From positions 32,001-96,000 of the forward strand of contig CAWDSK010000005.1 of the NCBI GenBank assembly GCA_963804995.1: a stretch of DNA of 64,000 nt. The letters are read 5' to 3'. The position numbers and the translations under genes are program-made. Positions within the stretch are counted from its first letter, which is position 1, and each line of letters begins with the position of its first letter. Source of the stretch: an uncultured Acidobacteriota bacterium (lineage in GTDB: Bacteria > Acidobacteriota > Terriglobia > UBA7540). Below are positions 1 to 64,000 of the stretch, one piece after another. The notes under the pieces are model-generated. The model was not told the DNA's origin. It worked only from the letters and a program-made list of their open reading frames with translations, and made no database searches.

Positions 1-339
1 CGCCGCGATAAACTGCCGAGGTCCTTCGGCCTGAAAGAACCGGGCCTCAGGATGACAGTGGGTTACGTGCGTGCTTTCCTTTTCGGGGGGTGGCGCCGAT
101 ATCGCATTTTATGTTGGCGACCGCTAAGAAGCCAGAACCGGCTACGGATAGGACGCGGTGACAGAGATGTTGCCCGGGTTCGTGGCGCGCCCCGATGCAT
201 CGGGGCGCCACCCGCCGGCCCTCCTGCCCATTCAATACCTTTTGCCTTTGGTTTACTGGCGCACCCTGATGCGCGAGGCATCGACGGTGATCAATTTTCC
301 CCGATAGTGTTCCATGCGCGGATGGAGTTCGAAATACGG

Positions 340-460
340 TAATGAGATTGGAGACGCAATGATCGGCGAAAAGGCGCAACGCCATCAGGCGGTGACCTCA
401 AATTCGGCCAGGTCACGCGCGTAGTCGAGGCAGGCGGCAATCTGCTGAGGAAGACCGCAA
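340..460 (-). pseudogene. Remnant of a DUF433/DUF5615 (PIN-like) toxin-antitoxin pair
   Basis: Minus strand reads ...QQIAACLDYARDLAEFEVTA* (DUF433-like C-terminus) overlapping by TGATG with MALRLFADHCVSNLI (DUF5615-like N-terminus); both lose similarity at adjacent repeats. Confidence 0.5.
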
Positions 461-467
461 AGTTGCA

Positions 468-662
468 CCACCAAGACACCAAGGCACAAAGGAATAGCTG
501 TAAGAGAAGAATCCCGTGCCGCCTTGAACCAGGCCCCACTGTAACCACCCCGTCCCTCAGCTTTCTTGGTGTCTTTGTGCCTTGGTGGTGGAAAGAAATC
601 TGGGATCTGAGGCGCTTTCACCGACAACAAAAATGAACCACCAAGTCACTAAGACACAAAGA
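468..662. repeat. ACCACCAAGACACCAAGGCACAAAG-type short intergenic repeat (2 direct copies, 1 inverted)
   Basis: Copies at about 468-491 and 638-661; inverted copy at about 561-590. Confidence 0.7.
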
Positions 663-1043
663 AGGAGCTAGAGGAAGGGGCTTTAAAAACTGGTCAGCGC
701 CGCATCAAACGGGTGATTTGTCCGACCTATTTCATTTTTGGGCTACCGGTAGCCCTAAAGAGCGTTTATCTTATTGACATAGCCCAGTCGATTAAGAGCA
801 CAATAGAGGTGAGGAAGAATTGTGCCCTGATGCGTCCAGAAAGCCCTCGAAGAACCGCGGGCCCCAAGATGGGGATCTGCCATGCCAAGCCGTGAAGGCC
901 GGTTTTCCTGGCAAACATTTCGCTGTGTCCTCTGCGTCCCGAAGAGCAGAGGTCACGGAGAGGCTCTGGGGGAGCGGAGCGCCGTGCCAAGACGCGGCTG
1001 AAGTTCTTCCGTTTTTCGGAACACAGCGCCCGCTGTTTGTGAA

Positions 1044-1292
1044 GATGTTCATGAAAATAAAGGTGGTTAGGCGTGAGAAGGGGTTTTTTAGCAAAAACCT
1101 ATCTAGTTGAAATGAATTGAGTTACATTTAACGCGGGTAAGAAGAAAAGCGCAAATCAATCAGGATAGTCTAGCGATGTGTATGAAAACAAAGGAAAATA
1201 AAAGCGGCAATTTGGCAAGTCTAACGATGTTGATGAAAACAAGTAAGTTATGGTTGTTTTGCCACGATGTTTATGAAACTAAAGGTAGTTAG
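1044..1292 (+). repeat. Four AT-rich direct repeats, consensus GATGTnnATGAAAAnAA
   Basis: Copies start at 1044, 1175, 1226 and 1266 in a low-GC, non-coding stretch. Confidence 0.75.
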
Positions 1293-1873
1293 TTAAGAAA
1301 ATGGGTAGGAAAATGGAGCAAGCCGTCGCCATTCGCACCAAGCGTCAGCCTCCAGCCTGGATTGACCCGCCAAGCGGGCGGCGCTGCGTTCAAATGGGGA
1401 GACGATAGAACCCCCATCGAGAACAGGGTCAAAGAAACGGGTGACGTGATGATCGGGGCGAAGCTGGAAGGTGGGAAAAGCGTTGGACAGGAGATCAAAA
1501 GCGGTGATCCCAGCCGCCCCAACCGACCCGCCGCGGCCTCCTACTTCGGCCACCGGTTGTCACTGCGGCGACAGAAGACCGCAACGGCCCGGAAGCCCCG
1601 CAGCGAGCCACGAACCCCATCTACCGAAAATCGCCCGGCCGTGACGCACTTCCCCACATCGGTAATCGGATGGACGGCACAGGAACATGAGCTCAATTCG
1701 GCCGATCAGAGCCTGGCAGTGACGTGCTGCTCCGATTATTCGATCACCCGATCTCCGGATCACCGCATCTCCCGATCCTCAGCCCCCGGCGGCCCGCACT
1801 CCCCCGCTTCGGTTATCGGCGGGCTCGAACGCTGAGGATGAGGGAAATTGAGTGGGCCACAACAGCAGCTTAC

Positions 1874-1963
1874 CCCCTCACCCGTCCCGCCCCGGCTGGT
1901 GAGTACGCCGGCGGCGGTCCACCCTCTTCCGCCACGGCGGATCTACGACCCCTCGGAGAGGGC
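1874..1963. repeat. ~90-bp dispersed palindromic repeat (CCCCTCACCC...GGAGAGGGC), copy 1
   Basis: Near-identical to 18904-18993; contains the internal palindrome TCCGCCACGGCGGA. Confidence 0.85.
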
Positions 1964-2273
1964 TATGAACTTTCGCCATGGACCGATGATCCGATGAATC
2001 AATGGGCCGCTGGCCCGATGATCAAATCGCGCGATCACCGGATCACCCGATCTCCCGATTTCTAGCCCCCGCCGGCACACACTACCCCGCTTCGGATATC
2101 GGCGGTGCCAGGTGAGAAGATGAATCAAAGGTTGACTTCGAAAATCGCCAATCACAAATCGCTATTTACAAATCAGCCGGGCAACCGATGCCTCAATCAC
2201 CAGAACGCAAAATCACTCAATGATCCGATGGCCCGATGACCCGATGGCTCGATTAACCGATGGCCCGATCACC

Positions 2274-3026
2274 CTAGGCCTCATCGGTTCTCTGAATTTC
2301 GTCCACAATCTGGCCGTCGAAGAGGTGGATGGTGCGGTCGGCGAATTTCGAATAGCGGGGGTCGTGGGTCACCATGCAGATGGTGGCGCCCTCCTGGTGA
2401 AGTTCGCGCAGCAGGTTCATCACGGCCTCACCATTCTTAGAATCCAGGTTGCCGGTGGGCTCGTCGGCGAGAAGGATGGAAGGCTTGCCGCCCAAGGCTC
2501 GGGCCACCGCCACGCGTTGCTGCTGGCCGCCGGAAAGTTGCGCGGGGTAATGCTTCATGCGGTGCGACATCCCCACGCGCTCCAGCGACTCCTGCACGCG
2601 CTCGCGGCGCTCGGCGCTGGGCATACCTCGATAGGTCAGAGGTAGTTCCACATTCTCGTAAACGGTGAGATCGCCAATCAGATTGAAGGCCTGAAATATG
2701 AAGCCCACTTCCCGATTGCGAATGCGCGTGCGCTCCGCGATGGACAGGTCCTCAACCTCCCGGTCATGCAGCCAATACTTGCCGTCGGTGGGTGAATCCA
2801 GCAGGCCGATGATGGAAAGCAAGGTGGACTTGCCACAGCCCGAGGGCCCACCCACCGAAAGATATTCGCCTTTCTTAATCTCCAGGTGGACGCCGGACAG
2901 GGCGTGGGTTTCCACTTCATCGGTGAAGAAGACCTTGGTAAGGCCTTCCAGGCGGATTAAAGCCTCGCCATTTCCAGCCGGCTTGCGGCTTTCAAGCTGT
3001 GTGCTCATTTCGTTCGAGTCATCCAT
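2274..3026 (-). CDS. MacB/LolD-type ABC transporter ATP-binding protein
   Basis: Walker A GPSGCGKS, signature LSGGQQQRV, Walker [14 protein letters not shown]-loop VTHD. Confidence 0.95.
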
Positions 3027-3078
3027 GACTAGCTCCTTCGATCAGGTTAGGTTCTGCCACCGAGGGTCGAATCCGCGC

Positions 3079-3756
3079 TCACTTCGGCGCGCCCGTTCCT
3101 TCCATCCACCCATCGCGCAGCGTGATAATCCGATGGCCATAAGCTGCCCAGTTCTCGTTGTGGGTGACTTGAATAATGGTCGTGCCTTCTCCATTCAGTT
3201 TCTTGAACAGCTCCATGATTTCCTTGCCTTGGCTGGTGTGCAGATTGCCGGTGGGCTCGTCGGCAAGAATGAGCTGGGGATTGGCGATGACCGCGCGCGC
3301 CACCGCCACCAATTGTTGCTGCCCGCCCGAAAGTTGGCTGGGGAAGAGGTCTTTCTTCCCCACGATTTGGAAGCGATCGAGCGTATCAGCGACCCGAGCC
3401 TGCCGTTCACTGGCTTTTATGTCGCGATAAGAAAGCGGGATATCCAGGTTTTCCGCCACCGTCAGGCCGTCGAGCAGATGATACTGCTGGAAGACGAGGC
3501 CAATGTGCCGCTTGTTGAGTACGGCGCGCTGCCGCAGATTGAGCTTGTGAATGGGCTGGCCCAGGAGGTGATACTCACCGCTCCACTCGCTGTCGAGCAT
3601 GCCCAGGATGCAAAGAAGCGTGGTCTTCCCGGCGCCCGAGGGCCCCATGATGGTAAGGAACTCGCCTTCCCGGATTTCGAGATTAATGCGCCGCAGCACC
3701 CAGTACCGCCCCACCCCGGCGGGGTACGATTTCTCGACATTCATCAGTTTAATCAC
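3079..3756 (-). CDS. MacB/LolD-type ABC transporter ATP-binding protein
   Basis: [30 protein letters not shown]. Confidence 0.95.
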
Positions 3757-3773
3757 AGTGACACCCCTTGGAC

Positions 3774-6209
3774 TTATTCGTACCTCAGCGCCACCAGAGG
3801 ATCGACCTGGGTGGCCCGTCGCGCGGGGAGGTAACAGGCAAAGAAGGCAATCCCCGCCAGGAGCACTGCGACGGCGAGCAGCGTGACCGGGTCCGCCGGC
3901 CGGACCCCATAGAGCAAGCTGGCGAGGAAGCGGGTCAGCCCCAGCGCCGCCGCCAACCCAATCCCCGCTCCCATCGCCGCCAGCGTCATCCCTTCGGCTA
4001 GTACGAGCCGAAGGATACTCCAGCGTGACGCACCGAGCGCCATACGCACGCCCAGTTCATGAGTGCGCCGGGTTACCGCGTAGGACATTACTCCGTAGAT
4101 TCCCACGGCGGCCAACACCAAGGCCGTGGAAGCGAAGATGATGAGCAGCAACATAGTGAAGCGCCGCTCCGCAAGCGACTCCGAAATGACCTGCTCCATG
4201 GTGCGGACAGCGTAGATAGGCTGATCTTCAGTGGGCCCGGCCACTTGTGCCCGTACGGCAGAGGCGACGCTCAAGGGATCGGGCGAGGAACGGACGGAAA
4301 GGATCAAGCCTGCAACGACCTCCGGCATAAACGGGTCGGGCACTTGCAGGAAGGGAAAGTACATCTGGTCCCGGATATTGGACGTGTCGTCGGAATCAAG
4401 ACCCCATTGCTTGACGTGCCGAACCACTCCAACGACCTGGACGGAGCCGAGCAACATCAGGTTGATCTGTTTACCGACGGCCTCCTGACCGGAGAAAAGG
4501 TGTTTGGCCATGACATCATCGATCACCACCACCGAGGACGAAGTGGGGGTATCGCGATTCGTGAAGAATCGTCCCGCCAACAACGGGATGCCCATCACCC
4601 GGAGATAATCGGGAGTCGCAATGTAGAACACCGCCGCGGACATCTGGTCTTGCGGGGGCTGCGTTGCCGCGCCCACCCAGTAGCCAATTGAACTGTCCCG
4701 CCAGCCGAGCGGAATAATCTGCGAAATGGCAGCCGCCCGGACCCCCGGGATGCCCGACACACGGTCGAGCAACTGCTGGTAAGCAAGCCGGATGGCTTGG
4801 GGACTGGCCATGACGCTGGGTGACAGCGCCACCTCTGAAGTCAAAACGTTGTGAGGATTAAATTGGGGGTCCACTCGCCAAAGTCTCCAGATGCTTTGAA
4901 TCATCAGTCCTGCGCCGGCGAGTAAGACGACCGCGAGCCCGACCTCGACGACCACAAAAACTCCCTCGGCGCGGTGGCGCCCTCCCCCGCTGCCACGGGT
5001 ACCTTCTTTCAGAGACTCCTGGGGGTGGACATTCGAACTGTGGAAGGCTGGGGCGAGGCCAAAGGCGATGCCGGTAAGAATCGAAATCCCCAGCGTAAAG
5101 AGCAGCACGGAGGGATCGAGCCCGATCTCCAGGGCGCGCGGCAAGTCCCCCGGCGCCGCGGCCAGGACAACGCGAGTTCCGGCGTAGGCGAAAAGCAACC
5201 CCAATACGGAGGCGCCCAGCGCCAGCATCACACTCTCGGTCAGAAGTTGGCGAATCACGACCAGACGGTTGGCGCCCAGTGCCGTGCGAATAGCGAACTC
5301 GCGCGCGCGCGCCGCGGAGCGCGCCAGTAAGAGGTTCGCAACGTTGGCGCAAGCGATGATCAGCACGAATCCCACCGCGCCCAGTAACAGCAGCAGCGTG
5401 GGCCGGATGTCAGCCACCTGGTCGCTTTTCATCTCGACCACCGTCACCCCGCGCCCCGCATTCGTTTTCGGGTACTGCTCTGCCAGAACTTTGCCCAGGG
5501 AAGCTATTTCAGCTTGGGCTGCCGCCAGGGTTACACCCGGTTTCAGCCTCCCCACCACGCTCAGTCCCGCGTGCACTTCCCGGTTGCGTAGTTGAACGGA
5601 GTTCCATTGCTCGAGTGGAACATAGACAGGAGCCTCCTCGCGGAATCGGAAGTCCGCGGGCAGAACTCCCACCACCGTGCAGTTCTTGGCATTCAGGGTA
5701 ATCGCCTTGCCGAGGATGCCCCGGTCGCCGCCGAAACGCCTCTTCCACAGTCCGTAACTCAGTATCACGGCGCCGCCAGCCCCCTCCCGATCTTCCTGCG
5801 GCAAGAAGTTGCGTCCCAGGAAGGGATTCACACCGAGGACCGGAAAGAGGGTCGCCGTGACATACTCGCCCTTGAGGTGTTCCGGCTGGCCTGAACCCGT
5901 GAAGTTAAGGTCGTCACCGCGGAAGGCTGCGATGTCTGTAAAAGACCGTTGGTCGCGGCGCCAGTCGAGGTAATTCGGGTAGGCAACAGAGCTATGGCCG
6001 AAATCCCTCGAACTCTCGTAAAGCATCATCAGCCGCTCGGGCTCCGGGTAAGGCAGCGGCCGCAGAAGCACGCCGTTCACCACGCTGAAAATCGCCGTAT
6101 TGGCGCCAATGCCGAGCGCAAGCGTCAACACGGCCACCGCCGTGAACCCGGAATTCTTCGCCAGCATGCGCAGGCCGTAACGAATGTCTTGGAAGAGTGT
6201 GTTCATCAT
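3774..6209 (-). CDS. ABC transporter permease, ADOP (duplicated MacB_PCD/FtsX) type
   Basis: N-term [36 protein letters not shown], internal [14 protein letters not shown]-term PARRATQVDPLVALRYE; 811 aa. Confidence 0.95.
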   Translation of the reverse strand: MMNTLFQDIRYGLRMLAKNSGFTAVAVLTLALGIGANTAIFSVVNGVLLRPLPYPEPERLMMLYESSRDFGHSSVAYPNYLDWRRDQRSFTDIAAFRGDDLNFTGSGQPEHLKGEYVTATLFPVLGVNPFLGRNFLPQEDREGAGGAVILSYGLWKRRFGGDRGILGKAITLNAKNCTVVGVLPADFRFREEAPVYVPLEQWNSVQLRNREVHAGLSVVGRLKPGVTLAAAQAEIASLGKVLAEQYPKTNAGRGVTVVEMKSDQVADIRPTLLLLLGAVGFVLIIACANVANLLLARSAARAREFAIRTALGANRLVVIRQLLTESVMLALGASVLGLLFAYAGTRVVLAAAPGDLPRALEIGLDPSVLLFTLGISILTGIAFGLAPAFHSSNVHPQESLKEGTRGSGGGRHRAEGVFVVVEVGLAVVLLAGAGLMIQSIWRLWRVDPQFNPHNVLTSEVALSPSVMASPQAIRLAYQQLLDRVSGIPGVRAAAISQIIPLGWRDSSIGYWVGAATQPPQDQMSAAVFYIATPDYLRVMGIPLLAGRFFTNRDTPTSSSVVVIDDVMAKHLFSGQEAVGKQINLMLLGSVQVVGVVRHVKQWGLDSDDTSNIRDQMYFPFLQVPDPFMPEVVAGLILSVRSSPDPLSVASAVRAQVAGPTEDQPIYAVRTMEQVISESLAERRFTMLLLIIFASTALVLAAVGIYGVMSYAVTRRTHELGVRMALGASRWSILRLVLAEGMTLAAMGAGIGLAAALGLTRFLASLLYGVRPADPVTLLAVAVLLAGIAFFACYLPARRATQVDPLVALRYE

Positions 6210-6383
6210 TTACCTATATATACGTGCATAGGACCATCGAAGTTCAAAACTCGAAATTCGAAACTCGGAAGCAAACTCACAATTCGCGTCTACGTGTTTC
6301 GATCTTCGAGTTTCCCTTGCCATCAACCGACCACCGGATCACCAGATGAACCGATGACCCGATGGCCAGATGACCCGATTCCT

Positions 6384-8809
6384 TCACTCATACCTCAACG
6401 CCACCATGGGATCCACCTTGGTGGCGCGGCGGGCGGGGATGTAGCAGGCGACGAGCGACACCAGGCACAGCAAAAGCGCCACCGCAGCATATGTCAACAC
6501 ATCGGTCGCGGTAACTCCAAAGAGCGCGCTTTCGAGGTAGCGAGTAACCGCGAGGGATACCACAAGGCCTACACCCAAGCCGGCCAGGGTCAACAGCAGA
6601 CCTTGGCTCAGCACCAGCCGGAAAACGTTCGCGCGCTGAGCTCCGAGCGCCACGCGAATGGCAATCTCATGGGTGCGTTGGCGCGTCGTGTAAGCGATCA
6701 CTCCGTAGATACCGACAGCCGAGAGAATCAGGGCGAGCAATCCAAAGGCGCCGGCGAAGGTTCCCGAGATCCGCTCAAAGGAGCTCCCCATTTGCATGCT
6801 GGACTTCAGGGTTGTCACCCCGAACACCGGCAAATCGGGGTTGAGGTCATGGACCGTTCTTTCCACCGCCGCGGCGTAAGCCTGGGGATTGCCCGAAACC
6901 CGCGCGTGAATGATCACCGGATCAACGTTATCCTGGAACAGAGGCAGAAACACCACCGGCGCCGGAGCATAAACCAGGCGGCGGTACTTACCGTTGCGAG
7001 CCACGCCCACCACCGTATGCCACTCGCCCCAGACGTGGATCCTTTTGCCGAGCGGGTCCTGACGCGGCCAGTAACGGTCGCAGAACTCCTGATTGACGAT
7101 GGCGACCAGCTGCGACCTCTCGCCATCTTGGGCGGTAAATTCCCGCCCCGCGACCAGAGGAGTCCGCATGGTCCGAAAGTAATTCGGACCTACGTTGGCG
7201 CGATCGATTTCCATCGATTCACCAGGCTGGGGGACGTAACCATCGGCTTGTACAATGTCCGAGTGGAGGGTGAAGCTGAGCGGCGAGAAATCGGCCAGCG
7301 TCACCGACTCAGCCCCGGGGAGGGCTTCAAGTTTCGAGAGCATTTGGCGGTGGAACGCGATGCCTTCGCCATCGGAATAGTGCAAGGGCCCGAGCTCATA
7401 AGAAGCCAACAGAACATGGTTGGGGTCAAAGCCGGGATCCTGGCGCTGGGCGTTCTGCAAGCTGCGAATGAACAGGCCGGCCGAGATCAGCAGGAGCAGC
7501 GAAAGGGAGATTTGCGCCACTACCAGCGCGCTCGAGAGCCGCAACTTCTGGGGTCCGCCCGAAAGAGTGCCCGCCTCCTCCTTCAGCACCGCGACGGGGG
7601 CCAGGCCGGAAGCGCGCAGCGCCGGGAGGATTCCGAAAATGCTGGCGGTAAGAATCGAGAGGGCCATCGTCGCCAGGAGCACCGTGCGGTCGGCGTGCCC
7701 ATTGAGTGTGAGCGGCAAGTTTGCGAGGGGCGGAAAGAAAGCCGCAAACGTCCCGGCCGTCCACGTGGTGAGCACCATGGCGAGCGCGCCGCCCGCCAGG
7801 GCGAGCAAAAGGCTTTCGACCAGCAGTTGACGCACCAGCCGCCAACGGCTGGCGCCCATGGCCAGGCGCAGGGCAACCTCGCGCCGCCGCGCCACCGAGC
7901 GCACCAGCAGAAGATTCGCCACATTGGCGCAGGCCAGCAAGAGCAGCACCGCCGCCAACGCCAGCAGCATGGGCAGGCCCTTGTACATGTAGACGTTCGC
8001 TCCAAAGGGCGAGCGCCAGAGCGGGTCCAGCGTGATCTGGTTGGGGCCGCGGTGCGAGTCGGGAAACTGCCGGACGATGCGCTGCATCTGGAGGTTGAGT
8101 TCCTCCTCGGCTTGCTGGCGGCTGACCCCGGGCTTGAGCCTCCCGAGCGCGTTGAGCCAGAAATCGTCGCGTTCGTGGAGCTGCTCTCCCCTATAAATCA
8201 AGGAAATCCAAAGATCCGTGCGCACTCCGGTCGAACATCCCTGAAAATCCGGAGGAGTTACTCCCACAATCGTGCACAGGATCCGGTTGAGCTGGAGGGT
8301 CTTGCCGATGATGGACCGGTCCCCCCCGAAATGGCTCTGCCACAGGGCATAGCTGATCACCACCGACGGTGTGCTTCCGGGTTTTTCTTCTTCCACCGGC
8401 AGGAGGCCGCGACCGAGGATGGGTTTGACGCCCAGCACCTCGAAATAATTCGCGGAGACGTTCCCACAGTAGAGGCGCTCCGGCGTGCTCGTGCCGGTGA
8501 GGGAAATGAAATCCTCGTGGTACGCCAGGAGGCCCGACAAGCTCTGGGTTCTCGACGCAGGTCCACATAATCCGGGTAAGAGAACGGCGGAGTGGGGTGT
8601 TCGCTACGCTGCCCCCTCATAAGCGCAACCAGGTCGCCGGTGTGGGGTTGCCCGGGAATGGGATTAAGGAGCGTGGAGTTGATCCAACTGAAGATGGTGC
8701 TGTTGGCGCCGATCCCGAGCGCGAGTGTCAGTACCGCCACGGCGGTGAAGCCGGGATTCTTGGCCAGCATGCGCAGACCGTACTTGAGATCTTGAATCAA
8801 AGTGCTCAT
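6384..8809 (-). CDS. ADOP-type ABC permease with one apparent 1-nt deletion frameshift near 8553
   Basis: N-terminus in ORF 8357-8809 ([15 protein letters not shown]...YPDYVDLR) continues in the frame of ORF 6384-8540 (SGLLAY...[10 protein letters not shown]); adding one base at GTCGAG joins them. Confidence 0.9.
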
Positions 8810-9007
8810 GGTTTACCTGGAATCAGTTTATCGGCTCATCTGGCCATCGAGCCATCGGTTCATCGAGGACCGAAATTCGAAAATCGAAATTCGAAACTCG
8901 GCGGCCAACTCGCATTTCACATTTTCGAGCTTCGATCTGCAAATTTCGATTCTCCCTCGCACTCATTCGATCTCCCGATCACCGGATCACCCGATCTCCC
9001 GATCCGC

Positions 9008-10258
9008 TCACTCCAGCCGAATCCGGTTAAAGGCATCCCAAGCCGACATATCGGAAAGGATGACTTTGTCGCCGGGCTGCAAGCCGCTCAGAATTTCGAC
9101 CGCATTCACCGAAGCGTGGCCCAGCTTTACCTGCACGCGGCTCGCGACCTTGCCACCCTCCTCGAGCCGGAAGATACCCACCGTGCTGTTAGGCTGGCCA
9201 AACGCCGGGCGCCCCACGTAGACGACGTCGGCAAGATTTTCAAGTTCGATGGTGCCTTCCACGCTCAAGTCGGGCCGCGCGCCCTTGGGCAGCGCGTCAT
9301 CCAGGTGGACGTCCACGGTCACCGTTCCGTTCTGCACCGCGGGGTCAACCCGCATCACGTGACCGGCGATAATGCCGTTGCGCGTATCGATGGAAGCCGG
9401 CTGGTTGGCTTGCACATCCTTGGCTTGCGTCTCCGGAATCTTGAGCTGCGCCTTGAGCTTGGTGGGCTGGGCGACCTTGGCGAGAGGCGCTCCGGCGGCG
9501 ACGCGCTGGCCGACTTCGACTTCCAACTCCTGGAGCACCCCGTCGGCGCCGGCACGCACGTGCAGCGCATTCAGTTGGCTCTTCTTCAGTTCAGCCAGGG
9601 CGCGCAACTGCTCAACCCGCGCCTGTTGCGCCTCAAGCTGAGCCTGGACCGAAGCCGCGCTCACGGCGAGGCGTTGCTTCTCAATGTCGTTGCGCGTCGC
9701 CAACGCTTCCACCTTGGCGCGTGTCACCTTAGCATTCAGCTCCGCGCCCAATCCCAACTTGGCCAACTCCGCATCCTTCTCCGCGTTCAGTTGGGCTTCG
9801 GTGTAGTCGGATTGCACGGTCGCCGCGGAGGCTTTCTGATCCAGAAGCTGGCTCGCCAGTTGCGCCTTCAGGCTCTTGTACTGCTCCTCGGCGGCCTTCA
9901 GTTGCCAGTCGGCGTCGAGGGCGGCCTGCTCAAGTTCCGGGTTGCTCAGCTCAAAGATCAGCGTGTCGGCTGTGACCGGGGTGCCGGGGAGAATGAACCG
10001 GCGGGCTACCCGCCCGTCGGTGACGGCGGGAATCCAAAGAATCTCCTCCGGGACGAGGCTACCGAGACCCCGCACCTGCAAAAGCATCGGGCCGCGCTTT
10101 ACCACGTCAACCCACACCGGGCTTTCCACAATCGGAGCAGCAGGCTTCAGGCGCGACAGACCGTACGTCACCGAGCCAATTACCAGCAGCCCGCCCAGCA
10201 GGTAAACCATCCGGCGGATGCGCCGGGCACGGATAGCGGATTCACGAGGAATATCCAT
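9008..10258 (-). CDS. Efflux periplasmic adaptor (HlyD/MFP family)
   Basis: N-terminal TM segment, VKRGPMLLQVRGLGSLVP, coiled-coil hairpin, C-term EILSGLQPGDKVILSD; likely start MDIPRE at 10258. Confidence 0.9.
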   Translation of the reverse strand: MDIPRESAIRARRIRRMVYLLGGLLVIGSVTYGLSRLKPAAPIVESPVWVDVVKRGPMLLQVRGLGSLVPEEILWIPAVTDGRVARRFILPGTPVTADTLIFELSNPELEQAALDADWQLKAAEEQYKSLKAQLASQLLDQKASAATVQSDYTEAQLNAEKDAELAKLGLGAELNAKVTRAKVEALATRNDIEKQRLAVSAASVQAQLEAQQARVEQLRALAELKKSQLNALHVRAGADGVLQELEVEVGQRVAAGAPLAKVAQPTKLKAQLKIPETQAKDVQANQPASIDTRNGIIAGHVMRVDPAVQNGTVTVDVHLDDALPKGARPDLSVEGTIELENLADVVYVGRPAFGQPNSTVGIFRLEEGGKVASRVQVKLGHASVNAVEILSGLQPGDKVILSDMSAWDAFNRIRLE

Positions 10259-10280
10259 AAGAATCTCCGCATTACAGAGG

Positions 10281-10405
10281 GCACGCCGCATGCCAGCCCT
10301 TCGGCGCATCTAACTCATAGTAGTTACAGGAGTTGGAGCAGCGCGCGGAAGTTTATCCCAAGGGGGAGTGTTCGTTAATGGGATTGGACTGCCCGATACC
10401 GAACA
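10281..10405 (-). promoter_or_regulatory. Putative sigma54 promoter with two upstream enhancer-binding-protein boxes
   Basis: Minus strand TGGCAT-GCGGC-GTGC (GG-N10-GC) at 10295-10281; imperfect palindromes TGTTCGttaaTGGGAT (10369) and TGCCCGatacCGAACA (10390) are 21 bp apart. Confidence 0.6.
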
Positions 10406-10650
10406 CGGCGAAAGGGCTTCTTCCAAACCAAACGGCAACCTTTGTTACGAGTGACGAGGATTTTGAGCGCGTGGGGACTGGCCTAATGACATAGGTGTTC
10501 TCAATAAAGCCGTAACTAATTGAAGCAAAGTGTGTTAGAGTTTAATTCGATGGCTCCCAATCGTTCCTTTGCTCATAAAGCGGGAAGTGAATGGCGGGCA
10601 GATTGTAACGTTCCCCAAGGCAATTCCCACATAGGTAAGGAGAGACTAAT

Positions 10651-11556
10651 ATGGCGACCGACGACTCGACGAGGCAACTTTTTGAGCACGTCCCGCCTGC
10701 CCAAGAGTCGGGGCACGGCATTAAGTTCATAGTGATTTTCCTCCTCCTCGCAGTCCTGGCCGGCGGGGAATTTTACGCGGTCAACAAGATGAACAGCACG
10801 CGCAGCGAGCTCGAGGCGCAGCAGAGCCAGTTGCGAAAAGAGTTGACGGCGGAAATCCAGGCTCAGGTTTCAGCTCGTCTAACCACCATGGAGCAGCAGA
10901 CCGCACAGCAACTGGAAGCGGTCAAGACGGAGCTTGACGAGTCCGCCAAGCGTCTGGGCTCGCAGGGCGGCGAGTTGAAGCGCGCCCGCAAGTTGGTGAC
11001 GGAAGTACAGGATCAACAGCGCAAGCAGACCGAGGACATCCAAAAGGAACTATCTGAAAAAGCCGATACGCAGCAAGTCGGCGCGCTCACCCAGGATATA
11101 TCCTCCACCAAGACCGACCTCGACACGACCAAGAAGAGCGTCAGCTCCCTGGCGGCTGACTTGGGCATGGCCCGCAGCGAACTGGGCAATCTGATTGCCC
11201 GGAACCACGACGACATCGAATACCTGCGCAAGATGGGTGAGCGTGACTACTTCGAATTCACGCTCAACAAAGGCCATCCCACCCGCGTGGCCAATGTGGG
11301 CTTGAACCTGAAGAAGACCAACCCGAAGCGCAATCGTTTTAACATCGCCATGACCGTTGACGACACAGAAATTGAGAGGAAGGACCGCACCATTAACGAG
11401 CCAGTCATCTTCTACGTCAACGGCTCGAAAAAGCCCTTGGAATTGGTCGTGAATAAGGTGGATGCCAATCAGGTGAAAGGTTATATCAGCACCCCGAAGG
11501 GTATCCCCGAGGTTGCCCGCCAGCCGCAAAGCTCAGTACAGCCTCCCGCGCCCTGA
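10651..11556 (+). CDS. Membrane-anchored coiled-coil hypothetical protein
   Basis: SD AAGGAG; one TM segment, long coiled coil, beta-rich C-terminal domain. Confidence 0.85.
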   Translation: MATDDSTRQLFEHVPPAQESGHGIKFIVIFLLLAVLAGGEFYAVNKMNSTRSELEAQQSQLRKELTAEIQAQVSARLTTMEQQTAQQLEAVKTELDESAKRLGSQGGELKRARKLVTEVQDQQRKQTEDIQKELSEKADTQQVGALTQDISSTKTDLDTTKKSVSSLAADLGMARSELGNLIARNHDDIEYLRKMGERDYFEFTLNKGHPTRVANVGLNLKKTNPKRNRFNIAMTVDDTEIERKDRTINEPVIFYVNGSKKPLELVVNKVDANQVKGYISTPKGIPEVARQPQSSVQPPAP

Positions 11557-11597
11557 CTTTTCACCGGCCGTCTGGAAATCGAAACGCAAATCCTGGC

Positions 11598-12176
11598 TCA
11601 CTGCTTGTTGCCTGAGGAGGGCAACCGCTGGAGATCCTGGATGAGTGCCCAGAATACGTGGTACACCGCGTCCCGCTTCTCCACCGGACCAACTGGCACT
11701 CTCATTTCCGGCGACTCTTCAGGAGTGTTTGGCGAGGCGGCGAGTGCCTGCACGCGGTAGAGGAGCCTCGAGGCATCGCCGACGGTTAATACGACCTTGA
11801 TCGGCGCCTCCGGGTAGCTGCCAGGAGTCAGCGTGACCGGCTCTCGCGTGGGCTCGCCCAGGCGGATGGCAGTTTCGTTCATGCGAACAAATTCCAAGGT
11901 TGCAGTGGCATCAGGTTGTCCGTTCTGGCAGTCCTCGACGAGTTTCCACGGCAGCTTCGCGAGCAGGTGCTTGGGCTTGCTTTCTGTTTTCACGAACCCG
12001 TCTATCAAATAACGGTCCGGGCCAGACAGACCGCTCTTGTCAATGCAATAGGTTTGGACTTTCGCCAGATCCTGCGGCTTGGGAATTTCACCGGTTGGCT
12101 TCTTGACTTGCGATATGGCGGGAATCGCGAAGAACAGTGCAGACACCGTCACGGCAGCCTTCACGAGCGCATGCAT
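11598..12176 (-). CDS. Secreted hypothetical protein
   Basis: Signal-peptide-like N-terminus; 192-aa ORF fitting the intergenic space. Confidence 0.7.
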   Translation of the reverse strand: MHALVKAAVTVSALFFAIPAISQVKKPTGEIPKPQDLAKVQTYCIDKSGLSGPDRYLIDGFVKTESKPKHLLAKLPWKLVEDCQNGQPDATATLEFVRMNETAIRLGEPTREPVTLTPGSYPEAPIKVVLTVGDASRLLYRVQALAASPNTPEESPEMRVPVGPVEKRDAVYHVFWALIQDLQRLPSSGNKQ

Positions 12177-12425
12177 AGTGGCGCCCCCGGGATTGATGTG
12201 CGGCTCCGGCTGCGACCTAAATAATCTTAGCCGGTTCAGGTGAAGATCGCAACGCGTGGACGCTGCTTGGGACCAGACAACTTGAAAATTTCCGCTGATC
12301 GGGACCCCATGGTGGAACCGGAAAGTGTGCTATCTTACCTACATTCATAATAGGGGCCTGGAATCCGGAGCCAATAAGAAACGCCGACCTCGAGGTCGCA
12401 GGTTCGCGCGACGCTTGCCAAGGAG

Positions 12426-12983
12426 ATGCTCATGAAAATTAGCAGTCCAGTCAAGGCTGGAAGTTTATTCTGTCGTCGACGGGCAGGGAGGATTTCGCTC
12501 TGGGGGCTGGCGTTGCTCTTAGTTTCCGGAGCAATCGTAAACGGCCAGCAACCCACCGCCACGCCGGGCTCCGTTAAACACGTGCTCGGCTTCGAAAACA
12601 TCAAACCCAACGCCCAAGGCGATCTGACCGTCCAGGGTGACAAGCTGCAATTCAAGGCCAGCAAGGCCCAGGCGGAGGTGAGTATGGCTTCCGTCCAGGA
12701 TGTTTTCACGGAACAGGATTTCAAACAGGCGATTGGGGGCACCGCCGGGACGCTGGCAAAAATGGCCGTACCCTATGGGGGCGGGCGCGTGCTGAGTCTG
12801 TTCCAGGAAAAAATCGATGTGCTCACGGTGGAATACCGCGACGCCAATGGCGGGCTGCACGGCGCCATCTTCACCCTCCCCAAAGGACAGGCGCAACCGC
12901 TCAAGAAACAGCTAGTCGCGAACGGAGCGCACGCCAGCATTCCCCCGGAAGAACCAGCGCCGCCAGAGGAGAAGAAACCATGA
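12426..12983 (+). CDS. Secreted hypothetical protein
   Basis: SD AGGAG, hydrophobic signal-like segment, ATGA overlap with the next gene. Confidence 0.8.
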   Translation: MLMKISSPVKAGSLFCRRRAGRISLWGLALLLVSGAIVNGQQPTATPGSVKHVLGFENIKPNAQGDLTVQGDKLQFKASKAQAEVSMASVQDVFTEQDFKQAIGGTAGTLAKMAVPYGGGRVLSLFQEKIDVLTVEYRDANGGLHGAIFTLPKGQAQPLKKQLVANGAHASIPPEEPAPPEEKKP

Positions 12984-13591
12984 CCAAGCAGATTCCAAGC
13001 GGGCTCGCGATTTGTTCCCGACTTGTTTCCATCCCGCGCTCGGCCCCCACGCGGAGGGTCGCGTTATCGCTGACTGCTTTGCTCGTGGCCGTTGGCGCAG
13101 GACTTCTGGGTGGGGGACGTCTGCTGGCACGTGGCAGTTCCGCCGCGCCATCTCCTTCCGCCAGCCCGACTCCAGCGGCGGAAAAACTCACCGCCTCGGC
13201 CATTCAAATCGAACCGGTTGAAGTCGGCGATGTGCAGTTGCCTCCGGAGTTCCGCGACGCAGTCTACGAGTATGTTATCGGAGAAGTGGGCAAGACAGGG
13301 AAGTTTCAACACATTTATCGCAGTGGTGACCGCGCGGCGGGCGATGCGCCGGATCTTGTCACACTGAGGATGAAGGTGAAAGGCTTTAAGCAAGGCAGCC
13401 AAAGGACGCGTGAAGTAACCACCGTGGCCGGGGCAACTTCCGTCGAAATGGGAGTGCAAGTCACCAGCCGCGACGGCAAAGCGCTGTTGGACCGCGACGT
13501 GGAAGGCAAAGTCCGCTTCTTCGGCGGCAACTTGCGCGCCACTTACGATTTTTCCAAGAAGGTTGCGGAGATCCTCCGCCAGAGCTTCTAG
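12980..13591 (+). CDS. Hypothetical protein, DUF4410-like
   Basis: Motif KGFKQGSQRTREVTTVAGATSVEMGV resembles DUF4410; translationally coupled to the upstream gene. Confidence 0.65.
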   Translation: MTKQIPSGLAICSRLVSIPRSAPTRRVALSLTALLVAVGAGLLGGGRLLARGSSAAPSPSASPTPAAEKLTASAIQIEPVEVGDVQLPPEFRDAVYEYVIGEVGKTGKFQHIYRSGDRAAGDAPDLVTLRMKVKGFKQGSQRTREVTTVAGATSVEMGVQVTSRDGKALLDRDVEGKVRFFGGNLRATYDFSKKVAEILRQSF

Positions 13592-13709
13592 CGGCGGGTT
13601 CGGCAAAATTGTGGCGGCGCCGACCGCTGACAGCTAACAGTTCATTCCGGACCTCGTATCCCGCATCCCGGCCGCTTCGTAGTAGGATAGTGGGCGCGAG
13701 GGTCTCCGC

Positions 13710-14228
13710 ATGCTCAAGCTCATCTCATTCGGGTTGCTGCTCTGGTCTTACCTCCTGATTCAAACCAATATTTCCCAACTGCCGCGGCGCATTCCGACTC
13801 ACTTCAACGCCGCCGGAAACGTCGACGGTTGGGGAAGTCCTGACACGCTATGGACCTTGCTGGCCGCGCAGGCCTTTACCACAGCACTCTTTTTGATCGT
13901 GCCTCTCATCGGCGAACGATTTCCCGCCATGGTGAATCTTGGAACCCGCCGTTTGAGCGACTACACCGCCGCCCAGCGCGTGCGCATTCAGCCGTTGCTG
14001 CGTGACTTGGCGGCGTATCTGAGTATCGTCATGAACCTGTTTTTTGTTTTCATGCTCAACGGGATTATAGGCGCGGCAAGGCAGACCCACCCCCACCTGC
14101 CCATCGCCTGGCCGCTGGGGTTCCTGATGGGTGGCATGTTGTGCATCGTGCTTTACTACATACGGAAGACGTACCAGGTTGCAAAAGAGGTAGACCCAAA
14201 CTCGCAGGAAACCGGTGTCACTTCCTGA
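13710..14228 (+). CDS. DUF1648 (SdpI-like) membrane protein
   Basis: LPRRIPTHFNAAGNVDGWG motif plus about 4 TM segments. Confidence 0.85.
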   Translation: MLKLISFGLLLWSYLLIQTNISQLPRRIPTHFNAAGNVDGWGSPDTLWTLLAAQAFTTALFLIVPLIGERFPAMVNLGTRRLSDYTAAQRVRIQPLLRDLAAYLSIVMNLFFVFMLNGIIGAARQTHPHLPIAWPLGFLMGGMLCIVLYYIRKTYQVAKEVDPNSQETGVTS

Positions 14229-15279
14229 GTCGCTCGGCCACCGCCGCGGCGAATTCCTGGGTCGTACTCGTGCCACCCAGGTCAGGAGTGCGCACCCGCC
14301 CCTCGGACATTACGGCCCTCAGGGCGTCCCAGATGTTACGCGCAGCGGGGTCTAGCGCGCAGTGTCCTAGCAAAAGTACCGATGCCCAGATCGCCGCAAT
14401 AGGATTAGCAATCCCCCGTCCCGCGATGTCCGGAGCGCTGCCGTGCACCGGCTCAAAAATCGGCGGCCCCAGACGCTGTGTGGGATTCAAGTTGGCGCTG
14501 GCGGCAAGACCCAAGCTTCCTTGCAAAGCTCCACCGAGATCAGTGAGGATGTCAGCGAAAAGATTTGAGCCCACCACAACGTCCAGACTTTCAGGATGAG
14601 TGATCATGCGCGCCGCCAGCGCGTCCACGTGATAACTGGCAACCGTGACTTCCGGATACTCGCGCGCTACTTCCCGGACAACTTCATCCCACAGCACCAT
14701 GGTGTATTGCATGGCGTTGGATTTGGTGGCGCTCGCCAGGCGCTTGCGAGGCCGCTGGCGCGCCTGCTCGAAGGCATAACGCACCACGCGCTCCACACCC
14801 TTGCGCGTAAACACCGATTGCTGGATGGCGACTTCATCCGCGGTCCCGCGCTTGAAGCGTCCGCCTACTCCCGCGTATTCACCTTCGGTGTTCTCGCGGA
14901 TGAAGAGCATGTTGATGTCTTCCGGGCGCTTTCCACGCAAGGGCGACTCGAGTCCTGGCAGAATTTCCACGGGCCGCAGATTGACATAGAGATCAAAGCC
15001 AAACCGCATGCGCAGCAAAAGATCACGAAGCGAAATGTGGTCGGGAACCGTGGGGTGGCCAATGGCGCCCAGCAGAATAGCGTCAAACGGCCGGAGCGTT
15101 TCCAGCCCGTCTTCAGGCATCATGCGGCCATGCTTGAGATAGTATTCGCAGCCCCATTCGAAGGATTCGCAGGAAAGAGTGAAACCCTGAGCGGCGGCGT
15201 TGAGAACTTGGACGGCGGCGGGAATGACTTCCTTGCCAATCCCGTCCCCGGGAAGAAGCGCGAGGCGTAAGGTTTTCAT
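14218..15279 (-). CDS. Tartrate/D-malate dehydrogenase (isocitrate/isopropylmalate dehydrogenase family)
   Basis: PGDGIGKEV, RENTEGEY, ATKSNA, SNLFADILTD, FEPVHGSAPDIAG. Confidence 0.9.
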   Translation of the reverse strand: MKTLRLALLPGDGIGKEVIPAAVQVLNAAAQGFTLSCESFEWGCEYYLKHGRMMPEDGLETLRPFDAILLGAIGHPTVPDHISLRDLLLRMRFGFDLYVNLRPVEILPGLESPLRGKRPEDINMLFIRENTEGEYAGVGGRFKRGTADEVAIQQSVFTRKGVERVVRYAFEQARQRPRKRLASATKSNAMQYTMVLWDEVVREVAREYPEVTVASYHVDALAARMITHPESLDVVVGSNLFADILTDLGGALQGSLGLAASANLNPTQRLGPPIFEPVHGSAPDIAGRGIANPIAAIWASVLLLGHCALDPAARNIWDALRAVMSEGRVRTPDLGGTSTTQEFAAAVAERLRK

Positions 15280-15328
15280 GGCGGGTCTGATTCTACACTC
15301 GAATTACGGATCAAGGACATCTGACTCT

Positions 15329-16885
15329 TCACCGGCGCAGCTTTGCGAGATACGCATCCAACTCGCGCACGCGCAGGAGCTTCGCGAGCGCTCCCGTCAA
15401 GCCAAATCCCACCAAGCTCACAATTACCAAAACTCCCAAGGCGTGCAGCGTAGTTTGCCAACCGATCCAAACGCCCAACGTTTGGGTCAGCTTAAAACAC
15501 ACCGCAGCAGCAACGACTGAGGCGAGGGTGATCTTCAGGAAGAATCTGACCAGCTCGCCAGCCTCCTGGTTGTGGGTACGACGATTTAGCAGCCCAAAAA
15601 GCAGCAGCGTGTAGGCAATGATTCCGCAGGAACTGGCGAGTGCCAGCCCCAGATGCTGGTAGTGCCGAACCAGCAGCCAGTAGACGGGCAGATTCAGGAA
15701 GGTGAGCGCGGTTCCTACGACGGCGGGCGTTATAGTATCGCGAGCCGCATAAAAACCGCGCGCCAGGATATTCTGTGCGCCCCACGCCAACATGCCCAGG
15801 GAAAAAACGGACAAGGTCGCGGCCGTGGCTGCGAGGTCAGGCTCACTCATCTTGCTGTGGGTATAGAGCAAGTGAACCAACGGTTGATTCATGGCGATGG
15901 TCAGCGCGGAAATGGGCATGAGCAGCAGGATCATACCCTTCATCGTGGCGTTCAGAGTGTGATTCAATTCCGCCAGCTTGCCTTCCGAGTACAGTTGCGC
16001 GAGGTAAGGGAACGACGCCACTCCGATGGCCTGCCCGACCACCCCCAGCGGGACTCTCATCAGGGTCTTGGCGTAACTGAGCCAGGTGATCGAGGCAGGC
16101 ACAAGAAAGGAGCCGAACCAGCGGATAATCCAGTCGTCCGTGAACACCAGCGACAGCGCCAGCATGATGGGAATTGTCAGCTTGACGAAGAGCCGAAAAC
16201 CGGGATGGCGGACATTCAGGTTTGGGGAGAAGCGTACGCCGGCACGCCGTGCTCCATAAATTTGTAAGAGGAGATTTCCCGCCAAGGCGCCGACCAAAAC
16301 GCCCACTGCGAAGCCAGTGATTCCCAGGCGGCGCGAGAGCAGCACGCCCCCCAGAATGATTCCCAGGTTGTAGACCACGGGGGCTAGAGAGGGCACCAGA
16401 AACTGCCCCTTGGCGTACTGCACGGCGCTCAGGATACTGCCGAGGTAGAAGCAGAGCTGGGCGGGCATCATCAACCGCGTCAGGAAGATGACGCGTGCTT
16501 TCTCCGCGGGGCTGAAGCCGGGAGCGATCAGTTCCACCAACTGCGGCGCGTAGATTTCTCCCGCGATCACCACCGCCATAAGCAAGAGGCCCATGGCGCA
16601 AATCACCGTTGAGAAGACGTGCCAGCCTTCTTCCTCGCGGTCCTTGCTGACGAACTGGGCAAAGACCGGAATAAAGGTGAGGCTTAAGGAGCCGCCCGCG
16701 ACCAAATAATTCAAGAAGTCAGGAAGCGTGAAGGCGGCATAATACGCGTCGGTGACGGCGTTCGAGCCAATCTGGTGGGCAACGGTCCAGTCGCGAAGGA
16801 AGCCCAGAATGCGACTTGCCAGCACGCTGGCCATGACGATGCCGGAAGCCTGCGCGATGCGTCGCGTGACGGGGGCAGTGGTCAT
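15329..16885 (-). CDS. murJ: Lipid II flippase MurJ
   Basis: SRILGFLRD...DAYYAAFTLPD...GGSLSLTFIPVF; 518 aa, many TM segments. Confidence 0.93.
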   Translation of the reverse strand: MTTAPVTRRIAQASGIVMASVLASRILGFLRDWTVAHQIGSNAVTDAYYAAFTLPDFLNYLVAGGSLSLTFIPVFAQFVSKDREEEGWHVFSTVICAMGLLLMAVVIAGEIYAPQLVELIAPGFSPAEKARVIFLTRLMMPAQLCFYLGSILSAVQYAKGQFLVPSLAPVVYNLGIILGGVLLSRRLGITGFAVGVLVGALAGNLLLQIYGARRAGVRFSPNLNVRHPGFRLFVKLTIPIMLALSLVFTDDWIIRWFGSFLVPASITWLSYAKTLMRVPLGVVGQAIGVASFPYLAQLYSEGKLAELNHTLNATMKGMILLLMPISALTIAMNQPLVHLLYTHSKMSEPDLAATAATLSVFSLGMLAWGAQNILARGFYAARDTITPAVVGTALTFLNLPVYWLLVRHYQHLGLALASSCGIIAYTLLLFGLLNRRTHNQEAGELVRFFLKITLASVVAAAVCFKLTQTLGVWIGWQTTLHALGVLVIVSLVGFGLTGALAKLLRVRELDAYLAKLRR

Positions 16886-16967
16886 TGAGGAAGATGTATC
16901 ACGTTTTGCGTGGGTTTGCCTAGGACCGACGTGGCGGTGGGGCGCACCTCAGGCCGACACGGGAGGG

Positions 16968-17456
16968 CTAATCGGGGTAGGGAAAGCGATGGTCGCACCT
17001 CATGCACCGGGCCATCCTCGGGCGCCGGAACCAACGTTCGTAGAATTTGCGCCGGGACCTGCGGATCAGCCCGCCACCACACTTTGGACAACTGTAGCGA
17101 GGTTCACTTTCTTCAGTCGTTACCGCGACGCCCACGGAGGCGTCCGTAGCGGAATCTTCCTGGGGGCTTTCCACTTCGGGAGGCCCGGAAATCGTATGGG
17201 GTGAAGGCGCTTGATAAGGCTTGGACACAACTCCTCCGGCTTCGGCAATCTTGCGGTTGTAATATTCCTGGAGCTGCTCTTGGGTCATGTCATCGGGATG
17301 CGGCCGGTTCCGGTCCACCCGCTTGAACAGGCGGCGCCGATTGCAGAATGAGCAGCGGCGTAAGTGCAAACCCATCTTCCAGAGAGTTTCGTAGATAAGC
17401 CCGTGCCGGACGGATTCAGTTTTCGTAGCTCCACATCGGGGGCAGGGAGTCGCCAT
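16968..17456 (-). CDS. Hypothetical protein with two zinc-ribbon-like modules
   Basis: CPRC...CSFC and CPKC...CMRC separated by an acidic/Pro-rich linker. Confidence 0.75.
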   Translation of the reverse strand: MATPCPRCGATKTESVRHGLIYETLWKMGLHLRRCSFCNRRRLFKRVDRNRPHPDDMTQEQLQEYYNRKIAEAGGVVSKPYQAPSPHTISGPPEVESPQEDSATDASVGVAVTTEESEPRYSCPKCGGGLIRRSRRKFYERWFRRPRMARCMRCDHRFPYPD

Positions 17457-17786
17457 CGGTCTACCTTCGAACCCAATTTTGCAGCGTCATGGCTAAATCT
17501 CAAAGACCCAATCGTTCCGGTTACCGCTCTGGACGCTTAAATATGTTTCCGGGTAACGACCTTTCTGGCGAAGTGGCAGACATTGACAAGCTAACATAGG
17601 CTAATTTAATGTAACACACACAAATGCGATTGCCAACCAGCCCGCGATAAAACGATAATGCCAAAACGTTATGATATGCCCGCCGAGCTCCGGCCCTACC
17701 CGCAAGCCTTTAACACTGGTTGCCTTAAGCCTCGGGGGGGACGGTCAAGCCACATTTAATAAGTAGGAATCCCGGAGGACGTGGAG

Positions 17787-18728
17787 ATGCCAAAATTCGA
17801 CATAACAGTAGTGGGCGAACTCAACTTGGACTTGATACTTTACGGCCTGCCTGACCAACTGGTGCCGGAGCATGAAGCTTTGGCTGACCGCTTGGCCTTG
17901 ACCTTGGGCAGCTCCTCCGCAATTTTCGCTCACAACCTGGCGGTGATGGGCAGTCGTGTGGGATTTATATCACGCATCGGTGATGACCCGCTGGGGCGCA
18001 TCAGCCTGGAACGTCTTGCCGCGGGGACGGTGGATGTCTCAAAGGTTCGCACCGTCAGCGGGCCCACGACCACCGGGCTGACGGTCATCATGCCGCGCGC
18101 CCACGATCGCCTTAGCTGTACCTACGCGGGCACGATGTTTGAGATGTGTTTTGAAGATCTGGACCTCACCTACCTGGCTTCCGCCAAGCATTTCCACTTG
18201 TCTTCATTCTATCTGCATCGCGCGCTGCGTCCGCGGATTACAGAGCTTTTCCATAAGATGAAAGCCGCTGGCCTTACGACCTCCCTCGACACCAACGATG
18301 ACCCGGAGGATTGTTGGGCGCCCGATCTGCTGGAAACCTTGCGCTACGTGGACGTCTTCCTGCCTAACGAGCGCGAGATCATGAAAATCACCCGAACCGA
18401 TCATCCCCAGGCGGGGCTCGTGAAACTATCGAGCTTGGTGCCAATTGTGGTCGTGAAGCTCGGCTCCCGGGGAGCCGTAGCGCGTCGAGGGAAGACGGAA
18501 ATCACGGCCCCTCCCGTTCCGGTGGAGGTCGTTGACCCGGTGGGCGCGGGTGATAGCTTCGATGCCGGATTCATCCACCAGTACGTCAAAGGCGCTGACC
18601 TTGCCGCCTGCCTTCGTTACGGAAATCTTGCCGGCGCGTGCTCCACCACCATGCCCGGCGGCACGGAAGCTTTCCGCGACCGCTCGCATTTCCAGAAGTT
18701 TTTCAATGAGCACGCGGCGAAAGCGTAG
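17787..18728 (+). CDS. PfkB-family carbohydrate kinase
   Basis: GSSSAIFA, LPNERE, DPVGAGDSFDAG signature. Confidence 0.93.
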   Translation: MPKFDITVVGELNLDLILYGLPDQLVPEHEALADRLALTLGSSSAIFAHNLAVMGSRVGFISRIGDDPLGRISLERLAAGTVDVSKVRTVSGPTTTGLTVIMPRAHDRLSCTYAGTMFEMCFEDLDLTYLASAKHFHLSSFYLHRALRPRITELFHKMKAAGLTTSLDTNDDPEDCWAPDLLETLRYVDVFLPNEREIMKITRTDHPQAGLVKLSSLVPIVVVKLGSRGAVARRGKTEITAPPVPVEVVDPVGAGDSFDAGFIHQYVKGADLAACLRYGNLAGACSTTMPGGTEAFRDRSHFQKFFNEHAAKA

Positions 18729-18762
18729 GCCCTGTATTCGGGATTTCGGGGGTGCGGTAAAT

Positions 18763-18793
18763 GTAGCGCAGACCTCCGCTGTTGAGGTCTGCG
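18763..18793 (+). repeat. REP-A copy (GTAGCGCAGACCTCCGCTGTTGAGGTCTGCG)
   Basis: GTAG followed by an imperfect palindrome; same family as the RAYT-flanking REPs. Confidence 0.9.
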
Positions 18794-18903
18794 GTTCTTC
18801 GTGCGTCATGGGAGCGGATGTATCGTGGCGAAGCAGCCGCCCGTGTTTACATGCTGCGGGTTTTCCAAAAGAAGAACCGCCACCGCGCCAAAATCACGAA
18901 TGA

Positions 18904-18993
18904 CCCCTCACCCGTCCCGCCCCGGCTGATGAAAACGCCGGCGGCGGTCCACCCTCTTCCGCCACGGCGGATCTGCGACCCCTCGGAGAGGGC
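18904..18993. repeat. ~90-bp dispersed palindromic repeat, copy 2
   Basis: Near-identical to 1874-1963; lies between convergent genes. Confidence 0.85.
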
Positions 18994-19023
18994 CGTTACT
19001 CAATGTCTGGTGCCGCATCACCG

Positions 19024-20253
19024 TTACACGCTCAAGTTCAGCAGGCGGGCGGCGTTTTCGTTATAGACCTTGCGCAGGATCTGGTCCGGCAAGCCGAGGC
19101 CGGAGATTCTCCATCGCCCCTGGGGAGGAACCGGCGCGGGAGCGTAATCGAAATACTCGTCTTCGGTCTCCAGGAAACGGTAATAGATCTCATACAACGC
19201 ATCCCCGAAGATTTGCTGCGGAGTCTCGATCCCGTGCGGGACGGCGTCCGTTCCCAGCATAATGCGGTCCTGGTATTTCTCAAAAAACTTGCGCGCTTGG
19301 CGTGGTTGCCGGCCGAGCTCGTTGAGCCGGGCGCCCATCTCCACATGCATGTTCGGGAGGTGGTCGAGGCAATGCGCGACGTAACCCAGGTCTTCTCCCC
19401 GATTTCCGACATGCAAAGCAATGAACTGCGTCTTGGGGTGGCGAGCAAACACGCGGTTGCGTGCCTCCAGTAGTTCCATCTTGGCCGGAAAGTCGCGGCC
19501 GTAAAACGACCAGTCAGGATGGTTGTTCAATTCCTCGAAGCGCTCATTGAAGCGGTCGGTGGGGAGAAAGAAGGCATCGGGGTCGGAAGTGTGAATCGCG
19601 ACAGGCAGGCGGAGCGCGCCACAAGCTTCCCACATCGGATTAAAGCGAGGGTCATCAACTTTCACGAGGTTGCCCGTAGTGACGTTCGCACGCAAGTAAA
19701 GCCCCAGCACCTTGGTGACCTTCAAGCCCTTGGCGCCGGCCCGGTGGGCGCGTTCGATCTCATCCGCCTGCGTTTGGGCATAGCCCGGCTCATTCGAGCA
19801 TTCCCACCACGGTTCCGTAAAAACCAGAAAGCGCCCCGGGTGAGATGTCGCGAATTTCTGGATGGCTTCCACCAGTCCCTGGCCGCGCCCGCCGGTGAGA
19901 TCAACCATGGTCCGGATGTTCTTGCGATTCATGACGGCCAATATTTCTTCCGGAGGGGCTGGGTAATTCATCTTCTCGCCCAAGGGAACGCCATTCCGGT
20001 GTGCGGCCTGAAAGGAAAGGTGGGCATGAACATCAATCACCGGGAACTTGGAGCGCGCGACTTTGGTCTCCGGCACGCGGAGCATGCTTTTGGGCTGGAA
20101 TTCCGTGAGGTCGAGCGGCGTCCGGGTTTTCTCAACGGGGACTCCACTAACTTTCGCGCCCAATATCTTTGTTGATGACTGAACCGCGCTGCTTCCCACA
20201 ACTGCTGCGGCCGTGCGATGCAGCCATTGCCTACGACTCCATTTGCTCATCAT
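19024..20253 (-). CDS. Amidohydrolase family protein with Tat-like signal
   Basis: SRRQWL twin-arginine motif, IDVHAH, AIHTSDP, IMLGTD. Confidence 0.9.
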   Translation of the reverse strand: MMSKWSRRQWLHRTAAAVVGSSAVQSSTKILGAKVSGVPVEKTRTPLDLTEFQPKSMLRVPETKVARSKFPVIDVHAHLSFQAAHRNGVPLGEKMNYPAPPEEILAVMNRKNIRTMVDLTGGRGQGLVEAIQKFATSHPGRFLVFTEPWWECSNEPGYAQTQADEIERAHRAGAKGLKVTKVLGLYLRANVTTGNLVKVDDPRFNPMWEACGALRLPVAIHTSDPDAFFLPTDRFNERFEELNNHPDWSFYGRDFPAKMELLEARNRVFARHPKTQFIALHVGNRGEDLGYVAHCLDHLPNMHVEMGARLNELGRQPRQARKFFEKYQDRIMLGTDAVPHGIETPQQIFGDALYEIYYRFLETEDEYFDYAPAPVPPQGRWRISGLGLPDQILRKVYNENAARLLNLSV

Positions 20254-20669
20254 GTGCTCCTCAACTCACTTTGGGCATCTACAAGCCCGCCAGCTTAGTG
20301 CGCCCTCCTGGGTACGTCAACTGGATTGGCGTGTTCATTTCCGGGACGTTCCGTTGGAGGCGGGATGGCGCATGAGGTTTTGCATGCGGCGGAGCCGCAC
20401 GTGAAAAGTCATAGGAAGAAAACGCATGAAGCTGGGCAAGTTGGTGGGACCTCGCGCGCTAAGGCCCGCGGAAGAGCAACATGTGGGACAGTCCCAGTGA
20501 TGACAAAAAGTCGCGGGCTTTCCAAAGTAGGGTGGGAGAGCACGCGATCCCGAGCCCACCTCCTGCCCCCTTGTTGAGCCGGGCGTGCCGATTTCCCGCC
20601 TGCGGCTCACCCGCCAACTCTCCGGGTTTGAGGCTTGCGGGTTTTCCAAACGAAAAACCCCAAAACCGG

Positions 20670-20912
20670 GGTAGTGGGGTCATTTGCTGTGGCACGGCCG
20701 ACCTGCCCCGATCCATCGGGGTCTTGGCCGTGACCGTTCACGGGCGGGAGAAGCTGTGAAAAAATACCATTTTCACCGCTGAGACGCTGAGACGCAGAGA
20801 AATGACCCTTTGTTTTCAAACCTCTGCGCCTCCGCGTCTCCGCGGTGAAAGCTTTGATGGGATTTTTTCACACCTTCGGACGCCCGTGCCGCTTCCAAAT
20901 GACACCACTACC
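20670..20912. mobile_element. Non-autonomous MITE with IS1-like ends and nested repeats
   Basis: TIRs GGTAGTGGGGTCATTTG / CAAATGACACCACTACC; 8-bp direct repeat AAAACCGG at 20662-20669 and 20913-20920. Confidence 0.85.
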
Positions 20913-20965
20913 AAAACCGGGGAACCTCGCTAGGAAACCGACCCCCGCCCCTCGAAACTTTCCAC

Positions 20966-21000
20966 TTGACAAACTAATTGTAACGTACTAATAAATTAGT
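20966..21000 (+). promoter_or_regulatory. Sigma70 promoter with overlapping BlaI-type operator; probably a leaderless mRNA
   Basis: TTGACA at 20966, AT-rich -10 region, ACTA-N6-TAGT palindrome (20987-21000) abutting the ATG; no SD. Confidence 0.65.
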
Positions 21001-21375
21001 ATGCGAACCAAATCCAAGACCCTCACCGAACAAGAGCTGGAAATCATGAAGGTGGTCTGGGAGCTCCAGACCGCGACGGTGCGCGATGTTTATGAGGCCC
21101 TGCTGCGCCGGCGCAAGATCGCTTACACCACGGTCATGACCATGATGAACATCCTGGAAGAGAAGGGGTATTTGAAGAAGCGCGCTGACGACAAGGCTTT
21201 TGTCTACCGGCCTGCCCAAGCCAAGGGCAAGGTCATCAAGGCGATGGTGCAGGATTTTGTCAGCCGCGTCTTCAACGGCTCGGCGCAGCCTCTTCTGGTG
21301 CAGTTGGTCAAAGACCGGCAGCTTTCGGAGAAAGACCTGGAAGAAATCCGCCGCCAGATCAAGGAGATGAAATGA
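21001..21375 (+). CDS. BlaI/MecI/CopY family repressor
   Basis: LTEQELEIMKVVW...AYTTVMTMMNILEEKGYL. Confidence 0.95.
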   Translation: MRTKSKTLTEQELEIMKVVWELQTATVRDVYEALLRRRKIAYTTVMTMMNILEEKGYLKKRADDKAFVYRPAQAKGKVIKAMVQDFVSRVFNGSAQPLLVQLVKDRQLSEKDLEEIRRQIKEMK

Positions 21376-22973
21376 GCGCTCCGCTTTGGCTCCAGAACCT
21401 CTTTGCCTACTGCGTGCAAATTACGGGACTGGCTCTGGCCGGACTCCTGCTCCCGCGCCTGTTGCGGCTCCGGACGCCTCGGGTTCTGTATTTCTATTGG
21501 CAGGCGCTGCTCGCGGCGTGCTTGTTGCTGCCCCTTCTCGAATCCTGGAAGCGCCTTGAAACCGCGGGGGGCGGATTGACAACCAGCCGCCTGCGCTTTG
21601 AGGTGGCGCCGGCGGTGGCGCATTTGCCGGGGCTGGCGGTCGCCCCTCTGATTCTTATGGTCCTGATCGGGGGGATGTGCCTGCGTTTGGGGTGGCTGGC
21701 GCTAGGCTTGGCATCGCTTCGTCGCTTTCGCCAGACCGCCCGCCGCCTTGCACCCCTGCCTCAGGGCATCGAAGAGCTAGGGAGTCGCCTGGGCGTCGCG
21801 CCCGAGTTCTGCCTCAGCGAAAAAATCGAGGGCCCCGTGACCTTCGGCCTGCGGCGCCCGGTCATTCTGCTTCCGCCACGCTTCCTGGACCTGGATTCCG
21901 ATCGCCAGCAGGTCATCGCCAGTCACGAACTGCTGCACGTGGTGCGACGCGACTGGGCGATGAACCTGGTCGAGGAGATCGTGTTGGCCGCCTTCTGGTT
22001 CCACCCCGTGGTGTGGTGGCTGGTGGGCCAAATCCGGCTGAGCCGCGAGCAAGTGGTGGATCAGCAAGTCGTGGAACTGACGGGCGCCCGCAAGCCTTAC
22101 CTCTATGCGCTGGTGGAAATCGCCGCCGGGCCGGGCGCCGCGCGCGGCTTGGTCGCTCCCGCTTTCCTCGAGGAATCCCAGCTTGCCGAGCGCATTCGGT
22201 CCTTGATAAAGGAGGACTTCATATCCAAACGAAGAATTATCATCTCTCTGGTATGTGTAGCGGTGTTGACCGTGCTTGCCGGGCTCGCCCTCATCCGCAA
22301 GTTTCCTCTGAACCTGGGCAGTTCCGAGCCGGAGATCATCGACGCCATGTCATCTGTTAGTGGGGTGACCGCGCCAGTTGCAATCTATAACCCCGAACCT
22401 CCCGCCAATTCCGAGGTGCTGAGGCTGGCGGAAATACGGGCCTACATGAGCTACTGGGTCACCATTGGGGCAGACGGCGCGGTAAAAGATGTTACCGTCC
22501 AAAGGTCATTAGCCCCCGGAGTGGATCAGTACGTCGCGAACGTTATCAAAACCTGGAAATTCAAACCGGCCATGAAAAACGGCAAGCCCGTGGCGTGCAA
22601 GACCAACCTTGGGTTCATGTACACGCAAGCCTCGGCCCCGACGCTCAAGCCCGCCGCGACCCCCATGGAAAAGCCTACTTCTGAGGTCTTTAGTGTTGGC
22701 AATGGGGTGAGCGCCCCAGTGGCCATCTTTAAGCCCGAGCCTCCCTATACCGACGCGGCGAGGCGTGCCAAGCTCCAGGGTACGTCGGTGCTGTGGACCA
22801 TCATCGGTGCCGATGGCGCTGTGAAAGATGTGAGAATTGTAAAGTCACTCGACCCAGGACTCGATCAGAGCGCCGTGAACACAATCAAGACCTGGAAATT
22901 CAAGCCGGCCACAAAAGACGGCACGCCGGTGGCGTGCAAGGTGTCGGTCGAGGTCAGCTTCAAGTTGTTTTGA
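21372..22973 (+). CDS. BlaR1-like M56 peptidase fused to two TonB C-terminal domains
   Basis: HELLH zinc motif, FWFHPVVW, two repeats of IGADGAVKDV...WKFKPA.K.G.PV. Confidence 0.9.
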   Translation: MSAPLWLQNLFAYCVQITGLALAGLLLPRLLRLRTPRVLYFYWQALLAACLLLPLLESWKRLETAGGGLTTSRLRFEVAPAVAHLPGLAVAPLILMVLIGGMCLRLGWLALGLASLRRFRQTARRLAPLPQGIEELGSRLGVAPEFCLSEKIEGPVTFGLRRPVILLPPRFLDLDSDRQQVIASHELLHVVRRDWAMNLVEEIVLAAFWFHPVVWWLVGQIRLSREQVVDQQVVELTGARKPYLYALVEIAAGPGAARGLVAPAFLEESQLAERIRSLIKEDFISKRRIIISLVCVAVLTVLAGLALIRKFPLNLGSSEPEIIDAMSSVSGVTAPVAIYNPEPPANSEVLRLAEIRAYMSYWVTIGADGAVKDVTVQRSLAPGVDQYVANVIKTWKFKPAMKNGKPVACKTNLGFMYTQASAPTLKPAATPMEKPTSEVFSVGNGVSAPVAIFKPEPPYTDAARRAKLQGTSVLWTIIGADGAVKDVRIVKSLDPGLDQSAVNTIKTWKFKPATKDGTPVACKVSVEVSFKLF

Positions 22974-23442
22974 CCCGGGGAGAGGCAGCTTGACCGGGGC
23001 CGGCGCAGACCCCAAGGATGAAGGTGTGAAATGATCGAAAAACGGGAATTTCACTCTGGAATTTAAGGTCGTGGATTCTTGGTCTTTTTAGCAAACCTTT
23101 CTCTGTGTCCTCTGCGTCCAGAAGAGATTTAATACAGAGGTCACTGAGCTACGCTGTGCTACTATCCTAGAGATTCTTCGTGACGCGCGAAGATTTCGTG
23201 CCACGGGCAGGTCGGCCATGGCACGGCCTTGGTTGCGGCCCCGCCGCGTTGCGTACCCCAATGTAAACTCAGGTAGCGGCACGCCATCCCGATCATAACC
23301 ATCGGGGCAGGTGGCGTGCTCGTACCAGGATGTTTCACATCTTGCTCCTGAAGTTTGCGCTTGTTCGTGTGCCACGGGAGCGGATGTGGTGTGGCGAAGA
23401 AGCGCTCGGGTTCGGAATTTGAATAATTTGCAAACGAAAAGC

Positions 23443-23641
23443 CGCGGACCCCAAAACCGGGGGACCGCGCTACGCATAGTGCTAACGATATCGAGGGAGC
23501 AAACCTCGTAGCGCAGACCTCCGTTGTTGAGGTCTGCGGTTCTTCGTATGCCATGTGAGCGAATGTAGCCGTCCGTAGTTGGGGGTTTGCGGTTTTATCA
23601 CATGAAGAGCCGCGGAATCAAAATTCGGGGGACCGCGCTAC
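23443..23641. repeat. REP cluster (REP-B, REP-A, REP-B)
   Basis: CGCGGACCCCAAAACCGGGGGACCGCGCTAC at 23443, REP-A at 23508-23538, degenerate REP-B at 23611-23641. Confidence 0.9.
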
Positions 23642-23743
23642 GACGTTTGCTGGACCTGCGGCACGATAGCCGGCAGCGTCGTGCAGGCAGGGACACAACC
23701 AGAGCAGTTTTCAGATGGAGTGCGAGGGCGGCGAGACTTCAGC

Positions 23744-23917
23744 TTAACTGGTGCCAGTCAGACTCGTCGCGGCACTGGAGAACACGCTGCTGACGGCGCT
23801 GGTCACACCGTTCACCGAGACAATCAAGGCGAGGGCTATCAGGGCCACAAGCAGGGCATATTCTATTAAGTCCTGGCCGTCTTCTTCTTGCCAGAGCTGC
23901 CGCATAAGCTTCCGCAT
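23744..23917 (-). CDS. Flp family type IVb pilin (57 aa; absent from the ORF track)
   Basis: MRKLMRQLWQEEDG|QDLIEYALLVALIALALI...; prepilin G|xxxxEY motif; SD GGGAGG. Confidence 0.92.
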   Translation of the reverse strand: MRKLMRQLWQEEDGQDLIEYALLVALIALALIVSVNGVTSAVSSVFSSAATSLTGTS

Positions 23918-24138
23918 GAGTCTTTTCCTCCCTAACCTCTGAGTCTCGTTGTCGCGGTTGGACGATTCGCGATGTCACGAGCTGTTCGAGCCGCCAAAAT
24001 ACTTGCCCTCTCCCCTTTAGAGAGGGCCGTTACTCAGCGTGTGGCGCCGTAGGGGCTGGCGCGGCGAACGGTTCTCCAAAGCGGCCAGTCGTTGCGACGA
24101 TGTAACTTTACTTCTGGCCGGAATCACCCCAAGCAAGC

Positions 24139-24439
24139 ATAGAGCGGTCCCCCACTCTTGGGGTCCGCAATTCTTCATTTGAAAAATCCACCACCCGCCA
24201 AATGCACGCGACAATATGCCTACATAGTACACGAAGAACCGGAGAATCACAACGGGGGAGTGCGCTACGATGTTTGCTGCCTCGGCACCGTTAGTTACAA
24301 CCGTAATGTGGACATGCTTCGTAGCGCGGTCCCCCGGTTTTGGGGGCCGCGGTTCTTGGTTTGAAAGGCTGGTTCTTCGCCACCCACCATTCGCTCCGAT
24401 GACATACGAAGAGCCGCAGACCTCAACGGCGGAGGTCTG
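24139..24439. repeat. REP cluster upstream of RAYT; last REP-A interrupted by the intron
   Basis: REP-B at about 24139 and 24321-24351; reverse REP-A ...GGAGGTCTG ends at 24439 and resumes as CGCTAC at 26353. Confidence 0.9.
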
Positions 24440-26352
24440 GTGCGCCGGGATAAACCGGCAGAAAGCAGAGAATGAAAATTTCTCACGAGGAAGGAGTAGC
24501 GATCCACTCGGCCCCGAGTTTTGCGCTGGGCGTCGTGAGGCGCACGGTGAAGCGTAAACAGGGGAATAGGTGGGCTGGGTATTGAGCTTCGAAAATGTCC
24601 AATCAGGACGCCGACGTTTTCAGACTAAACGGAAGGCAACATGAGGCCGGGACGCCAACGCGAGTTCCGGCACAGTCCTGCGTAGTCGTAGACCCCAGAC
24701 ACGCCTAGACACTTTCTGCACGAGAACCGGGAGACCTCGGAGGCGCCGGCCGCCGTAGATCGTGGCCGGACGGCGGGAAAAGGCGATGGCCGTACAGCCC
24801 GCCTGCACGCTTTCGAGGAGTCGGACAGCGGAACAGTACCGATGAATCATTTGAACAAAGACGGGAAGCCGTTGGCGGAGAATGAGGAGGGAAGGCCGCT
24901 GATCAAGGAGAACACCCGTTGGCCTAACACGCACCCGACACAGAGCGGGGCACGCGTGTCCCAGGGACTCGCGGGTGTGCGGAAAGCCGCGAAGGAACAC
25001 AGGGAGATGAAGTTCACGGCCTTGCTCCACCACTTAACGGTCGATCTGCTGCGGGAAAGCTTTTACGCCTTGAAGCGAAAAGCTGCACCGGGAGTAGACG
25101 GCATGACGTGGCAGGAGTATGAAAGCGGGCTGGAAGGTCGACTCGTCGATCTGCACAGCCGGGTCCACCGCGGAGCATTCCGAGCGAAGCCCTCGCGAAG
25201 GGCGTATATCCCGAAAGGCGACGGGCGGCAACGTCCGTTGGGGGTTGCGGCACTGGAGGACAAGATCGTCCAACAGGCCGTGGTCACCATCCTCAAGGCG
25301 ATTTACGAGGAAGACTTTCTGGGCTTCTCGTATGGCTTTCGACCGGGATGCAGCCAGCATCAAGCGCTGGACGCGCTCTCGTACGCGCTCACGGTGAAGC
25401 ACGTGAACTACGTTCTTGACGCGGACATTCGTGGATTTTTCGATTCGATATCCCACGAATGGATGCTCAAGTTCGTGCAGCATCGCGTCGCCGACCCCCG
25501 GATTCTCCGGCTCATCCAGAAATGGCTGAAAGCCGGGGTGAGGGAGGAAGGCGAATGGTCGGAGACGGAGATGGGTACGCCACAAGGGGCGGTGGTCTCG
25601 CCCCTGCTGGCGAATATCTATCTGCACTACGTCTTTGACCTGTGGGTGCAGGCGTGGCGCAAGAAGCACGCCCGGGGAGACGTGGTCGTGGTGCGGTATG
25701 CCGACGATACGGTCCTTGGATTCCAATCGCAGACGGAAGCCGACCGCTTTCTGGAGGATTTCCGGGAGCGGGTGGGGAAGTTTGGATTGGAACTGCATCC
25801 TGACAAAACGCGCCGGATCGAGTTCGGGCCGTTTGCCGAACTTTACCGGAAACGGAGAGGAGAAGGTAAGCCGGAGACGTTCGACTTTCTGGGCTTCACG
25901 CATATCAGCGGGAAGAACCGGAGGGGGCAATTTACCGTGAAGCGGAAGACGATCAGCAAGCGCCTGCGGGGGAAGTTGCAGGAACTCAAGCAACAACTCC
26001 GGCAGCGTCGGCACGATCCCATCGCGGATACGGGTAAATGGCTCCGGTCGGTCGTGCAAGGCTACTTCAACTATCACGCGGTACCGGGAAACCTCGACCG
26101 CCTGCGAATCTTTCGGGAACGGTTGACCCGACTGTGGCGAACACAACTGCGTCAACGCAGTCAACGCCACCGCCTCAACTGGGACCGACTGGGGAAGCTT
26201 GCGGCCTGCTGGTTGCCTGCTCCGCACGTTGTGCATCCTTGGCCATCCCAACGGTTCGCCGCCACACATCCGAGATAAGAGCCGTATGCGCTAACCAGCG
26301 CACGTACGGATCCGTGCGGGGGGTACCGGGTAACCGGTATCCCTACCGCAAC
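24440..26352 (+). mobile_element. Group II intron, full length
   Basis: 5' GTGCG at 24440; domain V GAGCCGTATGCG...CGCACGTACGGATC and domain VI ending ...CCCTACCGCAAC at 26352; RT ORF inside; removing it restores an intact REP. Confidence 0.95.
24842..26278 (+). CDS. ltrA: Group II intron reverse transcriptase/maturase, no C-terminal endonuclease
   Basis: APGVDG, RPLGV, SYGFRPG, GTPQG, RYADD, FDFLGFTH, domain X GYFNYHAVP; start codon uncertain. Confidence 0.95.
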   Translation: MNHLNKDGKPLAENEEGRPLIKENTRWPNTHPTQSGARVSQGLAGVRKAAKEHREMKFTALLHHLTVDLLRESFYALKRKAAPGVDGMTWQEYESGLEGRLVDLHSRVHRGAFRAKPSRRAYIPKGDGRQRPLGVAALEDKIVQQAVVTILKAIYEEDFLGFSYGFRPGCSQHQALDALSYALTVKHVNYVLDADIRGFFDSISHEWMLKFVQHRVADPRILRLIQKWLKAGVREEGEWSETEMGTPQGAVVSPLLANIYLHYVFDLWVQAWRKKHARGDVVVVRYADDTVLGFQSQTEADRFLEDFRERVGKFGLELHPDKTRRIEFGPFAELYRKRRGEGKPETFDFLGFTHISGKNRRGQFTVKRKTISKRLRGKLQELKQQLRQRRHDPIADTGKWLRSVVQGYFNYHAVPGNLDRLRIFRERLTRLWRTQLRQRSQRHRLNWDRLGKLAACWLPAPHVVHPWPSQRFAATHPR

Positions 26353-26400
26353 CGCTACGGTTCACTGGTGATACCTCCGCCACTGTTGTATTCTGGCCGC

Positions 26401-26922
26401 GTGTCACGGCTACGTCGGCTTTTTCTTTCTGATCGGTTCTTCTTCATCACGGTGCGCCTACTGGAGCGCCGCCGCAAATTAGATGATGCCGATTTCGAGC
26501 GTCTGGCACTGGCCATCTCCAGGAGCCGGAAGTCTCATCCCTTCTTCCTAACGGCCTGGGTGTTTCTTCCCAATCACTGGCATGCGATCTGTGCCCTACA
26601 ACATCCGGTGACTATTATTGAAGTCATGAAATCCATCAAAGTCAGCTCGACGACACTCATCAACGAGGGCCGCTCCCGGTCAGGTGGATTGTGGGTGGGC
26701 CGTTATTTTGACCGTGCCCTGCGAACTGTGAAGGAATACCACGAGAAGGTGGACTACATTCACAGGAATCCGGTAAAGGCAGGATTGGTCGGTCGGGCCG
26801 AGGAGTGGCGATGGTCCAGCGCGATCGAGTATTCCGGTGTGAGTGCGGCGGAACAAATGCTCCGCTGCGGGTTGACCATTGATCGGGTGAATCTCCCCTC
26901 GGATTTGAAAACGAGAATCTAG
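26401..26922 (+). CDS. REP-associated tyrosine transposase (RAYT, HUH Y1/IS200-like)
   Basis: FFFITV, AWVFLPNHWH (HUH), YIHRNPVKAGLV (catalytic Tyr), WRWSS; GTG start; flanked by GTAG REPs. Confidence 0.92.
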   Translation: MSRLRRLFLSDRFFFITVRLLERRRKLDDADFERLALAISRSRKSHPFFLTAWVFLPNHWHAICALQHPVTIIEVMKSIKVSSTTLINEGRSRSGGLWVGRYFDRALRTVKEYHEKVDYIHRNPVKAGLVGRAEEWRWSSAIEYSGVSAAEQMLRCGLTIDRVNLPSDLKTRI

Positions 26923-26923
26923 C

Positions 26924-27551
26924 GTAGCGGCGTCCCCCTTATTGGGTCCGCGGTTCTTGGTTTGCAAAATTCGCAAAACCTCAACATACGGGTGGCTACG
27001 TTCGCTCAGAGGGAAGACGAAGAACCGCAGACCTCAACGGCGGAGGTCTGCGCTACGAGGTTTGCTCCCTCGGTATCGTTAGCATGAGGCGTAGCGCGGT
27101 CCCCCGGTTTTGGGGTCCGCGGTTCTTCATTTGCAAAATCCGCAAACCCCAACATGCGGGTGGCTGCATTCGCTCCGATGGCACACGAAGAGCCGCAGAC
27201 CTCAACGGCGGAGGTCTGCGCTACGAGGTTTGCAGCCTCTGCATCGTTAGCATGAAGCGTAGCGCGGTCCCCCGCTTTTGGGGTCCGCGGTTCTTGGTTT
27301 GAAAGGCTGGTTCTTCGCCACCCACCATTCGCTCCGATGACATACGAAGAGCCGCAGACCTCAACGGCGGAGGTCTGCGCTACGAGGTTTGCTCCCTCGG
27401 TATCGTTAGCATGAGGCGTAGCGCGGTCCCCCGCTTTTGGGGTCCGCAATTCTTCATTTGCAAAATCCGCAAACCCCAACATACGGGTGGCTGCATTCGC
27501 TCCGATGGCACATGAAGAGCCGCAGACCTCAACGGCGGAGGTCTGCGCTAC
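26924..27551. repeat. Tandem REPIN/BIME-like array of alternating REP-B and inverted REP-A (~160-170 bp unit, 4 units)
   Basis: REP-B GTAG starts at 26924 (degenerate), 27091, 27259, 27418; each followed by reverse REP-A ending GCGCTAC. Confidence 0.93.
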
Positions 27552-27557
27552 GGTTGC

Positions 27558-28220
27558 TTAATGCTTGGGGGCGGGGGAGACCCAGACTCTTCGCGCGGCG
27601 GATTCGCCCAGGTGGGTTGGCTTGTCGCCTATACGCAGGCTAATGGTCCCATCGTAATTGCGGCTCAGGACTTTCAGTTGCACGCCCGGCCGGATGCCCA
27701 GCCGATCGAAGTACTCCAAAAGCTCGCGATCACGCTCGTGCATGCTATCCACTTTGACGGGCGCGCCCGGGGGCGCTTCCCACAATTGTTGCAAGCCCAG
27801 GCGGCGGCGCTCACTGGCGCTCTTGTTGATTTGATTGCCGTGCGGGCAGGAGCCACCGGGGCCGAGTTTGTCGATCAGTCTTTGCTCTACGTCCGCGGAA
27901 ATAGCGTGCTCCAGGCGCTCCGCCTCGTCGTGGACCTTATACCACTCCATCCCCAGCAGTTCGTGGAGCATGCGCTCCACCAGGTGATGGCGCAGTTGCA
28001 GTTTTTCAGAGATGCTGCGCCCCGCCGCGGTCAGAGAGATGCGGCCTTTCTGATCAACTTTCACCAGATTATCGCGGCGCAGCCGGCGCAACGCCAGCGC
28101 CACCGCCGGAGCGCTTACCTCCAGCCAGCGGGCAATAGTGGCCGCAATGACGGCGCCCTCTTCGGCGTCAGCCTCCGCAATGGCCTTCAGGTAATCCTCT
28201 TTTGAAATCGTGAGCTTCAC
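27558..28220 (-). CDS. DtxR/MntR family metal-dependent regulator with FeoA-like C-terminal domain
   Basis: SKEDYLKAI, RHHLVERML, EAERLEHAIS, CPHGNQI. Confidence 0.93.
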   Translation of the reverse strand: MKLTISKEDYLKAIAEADAEEGAVIAATIARWLEVSAPAVALALRRLRRDNLVKVDQKGRISLTAAGRSISEKLQLRHHLVERMLHELLGMEWYKVHDEAERLEHAISADVEQRLIDKLGPGGSCPHGNQINKSASERRRLGLQQLWEAPPGAPVKVDSMHERDRELLEYFDRLGIRPGVQLKVLSRNYDGTISLRIGDKPTHLGESAARRVWVSPAPKH

Positions 28221-28326
28221 GGCGCCTGCCCCCTTCGGTTTCTCGAAGCCTGCAACTTTTCCATCATGCCAGCGCCGGGACTTTCACGCAACAGCCAATA
28301 CGTTAAGATAAGGGATCACAAAGTTC

Positions 28327-28366
28327 TTGACATGCGGCAACGTCTATAGTTAACTATGGTTAATTA
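28327..28366 (+). promoter_or_regulatory. Promoter/operator between the regulator and the TonB-dependent receptor
   Basis: TTGACA at 28327 and near-perfect palindrome CTATAGTTAACTATGG at 28344-28359. Confidence 0.5.
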
Positions 28367-28451
28367 GAAACAGGAAGCATAGATAAATACGCGCGGCGGC
28401 CGTCCGCGGTTTAAGGGTTCGACGGGGCCGGCGGGCGTGGGAGCGGATGGA

Positions 28452-31400
28452 ATGATGGCCCGGATAGTGGTTCTCAGCCTTTTGATCATGAGCGTACAGG
28501 GTCTCTGCCCTTCGGTGAGCCGGGCGCAGGGGGAAACCACCAGCGCCATTGTCGGCCAAGTGACTGACGCTACCAACTCGTTCATTCCCGCTGCCACGGT
28601 GACGGTTACCAATCTCGAGACTGGTTTCGAGCGGCGCGCCCAGACGGACGGTGACGGCCGATTCAACTTTCCCCAACTCAAGCCCGGCTCCTACTCCGTC
28701 AAAGTTGAGGCGAAGGGGTTCGAACCCCAGCAAGTTGGCCCGGTGCTGGCGGGTTTGGGCCAGAAGCAGACCGTCACCTGTGTTCTTCAAGTGGCGCGGG
28801 CGCAACTGACGGTGGAAGTAAGCGCGGCCGCGGCCCTGATCAACCCGGAAAACGCCAATACCTCGACAACACTCAATGCCCCGGCGCTCGAAGACCTCCC
28901 CAATCCGGGTGGGGATTTGACCTACCCTTTGCAGTTTGCCACCGGCGCCCTGATCAACACGGCGGGCAGCGGCAATGATTTCGTGGGAGGGACGAACGGG
29001 TACGGCAACGTGGAATTCAACGGGCTGCCGGCGCTATCCAACGGTTACATCGTGGACGGCCTCGAAACCAACGATCCGCTCACCAACCTCAACAGCGGTC
29101 TTTCCACAAACCTGGTTCTGGGGCTCAATTCCATTTCGGAGGTTACGGTCAATACGCTTTCCTACGCCGTTGACGAAGGGCGCTATGGAGCGGCCCAGGT
29201 CAACTACGTGACCAAATCCGGCACCAACCACTTCCACGGTAATCTCTATGAGCTGTGGAATGGTTCCAAGCTCAACGCCGCCGATTTTTTCACCAACGCC
29301 ACGCCCGGAAATCACAAGCCCCGCTCGACGGTAAACCACTTCGGGGGCAGCCTGGGTGGGCCGATCGTGCGCGACAAGCTCTTTTTCTTCTTCGACAGCG
29401 AATGGGTTCGGATCGCGCTGCCCATCGTCACGCCCACGACCGTCCCCACGCAGGCCTTCCAACAATACGTTTTGCAACAACTCCCGCTGGGTGGCACTGA
29501 TGCCGTAACCGGATCAAGTTACCCGGGCGCTCCGCAACTGGTACCGTTTTATCAAAAGATGTTTTCCCTGTATGGAAATACCCGGGGCACGCCGCTCGCC
29601 GTCCTGGGATGTCCGTTTAATGCCGATGGCAGCCAGGCGCCGGGGAGTCCGGCGAACGGAAATGGTTGCGCCAACCGGCAAAGTGTTTCGCACTCCAGCG
29701 ACGACCACGAGCAGGTGCAGACGGTGCGCATCGACTACAACCGCAGCGAGCGGAATACGGCGTGGTTCCGTTTTCAGGCGGACACGGGTGTGCAAGCTGC
29801 CTACACCGACCCCATCAATCCCTTGTTTGACGCGTTCTCGCCCCAGCCGCTCTATTCCTTTGCCGCCGGGCATACCCACGTCTTTTCCCAGAATTTGGTG
29901 AACTACTTCAATCCCGCGTTTTCCTGGTACGGGAGTTTGTTCGCGCCCAGCGATTACGCAAAGACACTGGCGGCCTTTCCCATTGTCCTCCAAGGGATGG
30001 GCGCCAATGCCCCTTTCACCACGCTGGGAGGGCTTGACAATACCTGGCTCCAAGGCCGGCGCGCCTCCCGCTTCTTTATTAATGACAATCTCGCCTGGAG
30101 TCATGGGGCGCACGAATTCAGGTTCGGCACCAATACCCGGATTTTTCGCATGAATGATTACGATTTCGGCCAAGGTACGGTGCCTACGGTTGCTTACACC
30201 ACGCTGCCGCAATTCATCTACGGGGTGGCGTCCACCGCTACGGAAACTTTTCCCCTCGCGGCGAACCAGCCCTTCAACTTTCTTAACCTCGATTTGTATG
30301 CACAGGATACGTGGAAGGTGACTTCCCATTTCACCTGGACGTTCGGCATTCGCGACACGCTGAATACCAATCCCCTGAACCCGCATCGGAATATTGCGCG
30401 CCTGCGCGGATCGTTCCCAGCCATTCCCCATGATGTCAATCAACCCCTCGACGCCGCGATCGAAACTCATCTCGATCACCTGTTCGTTTCCACGCCGCTG
30501 GCAGTTCTGCAACCGCGCACCGCCATCGCGTGGCAGTTTGCACCGCATTCCGTGCTGCGCAGCGGTTTCGGGGTCTTCAGCGATATTTTGCCGGGCAGCG
30601 TGGCCGACAGCCTGGGCATGAATCCGCCCTATGTGCGGACCTTCCAGGGAGGATTGCTCGGAACCGTGGGCGGGAGGGGCATTGGGCCAGGTGTGCCGGG
30701 AAGCGCGGTTGACGCGACCGTGGCCGCAAACCAGTCCTTCAACTCTGGATTCGCGGGCGGCGAGCTTTCCTGCGCGTCTCCGCAGGCCAATCCTGGGACG
30801 TGCCTGGAGCCTGTGGCGATCAGCGCCGCCCCCGACGGCGAACTGCGCGCCCCGTACTTCCTGGAGTGGAGCTTCGGGATCGAGCACCAGTTGGGAAGCA
30901 CCGCCAGCCTGCACGCCCAATACGTGGGCACGCGCGCCATAAACCAGCCTTACTTCACGCAAGTGAACGGATATCAAACCGTCTGCCCGGGATGCTTCGC
31001 GCCCTTTCCCTACTTGCAACCTCAAGATCCGAGGTTCGGAGCGGTGACGCAGCTTTCTACGGGCGCGAACAGTCACTATCACGGACTACAACTGACCGGA
31101 ATGAAGCGCCTGGGACACGGCTTGCAGGGGCAAGTCAACTACACGCTCAGCCGCTGCGTGGACGAAGTTTCGAACGGCGGATTCCTGCAATTTTCCGCGG
31201 GTGGAATCCTCTCCCCCCTGCCGGGAGAGCTGGCGCGTGACCGTGGTCCTTGCGATTACGACATCCGGCACAACCTCAACGCACAGTACGTCTATAAACT
31301 GCCGATTAAAGTGAGAAGCCACCGCCTGGGCTATGCATTGAACGGCTGGCAGGTGTCGGGCACGGCGTTTTGGCATAGCGGGATTCCCTTTTCCGTCGTG

Positions 31401-31928
31401 AGCACGCCTTACTCGGCGAACGGAAACGGCATCGTGCAGGGCAGTGGACCACAATTCGCAAGTGTCGTCCCCGGTGCGCCCAGGTATGCGCGGAACCCCG
31501 TTGCGGGCGTGACGCAGCCGGGCACGATTCAGTGGCTAAACCCCAATGCGTTCGAGTCAAGCGTTGACCCGAGCACGGGGGCGTGCACGGGCGGTGACAG
31601 TTCTGCGGATTGCCAGTTTGGGACGCTGGGCCGCAATGCGTTGCGCGGTCCGGGGTTCGTCTGGAGTGATTTCTACCTCACGAAGTGGGTGCCCTTGACT
31701 GAGCACGTCAAGCTGCGCCTTGAAGGTCAATTCTTCAATGTGTTCAACCATCCGAATTTTGGACTTCCCAGCATTGTGCTGGGCGGCATTCCCGGAAAGC
31801 CATCCACCCAAACTGGATTTGGAGCGCTCACCTACACCACCTCACCACCCACGGGCTTGCTGGGGGTCGGATTGGGCGGCGACAACTCGCCTCGCATGAT
31901 TGCATTCCAGGCTCGCTTGGAGTTTTGA
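28452..31928 (+). CDS. TonB-dependent receptor (Oar-like, carboxypeptidase-regulatory N-terminal domain)
   Basis: Signal peptide, GQVTD...ATVTVTN, TKSGTNHFHG, FFNVFNHPNF, C-terminal Phe. Confidence 0.93.
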   Translation: MMARIVVLSLLIMSVQGLCPSVSRAQGETTSAIVGQVTDATNSFIPAATVTVTNLETGFERRAQTDGDGRFNFPQLKPGSYSVKVEAKGFEPQQVGPVLAGLGQKQTVTCVLQVARAQLTVEVSAAAALINPENANTSTTLNAPALEDLPNPGGDLTYPLQFATGALINTAGSGNDFVGGTNGYGNVEFNGLPALSNGYIVDGLETNDPLTNLNSGLSTNLVLGLNSISEVTVNTLSYAVDEGRYGAAQVNYVTKSGTNHFHGNLYELWNGSKLNAADFFTNATPGNHKPRSTVNHFGGSLGGPIVRDKLFFFFDSEWVRIALPIVTPTTVPTQAFQQYVLQQLPLGGTDAVTGSSYPGAPQLVPFYQKMFSLYGNTRGTPLAVLGCPFNADGSQAPGSPANGNGCANRQSVSHSSDDHEQVQTVRIDYNRSERNTAWFRFQADTGVQAAYTDPINPLFDAFSPQPLYSFAAGHTHVFSQNLVNYFNPAFSWYGSLFAPSDYAKTLAAFPIVLQGMGANAPFTTLGGLDNTWLQGRRASRFFINDNLAWSHGAHEFRFGTNTRIFRMNDYDFGQGTVPTVAYTTLPQFIYGVASTATETFPLAANQPFNFLNLDLYAQDTWKVTSHFTWTFGIRDTLNTNPLNPHRNIARLRGSFPAIPHDVNQPLDAAIETHLDHLFVSTPLAVLQPRTAIAWQFAPHSVLRSGFGVFSDILPGSVADSLGMNPPYVRTFQGGLLGTVGGRGIGPGVPGSAVDATVAANQSFNSGFAGGELSCASPQANPGTCLEPVAISAAPDGELRAPYFLEWSFGIEHQLGSTASLHAQYVGTRAINQPYFTQVNGYQTVCPGCFAPFPYLQPQDPRFGAVTQLSTGANSHYHGLQLTGMKRLGHGLQGQVNYTLSRCVDEVSNGGFLQFSAGGILSPLPGELARDRGPCDYDIRHNLNAQYVYKLPIKVRSHRLGYALNGWQVSGTAFWHSGIPFSVVSTPYSANGNGIVQGSGPQFASVVPGAPRYARNPVAGVTQPGTIQWLNPNAFESSVDPSTGACTGGDSSADCQFGTLGRNALRGPGFVWSDFYLTKWVPLTEHVKLRLEGQFFNVFNHPNFGLPSIVLGGIPGKPSTQTGFGALTYTTSPPTGLLGVGLGGDNSPRMIAFQARLEF

Positions 31929-32208
31929 GGGGCGCTCCAGAGTCGTGTTGCAGTTTAGAAGGGCGATTTCATCCACAGACCACCCCGTCGCCCGGGGCGC
32001 CACCCCTCCTTAACTAAGGAGGGGAGTTCTTTAAAATGCTCCTCTCCACAGATGAGAACGTAGCGCCGCCCTATGGCGAGGTAAACTCGCCGCTACAAGC
32101 TTAGACCGTACGACGACCCGCTCAGGTGATTGACTTCGGTTTGGGCTGGGCGTTAGAATAAAGTTTCCCTGTTGGCTTGCGTCGGGTACTTAGGAGGGAG
32201 GCAAGTGG

Positions 32209-33999
32209 ATGTCCGGGGAGGATAACCATATCTTGCAGGAGACCGCAACTGACCAAGAACCGCAAATCGAGGTGAGCCCATCCCCTCCCAGCAACCCCGA
32301 AGCGGGGGAGATGTCAAACCTGCTGGAAGGCATGGAGACGCTTGCGACATCCCCACTCACACCTGGAGAGGTTATACAAGGCAAGGTTCTCAAGGTGGGC
32401 GAGGCTGAGGTTGTGGTTGACGTGGGGCTGAAGACGGAAGCCACCGTACCCATCGCCGAGTTCCAGAATAGTGAAGGCCAGCTCACCGTTGCTCCAGGCG
32501 ATACCATTGACGTTCGGATTGAGCAATACGATGAGGTTTCAGGTCGGGTCTCGCTCTCTCACAAGAAGGCGGTTCGTCGAAAGGTCTGGGATGACATCGA
32601 GCGCGCCTTCCAGGAACAGACCACAATTTCGGGGCGGGTTATTGACCGCATCAAAGGTGGGTTGAACGTCGATATTGGTGTCCCCGCCTTCCTGCCTGCT
32701 TCGCACGCTGACATCCGGGCGCACAGTAATCTTGACACCTTGAAAGAGCAGGATTTTCCCTGCAAGGTTATCAAGATCAATCGCAAGCGGAACAACGTGG
32801 TGGTCAGCCGGAAACTGGCGCTGGAGGAGGAGCACAATCGGCGCAAGGCTGAATTGGCGGAGCGCCTGGTAGAGGGCACCGAGTTGGTGGGGAAGGTCAA
32901 GAGCATAGCCGATTATGGAGCTTTCGTTGACCTGGGCGGGATGGACGGCCTACTTCACATTACGGATCTCTCCTGGGGCCGGATCAGCAATCCTTCTGAA
33001 GTCGTGCAAGTGGGCCAGGAAATCCGCGTTAAGGTCCTGAAACACGATCTGGAAAAGGGACGGGTTTCGCTTGGCCTGAAGCAGTTGACACCCGATCCCT
33101 GGGAGATGGTGCCTCAAACCTACCAGGCGGGTGCGCATGTGACCGGCCGGGTGGTGAGCTTGACCGATTACGGCGCCTTTATAGAACTCGAACCCGGAGT
33201 GGAAGGGCTGATCCACATCTCCGAAATGAGTTGGAGTAAGCGCCTGCGGCATCCCTCAAAGATCCTCAACGTGGGGGATAAAGTCGACGTGGGGGTTCTG
33301 GAAGTGAACCTGCCCAAGCGGCGGATATCCCTAAGCCTGAAGGCGAGCTTGCCGGACCCCTGGACAACGGTAGGCGAGAAGTATGCCGTGGGCAGTGTGG
33401 TGCAAGGGCGCGTCCGGAACCTGACGGACTTTGGGGCTTTCGTCGAGGTTGAAGATGGGGTGGATGGCTTGATTCATCTCGCCAACATTTCCTGGAATCG
33501 CAACATCAAGCACCCGTCGGAAGTCCTGAAAAAGGGGCAGAAAGTGGATGCCGTCATACTCGCTTTGGATCCGGAGAAGCGGCGGCTGGCCCTGGGCCTG
33601 AAACAACTGGAAGAGGATCCCTGGCAGACCTTCTTCGCTAATGCGCATGTGGGCGACAAGGTGCGAGGCAAGGTTTCTCGAAATGTTTCCTTTGGAGTGT
33701 TCGTCGAACTCGAAAAGGGAATCGAGGGCCTGTGCCACATTTCGGAAATAGAAGACGGTCATGTCGGTGCCGGGGTGCCCAAGTTGGAAGAGGGAAGTGA
33801 GCACGAGTTCCGAGTCATCCGTCTGAATCCGGGAGACCGGAAAATTGCTTTGAGCATGAAAGAACCTGTAGTCGCGCCTCCGCCGCCTCCGCCGGAAGCC
33901 GTCAAACCGAAAGAACCGGTGAGACTTTCCACCATGGCGGAAGCCCTGTCATCTGCCGGCATCACTTTTGTCGAGTCCCCGCCGGCCAGGGAGGCGTGA
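32209..33999 (+). CDS. rpsA: 30S ribosomal protein S1
   Basis: Six S1 repeats (GAFVDLGGMDGLLHI, GAFIELEPGVEGLIHISE); followed by an HU/IHF gene. Confidence 0.92.
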   Translation: MSGEDNHILQETATDQEPQIEVSPSPPSNPEAGEMSNLLEGMETLATSPLTPGEVIQGKVLKVGEAEVVVDVGLKTEATVPIAEFQNSEGQLTVAPGDTIDVRIEQYDEVSGRVSLSHKKAVRRKVWDDIERAFQEQTTISGRVIDRIKGGLNVDIGVPAFLPASHADIRAHSNLDTLKEQDFPCKVIKINRKRNNVVVSRKLALEEEHNRRKAELAERLVEGTELVGKVKSIADYGAFVDLGGMDGLLHITDLSWGRISNPSEVVQVGQEIRVKVLKHDLEKGRVSLGLKQLTPDPWEMVPQTYQAGAHVTGRVVSLTDYGAFIELEPGVEGLIHISEMSWSKRLRHPSKILNVGDKVDVGVLEVNLPKRRISLSLKASLPDPWTTVGEKYAVGSVVQGRVRNLTDFGAFVEVEDGVDGLIHLANISWNRNIKHPSEVLKKGQKVDAVILALDPEKRRLALGLKQLEEDPWQTFFANAHVGDKVRGKVSRNVSFGVFVELEKGIEGLCHISEIEDGHVGAGVPKLEEGSEHEFRVIRLNPGDRKIALSMKEPVVAPPPPPPEAVKPKEPVRLSTMAEALSSAGITFVESPPAREA

Positions 34000-34147
34000 G
34001 TTCAGGGGAACTGCAGGGCATACTTCTCAAAAGGGATGGCACCAAGGACGAGCGGGGCCAGGTTCGACCCTGCGGGGAAGGTGCTGAGGTCACAAGAGCC
34101 GAGCGAACTGCCGGAAGCACGATGAAACCTCGGACCAGGAGATTATT

Positions 34148-34492
34148 ATGACGAAAGCTGAGCTGATTGAAGACGTTTCGCGGGTAGTGGCCATGAGCCG
34201 TAAGGACTCCGAAATCATGGTGGAGACTATCTTTGATAGTATTGTCAAGTCACTGAAGGCCGGAGACAAGATCGAAATTCGAGGTTTTGGAAGCTTCCGC
34301 ACCCGCCAGCGCAAGCCGCGCATCGGCCGGAATCCCAAGACCGGAGCGCGGGTGGATGTCCCTGCGAAGAAAATCCCCTACTTTAAACCCAGCAAGGAGT
34401 TGAAGGACCTCGTCAACAGTTCCCAGTCCACGGAGAGTGCACCGGCCCCGGCAGCTCCCCCACCCGCGGCTTCGGAGCCCGCTGCGTCTTAA
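34148..34492 (+). CDS. Integration host factor beta / HU family protein
   Basis: MTKAELI...IEIRGFGSF...GRNPKTG...PYFKPSKELK. Confidence 0.93.
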   Translation: MTKAELIEDVSRVVAMSRKDSEIMVETIFDSIVKSLKAGDKIEIRGFGSFRTRQRKPRIGRNPKTGARVDVPAKKIPYFKPSKELKDLVNSSQSTESAPAPAAPPPAASEPAAS

Positions 34493-34525
34493 GGGTTCCT
34501 GTCCCCCGTGCGGCCATTGGAATTT

Positions 34526-35021
34526 ATGGATTACTTGTGGAGTCCCTGGAGATACCGGTACGTCAGCCAGGTCGACAAGGTTGGAGGCTGCCTGTTCTGC
34601 GAGAAGGCAGCGCTCGAATCCCTCCCACGACCGGGAAGAACTGGTCCTGCACCGGGGACGGCTTAACTTTGTTCTGCTCAACCTCTATCCTTACACCACG
34701 GGTCACGTGATGATCTCCCCTTACGCCCATGTGGCCCAGCTCGATCAATTGACCGAGGAAGCCCTGGCAGAGATGATGGGATTGGCCCAGAGACTTCAGA
34801 CGTCATTAAAGAATTGCTATAACCCCGAAGGGTATAATCTCGGAATGAATTTAGGAAAATGCGCGGGGGCGGGGGTGGCCGATCACCTGCACCTCCACTT
34901 GCTGCCGCGTTGGACGGGCGACTCAAATTTCATGACCGTGGTGGGCGAGACGCGCGTGCAGCCGGAGGACCTTCTCGCCACCTACGACAAGCTCGCAGCT
35001 TTCCTTCCACGGACCAAGTGA
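34526..35021 (+). CDS. HIT family hydrolase with one apparent 1-nt insertion near 34617
   Basis: MDYLWSPWRYRY...CLFCEKAAL in one frame, NLYPYTTGH...HLHLHLLPRW in the next; removing one A at CTCGAAT joins them. Confidence 0.9.
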
Positions 35022-35123
35022 ATAGCCGCCGGATTTGCCTGTGCTGCCAGGGGAGAGGCGCGGGAGTGTCGTCGGGTGCGGACGTTCCAGATCCAGGCGG
35101 CTCGCACCGGGATGATGGTGAGA

Positions 35124-36329
35124 TTACGACTTGGCAGACTTCGACGAATCCTCCTGGGGATGATCGATGGCAGCGGCCACGCCGATGCCGGAAGTGCGAT
35201 GGTCTTGGCCACCGCCCACCTTCTTTTGGCGCACCGCGCGGGCCACGAAGTTCATTCTTAAATCACCCTGATGCGTGATTTCGTTGGGGAGGGTCATTTC
35301 CAATTGCAAGGGTTCGTTGGTAAGAACCTCGCTGGGAACCATGAAATAGATTCCCGTCTTGGAGATATCCTTCGCCCACCCTTTCGCTTCGCAGGGTTTT
35401 CCCCCAGCGTCGCGCCACATCACACGCACCGGTAATTCCAGGTGGAAGCGGTGGTTGGTGCGGCGCTCGGTACCACCGATGGCCATGGTATTGGTGATGG
35501 CACAGTCCGGAAGGTGGATCGTCAGGCCTTCGTTGGCGCCCCAAACATTCGTGAACTCCTTCCGGGCCCGAGTCACCAAACCATCAACGTAGGCGTCGTC
35601 ACTGTCCGGGTCATGGTGAAAAAGGATCAAGTGTTTCACATTGCACTCCTGCGCAATGCGCACCCCTTCCAGCCACGAGCTGTGCCCCCAGCCTTTCTTT
35701 TCACCAGACAATTGCTCGGGGGTATATTGGGCGTCGTAAACCATGACGTCGGCATCGCGGGCCAGCTTGCGAACGTTTCGATCGTGAACGGGTGACCCTG
35801 GCTCGTTATCGGTGGCGAGGACGAAGATTCCGTCATCCGCTTCAATCCGGTATCCCACACATCCCTGCGGGTGGTTCAAGGAAGCAAACTTCAGAATGGC
35901 TCCGTCAATGCTGACCTGCTTCTTATCCAGGTTAAGAAATCGGCGACGGGCGCTCATGGCTCCCATTTTTACGGGGAAATAGGGATTCGCCATCTGCCCT
36001 TCAATAGCTTCCTTCAGTCGCGATCCTTTCCCCAGGACAGAGTGAAATTGGACGGTATTTCCACTGTGGTAGAGGGGCAGGAAGAAGGGAATACCCTGGA
36101 TGTGGTCCCAATGAAAGTGGGTGAGAAAGACGGAGGCCTGAATCGGCCGCTCCCCGAATTCACCCAGCAGGCTCTTCCCCAATCCCCGCAGGCCGCTCCC
36201 GCAATCCAGGATAATCAGGGAATCGTTGGCCAAGCGAACTTCCAGGCAACAGGTGTTGCCGCCGTAGCGGGAGTTGCGGGGATCAGGCGTCGGCGTGGAA
36301 CCGCGCACCCCCCAGAGCCGAATTCGCAT
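35124..36329 (-). CDS. MBL-fold metallohydrolase with C-terminal PilZ domain
   Basis: WGVRGS, THFHWDHIQG, GWGHS, LFHHDP; PilZ motifs RRTNHR and DISKTG. Confidence 0.88.
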   Translation of the reverse strand: MRIRLWGVRGSTPTPDPRNSRYGGNTCCLEVRLANDSLIILDCGSGLRGLGKSLLGEFGERPIQASVFLTHFHWDHIQGIPFFLPLYHSGNTVQFHSVLGKGSRLKEAIEGQMANPYFPVKMGAMSARRRFLNLDKKQVSIDGAILKFASLNHPQGCVGYRIEADDGIFVLATDNEPGSPVHDRNVRKLARDADVMVYDAQYTPEQLSGEKKGWGHSSWLEGVRIAQECNVKHLILFHHDPDSDDAYVDGLVTRARKEFTNVWGANEGLTIHLPDCAITNTMAIGGTERRTNHRFHLELPVRVMWRDAGGKPCEAKGWAKDISKTGIYFMVPSEVLTNEPLQLEMTLPNEITHQGDLRMNFVARAVRQKKVGGGQDHRTSGIGVAAAIDHPQEDSSKSAKS

Positions 36330-36607
36330 ATCGCACCACCGCGTCCTAAATAGACTGCACTTCCACTTGTGACATTGTCCTCCGGCTTCTGAAGGGCAAT
36401 GTGAGTCGTAGATGGAGCGCCAAAGGCAATAGCAAATACAGTAGATTCACACTACCAAAACCTCTCTGCAATGTCCATCCCCACCTGGTGATTTTCAAGG
36501 CCGGATGTCAACGCAGTCGTTGTATTCAGTTGGTCATTTAACTTTTGGCTACTTGCCTTGACCCTGACTTCCCTCCACCGCTAGAATCCCCATCGGTAGG
36601 GCGGGGC

Positions 36608-37735
36608 ATGCATCTCCACAATTCTGCGGATTTCGACGCCGGGGCTGATTCGAAGCCGTTTTTCGAATCGCTTTCCTCGCAGCCTGCGGTCTTTGCCTTG
36701 TTTCCCGCTTCCCGTGACGGGCTTGCTTCCACACCCTATCTGGGCCGGACGCGCGATCTGCGACGCCGTCTCACCCGCTTGCTTTCTCCCAAGCGCGCCG
36801 GTTCCCGGATGCTGAACCTGCGGGAACTGACTTCCCGCATCGAATATGAAACGGTGGGCTCGGCGTTTGAAGGCCTGTGGCTGCTCTATCGCATGAACCG
36901 GCATTACTTTCCTCGGCAATACCGCGAGCGGCTGCGTCTGAAGTCCCCGGCGTTGCTGAAGCTGAAAATGCGGAATCGCTTCCCGCGCTGCTATCCCACC
37001 CGGCGGCTGGTTAACGACGGCTCGCATTACTATGGTCCCTTTCAATCGCCGCTCGCGGCGGAGCGCTTTGCCGCGGAGTTTCTGGATTTCTTCAAAATCC
37101 GCCGCTGCGTGGAAGATCTGGACCCCGATCCTTCCCACCCCGGCTGTCTCTACTCGCAGCTCCACATGTGTCTCGCGCCCTGTTTTGCCGGGTGTACGGA
37201 TGATGCGTACCAGGGTGAGGTCAAGCGTGTGGTCGAGTTCCTGGATACTCAAGGCAAATCGCTGCTCCACACTCTTGAAGCGGAGCGCACCCAGGCTTCA
37301 GAAGCGCTCGAATTCGAGCAAGCCGCAAAGATCCACCGCCGCATAGAGAAAGCGAATGAACTGCTTCGCCAACGGTCTGACCTCGCGCGAAACCTGCGTG
37401 ATCTCCACGCCGTGATGGTCTTGAAGGGCGCGGAAACGAAGTCCGTGGTTTTCTTTCGGGTGATCCACGGGGAGATTCGCGGTCCCGCCTCGCTATCGCT
37501 GGATGAAAATATCCCGTCTCCCACTCCTCTGGACCAGCAACTCCACAGTTTATTGGAATCGTTGAATCAGCCAGTCCCCCTGACCTTGCCCCCCTGGGAG
37601 CACCTGAGCCTGCTGGCGCGCTGGTATTACAGCAGCTTCCGCGAAGGCGAACTGGTGATGCTGAACCCGAACCAGGTGATGCCCCACGCGCGGTTGATCC
37701 GTGTCTGCCGCAAAGTCCTTGTGGTTCCCGATTGA
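36608..37735 (+). CDS. UvrC N-terminal-like (Cho-like) protein with UVR domain
   Basis: Degenerate GIY-YIG (AVF...YLGRTRDLRRRL), YYGPF, Cys cluster (C...CLY..HMCLAPC), ASEALEFEQAA. Confidence 0.8.
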   Translation: MHLHNSADFDAGADSKPFFESLSSQPAVFALFPASRDGLASTPYLGRTRDLRRRLTRLLSPKRAGSRMLNLRELTSRIEYETVGSAFEGLWLLYRMNRHYFPRQYRERLRLKSPALLKLKMRNRFPRCYPTRRLVNDGSHYYGPFQSPLAAERFAAEFLDFFKIRRCVEDLDPDPSHPGCLYSQLHMCLAPCFAGCTDDAYQGEVKRVVEFLDTQGKSLLHTLEAERTQASEALEFEQAAKIHRRIEKANELLRQRSDLARNLRDLHAVMVLKGAETKSVVFFRVIHGEIRGPASLSLDENIPSPTPLDQQLHSLLESLNQPVPLTLPPWEHLSLLARWYYSSFREGELVMLNPNQVMPHARLIRVCRKVLVVPD

Positions 37736-37822
37736 CCCCAAACAACTGACGGCTGAACACTGCCCTCCTCCGTTTGACTGGCGCTCGCGCTACGCCTAGA
37801 ATGAACTGCGGACGAACCACAA

Positions 37823-40322
37823 ATGCCCAACCAGTTTCTGTCCATAACTTCGGTGCCACCGGGTCGCGAACCGCCTCCCTCCGCAAGCAGCCGGAGGATA
37901 TTTGGCCAGTTTGTATTCCTAATCCTGGTATTACTCTCCGCAGGGATTGGGGCGCTGGGCGGCCTGGTCTTTGTCTATTCTTCCGACCTCCCCAAGGTGC
38001 GTGAGCTGGAAGACTACCGGCCCGAACGTCATGACGGAGGTGTTTGCCGACAACGGAACAGCCATCGGCAGCTTTGCGCTGGAGCACCGGGTCATCGTGA
38101 CTTACTCCCAGATCCCTCCCGTCCTCCGCAACGCCGTGATTTCCATCGAGGACCGGCATTTTGAGAGCCACTGGGGGGTTGACATCCTGAGGATCATCCG
38201 CGCCGGGGTCAAGGACGTGCTGGAGTGGCGCAAAGCACAGGGGGCGAGCACCCTGACCCAACAACTCAGCCGCATGCTGTTCCTCACACCCGACAAGAGG
38301 TTCCGCAGAAAAATCCAGGAAGTCCTGCTGGCTATCCAGATCGAGCGGTACTTCACCAAATCCCAGATCTTCACGATGTACGCGAACCAGGTTGATCTGG
38401 GGCACGGGAACTTCGGCTTCGCGGCCGCCGCCCAGTTCTATTTCGGCAAGCGGCTGGAGCAGTTAACTCTTCCCGAAGCGGCCTTACTGGCGGGTATCCC
38501 ACGCTCTCCGAGCGCTTACTCGCCGATCTTGCATCCTGACTCAGCACGCCGGCGGCGCAATCAGGTGCTGCTCGCCATGCTCGAAAATGGGAAGATTAAC
38601 TCTACCGACCTGCACCAGGCTTCCGCTGCTCCCCTGGGGCTGAATATCCAACGCTGGAATTACACCGTGGCCCCCTACTTTGTGGAGGAAGTGCGCCAAT
38701 TTCTGGAGAGGAAATACGGGCCGGAGGCCGTGCGCGAACAAGGGCTGCGGGTCTATACGAGCCTCAACATCAAGATGCAGCAGGTCGCCGAGGATACCCT
38801 GGAGAAGGGCCTGCGCGACAACAACAAACGGCGCGGCTGGCGCGGTCCTGATACCAACATCTTGAAGGACCCCCTCACGACGCCTGAGGGTGTACCCATT
38901 AGTCTCGAAACCTATGTCGACGGGGATTGGAAGAAGCCTCTGGCGGCTGGCGAATTGGTGCGCGGCCTGATCATGGAGGTGAAAGCGGATCACGCCGTAG
39001 TTCGCTTCAATGAGCTGCTGGCGCGCGTGACGGCTCCGGATTTTGCCTGGACCAACCAGAAACTGCCGGCTGATGTTTTTGCTCCCGGCGATGTCGACGT
39101 GTTTCAAATCAAGGAAATCAAAGGGGCCTCTCTCAAGGTAACGCTTGATCAGGAACCCGATGTGCAGGGCGCTCTACTGGCCATCGACAACCTCACAGGC
39201 GAGATCAAAGCCATGGTGGGAGGCTATGACTGGACGGAGAGCAAATACAACCGGGCGGTCCAGGCGGAACGCCAGGTTGGTTCCTCTTTCAAAGTTTACG
39301 TTTACACACAGGCGGTAATGGATGGTCTATCGCCCTTCGACACCGTTCTGGACGCCCCCGTCAGCTACCACACGTCTTCTGGTATGTGGGCCCCTCACAA
39401 CTATGACGAGAAATTCGAGGGGAACATTACGATTCTGCACGCCTTGGCCGAGTCTCGGAACGTCCCGGCGGTCCGCACCCTTGCCAAAATCGGAGTGGAC
39501 AAGGTCATCAAGCTCTGTCGCAAGTTTGGGATCACGTCGCGGCTGGTTCCGAACCTGCCGCTCGCCCTGGGCGCTTCTGACTTGACCCTGCTCGAACACA
39601 CCTCCGCCTTTACCACATTTCCCAACGACGGCGTCCACATGACGCCGCGCATGGTCACCCGGGTCACCAACTACGACGGGCGGGTCATCGATGATTTCCC
39701 GCCGGAAGTCGTGGACGTCATTCCCGCGCCCACGGCCCGCCTCATGGTGTCCATGCTGCGCGAAGTTTTTAACTCCGGCACGGCTACGCGCGGAAAGCCC
39801 TTCGCCACCAAGTACCCCGTGGCGGGAAAAACCGGAACCACCAACGACTTCACCGACGCCTGGTTCCTGGGTTTCTCGCCTTCCCTGACCAGCGGTGTTT
39901 ACGTGGGGTTTGACGATCATCGTACGCTCGGCGAGAAAGAGGAAGGCGCCCGCGTGGCCTTGCCGATTTGGTTGGATTTCATGGGAGCGGTCTTGAAAGA
40001 TAGGCCTGCTGAGGACTTCCCGCATTCCCCGCTCCTGACAAAGCCGGACCAGGTAAAGGAAATCCTGGCCAGCGCCGCCCCTGAACGCCTGCTGGCTCCG
40101 GAGTCGGCTGCTACGGCGACCGCAGTTGTGAATCACCCCGCCCCCCAGACCAATCCTCCCGCTCCGCCACCTCCCGAAACCACGCCCGCCAAGCCGAGCG
40201 TGATTCCCGCGGAAACACCCAAGAAGGATGTTGGGAATCCCAAACTGCCTGTAATTGCGCCGCCCGCGGCTCCCTCCGGCCCCGTGGCGAAGGGCACAAC
40301 CCCTGATTCTGGAAGGCCGTAG
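37823..40322 (+). CDS. Class A penicillin-binding protein 1A with one apparent 1-nt insertion near 38025
   Basis: TM anchor in ORF 37823, then EDRHFESHWG, GASTLTQQL, SSFK, SRN, KTGT in the next frame. Confidence 0.92.
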
Positions 40323-40408
40323 GTATACAGAGCGACATGAATTGTGACGGTGCTCTAAGCGCCCCGACCGGCGGTCGTAGACCGAGCTTGTCCGCGAGCC
40401 GCCCCTAG

Positions 40409-42424
40409 CCGAACTTTCGCACTTCAGGGTGTTGAGTTGGGTTAACTCGCTTCTTTTCAGTACAGGCATTGCCAAGGTCTGGCCTACAAACGCAGCATTC
40501 CAGCAGGAAAGATTTCCGGCTGGACCGTGATCCTGGGCGGTGGCTGAGTGGGGAGCACGAGCTGCAGTTCGTGCAACAGGAGCTTTTGTTCGGGTGTCGG
40601 CTCGGTGTAGCGGGGCATCACTAATCGGCGCCCATCCGTGGTCGGGAAAGACACATCGAGCATCTGCATGCCCGCCAGCTTCTCCAGCACCGCTTTCGGC
40701 GTCAGGCCCGGAGCGTGGGCCTGCAGACGCTGTTTCAGCGTCACCCACAAGCCGTACGCCAGAAAGGCAATGAGGATGTGGGCCTCGAACGCGATGTTCT
40801 ATTTGATGATAAATCGGCCGAATTCCCAGCTCACTCTTCAAACACTTAAAGGCCGCTTCGATCTGCGCCAGTTGCATGTAGCGGTCCCACAACACCTCGG
40901 GATTTTCCCCCGTCAGATTGGTGCGCAACAGATAATGTCCATCGCGCCGCTCCGCTTCCTCCAACTTGCTGCGCTCGAGCCGGAACTGGAAGGTCTGGCG
41001 AGTCACTTCTTCCTGGGCCTTGGGCACGCTGATCTTCACGAAACCGAAGGCCCGTCCGGCTTCACTCTTGGCTGCTCCGATCTTCATCAGCAACGCATCA
41101 CGCGTCGGACACACGCGCCGCAAGGCCCGCAGCCTCCACAACAGCCGTGCCAGCTTGCGTCGACGGATGGCCATCTCTTTCGCCTGGCGGCCTGCGCTCT
41201 TCGCCAGCACATACAACTCGCCTTCCTCCGCGAACAGTTTCACCTCTACCGACTCGCGCACCTTCCGCCACGGCAGTTCCGTCCACTTCGCTTCGTACTG
41301 CCGGATCTTGCCCCGTGGCGTCCCCACCAGGTAAAACATCTCCCGCCCCGGGGTGCGCATCTCCGCCAGCAGTTCTTCACTGGGAACTCCCCGATCCATC
41401 ATCCACACCCGCCGTGCCTTGCCGTACACGCTCTCGATCTTGTCCAGAAAACCGCGCAAGCTGTTCCGGTCGGAAGTATTCCCCTCCATCACTTCGTAGG
41501 CCAGCGGGAAACCTTCCGGCGTCAGCACCAGGGCGATCACCACCTGCCGACAGTCGAACCGCCCGTCCCGGCTGTAACCGTGGCGGGCTTTGGGAATCGC
41601 TTCCGCCTCTCCTTCCACATAGGTGCTGGTGAGATCGTAGAGGAGCAGATCAAAGCGCGCCGCAAAGAGGTCTTGCCACCGCAGCCGCAGGTGCTGGAAC
41701 AACTCCGCCTTGTGCGCCAGTATTCGATCCAGACAACGATAGAGCCGGTCCTTCTCGGCCACCGCGAAGTTCACTGCCAGCAACTCGGCCATGGCGGTCT
41801 GATCGAACCAGTGCCGATGCACACGGAATTCGCTGCCCGGCTCGATCAACCGGTTCACCACCAGCAGCCGTAGCACCTTCTCCCACGGAACTCCCTCGCG
41901 CCCTTCCGGCAACCTCGCCTGCCAGAACTCGTCCAGCTTCAACTGGCGCCACAGCTCGCAGCCCAACCAACAGCCACCGAAGGTGCGCGGCCGCTCAACG
42001 CGCATTTCACTCAACTTCACTTGTACGCCGTCCACAGCATCCGCAGGAAGTTCGCGGTCCTCCGGGAAGAGGCTCAGGGACGCGAGGACGCGACGGTCCT
42101 CGTCAAAAACCTCCAGCGTCTTGCGCCACGCGGATTGTTGGCTGTCGTTGATTTCGCCCAGATACAGCACCGTCCGATGCACGACCTTCGAGCGCGACAC
42201 GCGCCGACTCTCGACGATGCTGAAATAACGATGTTCCTTGCCGTCCTTTTTGCGTCGATGAATCTTCAGGTGCACGCCCCAGAATGCCAGACCTTCGCGC
42301 CCCAGAAAAGAGGGTAGGTCGGGCCTACAAGCACTCTTCAACCCGCGCCCATTGAAGGCAAAGACCTTGTGCACCGCAAGCTGCCAAAATCAGCCCGGTA
42401 GCGGGTGGAAGTGCGAAAGGCAGG
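40409..42424 (-). mobile_element. IS1634-family insertion sequence
   Basis: Imperfect TIRs CCGAACTTTCGCACTT / AAGTGCGAAAGGCAGG, each flanked by CTAG (40405, 42425). Confidence 0.9.
40484..42275 (-). CDS. IS1634-family DDE transposase with one apparent 1-nt insertion near 40789
   Basis: LYDLTSTYVEG, GYSRD, MDRG, IEAAFKCLKSEL.IRPIYH, then (after the shift) VEAHILIAFLAY. Confidence 0.9.
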
Positions 42425-42428
42425 CTAG

Positions 42429-42538
42429 GAGCCTGTCGGAGATAGATTTCGTTGTACGTAGAATCAACAACTTAGCGAGATTCAAGTGTCTGTAAGTTAT
42501 TGATTCTTCGTTGACAAACTGTTATCTCCGACACGCTC
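42429..42538. mobile_element. 110-bp MITE-like element flanked by CTAG
   Basis: TIRs GAGCCTGTCGGAGATA / TATCTCCGACACGCTC; internal inverted pair GAATCAACAACTTA / TAAGTTATTGATTC. Confidence 0.75.
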
Positions 42539-42594
42539 CTAGGAAGGGAAGAAGTTCTGCCGGCGCACATCACATTACCAACGTTCCGCGCGCA

Positions 42595-43584
42595 TTAATG
42601 TTGCGTGAAGTGGTCGTATCCGTGGGGTTCGAGGGTGAGCCTCTTGCCGCTTGCAGCGATCAGGTCAAGCCGGCGGGAGGCGCGGATCTCTCCGATGCAG
42701 TGCAAGGGGAGTCTCCCGAAGTGATTGGGAATCTGTGCCGCTTTCGCGGGTGGGACGGTGAAAAGCAATTGATAGTCTTCGCCTCCATCGAGCGCCAACT
42801 GCAACGCCTCGGCCTTGTCGGTGAGCGGGGAAGTTGGAATCCGCTCCGCGAACAAGCGCGCTCCCACGCCGCTCGAAGCGCAGAGCCGCGCGAGGTCCAG
42901 AGAAAGCCCGTCGCTCAAGTCCATCAGCGCCGAGGCCCAACCTTTCTCAGAGAGCAATCGGCCCAGCGCACATTGGGGCATAGGGAAGAGGTGCGCCCGG
43001 ATGGCAGCCTTCTGCGCGGGCTTGGTGCTTCGCCTCCGCGATGGCAACAACCGTAGCCCCAGGGCGGAAAGACCCAAGCGCCCGCTGACAAAGATCTGGT
43101 CGCCGGGCCGGGCGCCGGAGCGGCGTAGAGCTTTGCCCCGCGGGACCTCGCCAGCTACCATCACGTCAATCATGGCAGGGCCGCGGGTGACCGCGGTGTC
43201 CCCCCCAATCACCGCCACGCCAAAGCGCCGGGCAAGAGACTGTAATCCTTTAAAGAACCCTTCCATCCAGACGCGCGTGGTGCGCTCCGGCATGGCCAGC
43301 GAAATCAGGGCGTAGCGTGGCGTTCCACCCATGGCGGCAATGTCGCTCAAGGAACGGGCGAGGGCGCGGTGCCCTACTGCCGGCGCGGGATGAAGGGCGG
43401 CCGTGAAGTGCACACCCTCGATGGACATGTCCGTGGTGAGGATCAGTTCTTGTCCAGAAGGGACTTCCACCAGCGCGGCGTCATCGCCAATGCCTAGGTT
43501 CAGGCCCGGTGCCTTCTGGGCAGTCTGGCGCCTGACCCAGGCAATGAATTCGGCCTCGCTTCGGAAATTGGCTTTGTTGCGCAT
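42595..43584 (-). CDS. thiL: Thiamine-monophosphate kinase
   Basis: GIGDDAA, EGVHF, SLSDIAAMGG, GGDT, MDLSDGL, GGEDYQLLF. Confidence 0.95.
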   Translation of the reverse strand: MRNKANFRSEAEFIAWVRRQTAQKAPGLNLGIGDDAALVEVPSGQELILTTDMSIEGVHFTAALHPAPAVGHRALARSLSDIAAMGGTPRYALISLAMPERTTRVWMEGFFKGLQSLARRFGVAVIGGDTAVTRGPAMIDVMVAGEVPRGKALRRSGARPGDQIFVSGRLGLSALGLRLLPSRRRSTKPAQKAAIRAHLFPMPQCALGRLLSEKGWASALMDLSDGLSLDLARLCASSGVGARLFAERIPTSPLTDKAEALQLALDGGEDYQLLFTVPPAKAAQIPNHFGRLPLHCIGEIRASRRLDLIAASGKRLTLEPHGYDHFTQH

Positions 43585-43777
43585 GGCAATTCTGAGTTTC
43601 GGGTTCGCCACTTCATCTTAGCCTAAACTTCTATTCATGGCAGGGCAAATGGCAAGCTGGCAAGATTCGCGGGGAACAAGGTGGAGAACGGAAAATGGTG
43701 ACTAAACCGGCATTAAGCGTGCTTATTAGCTGCAAGGTAGTGGCGCGGGCTCTAATCTTGAGAGCGGCGAGAGCGCC

Positions 43778-43809
43778 GCCATTCTTAGTCTATTCAGACT
43801 AAGAATGGC
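43778..43809. other. Perfect 14-bp hairpin in a divergent intergenic region
   Basis: GCCATTCTTAGTCT-attc-AGACTAAGAATGGC. Confidence 0.6.
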
Positions 43810-43860
43810 CTTATTCTGAGGAGGCCCAGGTCAAAATTTCTGAGGCATGGCATATTCGCC

Positions 43861-43889
43861 TTGACAAGCGCTGTGATATTCAATACCAT
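43861..43889 (+). promoter_or_regulatory. Sigma70-type promoter
   Basis: TTGACA-N17-TACCAT upstream of the M23 gene. Confidence 0.65.
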
Positions 43890-43994
43890 CCAACTCGCAA
43901 ATCGGAGTCGGGCCACAGCAAGTCTGTTTTAGTCCCCTGAAGTGCCTGGAGGGGGTATCTCGATTAGAAATAATAATCTTCGGGTGATCTAATA

Positions 43995-44880
43995 ATGGAT
44001 AAGAAGTTTTATACCTTTCTCATCTTTCCGGGCGCCCACGGGAATCTTCACAAAATCCGCCTTCCTTTTTATGTCGTCCACTTAGTGCTGGCATTCAGTG
44101 CAGTCGGGATCATGACCATCGCCGTCATGGCCAATAGTTATGCGCGAATGCTGTTGAAGGTGTCGAACTATAACAGCCTAAGAACCGAACGTGAAGCCTT
44201 GAAGACGCAAAACCGCACGCTGGAAAATGCTGTAACCACGTCCAATGCCAAGTTGGGTTCTTTGCAATCCCTGGCGACCGAGGTGGCGTTGACCTACGGC
44301 TTCGGCCAAGCCCGTCGTCCTGGTTTTCCGGGGGCGGCCCTGGCTTTGGCCACCCAAACCAACTCGAGTGTGGAGTTCGAGCTATCGTGCCTCACTTTAC
44401 GCCTTCAATTTGATTCGCCGTTCTTCCCTGGCCGCCTCGGGGGGTGCGGCGGCACTGGGCATCTTCCCTAGCTCCGACGGGGGACACGAAACTGTGCCTT
44501 CCCTTTGGCCGGTGCGGGGACAGATCACGGCGGGTTTTGGCCAGCGACTGGATCCCTTCAGCGGTGAAGGTGTTTTCCATTCCGGGTTGGATATTTCAGC
44601 TCCCTACGGCACTCGAGTGGAAGCGTCGGCGGACGGAATTGTGCTGCAAACCGGACCCGAGTCCGGTTACGGCAACGAGATCGCGGTCGATCACGGATAT
44701 GGTTTGATGACGAAGTACGGGCACCTCAGCAAAATTCTTGTGGTAGTGGGCCAGGAGGTCAAGCGCGGACAGATCATCGGCGCCGTGGGAATGACTGGTA
44801 GGACAACGGGCCCACATCTGCACTACGAAGTATACGTCAACGATACCCCTGTAAACCCGACGAAGTACTTGCACGAATAA
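43995..44880 (+). CDS. M23 family metallopeptidase with one apparent 1-nt insertion near 44376
   Basis: TM + coiled coil in ORF 43995; PSLWPVRG, HSGLD, YGHLS, TGPHLHYEV in the next frame. Confidence 0.9.
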
Positions 44881-45114
44881 CTCGAGCCCCGAGCATTACT
44901 CTCAAGCAAGAACCGCGTTCGCAAAGCGGTCTGGGACGTACCGTTATCCTTCTTGATGATTTGCCTGTGTGGCGGACATAGTAACGGGTTCAAGTCAAGG
45001 GGCAGCGAGGTTAGCGAACAGCGTGGGGATTCCCATCCTTGGAAAGCGGGCATTCTGGGAAAAGCGGGTCGGGGGGGGCGTCCAGGTGGGCAAGAAATAA
45101 TGTGGAAGATTCCC

Positions 45115-45142
45115 TTGCAATTATGGGGCCGGTCGGTATAAT
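45115..45142 (+). promoter_or_regulatory. Sigma70 promoter of the tRNA-tuf operon
   Basis: TTGCAA-N16-TATAAT, 15 nt before tRNA-Thr. Confidence 0.75.
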
Positions 45143-45157
45143 AGTAAGTTTGCGGTC

Positions 45158-45233
45158 GCTGGCGTAGCTCAGCTGGTAGAGCATCTGATTTGTAATCAGA
45201 GGGTCGGGGGTTCAAATCCCTTCGCCAGCTCCA
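45158..45233 (+). tRNA. tRNA-Thr(TGT)
   Basis: Cloverleaf, CTGAT-TTGTAA-TCAG anticodon arm, GGTTCAAATCC, encoded CCA. Confidence 0.97.
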
Positions 45234-45460
45234 GTTTGGGCAAGCGTCGGCATGATTGGATCTGGCGGCGGGTGCCAATCAAAAAAATTGGGGAGCGGGT
45301 TTACCAAAATCTGAAAGTACTCAGGAATGCGCGGGAAGAGGAGTGTCTCCGCGCCCAACCGCATTCTCGATCCACTTAGCTCAAATGGATTCTGTGTCTG
45401 GGGCTGAGCGGAAGCCAGCGCCAGCGCTCGCCAGGGTTCCTGGGACGGAAGAAGCAAATT

Positions 45461-45549
45461 GGACAGGTGGCTGAGCGGTCAAAAGCAGCAGACTGTAAAT
45501 CTGCCGACCCCTGTGGTCTACGGAGGTTCGAACCCTCCCCTGTCCACCA
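45461..45549 (+). tRNA. tRNA-Tyr(GTA)
   Basis: GCAGA-CTGTAAA-TCTGC, long variable arm, CCA. Confidence 0.97.
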
Positions 45550-45654
45550 GTTTGGGACTCGAAACTCGAAACTGGAAATTCGAAACTCGGGGGACGTTGA
45601 AAGTGTGGTGCGCTACGCGAGTTTCGGTTTTCGAATTTCGAGTTTCGAAAAAGG

Positions 45655-45729
45655 GCGGGAGTAACTCAATGGTAGAGTCACAGCCTTCCAAGCTGTTGGT
45701 CGCGGGTTCGATTCCCGTCTCCCGCTCCA
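45655..45729 (+). tRNA. tRNA-Gly(TCC)
   Basis: CAGC-CTTCCAA-GCTG, GGTTCGATTCC, CCA. Confidence 0.97.
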
Positions 45730-45831
45730 GTTCGAAATTCGAAAATGGAAACTCGAAACTCGAGGGCAGGACGGTTCAGTACGAATTTCGGTTTTCGAAT
45801 TTCGGTTTTCGCGCGCCGCAGGGCGCGGCGG

Positions 45832-45907
45832 GCCGATGTAGCTCAGTTGGTAGAGCACGTCCTTGGTAAGGACGGGGTCAGCGGTTCAATTCCGCTCATC
45901 GGCTCCA
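45832..45907 (+). tRNA. tRNA-Thr(GGT)
   Basis: GTCCT-TGGTAAG-GAC anticodon arm, GGTTCAATTCC, CCA. Confidence 0.97.
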
Positions 45908-45934
45908 GAATTTGAAGTACTGGAATCAGGCTGA

Positions 45935-46348
45935 ATGTTGAGTTTGGAAGGAAGACGGCGAGCGAAGGACCATCTAAGCCTGGCTCGCGGTTTCATGGAC
46001 ACGGCGAAAGTAGGGCGTGCATCTTCTGAGTGCGATATTCGCAACGCCTTTTCCCGCGCCTACTATGCCCTGTTTCACGCGTGTTATGCATTGCTGCTGG
46101 GCCAGGGTAACGAGCCGGACTTGGTGCAACAGATTGCCAGGGATCATGGCCGCTTGCAGTCGAAGGTACGGCATCCCATGGGAAGGCCGTTTGAACACTA
46201 TGTAAGGGAAGCCTACGACCGGCGGCGGCAGTCTGACTACGAACCTGATTGGCCTGTGCCGTCGGCCACGGTTGCGCAAGAGGAGCTGAAGCGGGCAAGA
46301 GAGCAGTTCTATTGGGTTTTTCACACGACTCTGCGAAGTTTGGTGTAG
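45935..46348 (+). CDS. HEPN domain protein (UPF0332-like)
   Basis: RNAFSRAYYALFHACYALL and RRRQSDY motifs. Confidence 0.85.
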   Translation: MLSLEGRRRAKDHLSLARGFMDTAKVGRASSECDIRNAFSRAYYALFHACYALLLGQGNEPDLVQQIARDHGRLQSKVRHPMGRPFEHYVREAYDRRRQSDYEPDWPVPSATVAQEELKRAREQFYWVFHTTLRSLV

Positions 46349-46369
46349 TCACTGCGCTTGGAATTTGCC

Positions 46370-47242
46370 ATGACCGTCATTGATCTGGAACAATCCGTTC
46401 GTGGCGCGCTGCAAGAGGCGGGGCTCCTGCAGCTTCTGGATGAGGGTCAGACACAGTTCCTGGAGTTTCCGGACGGTTGGTTTGCCGAGATTGTTGTCAA
46501 AGACGGTTCCCGGCTGGCGGAGGTGGAGAAGGTTGTTGAAAGATACAAGGAGCGTCTGCGGCGCAATGATGATGGCGAACTTGATGAAATTGTCCGGCCC
46601 ATCTGGAGGATTGCAAAGATTGAACGCGTGGGGCCAAGTGTCAGCCTTCCGGCACTGGAATCGGCCATCCGTTTTAGGGTTGTGCTCCAGTCTGGGGACC
46701 TAAGCTGCGATGTTAAGGTCGACTTTACCGAGGGCGCGCTCAAGTTGATGCGCAAGAAACTGCGCGAGACGAAAGCGCCCGAAGATATGGCCTTAACAGA
46801 GATTGTCCATGAGTTCATGAGCCTGCAGTTAGCCCAGGGCGGGAAGAGTTTCTGGGATCCGCGCCGCGATTCGCGCCTCGAACTTGATGCGGGTGCTTTC
46901 ATGGCCCTGATGGGTCGCTGGGATTCGGTCGAGCACCTTAAGGCGTCCATCGACGCTGTTTTCAAGGCTCCTGAACCTATGACGACCATTCGTAACTTCC
47001 TGACGTTGGTATCGATGGGAGGTAGAAAGGCCCGCGATTTTGAAAGCGTGCTGGTTGATTTGCCGGGTCCGGGCGGCGCATTTCGTCCCGGCGACAAGCT
47101 GCCCACCAGCAACCACGAGTTGTACTCAACCCTCCTCGATTCCGAACGTGAGGTCTTGAGAAGGTATTATTGGGACCATCTTGAAAGAGCCAAAACTGAA
47201 TTTCCAGAGTTGAAGGAGCAATTTCCCAACGTGTTGAACTAG
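46370..47242 (+). CDS. Hypothetical protein (~290 aa)
   Basis: Long ORF with globular composition exactly filling the gap between the HEPN gene and tuf. Confidence 0.8.
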   Translation: MTVIDLEQSVRGALQEAGLLQLLDEGQTQFLEFPDGWFAEIVVKDGSRLAEVEKVVERYKERLRRNDDGELDEIVRPIWRIAKIERVGPSVSLPALESAIRFRVVLQSGDLSCDVKVDFTEGALKLMRKKLRETKAPEDMALTEIVHEFMSLQLAQGGKSFWDPRRDSRLELDAGAFMALMGRWDSVEHLKASIDAVFKAPEPMTTIRNFLTLVSMGGRKARDFESVLVDLPGPGGAFRPGDKLPTSNHELYSTLLDSEREVLRRYYWDHLERAKTEFPELKEQFPNVLN

Positions 47243-47258
47243 CTGAGGAACGGAGACT

Positions 47259-48449
<1,191 letters not shown>

Positions 48450-48531
48450 CAGCGTTCGGCTCTCAGCTTTCAGCCAGGACATGGGCTGAGGGCGATGAGC
48501 TGAAAGCTGAGAGCTGAGAGCTAGGAACGCG

Positions 48532-48681
48532 ATGCGCGAAATCATTACGCTACAGTGCGGCGATTGCAAGAACCGCAACTACTCGTCGACGAAGAACAAG
48601 AAGAAGAATCAGGACCGCCTGGAGATCAAGAAGTTCTGCCCCTCGTGCCGGCACCATACGGTCCATAAAGAAGTAAAGTAG
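48532..48681 (+). CDS. rpmG: 50S ribosomal protein L33 (zinc-binding form; absent from the ORF track)
   Basis: [24 protein letters not shown]...[17 protein letters not shown]. Confidence 0.97.
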
Positions 48682-48779
48682 GCAGTCGGCAGAAGGCAGT
48701 AGGCAGCAAAAGGACAACGACGGCAGGAGTTCAAGGATCGCTGCTTACTGCCTTCTGCTTACTGCCGACTGGTTTTCAC

Positions 48780-48855
48780 AGGGGCGTCAGATTAACGGCT
48801 AATCTGCCGGTCTCCAAAACCGGTCATGGGGGTTCAAATCCCTCCGCCCCTGCCA
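48780..48855 (+). tRNA. tRNA-Trp(CCA)
   Basis: CCGGT-CTCCAAA-ACCGG, GGTTCAAATCC, CCA; typical position before secE. Confidence 0.93.
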
Positions 48856-48976
48856 GAAGACAGAAGGCAGAAAGCAGAAGGCAGAGAGCAGAAGGCAAAA
48901 GGCAGGCCAGTGGCAGTGGTCCTGAGGCGCGGTGATGGCAGGTAAGGAGAGGTAAAGGGAAAGAAGAAGGTACCGC

Positions 48977-49210
48977 ATGGGTGAAGAAGTCAGTATCCAG
49001 AAGAACTGGTTCCAGGTAGCGCGGCAATACTTTTCCGATGTGCGCGTGGAGATGAAGCGCGTGACATGGCCTGGGAAGCAGGAAATTTACGGGACCACGG
49101 TCATGGTGATTCTGACCACATTTCTTTTCGGGATTTATTTCTACATTTGTGATCTGGTATTTTCGCGGGCCGTAAAAGGGGTGCTGGATTATTTCCTGCA
49201 TCGTAGCTAG
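48977..49210 (+). CDS. secE: Preprotein translocase SecE
   Basis: EMKRVTWP motif plus one TM segment. Confidence 0.96.
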   Translation: MGEEVSIQKNWFQVARQYFSDVRVEMKRVTWPGKQEIYGTTVMVILTTFLFGIYFYICDLVFSRAVKGVLDYFLHRS

Positions 49211-49239
49211 GGCAAAATTTCGACAAGCTGGGTGAGAGA

Positions 49240-49809
49240 TTGACGGAACAAGAAATCAACACCGAAAAGACGACGATAGCGGCGAAGAACTGGTACATCC
49301 TCCACACCTATTCGGGGTTTGAGAAGAAGGTTGCGGAGACCCTCAAGAGCCGCATTGAGGCGGAAGGCCTGTCCGGGCAGTTCGGGGAAATCATGGTCCC
49401 GACCGAAGACGTCATCGAGATGCGGCAAGGGAAGAAAGTGGTCACTCCCAAGCTCTTCTACCCCGGCTACGTACTGGTCGAGATGGAAATGAACGACAAC
49501 ACCTGGCACATGGTGCGCTCCACTCCCCGCGTCACGGGATTCGTAGGATCCGGCCAACGGCCCAGCCCGCTGACGGTTGAGGAAGTGGACCGGATTGTGC
49601 ACCGCGTAGAAGTGGCGGCTGAACACCCCAAGCCCAAGCTCAAGTTTGACCGGGGCGAGAACGTCAAGATTACCGACGGCCCCTTCAAGGACTTCAATGG
49701 GGTGGTGGACGAGATCAACGAAGACCGGTCCACTTTGCGCGTGATGGTGACCATCTTCGGGCGCGCCACGCCGGTGGAGTTGGATTTCTACCAAGTCGAA
49801 AAGATCTAG
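49240..49809 (+). CDS. nusG: Transcription factor NusG
   Basis: [25 protein letters not shown] domain. Confidence 0.98.
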
Positions 49810-49858
49810 GGAACAGGGAACAGGGAACAGGGAACAGGGAACAGGGAACAGGGAACAG
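49809..49858 (+). repeat. Perfect heptamer tandem repeat (GGGAACA)x7
   Basis: Directly visible between nusG and rplK. Confidence 0.95.
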
Positions 49859-49903
49859 AAAAGACCGGCTCTTAGAGCCCAGCAGCCCAACGGAGTTAAG
49901 TAC

Positions 49904-50335
49904 ATGGCAAAGCGCGTCACAGCGATGGTGAAACTGCAGATTCCCGCGGGGAAAGCGACCCCCGCTCCGCCCGTGGGGCCGGCACTCGGCCAACACGGCG
50001 TGAACATCATGGACTTCTGCAAGTCCTTCAATGGCAAGACCTCCGCGAAGGACCAGGAAGGCTTGATCATCCCCGTGGTGATCACGGTTTTTCACGACCG
50101 AACTTTTACCTTTGTGACCAAGACGCCTCCGGCCTCGGTGCTCCTGAAGCGGGCCGCGGGGATTGCCAAGGGTTCCGGTGAGCCCAATCGCAACAAGGTC
50201 GGGAAAGTTACGGAAAAGCAAGTGGAGGAAATCGCCAAGCTGAAGTTGCCGGACCTGAATGCCCGTGACCTGGCGGCGGCGGTTTTGACCGTCAAGGGGA
50301 CGGCGCGGAGTATGGGAATCGAAGTAGTCACCTAG
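49904..50335 (+). CDS. rplK: 50S ribosomal protein L11
   Basis: [16 protein letters not shown]. Confidence 0.99.
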
Positions 50336-50403
50336 GCGGCACGCGCAGCTCGAAACTCGAAAATCGCAAGGCGGGAAGCCGGGTTTCGAAGGGGAGTTGT
50401 TCA

Positions 50404-51105
50404 ATGGCTAAGGTAGGGAAAAAATTCGAGGCCTCGAAGAAGCTGGTTGACAAGCCCACTTACACCGTGGCGGATGCCATGCCAGTTGTCAAGAAGGCAG
50501 CCTTCGCAAAGTTTGACGAGACCGTCGAGGTCGCCATGCGCTTGGGGGTTGACCCCAAGCACGCGGACCAGATGGTGCGCGGTACGGTGGTTCTGCCGCA
50601 CGGTCTGGGAGGGAAGTCCAAGCGCGTGGTCGTGATCGCCTCAGGCGACAAGGTCCGGGAGGGCAGGGAAGCGGGCGCCGACGAAGTGGGCGGCGACGAC
50701 ATCGTGCAGAGAATCCAGGGTGGCTGGCTGGATTTTGATGCCGTCGTGGCCACGCCCGACATGATGAAATCCGTGGGGCGGCTGGGCAAAGTGTTGGGCC
50801 CCCGGGGGCTGATGCCCAACCCCAAGACGGGGACCGTCACCGTGGATGTGGCGCGCGCCGTCAGAGAAGTGAAGGCCGGCAAGGTGGAGTTCCGCGTAGA
50901 CAAAACTGGCATCATCCACTGCCCGGTGGGGAAGGTTTCTTTCGAAGCCGAAAAGCTGGTGGAAAACGCCGGCGCGCTGATTTCCAGCGTTATTAAAGCC
51001 AAGCCGGCCTCGGCCAAGGGGAAGTACGTTCGCAGCATTGTGATCTCGTCCACCATGGGGCCGGGGGTTCGCATTGATGTGGCCTCGGTGGTGGAGGCGG
51101 CGTAA
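50404..51105 (+). CDS. rplA: 50S ribosomal protein L1
   Basis: [22 protein letters not shown]. Confidence 0.99.
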
Positions 51106-51204
51106 ATAAGGAAGAAGCAAGAAGTTAGGAGTCAGAAGTTAGAAGTCAGGAGAAAGGCAAATGCATTCTAGCTTCTAACTTCTAGCTTCTCCCAAGGAGT
51201 TTGC

Positions 51205-51741
51205 ATGGACCGGGAAGAAAAGAAGAAGCAGGCAGAGTTGCTGCACGAAGATCTGAAAAAGGCGCGGGGCATTATCCTCTCGGGATTTCAGGGCATTACT
51301 GTGGCCCAGGATTTTGCGCTGCGGAAGAAGGTGGCGGGGACCGGGGCGAGATACAAGGTGGTGAAGAACAGTCTGATCGAACGCGCCTCCCAGGGGACAG
51401 CCGCGGAGTCGATTGCCGCGAAACTGGCGGGAACTACTGCCATCGCGCTTACCGATGCCGATCCCGTGGCGCTTGCCAAAGCCCTGACGGAATATGCCAA
51501 GGAGAATCCCCTCCTGATTTTCAAGTCCGGCGTGGTGGAGGGCAGAGTTGTTTCCCTGGCGGATTTGAACGCGCTGGCCACACTTCCTTCCAAGGAACAA
51601 CTGTACTCGAAGGTGCTGTTCTTGATTAATTCACCGGCGCAACGTGTGGCATCAACACTGTCGGGAGTGGCGCGCAACCTTGCGTACGTAATTCAACAGG
51701 GTGTGAAGGAAAAGAAGTTCCAGGAAGCAGCCGGCAACTAG
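51205..51741 (+). CDS. rplJ: 50S ribosomal protein L10
   Basis: YKVVKNSL, LATLPSKEQL; synteny. Confidence 0.97.
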   Translation: MDREEKKKQAELLHEDLKKARGIILSGFQGITVAQDFALRKKVAGTGARYKVVKNSLIERASQGTAAESIAAKLAGTTAIALTDADPVALAKALTEYAKENPLLIFKSGVVEGRVVSLADLNALATLPSKEQLYSKVLFLINSPAQRVASTLSGVARNLAYVIQQGVKEKKFQEAAGN

Positions 51742-51809
51742 CCGGTGGGGGCAAGAGATCATTCAGGTAACCATTCACTGAGCAGGTTTACTGAGGAGGA
51801 GAACCAAGC

Positions 51810-52199
51810 ATGTCGGAACGGGTTGAGAAAATTGTCGAAGATGTGAAGGGCTTGTCGCTACTCGAAGCCGCTGAACTAGTCAAGCGGCTGGAGGAAACCT
51901 TGGGTGTGTCTGCGGCAGCAGCAGCTCCCGTAGTTGTAGCCGGGGCCGCGGCTGGAGCTGCAGCGGGCGCCGCCCCTGCCGAGGAGCAGACGGAGTTTAC
52001 CGTTGTGCTTACCGGCATCGGCGCCAACAAGATCAATGTCATCAAGGCGGTCCGGGAAGTGACCAGCCTTGGACTGAAGGAAGCCAAGGACCTGGTAGAC
52101 GGCGCGCCCAAGCCTATTAAAGAAGGTGTCTCGAAAGACGAGGCGGAGAGCATCAAGAAAAAGTTCACCGAAGCTGGCGCTACCGTCGAAGTTAAATAA
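51810..52199 (+). CDS. rplL: 50S ribosomal protein L7/L12
   Basis: Ala-rich hinge, [10 protein letters not shown]...[11 protein letters not shown]. Confidence 0.99.
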
Positions 52200-52436
52200 C
52201 CGTCCTTCTGCCAGGCCCCGGAGAAGAAGCGGGTTAGACTCCACTTCATCGCTGGAGAACTTATGCCTGGCGGCTAGGCCCTCACTTGCAAGTGGCACGG
52301 GCAATCCCATGGGCTGCGGGGCCATCGGGGAGATCAGGTTGCATCCTCACAGGCTAAGTGCGCATCCATATAGATAAGGGATCAGTGTCACCATTGTCTG
52401 CAAAGGTTTTGAAACTTCAAGCAAGGAGCAAAAGGA

Positions 52437-55400
52437 ATGCCTAACGGCGGGAACGGCGCTGTCCGTCAGCGTATTAATTTCTCCAAAATTCCAACCGTCA
52501 TTAAAATCCCCAATCTGATTGAGGTCCAACGGCGCTCGTACGAACGCTTTTTGCAGATGAACCTCCTTCCCTCGGAACGGGAGGATGTGGGCCTGCAAGC
52601 CGTCTTCAACTCGGTTTTCCCGATCACGGACTTCCGCGGCATCGCGCAATTGGACTTCGTGGATTACTCCATCGGCAATTGGGAGTGCAAGTGCGGAAGC
52701 CTGAAGGGGCTCCACCACCTGCGCAGCACTTGTAAGAACTGCGGGCACACGGTTATTACCGATCCCTTCAAGGTGGGCGACGTCCTCTGCACGAAATGCG
52801 GAACGTTCAATAAGAACGTGGTGACGTTCTGTAACAAGTGCGGCGACCCGGTGGCTCTGCAGTTGAAATACGACGTTACGGAATGCCAGGAGCGCGGCAT
52901 GACCTTTGCGGCGCCCCTCAAGGTCACCATCCGCCTTACCCTGTACGACAAGGATGCGGATACCGGCCACAAGAACATCCGCGACATCAAGGAACAGGAA
53001 GTTTACTTTGGTGAAATCCCCTTGATGACGGAGAACGGCACGTTTATCATCAACGGCACGGAGCGTGTCATCGTCAGCCAGCTCCACCGTTCGCCGGGCG
53101 TTTTCTTTGAATCCAGCGCGCAGAAGACTTACTTCCTCGGCAAGATCATCCCTTACCGGGGCTCGTGGGTGGAATTCGAATACGACACCAAGAACCTTCT
53201 CTACGTGCGCATTGACCGGAAACGCAAATTTCTGGCCACCATTTTCCTGCGCGCTCTGGGATTGAAGAACGATTCCGAAATCCTCAAGACCTTTTACCAG
53301 GTCGAGAAGATTTCGCTTAAAGACCGCAAGCTCTTCATGGAGCCTTCGGAAGGCTTGGTCGGGAACAGAATTTCCAAGGATATCAACCATCCGCGCACCC
53401 ACGAGACCCTGGCGCATGCCGGAAAGAAGATCACCGCCGCGGTCTTCAAGGAAATCCAGAAGGCCAAAGTCGCACAGGTGGAAGTGGCATCGCATGATCT
53501 GGAGGGAGCCTTCGCCGCCACGGACATCGTTGATCCCTCGACCGGCGAGGTCCTGCTCGAATCCAACAGCGAAATCACCTCCACCGCCTTGAACAGCATC
53601 CTGGATTCGCAGATTACGGAACTGCAAGTGTTCTTCCCGGAGCGCGACGACACGGGCGTGACGATCGGCCAGACCTTGAAGCGCGACACCTTGAAGACCT
53701 CCCAGGAAGCGCTGATTGAAATGTATCGCAAGATGCGGCCGGGCGACCCGCCGACGCTGGACACCGCAACCTCCCTCTTCAACGGGATGTTCTTCGATCC
53801 ACGCAAGTACGATTTCTCCCGGGTCGGCAGGTTGAAATTCAACATCAAGCTTGGGTATTACACCAAGCTCAAGAATCGGCTGGATGATAAGGCAACGGAA
53901 TTTGAGCTGGAAGAGTCCCGGAACTTTCCGCGCGCCAATTTTTACGTGATCGTGGACGAAGAGAAGATGTTCGTGGGAAAGCGCGAAGGGAACATCTGCT
54001 CTGAGGTCGTGCGCGCCTGCGAAGGCACGCTGGCCACCGACCACTCGGAACACTCCCCGGTGCAATTGCCGCTCAACAAGCGGACGCTGGAGCCGGAGGA
54101 TTTCTACGCGGCCATCCGCTACTTGCTGGTGCTTCGCAAAAACCCCGGCGGGATTTACTCCGTCGATGACATCGACCATTTGGGGAATCGCCGCGTGCGC
54201 GCGGTGGGCGAACTGCTTGAGAATCAGTTCCGCCTGGGCCTGGTGCGCATGGAACGGGCAATCAAAGAGAAGATGTCGGTTTACCAGGAAATGTCAACCG
54301 CCATGCCGCATGATCTGATCAATGCCAAGCCGGTTATGGCGGCTATCCGTGAGTTCTTCGGTTCTTCGCAGCTCTCCCAGTTCATGGATCAGACGAACCC
54401 GCTCTCCGAGATTACCCACAAGCGGCGCCTTTCAGCGCTTGGACCGGGTGGGCTTTCGCGCGAGCGCGCGGGATTCGAAGTGCGTGACGTGCACCCCACG
54501 CATTACGGCCGTATCTGCCCCATCGAGACGCCGGAAGGCCCGAACATCGGCCTGATTTCTTCCCTCTCTTGCTACGCTCGCATTAACGAGTACGGGTTCA
54601 TCGAAAGCCCCTATCGCAAAGTCCGCGGAGGGCGCGTGGTGGATTACGTCACCGTTACGCACGGCGGAGACGGTGAGTGGAAAGTCGGAGAGCACCTGGA
54701 ATCGAGCCAGGTGGAGAAGGCCAACGACGAACTGCGCGAGAAGAAGCGCAAGCTGGTGGAGCATGAGCCTTACTCGTTCTACCAGTCGGCGTGGGAAGAA
54801 GACCAATATGTGATCGCGCAGGCAAACGTCACCATCGACAACAAGGGCCGCATCGTTCACGAATTGGTGAACGCGCGGCAGGCCGGCAACTTTGTGCTCA
54901 AGCGTCGCGATGAGATTGATTACATCAACGTCAGCCCCAAGCAACTGGTTAGCGTGGCAGCATCGCTGATTCCGTTCCTTGAGAACGACGACGCCAACCG
55001 CGCGTTGATGGGTTCCAACATGCAGCGGCAATCGGTTCCCTTGCTGCGCGCCCAGGCGCCCCTGGTGGGCACGGGGATGGAAGAAGTCACGGCGCGCGAC
55101 TCCGGCGCCGTAGTCCTCTGCAAACGCAACGGCGTGGTGGATAGCGTGGATAGCGAGCGCATCATCGTGCGCGTGGAAGGCGACGGTCACAGCGGCCAGC
55201 TTTCCCGCGAAGTGGGCGCAGATATCTACCAGCTCATCAAGTTCCGCCGCTCGAACCAGAACACCTGCATTAACCAGAAGCCCATCGTCCACAAGGGGCA
55301 GCGGGTTCATGCCGGGCAGGTTCTGGCGGATGGTCCCTGCACGGACCGCGGCGAGCTGGCCCTGGGCCGCAACGTGCTGGTGGCCTTCATGCCCTGGCGC

Positions 55401-57095
55401 GGTTACAACTTTGAAGACGCCATCCTGGTCAGCGAAAAGCTGGTGAAAGAGGATTCCTATACCTCCATCCACATCGAGGAATTCGAAATCGAATCCCGCG
55501 ACACCAAGCTCGGACCCGAGGAAATCACGCGCGACATTCCGAATGTATCGGAGTCTTTGCTGAAAGACCTGGATGAGAGCGGCGTCATCCGCATCGGCGC
55601 TTACGTGAAGCCGGGCGACATCCTGGTGGGGAAGGTTACGCCCAAGGGTGAGACGCAGCTGACGCCGGAAGAGAAACTCTTGCGCGCGATCTTCGGCGAA
55701 AAGGCCGGCGATGTCCGGGACGCGTCACTCACGTGCCCTCCGGGAATTGAAGGCATTGTGGTGGACGTAAAAATCTTCTCCCGCAAGGGCACGGAAAAGG
55801 ACGAACGAGCCAAGTCTATTGAGGGCTCGCAGGTGGGTCGCCTGGAGAAAAACCTCAACGATGAAATCCGCATTCTTCAGGACGAACGCTTGAAGCGCCT
55901 CTGCGCGTTGCTGGAAGATGAGGAACTTCAGGCCGACCTGCACGATGAGAAGACTAACAAACGCCTGGTCGCCAAGGGCACCAAGCTTACGCGCGATGTG
56001 CTGGCGCGGATCTCAACGCGCAATCTGAAGCGCATGAGAATTGGCAAGAAGGACCCGACTCTCGTCGAAAAAATCGATGAGATCGAAGAGATGACTTCGC
56101 GCCAGATCGACATCCTGCGCAAAATCACCGATGAGAAGATCCAGAAGCTGAAGAAAGGCGATGAGCTTCCGCCCGGAGTCATCAAGCTGGTCAAAGTCTA
56201 TATCGCCATGAAGAGGAAGCTTTCCGTAGGCGATAAGATGGCCGGCCGGCATGGAAACAAGGGCGTCATCGCGCGCATCCTGCCGGAAGAAGATATGCCT
56301 TATATGCCGGATGGAACCCCCGTGGAGGTTGTGCTGAATCCCCTGGGCGTCCCTTCGCGTATGAACGTGGGGCAAATTCTGGAAACCCACCTGGGATGGG
56401 CGGCGCGGGAACTGGGGAATAAGATTCGCCAGCTCTTTACGGTGGAAGCCCGTGCGGAAATCCTGCGCAAGGAGATGAAAGGTTACTTCCGTAACAACGC
56501 CATGGCGGCGACCGTGGAGAATATGGACGACGAGCAGGTCATCGACTACGCACACGCCATGGTGGAGGGGATTCCCTTTTCCACCCCAGTGTTCGACGGC
56601 GCGACGGAACGGGAAATCAAGGAATACCTGGAAAAGGCGGGTCTGCCTTTGTCCGGCAAGATCAATCTTTTCGACGGCATGACGGGCGAGGGGTTCGAGC
56701 AGCCGGTGACGGTGGGGTACATCTACATGCTCAAGCTCTCCCACCTGGTGGACGATAAGATCCACGCTCGGTCGATTGGCCCCTACTCTCTCATTACCCA
56801 ACAACCTCTCGGAGGAAAGGCCCAATTCGGAGGGCAACGGTTCGGCGAAATGGAAGTGTGGGCCCTGGAAGCTTACGGTGCGGCCTACATCCTGCAAGAA
56901 TTGCTGACGGCGAAATCCGACGACGTTTACGGCCGCGCCAAGATTTACGAAGCCATCGTCAAAGGCGAGGCCGCCATTGAACCCGGCGTGCCTGAGTCGT
57001 TCAACGTGCTGGTGCGGGAGCTGCAAAGCCTCTGCCTCGACGTGGAACTGATCAAGAAGCCCAAGGAGCAACTCGCCCCTGTGGGCGCTGAGTAG
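52437..57095 (+). CDS. rpoB: RNA polymerase beta subunit (with lineage-specific insertions)
   Basis: [37 protein letters not shown]. Confidence 0.99.
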
Positions 57096-57196
57096 CAAGT
57101 GAGATGACGCGAGGCTGGAGTCCTGCCGCTCCAAACGCAGGCCGCCCGCGAGTATGAATTACAAAATTTTCTTCTCTCCTTCAAAGGAGGAAAACC

Positions 57197-61384
<4,188 letters not shown>

Positions 61385-61503
61385 GAGTTATCAACGGCCA
61401 GTTGTCTGCCCTTGGTGGAAGAACCGGAGGGCTGGCGGCTGGCCGTTTTTCTTTTCGGGGCGATTCGGAAACTTTGGTGCCGTTAACAGGCGACTGATTC
61501 GTG

Positions 61504-61803
61504 ATGATTTTTGCCTGCTGCAAATGCGGTAAGAGGATTGAGTACCCCGCCGGGAACCGCGTGCTTCGCGGCGACACCTGCCCCCAGTGCGACTCCAACC
61601 TGCGCTGCTGCCTTAATTGCCAGTTTTACGACCCCGGCAAACATAACCAGTGTGCGGAGACCCATGCAGAGTGGGTCCGCGATAAAGAATTCGCAAATTA
61701 TTGCGACTACTTCCAACCTAATCCTGTCCTGATGGCGCGCGCCGGCAGTCCCCCCCGCGCCGGCGACGCCAAGAAGAATTTCGATTCACTGCTCAAAGTT
61801 TAG
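61504..61803 (+). CDS. Small Cys-rich hypothetical protein
   Basis: CCKC...CPQC...CCLNC..YDP...C...ANYCDYF. Confidence 0.8.
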   Translation: MIFACCKCGKRIEYPAGNRVLRGDTCPQCDSNLRCCLNCQFYDPGKHNQCAETHAEWVRDKEFANYCDYFQPNPVLMARAGSPPRAGDAKKNFDSLLKV

Positions 61804-61828
61804 TCTGCCGCGACGTTGCTATTTCAGT

Positions 61829-63295
61829 TCAGGCAAGTGTGAAGCCGCCCGCCTCTTCAAACGCATGGGCGACTCTAAGCAGGCGGGTTTCGTCAAAGTG
61901 CTTGGCGAGGATTTGCATACCTACGGGCAAGTGCGGTTCACTTGGGGTCCTACCGCAGGGAACCGAGATCCCGGGTATGCCGGCAAGGCTGGCGGTGACA
62001 GTGTAAATATCTGCCAGGTACATCTGGAGGGGATCGTCTACGCGTTCGCCGAGCTTGAAGGCGGGAATCGGCGATGTGGGTGTTACGATGACGTCAACCT
62101 CATCAAAGGCTTCGATGAAATCGCGTGTAATAAGAGTTCGCACTCGCTGGGCTTTCAGATAGTAAGCATCATAATACCCGGAACTCAATACGTAAGTTCC
62201 CAGCATGATTCGGCGTTTTACCTCTGTGCCAAAGCCCCCATCGCGGGTTTTCCGGTACATGTCCTGCAAATCTTCCGGGTGAGGGTAGCGGAATCCGTAG
62301 CGGACGCCGTCGTAGCGTGCCAGGTTGGAGCTGGCCTCGGCGGTGCAGATGATGTAGTAGCATCCGACGGCATAGTCCGTATGTGGCAAGCTGATGGGAA
62401 CGATGCTGCAACCGAGCTTGCTGAACAGATCGATCCCCTTCTGTATATTATCCCCGATATCCGGGTTCAGTCCCTTGAGGTACTCGGTGGGAACTCCTAC
62501 GCGGATTCCCCGGATATCACCCGTGAGCCCTTTATCGTAATCGTCCACTGGGACGGGCGCGGAAGTCGAGTCCAGGGGGTCGTGGCCGGCAATAGTTTGA
62601 AGCACCAGGGCCACGTCGCGCACAGAACGCCCGAAGGGTCCGATGTGGTCGAGTGAGGAGGCAAAGGCCACTAATCCGTAGCGCGAGACCCGGCCGTAGG
62701 TTCCCATCATCCCCACCAGGTCGCAGAATGAGGCTGGCTGCCGGATGGAGCCGCCGGTGTCTGAGCCCAGTGCCACAGTGGCCAGGCGGGCGGCGACGGC
62801 CGCGGCCGACCCACCGCTCGAACCCCCCGGCACGCGAGTCAAATCGTGGGGATTGTGGGTGGGATAAAAACCGGAGTTTTCCGTAGAGGACCCCATGGCA
62901 AATTCGTCGCAATTCGTTTTGCCTAAGATGACGGCCCCGGCGCGTTCTAGTCTTTCGACGGCGGTCGCGTCGTAGGGTGCTACGAAATTCTCCAGGATCC
63001 TCGAGGCGCAGGTGGTGCGGGTGCCTCGGGTAAGGATGACATCCTTGACTGCGACGGGGACGCCCGCGAGGGGCGAGAGCGTCTCGCCAGCGGCAATCTT
63101 CTCGTCCACAAGTTTCGCCTGCGCGAGGGCCCGGTCCGGGGTCAGGCTGAGGTAGGCGCGGACCTCGGTATCCTTCTCTTCGATGCGCGCGAGGTGAGCC
63201 TGGGCGATTTCGACAGCAGTCGTCCGCCGGTTCTTAAGAAGGTCCTGGATCTGGCTAACCGTCAGTGTGGTAAAATCCATCTTGGTATGACTCAA
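61829..63295 (-). CDS. gatA: Asp/Glu-tRNA amidotransferase subunit A
   Basis: [42 protein letters not shown]. Confidence 0.98.
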
Positions 63296-63355
63296 TAAGG
63301 TTTAGCCCACTGCCCTAGCCTGCTAGCCCCAGGGGCTTCGTGAGCGGCGCCGAGA

Positions 63356-63661
63356 CTATTCCTCTCGTTCGATTACGCGTGGCACCTTAAAACTTCCCGC
63401 ACCCTGCTCCGGAGCGTTGGCCAGAGCTTCATCCTGTGCGAAGGTCCTACGCGCCGTATCCGCCCGGAAGGAAGGCTTCTGGGAAGCAGGATAGGTGACC
63501 TGGGCCATCGGTTCGATTTCGGACGTGTCGAGTTCGTTCAGCTTCTCGACGTACTGCAGGATCGAATCCAGTTGTGGCAGAAATCTCTTTACCTCTTCCT
63601 CCGTGAGCTCCAGGTGAGCGAGGTCGGCGACGTAGCGAACGTCTTTTTCGGTCAAAGCCAT
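63356..63661 (-). CDS. gatC: Asp/Glu-tRNA amidotransferase subunit C
   Basis: VRYVADLAHL...ALANAP...FKVPRVI; upstream of gatA. Confidence 0.97.
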   Translation of the reverse strand: MALTEKDVRYVADLAHLELTEEEVKRFLPQLDSILQYVEKLNELDTSEIEPMAQVTYPASQKPSFRADTARRTFAQDEALANAPEQGAGSFKVPRVIEREE

Positions 63662-63670
63662 GGCTTAAAC

Positions 63671-64000
63671 TCATCTCCGCGGGCGCGTGAAGTATTTGGC
63701 ATACGAACTCGAGACGATGCGGGCGATTTCGGGATCGGGTATCGAATTTGTATCCACATCCGCTTCTTTGGGGTTAGGAGTACGGGTTGCCGCTTGGCGC
63801 GCTGGTCTGGCTGGAGGGTACAGACTGAGTTGGGCAACTTTCTTGATTCGCAACTTCTTTACAAGCGGCTGGCCCAGGAAGCTGTTGACCGTCGCGCGAA
63901 TCTCCTCGGCCATCTGCCGGAGCTGTGAACTCCAGTTAGGGCAATCCGTGGTAAGGGTCAAGACGCCGGATTCAAAAACCGCGGGCTGAGAATGCTCCGC
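63671..64000 (-). CDS. DUF721/DciA family protein, 5' end outside the window
   Basis: AEHSQP...GVLTLTTDCPNWSSQLRQMAEEIRATVNSFLG...VKKLRI. Confidence 0.75.
   Translation of the reverse strand, partial: AEHSQPAVFESGVLTLTTDCPNWSSQLRQMAEEIRATVNSFLGQPLVKKLRIKKVAQLSLYPPARPARQAATRTPNPKEADVDTNSIPDPEIARIVSSSYAKYFTRPRR

Follow-up and report, generated by a model that had tools for sequence, protein, structure and literature searches.

A group II intron within a REP beside a RAYT gene

The window analysed here is a stretch of 64,000 nucleotides from an uncultured Acidobacteriota soil bacterium. It contains a complete group II intron inserted in a REP, followed by a gene for a RAYT (REP-associated tyrosine transposase) and a BIME-like array (Table 1), with REP arrays on both sides of the RAYT gene. 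The intron matches Rfam family RF02005 (group-II-D1D4-6) over model positions 1-225 of 225 (173 bits, E = 2.4e-50; gathering score 49 bits) and, without its ORF, the ribozyme is about 476 nt long. Rejoining of the intron flanks gives a 15-mer of REP-A, GGAGGTCTG followed by CGCTAC; this bears out the proposal of the initial annotation that an intron bounded by GTGCG and CGCAAC splits a REP-A.

Table 1. Positions of intron, REP and RAYT features within the window
Feature	Position	Strand	Description	Basis
REP-A, 5' part	24409..24439	+	hairpin CAGACCTC-AACGGCG-GAGGTCTG	
Complete group II intron	24440..26352	+	1913 nt; 5' GUGCG, domains I-VI, 3' ...CGCAAC	read from sequence
Domain I core	24475..24695	+		Rfam RF02005 match
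Candidate vestigial EBS2 (UCC)	24598..24600	+	internal loop CGAAAAUGUCCAAUC, 5' of EBS1 stem	alignment of lineages
EBS1 (CAGACU)	24621..24626	+	terminal loop of hairpin GCCGACG...CGGAAGGC	Rfam consensus structure
Candidate EBS3	24688	+	G in GUC-G-UAGAC; would pair with first 3'-exon base C	picked by eye
Intron-encoded protein (RT/maturase)	24842..26278	+	478 aa; YADD present	translation and profile matches
Domain V	26279..26312	+	GAGCCGUAU...GUACGGAUC; AGC triad, 6-nt loop	
Domain VI	26313..26352	+	bulged A at 26345, 7 nt 5' of the 3' splice site	read from sequence
REP-A, 3' part	26353..26358	+	CGCTAC, complement of GTAGCG head	
RAYT gene	26386..26922	+	start TTG 26386 or GTG 26401	Y1_Tnp, NF047646
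BIME-like array 3' of RAYT gene	27025..27551	+	REP-A targets 27042, 27210, 27369 and 27537 alternating with three REP-B (GTAGCGCGGTCCCC...)	

The intron-encoded protein matches TIGR04416 (342.5 bits, cut-off 300) and RVT_1 (E = 1.7e-39). No endonuclease domain was detected in it, a Pfam search giving RVT_1 alone. The intron classes were not separated by a PDB sequence search with the intron RT, in which the TeI4h RT scored 144 bits and class C RTs 137 to 140 bits.

Six uninterrupted exact copies of the REP-A 15-mer, as many as the initial annotation had claimed as a minimum, occur in the window (18763 and 23508 on the minus strand; 27042, 27210, 27369 and 27537 on the plus strand). Chance would give 0.08, and six copies were reached in 0 of 100 shuffles. 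An intact REP-A copy folds as single-stranded DNA at -12.1 kcal/mol, with the intron insertion point inside the stem. The ORF 3' of the intron, which had been read as a RAYT, scores 111.8 bits against NF047646 (cut-off 80); the scores at G000:C6:722277-722825 and near 304.8 kb of G000:C2 are 117.1 and 112.5 bits. By its sequence, the locus carries a REP/RAYT system, with a Y1/HUH RAYT and high-copy GTAG-type palindromes around it. Two REP families are targeted by the intron; each flanks its own RAYT gene, both genes passing NF047646, with an intron copy in a flanking REP. The head of REP-A is GTAGCG, and the genome holds 202 intact REP-A targets and 42 of the second family.

Intron copies across the genome

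The genome contains 39 copies of the intron (99.69 to 100% identity) and one further piece cut by a contig end. All 39 lie in REPs, the intron ends are identical in every one and the reading frame of the intron protein is open in 38. The 37 readable 5' flanks are all in a REP hairpin and end in GGTCTG (32), GGTCCG (4) or AGTCTG (1), while the 39 3' flanks are CGCTAC (24), CGCCAG (13), CGCCAT (1) and CGCCAA (1), all starting with CGC(T/C)A.

Nine shared variable positions divide the 37 full-length copies into 26 haplotypes with a reticulate pattern, which may stem from gene conversion or from a mixed population behind the assembly. There are two tandem pairs of copies (G000:C6:2168574-2172663 and C7:1-3886). 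One occupied site is a chimera of a REP-A stem and a REP-C head, for which there are 0 intact counterparts; the intact stem/head combinations are A/A (131), C/C (25) and C-stem/A-head (19). None of the public metagenome and metatranscriptome contigs covering positions 23600-27000 (four runs) joined 24439 to 26353, a set that is uninformative on splicing and on empty-site alleles. Pieces of the intron are present in public RNA libraries, which does not in itself imply transcription.

It is clear that sites matching EBS1 are preferred, since among REP-A sites those with GGTCTG were occupied in 19 of 103 cases and those with GGTCCG in 4 of 122 (P = 2.4e-4). Of the sites with GGTCTG followed by CGC, 33 of 150 within REPs hold an intron, versus 0 of 130 elsewhere (P = 2e-10). 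Among 156 empty sites of the form GGRGGTCTG followed by C, CGC(T/C)A is absent from 67, of which 13 have CGAT instead (9 in hairpins). A 3' flank other than CGC(T/C)A was not seen at any of the 39 copies. Target choice needs more than EBS1-IBS1 pairing.

Within a contig, insertions keep almost entirely to one DNA strand. In the five contigs whose GC skew has a clear sign, 26 of 27 insertions are on the G-rich strand compared with 74 of 193 empty REP targets (P = 2.8e-9). Occupancy on this strand reached 41% for GGTCTG (22/54) and was 3/62 for GGTCCG, compared with 1/75 and 0/64, respectively, on the opposite strand. The four intact REP-A targets a short way 3' of the intron are empty, though they are on the strand of all four insertions in the contig. 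Since the skew (absolute value ≤ 0.026) and the strand bias of long ORFs (47 to 53% on the expected strand in most contigs) are weak, the G-rich strand can only be presumed to be the leading strand; of the five clear-skew contigs, four show an ORF bias of the same sign as the skew and C4 a neutral one (0.50).

Recognition of the exons

The initial annotation had proposed CAGACU as EBS1. It pairs with IBS1 (GGTCTG, 24434-24439) through five Watson-Crick pairs and one G-U pair, and is unchanged in 39 of 39 genome copies. Its assignment to the exon-binding loop is upheld both by its place in the Rfam hairpin and by covariation, as changes in EBS1 among related introns are matched by changes in the six bases that end the 5' exon. 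Over 30 distinct loops the mean pairing is 5.73 of 6 bases, a value reached in 0 of 1000 permutations (permuted mean 4.38, maximum 4.73), and pairing is full (6/6) in 36 of 49 loop/flank pairs.

The other exon contacts can be proposed only tentatively. UCC at 24598-24600 could pair with GGA or GGG at -9 to -7, which would make GGA at 24431-24433 a short IBS2; as 3 bp at most can form, this EBS2 is a candidate only. The corresponding internal loop of lineage L005 has a 6-bp match (AAACGC with GCGTTT), and no consistent EBS2 pairing across the REP-homing lineages emerged from the lineage alignment. G24688 is a tentative EBS3: at this position, G goes with exon C in seven lineages and A with exon T in L006 and L039, L003 being an exception, and an automatic search of the lineage alignment found no strictly covarying EBS3 column. 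A loop of the intron, GUAGCG, may be in contact with the 3' exon, CGCUAC. The same loop motif is also conserved in intron lineages with different 3' exons.

Sister species and related lineages

In the sister species G005, a lineage at 92% identity has all six of its copies in REP hairpins, with CGCT(A/G)(C/T) heads. Its EBS1 is CGGACU, and the 16 intact REPs of that genome carry GGTCCG (11), GGGCCG (4) or GGTCTG (1). In five of the six G005 copies, IBS1 (GGGCCG or GGCCCG) has an internal mismatch to EBS1. Comparison of the two genomes supports a shift of EBS1 in step with the dominant REP stem, CAGACU in the window intron and CGGACU alongside the GGTCCG stem in G005, as expected from the co-variation that the initial annotation had suggested looking for.

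Homologues whose proteins are about 85% identical or less lie mostly at non-hairpin sites, and a strict hairpin context was found for only 8 of 49 loop/flank pairs. REP homing is therefore a property of particular lineages and not of the whole family. Both checks that could have refuted the initial annotation went in its favour: CAGACU falls in the exon-binding loop, and the copies in the genome of the window and in the sister species lie in REPs.

Comparison with known systems

The insertion sites of class C (IIC) introns lie 3' of terminator stem-loops or within attC sites (Chung et al. 2022, PMC10190682; Zimmerly and Semper 2015, PMC4424553). As described there, these introns have in common with the window intron a small ribozyme, a protein without an endonuclease domain, intergenic palindromic targets, many copies per genome and no long EBS2 pairing. 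The window intron differs in its IBS1, which is six bases long and makes up the 3' arm of the stem, there being no spacer, in its dependence on positions +2 to +5 of the 3' flank, a hairpin alone being insufficient, and in the domain V loop of five to six bases found in its lineages. The domain V triad of class C introns is CGC, that of the window intron AGC.

RmInt1 of Sinorhizobium meliloti, a class D intron whose protein also has no endonuclease domain, is described as targeting the multicopy element ISRm2011-2 and as using the lagging-strand template at the replication fork (PMC8914252). Both introns home sequence-specifically into a repeated mobile element, and the one-strand bias of the window intron fits an RmInt1-like use of the lagging-strand template. 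The two differ in target, which for RmInt1 is an insertion sequence and for the window intron a non-coding palindrome of 35 bp that has a RAYT to serve it, and in ribozyme family (RF02005 for the window intron). The RmInt1 target extends to +5.

Insertion sequences that target REPs include IS1397, ISKpn1, ISPpu9, ISPpu10 and ISPa11 (Tobes and Pareja 2006, PMC1525189; Nunvar et al. 2010, PMC2817692), and seven of seven copies of ISPpu9 and ISPpu10 are reported in REPs (PMC1525189). They resemble the window intron in having REPs as near-exclusive landing sites. In these elements, as described, the target is read by a transposase, whereas the window intron reads it by RNA-DNA pairing, which can be re-aimed by mutation of EBS1. 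A group II intron of Pseudomonas putida KT2440 also lies in or next to REPs, with two of nine copies REP-associated (Tobes and Pareja 2006, PMC1525189). That is a minority of its copies, and the account of it gives no mechanism, in contrast to the 39 of 39 copies of the window intron at one nucleotide position, where pairing with EBS1 is demonstrated. The initial annotation knew of no description of a REP-homing intron, and none of a REP-specific group II intron lineage came up in searches of the open literature either.

Introns of classes E and F are characterized by a size of 450 to 700 nt without the protein gene, a domain V loop of more than four bases and no endonuclease domain (PMC3753933). 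The compact ribozyme of the window intron resembles them in its size (476 nt), its long domain V loop (6 nt, versus 5 nt in five sister lineages), the absence of an endonuclease domain and its overall IIB-like layout; further criteria for these classes are the position of alpha' at the end of the DId3 stem-loop and the protein phylogeny (PMC3753933). EBS2-IBS2 pairing is described as well defined in both classes, whereas 3 bp at most are possible in the window intron.

Alternative explanations

The distribution of copies might be due to recognition of shape, as in class C, with any DNA stem-loop being sought and REPs being merely the commonest hairpins in the genome. All targets in the genome are indeed hairpins, and a protein without an endonuclease domain together with a ribozyme of about 476 nt outside the ORF would suit such a mode. 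The geometry of the site argues otherwise, as the six-base IBS1 itself constitutes the 3' arm of the stem, within which the cut falls, whereas the class C arrangement is described as a stem, a spacer and about four single-stranded IBS1 bases (PMC10190682). Hairpin sites with perfect pairing and a CGAT 3' flank were occupied in 0 cases and empty in 9. The same ribozyme architecture homes off hairpins in sister lineages (41 of 49 loop/flank pairs), and a domain V loop of five to six bases is a feature of classes E and F (Nagy et al. 2013, PMC3753933). Since perfect-pairing sites with other 3' flanks, some of them in hairpins, are unused, homing appears to be sequence-specific, and recognition of shape is unlikely.

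The copies could also have been spread by RAYT activity or recombination, with the intron as a passenger in copied REP or BIME units. REP halves bracket each copy, two copies adjoin RAYT genes, the two tandem pairs exist and the occupied REP-A/REP-C chimera has no intact counterpart, all of which passive copying could account for. It would not account for flanks that are unrelated beyond the REP in all but a few copies, for junctions that follow the intron ends exactly in every one of the 39, for the use of two REP families with many different loops or for an occupancy that follows the EBS1 match and the DNA strand, neither of which passive copying predicts; spread of this kind is very unlikely. 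An origin in the assembly, through misplacement of a high-copy intron at repeats of a metagenome-assembled genome, has hardly any likelihood at all: intron copies contain or directly adjoin four contig ends (the starts of C2 and C7 and the ends of C6 and C9) and the haplotypes are reticulate, yet 35 copies are well within long contigs and have distinct flanks on either side, and the arrangement recurs in the independent genome G005, where EBS1 and the REP stem are different.

Proposed mechanism

The preferred reading, to which a probability of about 80% can be assigned, is that of a mobile group II intron without an endonuclease, active now or until very recently, with a compact ribozyme like those of classes E and F, which retrohomes sequence-specifically at the junction of the REP hairpin and its GTAGCG head. 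EBS1 pairs with the six bases that end the 3' arm of the REP stem. IBS1 is inside a stable stem (-12.1 kcal/mol), which must open before EBS1 can pair, and homing probably takes place at replication forks. Synthesis of cDNA may be primed by the nascent strand, as in other endonuclease-less introns, and positions +2 to +5 may be read by the protein or by a further RNA contact. New copies of the target would be supplied by RAYT activity, by analogy with other species (as described in PMC2817692). Insertion would part the REP head from its hairpin, and that REP is therefore probably disabled as a RAYT substrate.

The intron can be interpreted as a parasite of the REP/RAYT system. A bolder version is a conflict at three levels, in which the intron tracks REP families by mutation of EBS1 and disables REPs, GGTCCG variants of the REP stem, which are occupied four to five times less often, are escape alleles, and the intron, as a hyperparasite, shapes REP populations; pairing with a single hairpin arm would then be a fourth natural target strategy of bacterial group II introns. 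This version is conceivable but rather doubtful.

Significance

According to a 2015 review, bacterial group II introns show three target specificities: homing sites, terminator motifs and attC sites (PMC4424553). A REP-homing lineage that pairs with a stem arm would add a natural multicopy target to these, and REPs would be a natural landing site for mobile group II introns. The genome offers a natural experiment on target rules, with hundreds of near-identical sites differing in one IBS1 base, 3' flank and orientation, and such an intron could seed gene-targeting tools for multicopy sites. In the genome of the bacterium, rearrangements are likely to arise from the forty dispersed repeats of 1.9 kb, as are breaks in assemblies. 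The retroelement and the RAYT/REP system would be linked by one substrate, and single-stranded DNA at replication forks is the presumed site of action of both.

Intron structure and target

The group II intron (Table) splits REP-A, a small palindromic repeat, between ...CCGCAGACCTCAACGGCGGAGGTCTG and CGCTACGG..., and the bounds proposed in the initial annotation, from GTGCG to CGCAAC, were confirmed in the sequence. RVT_1 was the sole Pfam match of the intron protein, with no endonuclease domain detected. Folding of an intact REP-A copy as single-stranded DNA (-12.1 kcal/mol) places the insertion point within the stem; eight base pairs lie distal to it and four lie proximal. The rejoined 15-mer GGAGGTCTGCGCTAC has six further uninterrupted occurrences in the window (0.08 expected by chance), which bears out the earlier count of at least six empty targets.

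Features of the intron, its targets and related elements (bare coordinates, window, which spans G000:C5:32001-96000; G000, this genome; C1 to C9, its contigs; L numbers, related intron lineages)
Feature	Position	Details
Group II intron	24440-26352	GTGCG at start, CGCAAC at end
RF02005 (group-II-D1D4-6) match	24475-24695	whole model, 173 bits against gathering score 49 (Rfam)
Loop GUAGCG	24496-24501	
Candidate EBS2	24598-24600	UCC, from alignment, tentative
Candidate EBS3	24688	G, from alignment, tentative
Intron ORF	24842-26278	478-aa protein with YADD; TIGR04416 342.5 bits, cut-off 300 (NCBIfam)
Domain V	26279-26312	AGC triad, read from sequence
Domain VI	26345	bulged A, read from sequence
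RAYT gene	26386-26922	NF047646 111.8 bits, cut-off 80
Five clustered tRNA genes	45158-48852	+ strand throughout
Second RAYT gene	G000:C6:722277-722825	117.1 bits
REP-A		CGCAGACCTC-loop-GAGGTCTG, insertion point, CGCTAC; opposite strand carries head GTAGCG
Second REP family		GCAGACCCC-loop-GGGGTCTG, insertion point, CGCCAGCC
Chimeric site	G000:C3:1518829-1520741	5' side REP-A stem, 3' side second-family head
Tandem intron pairs	C6:2168574-2172663, C7:1-3886	
Other group II intron reverse transcriptase families	C9:153936-154739, C6:293962-296931, C1:97964-98857	and eight more places
~31-nt repeat sites	L003:3324-3586, L053:187-308, L068:97-297	

Class C introns, as described in PMC10190682, bind four single-stranded IBS1 bases separated from a stem by a spacer, a layout unlike that of this target. 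The domain V loop (6 bases here, 5 in several sister lineages), the ~476 nt outside the ORF and the lack of a detected endonuclease domain agree with how Nagy et al. (2013, PMC3753933) describe classes E and F. However, those classes have clear EBS2 pairing, whereas here there is only a tentative, short candidate. A PDB sequence search did not separate the classes.

Copies in the genome

Across the 7.55 Mb assembly (9 contigs), blastn detected 39 copies with 99.69 to 100% identity, 38 of them with an open protein frame. It also detected one piece that stops at a contig end, and six short fragments that have diverged (80 to 90% identity over ≤ 160 bases; one 70% over 229). Alignment of the flanks placed all 39 in REPs, at one position, as expected from the initial annotation. 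The 5' flank, readable in 37 copies (contig ends cut the other two), ended in GGTCTG (32), GGTCCG (4) or AGTCTG (1), and the 3' flank began with CGCTAC (24), CGCCAG (13), CGCCAT (1) or CGCCAA (1). Outside the REP, the sequences were unrelated between copies, save a few.

Counting intact targets across the genome, REP-A accounts for 202 and the second family for 42; the same intron haplotypes are shared by both. Arrays of REP-A alternating with a second unit (head GTAGCG) flank the RAYT (REP-associated tyrosine transposase) gene of the window. REPs of the second family flank the RAYT gene on C6, and an intron copy lies in a REP ~60 nt past its stop codon. No REP of either family lies near a third RAYT gene (112.5 bits).

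Nine shared variable positions define 26 haplotypes among the 37 full-length copies, suggesting either that the assembly represents a mixed population or that gene conversion has occurred among the copies. Four contig ends (C2 start, C6 end, C7 start and C9 end) lie in or directly beside intron copies, and there are two tandem pairs; the intron is a probable cause of breaks in the assembly, so more copies may exist than were counted. Intact REPs combining a REP-A stem with a second-family head are absent from the genome (0, against 131, 25 and 19 for the other combinations); intron copies may have recombined with one another to give the chimeric site. The genome also has at least two more group II intron reverse transcriptase families, with several copies each and 32 to 37% identical to that of the window intron.

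Pairing and target choice

The loop CAGACU, which the initial annotation took for EBS1, sits at the tip of one of the hairpins in the Rfam consensus structure and is unchanged in all 39 copies. Related introns were taken from 40 relatives, further fetched regions and 79 loci of a species collection; the 56 loci with both 5' anchor and hairpin gave 49 distinct loop/flank pairs with 30 distinct loops. With the best-matching six-base window taken from each loop, on average 5.73 of 6 positions paired with the final six bases of the exon, and pairing was complete in 36 loop/flank pairs (for example CCUGAC-GTCAGG, UGUCAG-CTGACA, AAUGAU-ATCATT and UGCAUU-AATGCA). When loops were permuted among the exons of other lineages, the mean was 4.38 (maximum 4.73), and the observed value was reached in 0 of 1000 permutations. 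CAGACU is EBS1.

The match to EBS1 matters for site use, as occupancy in REP-A was 19 of 103 for GGTCTG sites and 4 of 122 for GGTCCG sites (P = 2.4e-4). Context was also discriminating: of the sites with the core GGTCTG/CGC (slash, insertion point), the intron occupied 33 of 150 within REPs, which were taken to include the two sites headed CGCCAT and CGCCAA, but 0 of 130 outside them (P = 2e-10), a class that may include some worn REPs. Among 156 empty GGRGGTCTG/C sites, 89 continue as CGCTA or CGCCA and 67 otherwise. Among the latter are 13 CGAT sites, which mostly represent the second REP family read on its opposite strand and of which nine lie in hairpins, and ten CCATG sites from yet another repeat. 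Because no intron copy has any of these other flanks, a hairpin with perfect pairing is insufficient, and positions +2 to +5 therefore count in target choice. Recognition of hairpin shape was rejected, since the nine perfectly pairing CGAT hairpins are empty.

The loop GUAGCG of the intron has the same sequence as the REP head and is an exact complement of the 3' exon CGCUAC (+1 to +6). As the motif GNAGCGA is also conserved in lineages with different 3' exons, this match may be coincidence.

Strand bias

Insertions lie nearly all on a single strand of each contig (C6, 15/15 minus; C5, 4/4 plus; C3, 6/7 minus; C9, 4/4 minus). Where GC skew had a clear sign (five contigs), the sense strand was the G-rich strand for 26 of 27 insertions, as against 74 of 193 REP targets that are empty (P = 2.8e-9). 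On the G-rich strand, 22 of 54 GGTCTG sites (41%) and 3 of 62 GGTCCG sites (5%) were occupied, compared with 1 of 75 (1.3%) and 0 of 64 (0%) on the opposite strand. Introns without an endonuclease are described as reverse splicing into the lagging-strand template (PMC8914252; review PMC4424553), with which this bias is consistent. Since the skew is weak (≤ 0.026) and agrees only weakly with long-ORF bias, the link to replication is one that we infer.

Related introns and prior descriptions

In the sister species G005, a related lineage (92% protein identity, EBS1 CGGACU) has six copies, each located in a REP hairpin whose head is CGCT(A/G)(C/T). The 16 intact REPs of that genome have GGTCCG (11), GGGCCG (4) or GGTCTG (1); however, EBS1 is mismatched internally at five of the six occupied sites. 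Among other lineages, REP-like targets are hairpins headed GGCTGGCG, with the intron behind them, and a CGCTAC-headed REP of a Candidatus Angelobacter genome. The wider family is widespread in Acidobacteriota (565 confirmed stretches). Targeting of REPs stood for this intron and its sister lineage but did not extend to most homologues, which use non-hairpin sites (strict hairpin test passed by 8 of 49 loop/flank pairs). On a 28-row protein tree (one row per loop type; L011 on a long branch) the hairpin habit required 4 changes, against a mean of 5.6 for shuffled labels, and 22 of 500 shuffles gave as few.

In several sister lineages (L035, L036, L047, L048 (G005); L041, L042, L011; L052; L006, L039, L051) GAAAGCG, GAUAGCG, GUAAGCG or GAGCG replaces GUGCG at the intron start, the boundary being set via EBS1-IBS1 pairing; several of these have multiple copies and open reading frames.

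No description of REP-specific intron homing was found in the open literature. The 2015 review (PMC4424553) distinguishes three target specificities and, in the portion considered, makes no mention of REPs. Tobes and Pareja (2006, PMC1525189) report that 2 of 9 copies of a P. putida intron are REP-associated, alongside insertion sequences for which this holds in 7 of 7. The word 'intron' is absent from Nunvar et al. (2010, PMC2817692) and Di Nocera et al. (2013), and a reverse transcriptase survey counts RAYT among genes near reverse transcriptase genes.

The original observation is real and its interpretation is supported overall: the mechanism is ordinary RNA-guided homing on an unusual multicopy target. 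Three sister lineages lie in a clustered, non-hairpin repeat of ~31 nt (consensus about AGCGGGAATGTnnATGAAAACAAAGG, spacing 40 to 50 nt), which is another multicopy intergenic target for the same intron family.

Follow-up and report, generated by a model that had tools for sequence, protein, structure and literature searches.

A candidate HEPN toxin-antitoxin-like or defence cassette with a non-MNT partner upstream of tuf in Terriglobia

Two co-oriented genes lie between a tRNA cluster and tuf in a 64,000-nucleotide stretch of DNA (the window) from an uncultured bacterium of the Terriglobia. One encodes a HEPN protein. The other, gene B, encodes a protein composed of an N-terminal module (NTD) and a C-terminal module (CTD). 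Comparison of their sequences makes us lean towards a HEPN-based toxin-antitoxin (TA)-like or defence cassette, with a new partner that is not the usual small nucleotidyltransferase (MNT), and anchored upstream of tuf. On this reading HEPN and the NTD of B would belong together as cognate partners in a two-gene system of the TA or abortive-infection kind. HEPN, which is of the UPF0332 (HEPN-T) type, would be the likely harmful, RNA-directed component. B would take the place of the MNT in classical HEPN pairs, most likely neutralising or controlling HEPN by direct binding and not by nucleotidylation. The original prediction was of an uncharacterised two-gene TA or defence module whose partner might be a degenerate nucleotidyltransferase (NTase). 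The first half of this idea finds support, in that the two genes travel together, fall into the same clades and have copies away from tuf among TA and abortive-infection genes. The second half does not.

The locus between the tRNA genes and tuf

Everything at the locus reads from the + strand. Four tRNA genes identified with ARAGORN form a cluster at 45158-45907: tRNA-Thr(tgt) at 45158-45233, tRNA-Tyr(gta) at 45461-45549, tRNA-Gly(tcc) at 45655-45729 and, as the last of them, tRNA-Thr(ggt) at 45832-45907. The HEPN gene, ORF A (45935-46348, 137 aa), starts 27 nt 3' of tRNA-Thr(GGT). Gene B begins at an ATG at 46370 (290 aa) or a TTG at 46358 and ends at 47242. The ATG is the likely start because homologues begin MTV.DLE. 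The NTD (about 185 aa, alpha/beta, with the motif GGxS(Y/F)WDP and no known family) is encoded by 46370-46912, and the CTD (about 105 aa, helical) together with the stop codon by 46913-47242. A spacer of 16 nt, with a GAGGA/GGAG ribosome-binding site, then leads to the tuf ATG at 47259. These coordinates bear out the arrangement first proposed. The tuf gene itself (47259-48449) encodes the 396-aa EF-Tu, and the conserved operon continues with rpmG and tRNA-Trp (48532-48855).

In E. coli the thrU-tyrU-glyT-thrT-tufB operon has four tRNA genes, then tuf, then secE/nusG or rpmG. The same four tRNA identities precede tuf here, and most relatives searched have no insert. In the operons with an insert, unlike in E. 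coli, the last tRNA is separated from tuf by one, two or three protein genes. Twelve operons could be recovered from the window's genus and 8 of them are empty, with a spacer of only 90-178 nt between the tRNAs and tuf. This agrees with the expectation that the tRNAs normally lead straight into tuf. The other 4 contain HEPN with a fused B, HEPN with the NTD only, the CTD only and a decayed CTD remnant, respectively.

The original prediction saw no integrase, no obvious terminator and no visible att duplication, and closer searches returned the same answer: no integrase-sized ORF between the tRNAs and tuf, no terminator-like site on the + strand from 44800 to 49300 and no att-like direct repeats flanking the HEPN-B insert. 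GC content is not anomalous (0.55-0.57 in the insert vs 0.53-0.60 in the flanks), and comparison of cassettes on the fusA side with those on the tRNA side found no common junction sequence. Since att-like repeats, GC anomaly and common junctions are all negative, there is no evidence for site-specific integration of the cassette.

A promoter-like site, TTGCAA-16-TATAAT, is located ahead of the tRNA cluster at 45115-45142 on the + strand, where 10 of 12 positions match the consensus; it is a consensus match only. This puts the two genes where read-through from the tRNA promoter would be expected. We consider it probable that the pair is transcribed in this way, from a promoter under growth-rate control.

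The HEPN protein and its unusual partner

The identity of ORF A as a UPF0332-type HEPN protein, proposed originally from sequence inspection, is corroborated by Pfam. ORF A matches PF05168 with 27.5 bits (cut-off 22; E 3.9e-6) over profile positions 2-110 of 117, and a whole-genome Pfam scan gave the match again at 27 bits. Its relatives in the PDB are 9xbd (E 6.6e-9) and 2hsb (UPF0332 protein AF0298), to which the helix-2 signature SRxYYAxFH and the motif Rx3DY align residue for residue. It belongs to the same sequence family as these UPF0332/HEPN-T proteins (AF0298 2hsb; 9xbd/9xbc). No paper on PDB 9XBD was found in the literature searched. Among 24 family sequences the invariant residues are E32, R36, N37, S40, R41, Y43, Y44, H48, H71, G72, R97, D101, Y102, W106 and P109.

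One feature of the HEPN family deserves attention. All 24 members have Rx3DY, with Tyr102 invariant, and a search for the canonical RX4HXY matches only one of the 24, which is not the window protein. PMC11586414 describes RX4HXY as canonical, needed for RNase activity, and present only in class I HEPNs. The presence of Rx3DY instead is a point against reading the pair as a TA-like or defence cassette. According to Table 1 of PMC3710099, PF05168 members in which D replaces H carry a conserved H elsewhere. The ORF A family has this PF05168 signature in full: SRxYYAxFH, R...DY with D for H, and other conserved histidines, H48 and H71 being invariant.

Among the closest known systems are the HEPN-MNT (HepT/MntA) pairs of type VII. 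Like them, the locus has a small HEPN gene with an adjacent, co-evolving and co-oriented partner, a conserved tyrosine in R...Y and a patchy distribution. Unlike them, it has Rx3DY in place of RX4HXY, a partner that is not recognisable as a nucleotidyltransferase and lies downstream of HEPN, and a near-fixed address before tuf. MNT antitoxins have the motif GSX10DXD and usually lie 5' of HEPN; B has neither an NTase match nor the motif, and lies 3'. This agrees with the earlier view of the partner as something other than an MNT. The HEPN-first gene order is the reverse of the MNT-HEPN order given in PMC3710099, another point against the cassette reading. The UPF0332 genes described in PMC3710099 are paired or fused with MNT or clustered with restriction-modification genes, whereas the 25-protein clade of ORF A is seen only with the NTD. 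There is a precedent for such a replacement. Anantharaman et al. 2013 predicted dyads of HEPN (MAE_18760 family) with ParA/Soj-like ATPases, where an unrelated protein, the predicted antitoxin, takes the place of the MNT (PMC3710099). Those dyads belong to another HEPN family, have another partner family and another gene order, and the passages on them describe no tuf linkage.

What if the NTD is a highly diverged Pol-beta-fold nucleotidyltransferase after all, and modifies Tyr102 of HEPN as in a type VII-like pair? The invariant Tyr102 would suit this idea, and the motif tyrosine is the NMP acceptor in HepT/MntA systems (PMC11586414). Weak Foldseek matches also include OAS1, TdT, Pol mu, Pol lambda and JHP933 (E 0.005-0.16). 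However, these Pol-beta-type matches have TM scores of 0.09-0.25 and rmsd values of 16-21 A, and no NTase appears among the 50 best VIA-align matches, either of the wide searches or of a second look with realignment. B has no Pfam NTase match. The window B lacks the pattern G[SG]x9-13Dx[DE]. Of the full-length sequences 5 of 23 contain it, and of the NTD sequences 2 of 27, at positions that are not homologous. There is no conserved GS...DxD. The only invariant NTD residues are R80, W83, G162, W166 and P168, with no carboxylate triad among them. Finally, the NTD model runs helix, hairpin, helix, hairpin, hairpin, which is not known as the order of the NTase core. A nucleotidyltransferase of this kind is extremely unlikely, and the suggestion of a degenerate NTase fold at the partner N-terminus finds no support.

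B as a whole is equally hard to place. It has no match in Pfam, NCBIfam, PADLOC or PHROGs, AbiEii (PF08843) is not matched in Pfam at E <= 1, and the B profile finds nothing below E 0.15 among PDB sequences. Structure models have a pLDDT of 84 for full-length B and 95 for the NTD alone. Foldseek against the PDB gave nothing at E <= 0.001 for either model, the best NTD match having E 4.7e-3 and TM 0.14. The best VIA wide-search match of full-length B (Z 7.8) covers residues 4-81 only, with the same outcome in a second look, and that of the NTD (Z 7.8, 4alz_A) covers 63 residues. As far as the models go, then, all fold matches of B and its NTD are at the level that the tool calls common arrangements, with no solved fold above background. 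The ESM Atlas offered no usable match for the NTD. Predicted HEPN-NTD complexes scored 0.01 and 0.00, values obtained without control runs and counted neither for nor against the pair.

PADLOC-DB 2.0 returns only a weak HEPN_IX match for the HEPN protein (E 0.012) and nothing for B, and searches with two of the alignments found no relatives on viral contigs. Both observations speak against the cassette reading. No published description of a HEPN-B module was found in the literature searched.

Pairing, linkage to tuf and patchy distribution

Searches found 36 homologues for B and 25 for A, and both family alignments have numerous invariant columns, which makes A and B real genes. The link between HEPN and the NTD is tight. 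HEPN is directly upstream of the NTD in 11 of 11 named genome loci, and it adjoins the NTD wherever the upstream DNA can be read, with one exception. The NTD is also found as separate proteins of about 190 aa. Separate trees of HEPN and NTD contain the same clades: {G004,G166,G298} has support of 100/100 in both, and {G000,G776,G334}, {L052,G767,G306} and {L059,L060,L061} are also common to both. The pair thus has what is generally expected of a TA system, namely two small, adjacent, co-oriented genes that co-travel and co-evolve and are patchily distributed.

The second striking aspect is location. Flanks could be read at 71 metagenome loci. A tuf operon houses 57 of these, with the tRNAs as the preceding genes in 51 cases and fusA in 6, and 9 of the 11 genome loci are at tuf as well. 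The survey of partner homologues that had been called for thus shows a family linked to HEPN and mostly at tuf. It also modifies the notion of an insertion into the tRNA-tuf operon. The location stands, but a one-off insertion does not, since the pair turns up before tuf again and again in the class, in numerous acidobacteria of soil, and uses either tuf locus. For a TA system it is unusual to stay next to an essential gene in this way, and such a position would fit a translation-linked role too.

Perhaps, then, position reflects function. HEPN, NTD and CTD might be accessory factors with the products of the operon itself as their targets, by processing or surveying the tRNA-tuf transcript or the tRNAs, or by binding or regulating EF-Tu. 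The tuf linkage just described is what this explanation would lead one to expect. Two of the off-tuf loci (L119 and L181) precede valS, which is also a translation gene, by about 100 nt, and a gene for the CTD alone is widespread and under purifying selection in a sister family (see below). In addition, NTD residues 1-80 align best, at background level, to the KH-like RNA-binding domains of KhpB, Era, uS3 and RimP (Z 5.6-7.1). Several observations do not fit, however. B is present in 13 of 401 genomes of the class and the NTD, with HEPN, in only 9, and 8 of the 12 same-genus operons are empty. Such dispensability disfavours a core translation function. Genomes of one genus differ in the clade of the pair that they contain. 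The KH-like matches are at the level of common arrangements. Moreover, 14 of the 71 loci are outside the tuf operon, several of them among ParE/Phd, PIN, HipA-like, Panacea or AbiU2 genes. L122 neighbours ParE, Phd/YefM, ParD-like and PIN genes, L126 a HipA-like kinase and DUF3037, L147 a SocA/Panacea antitoxin-domain protein and G248 an IS30-like transposase, an AbiU2 HEPN gene and a trypsin-like peptidase. Taken together, this makes a translation-linked role unlikely.

Another explanation is that the insert is a decaying passenger without function, kept since deleting DNA between tRNAs and tuf is risky. Pseudogene-like states do exist. The CTD is a remnant in L066, interrupted by TAG in L011 and frameshifted in L057. 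Among 80 metagenome loci, HEPN is intact in 59, cut by the contig start in 5 and in some other state in 16; 7 of the 80 combine a whole NTD ORF with a HEPN that is split (L133, L134, L155, L165), fragmentary (L175, L176) or missing (L138), a decay count biased by the fact that the loci were found through B. Loss of HEPN beside a whole NTD also counts in favour of the cassette reading. However, the full HEPN at most loci, the two intact ORFs in the window and the many invariant columns all argue against decay, and the common empty sites imply that deletion between the tRNAs and tuf is tolerated. A functionless passenger is very improbable.

The patchiness fits a TA-like or defence cassette, which lineages appear to acquire, lose and pass to one another, with exchange between the two tuf loci as well. 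Comparison with the same-genus genome G776 gives a mosaic: identity is 52% for HEPN, 77% for the NTD and 30% for the CTD, and the visible part of tuf is identical. Spread probably occurs by recombination through the highly conserved tRNA, fusA and tuf flanks.

The CTD as a tuf-leader protein

Other Terriglobia have homologues of the CTD as small proteins in their own right, with genes immediately before tuf. B in the window genome seems to have absorbed a third module that is elsewhere a separate tuf-leader gene. The CTD was also considered as a second HEPN domain and this was rejected, hhalign showing no similarity between the two. In one sister family (f10), 28 of 33 genomes have a CTD-only gene, always right after the tRNA cluster, and tuf is visible downstream in 27 of the 28. 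The median dN/dS of this gene is 0.22, which indicates purifying selection. A housekeeping-like gene of this sort is an observation against the cassette reading. The CTD-only family comprises at least 1069 clusters at 90% identity, and all those with names are called 'hypothetical protein'. An ESM Atlas search with one CTD-only protein stayed below the tool's mark for recognition, its matches being unrelated small clusters.

The CTD has also been found on another effector. In G046 it is fused to an AbiEii toxin-type nucleotidyltransferase (Pfam 32.7 bits), and hhalign aligns the CTD to the C-terminus of this protein over 103 columns (probability 96%, E 2.6e-9). One AbiEii-family protein (G046, L095) thus ends in the same CTD, which makes the CTD common to two TA-type systems. 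This is the extent of the likeness to the type IV system AbiE (AbiEi/AbiEii), because B has no AbiEii match and the window has no AbiEi-like gene.

These findings suggest a bolder possibility, namely that in Terriglobia conflict modules dock at a dedicated site in front of tuf, and do so on account of the CTD. The CTD would normally be a small tuf-leader protein, an adaptor for EF-Tu or the ribosome, captured by effectors such as the HEPN partner NTD, the AbiEii nucleotidyltransferase and TIM-barrel proteins. Translation surveillance would then be the task of HEPN-NTD-CTD, which would sense how EF-Tu or the tRNA-tuf transcript is faring and set free a HEPN RNase when infection or starvation disturbs either of them. 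This scenario is quite doubtful. If it were true, a small conserved protein linked to EF-Tu would be new as well.

Whatever the CTD does, it belongs to a conserved and so far unnamed protein family, whose genes also sit between the tRNAs and tuf in the Acidobacteriaceae, which are abundant in soil and have few characterised genes. UPF0332-type HEPNs are known as partners of MNTs, and here a whole clade has swapped that partner for a protein of unknown fold. Such a swap would need a different way of controlling HEPN. The candidate cassette resides in an operon that ranks among the most highly conserved and most strongly expressed in bacteria, with both tuf loci in use. If it is indeed a TA or defence module, it shows that such modules can be wired to growth-rate-controlled transcription, and that they may spread without an integrase, using universally conserved genes as homology arms.

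The HEPN gene pair in front of tuf

Two co-oriented open reading frames directly follow a cluster of four tRNA genes, which ARAGORN places on the plus strand at 45158-45233 (tRNA-Thr(tgt)), 45461-45549 (tRNA-Tyr), 45655-45729 (tRNA-Gly) and 45832-45907 (tRNA-Thr(ggt)). A promoter-like site with 10 of 12 consensus matches lies 5' of the first tRNA (45115-45142, + strand). ORF A, the HEPN gene, occupies 45935-46348 (+ strand, 137 aa). Its downstream partner, ORF B, runs on the same strand from 46358 (TTG) or 46370 (ATG) to 47242. The ATG is the likely start, giving 290 aa, because homologues of B begin MTV.DLE. tuf starts at 47259 (+ strand), 16 nt past the B stop codon, and is followed by rpmG, tRNA-Trp, secE and nusG. 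The original prediction had described a two-gene insert between tRNA-Thr and tuf, and every detail was borne out, including the 16-nt gap. It had also reported neither a terminator nor an att-like duplication. Indeed, the plus strand from 44800 to 49300 holds no terminator-like site and no direct repeats were found flanking the pair, the GC content of which equals that of its flanks.

The tRNA spacers at 45550-45650 and 45730-45830 are rich in short TTCGAAA/CTCGAAA repeats, including a 14-nt tandem at 45782-45809. The spacer part of a 253-nt query (positions ~76-157) has dozens of further matches across genomes of the same genus, and these repeats look like a dispersed small repeat element. 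In the window's family the cluster reads Thr(tgt)-Tyr-Gly-Thr(ggt). The last two tRNAs are mostly swapped in f10, a sister family in the same class, giving Thr(tgt)-Tyr-Thr(ggt)-Gly (L016-L044).

ORF A scores above the Pfam cut-off for HEPN family PF05168, and its closest solved sequence relatives are a 'HEPN domain-containing protein' (9xbd/9xbc, E 6.6e-9) and UPF0332 AF0298 (2hsb). Close relatives are few, only 25 among 5.8 billion proteins. Residues E32, R36, N37, S40, R41, Y43, Y44, H48, H71, G72, R97, D101, Y102, W106 and P109 are invariant in the family alignment. The canonical RX4HXY is missing, and Rx3DY is present in 24 of 24 family sequences. According to Table 1 of Anantharaman et al. 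(2013, PMC3710099), PF05168 members have the conserved H replaced by D, and another conserved H may add to activity. The canonical motif, described as needed for RNase activity, is carried by class I HEPNs only (PMC11586414). Judged by sequence, ORF A is a true HEPN-T member. The same genome carries a second, far more canonical HEPN gene (G000:C6:1747091-1747453; PF05168, 89.6 bits), upstream of which the two candidate partner ORFs have no Pfam match at E <= 0.001.

A modular partner family

B has no match in Pfam, NCBIfam, PADLOC or PHROGs, and 36 close relatives. A profile built from 23 relatives and run against 1.84 billion representatives retrieved 218 proteins at E <= 0.001. Some of these are full-length, others (~185-200 aa) cover profile positions 1-185 (the N-terminal domain, NTD), and a third form (~105-120 aa) covers positions 185-291 (the C-terminal domain, CTD). 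By these alignments B is modular, and its family is new to the libraries searched. In two proteins (P0181 and P0187) the CTD lies C-terminal to a xylose-isomerase-like TIM-barrel region; P0187, the one scanned, matches PF01261 at E 1.7e-5, which is below the Pfam cut-off.

What fold does the partner have? AlphaFold models reach pLDDT 84 for full-length B and pLDDT 95 (pTM 0.87) for the NTD alone. Searches with both models, using Foldseek and VIA-align, gave nothing above background. The best fold matches (Z up to 7.8) span residues 1-83 only, a helix-hairpin-helix-strand unit that, as modelled, resembles many small alpha+beta domains, including the KH-like domains of KhpB, Era, uS3 and RimP. 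R80, W83, G162, W166 and P168 are invariant in the NTD. It had been speculated that the partner N-terminus is a degenerate nucleotidyltransferase fold. This found no support in the searches and is improbable, because Foldseek's weak nucleotidyltransferase matches have TM scores of 0.09-0.25, fall outside the 50 best upon realignment, and come with no conserved GS...DxD motif across the B and NTD sequences compared.

The CTD also exists alone. Its profile matches 30 of 401 genomes of the phylum, and 28 of these belong to f10 (33 genomes sampled). In all 28 the CTD ORF directly follows the tRNA cluster, with tuf visible downstream in 27. The tuf leader of f10 has the stand-alone CTD as a resident gene. 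A search with one f10 CTD protein gave at least 1069 relatives at E <= 0.001. Those with names belong to Granulicella, Tunturiibacter and Edaphobacter and are all annotated 'hypothetical protein', and stand-alone CTD proteins match nothing in the family libraries. Among 14 such genes the median dN/dS is 0.22 (66 pairs, median dS 1.4), falling to 0.13 over the last 20 codons, so this is a protein under selection and more than a leader sequence. Decayed CTD genes were seen in other loci: one is interrupted by TAG (L011, G124) and another is frameshifted and split over two frames (L057).

The CTD can be joined to another effector-type domain. A 419-aa protein (L095, G046:C268, 293-1549, - strand) has an AbiEii nucleotidyltransferase domain followed by a C-terminal CTD, and its 5.3-kb contig holds no tuf or tRNA gene. 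A 204-aa ORF upstream has weak HTH matches only. Perhaps several effectors have captured the CTD as an adaptor with a link to EF-Tu or the ribosome, an idea we regard as rather improbable.

Recurrence, probable exchange and decay

Within the class, B matches were found in 13 of 401 genomes and NTD matches in 9 of 401, in loci built like the window's. The order tRNA cluster-HEPN-B-tuf is seen in G334, G166, G004, G298 and G350. G306 has fusA-HEPN-NTD-tuf, which is the other tuf locus. In G298 (L005, C256, 1376-1483) tuf is matched for its first 36 codons only, and rpmG comes ~300 nt further on. The two tuf copies have probably been collapsed in assembly, so that the truncation is unlikely to be real. 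A scan of named genome contigs gave 11 loci, all in Terriglobia MAGs. Each has HEPN and an NTD-only gene after the tRNA cluster; tuf can be seen further downstream in 10, and in eight the ~450-nt gap before tuf contains a separate CTD gene, frameshifted in L057.

Metagenome contigs yielded 80 loci, counted without dereplication (at least five pairs look identical). In 51 the pair lies in the tuf operon after tRNAs, in six after fusA and in 14 elsewhere; nine have flanks too short to tell. The pair recurs, mostly before tuf (57 tuf-operon loci vs 14 elsewhere). Of the 57, nine have the CTD joined to the NTD, 29 have it as a separate gene and 19 show none; in 13 of these 19 tuf is in view and the CTD is truly absent. 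Two of the 51 (L173 and L174) have HEPN-NTD inside the tRNA cluster, after tRNA-Tyr and before tRNA-Gly, with the CTD gene keeping its place next to tuf, behind the last tRNA. Therefore, HEPN-NTD moves independently of the CTD.

Occupancy also varies within the window's genus. Across the 12 genomes from which the tRNA-tuf operon was recovered, eight have only a spacer of 90-178 nt. The remaining four have HEPN with fused B (G776), HEPN with NTD only (G767), CTD only (G773) and a decayed CTD remnant, limited to profile positions 50-104, in a spacer of 400 nt (G302; L066, 1755-2154). Single genomes of seven other families have spacers of 31-232 nt and no CTD match. The window and G776 share 52% identity in HEPN, 77% in the NTD and 30% in the CTD. 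HEPN and NTD trees concur on the main groups and split genomes of the same genus: the window's genome and G776 fall in one group, and G767 joins G306, whose copy is on the fusA side. Exchange among lineages, and from one tuf locus to the other, would account for this pattern. The second tuf of the window's genome (L098, G000:C6:442187-443374, 99% identical) lies ~55 nt after fusA with no insert; there is also a third paralogue, 36% identical (G000:C5:338041-338880). No conserved junction sequence was seen and no relatives were found in the viral contigs searched. Spread may have used the conserved flanks as sites of homologous recombination.

HEPN was intact in 59 of the 80 metagenome loci and cut by the contig start in five. 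It is split in four (L133, L134, L155, L165), a fragment in two (L175, L176) and absent beside an intact NTD in one (L138). Three have a single match ending short of the profile end (L115, L147, L149) and in six the upstream sequence is too short for a call (L116, L154, L156, L169, L173, L181). This asymmetry, HEPN decayed and NTD intact, is in keeping with a toxin being the first to be lost, in a set that is biased by being found through B and may include assembly errors.

Conflict module or translation gene?

The 14 metagenome loci away from tuf are all of the fused type, with only 28-36% identity to the window's B. Several non-tuf neighbourhoods are of typical toxin-antitoxin or defence type. 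The pair lies amid ParE, Phd/YefM, ParD-like and PIN genes (L122), adjoins a HipA-like kinase and DUF3037 (L126), precedes a SocA/Panacea-domain protein (L147), or has an IS30-like transposase on one side and, on the other, an AbiU2-type HEPN gene with a trypsin-like peptidase (G248). Other copies lie between clpB-like and cupin, glutaredoxin and peptidase genes (L180) or after kduI-like and deoxyhypusine-synthase-like genes (G310). In two loci (L119, 1557-2978; L181, 674-3358) the fused module ends ~100 nt before a translation gene, valS (valyl-tRNA synthetase).

The main rival explanation is that HEPN, NTD and CTD have a translation-linked function. The address before tuf and the conserved CTD gene suit it, whereas the patchy distribution and the conflict-gene neighbours do not, and we consider it unlikely. 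The reading we lean towards, with some reserve, is a HEPN-based toxin-antitoxin-like or defence cassette, anchored upstream of tuf and probably read from the tRNA promoter, in which a new protein has taken over from the usual nucleotidyltransferase partner of HEPN. Ribosome-binding sites, on our reading, are weak before HEPN and B and strong before tuf; the weak ones would keep HEPN and B levels low. What if the neutraliser depends on ongoing growth-controlled transcription? In this speculative scenario, such a cassette could fire upon host shut-off.

HEPN two-gene modules are of an already known kind. What appear to be undescribed in the literature searched are the partner family, an architecture of three modules that occur both split and fused, and a nearly constant position before tuf, seen class-wide and for both tuf loci. 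A by-product is a newly noticed conserved small-protein family, the CTD.
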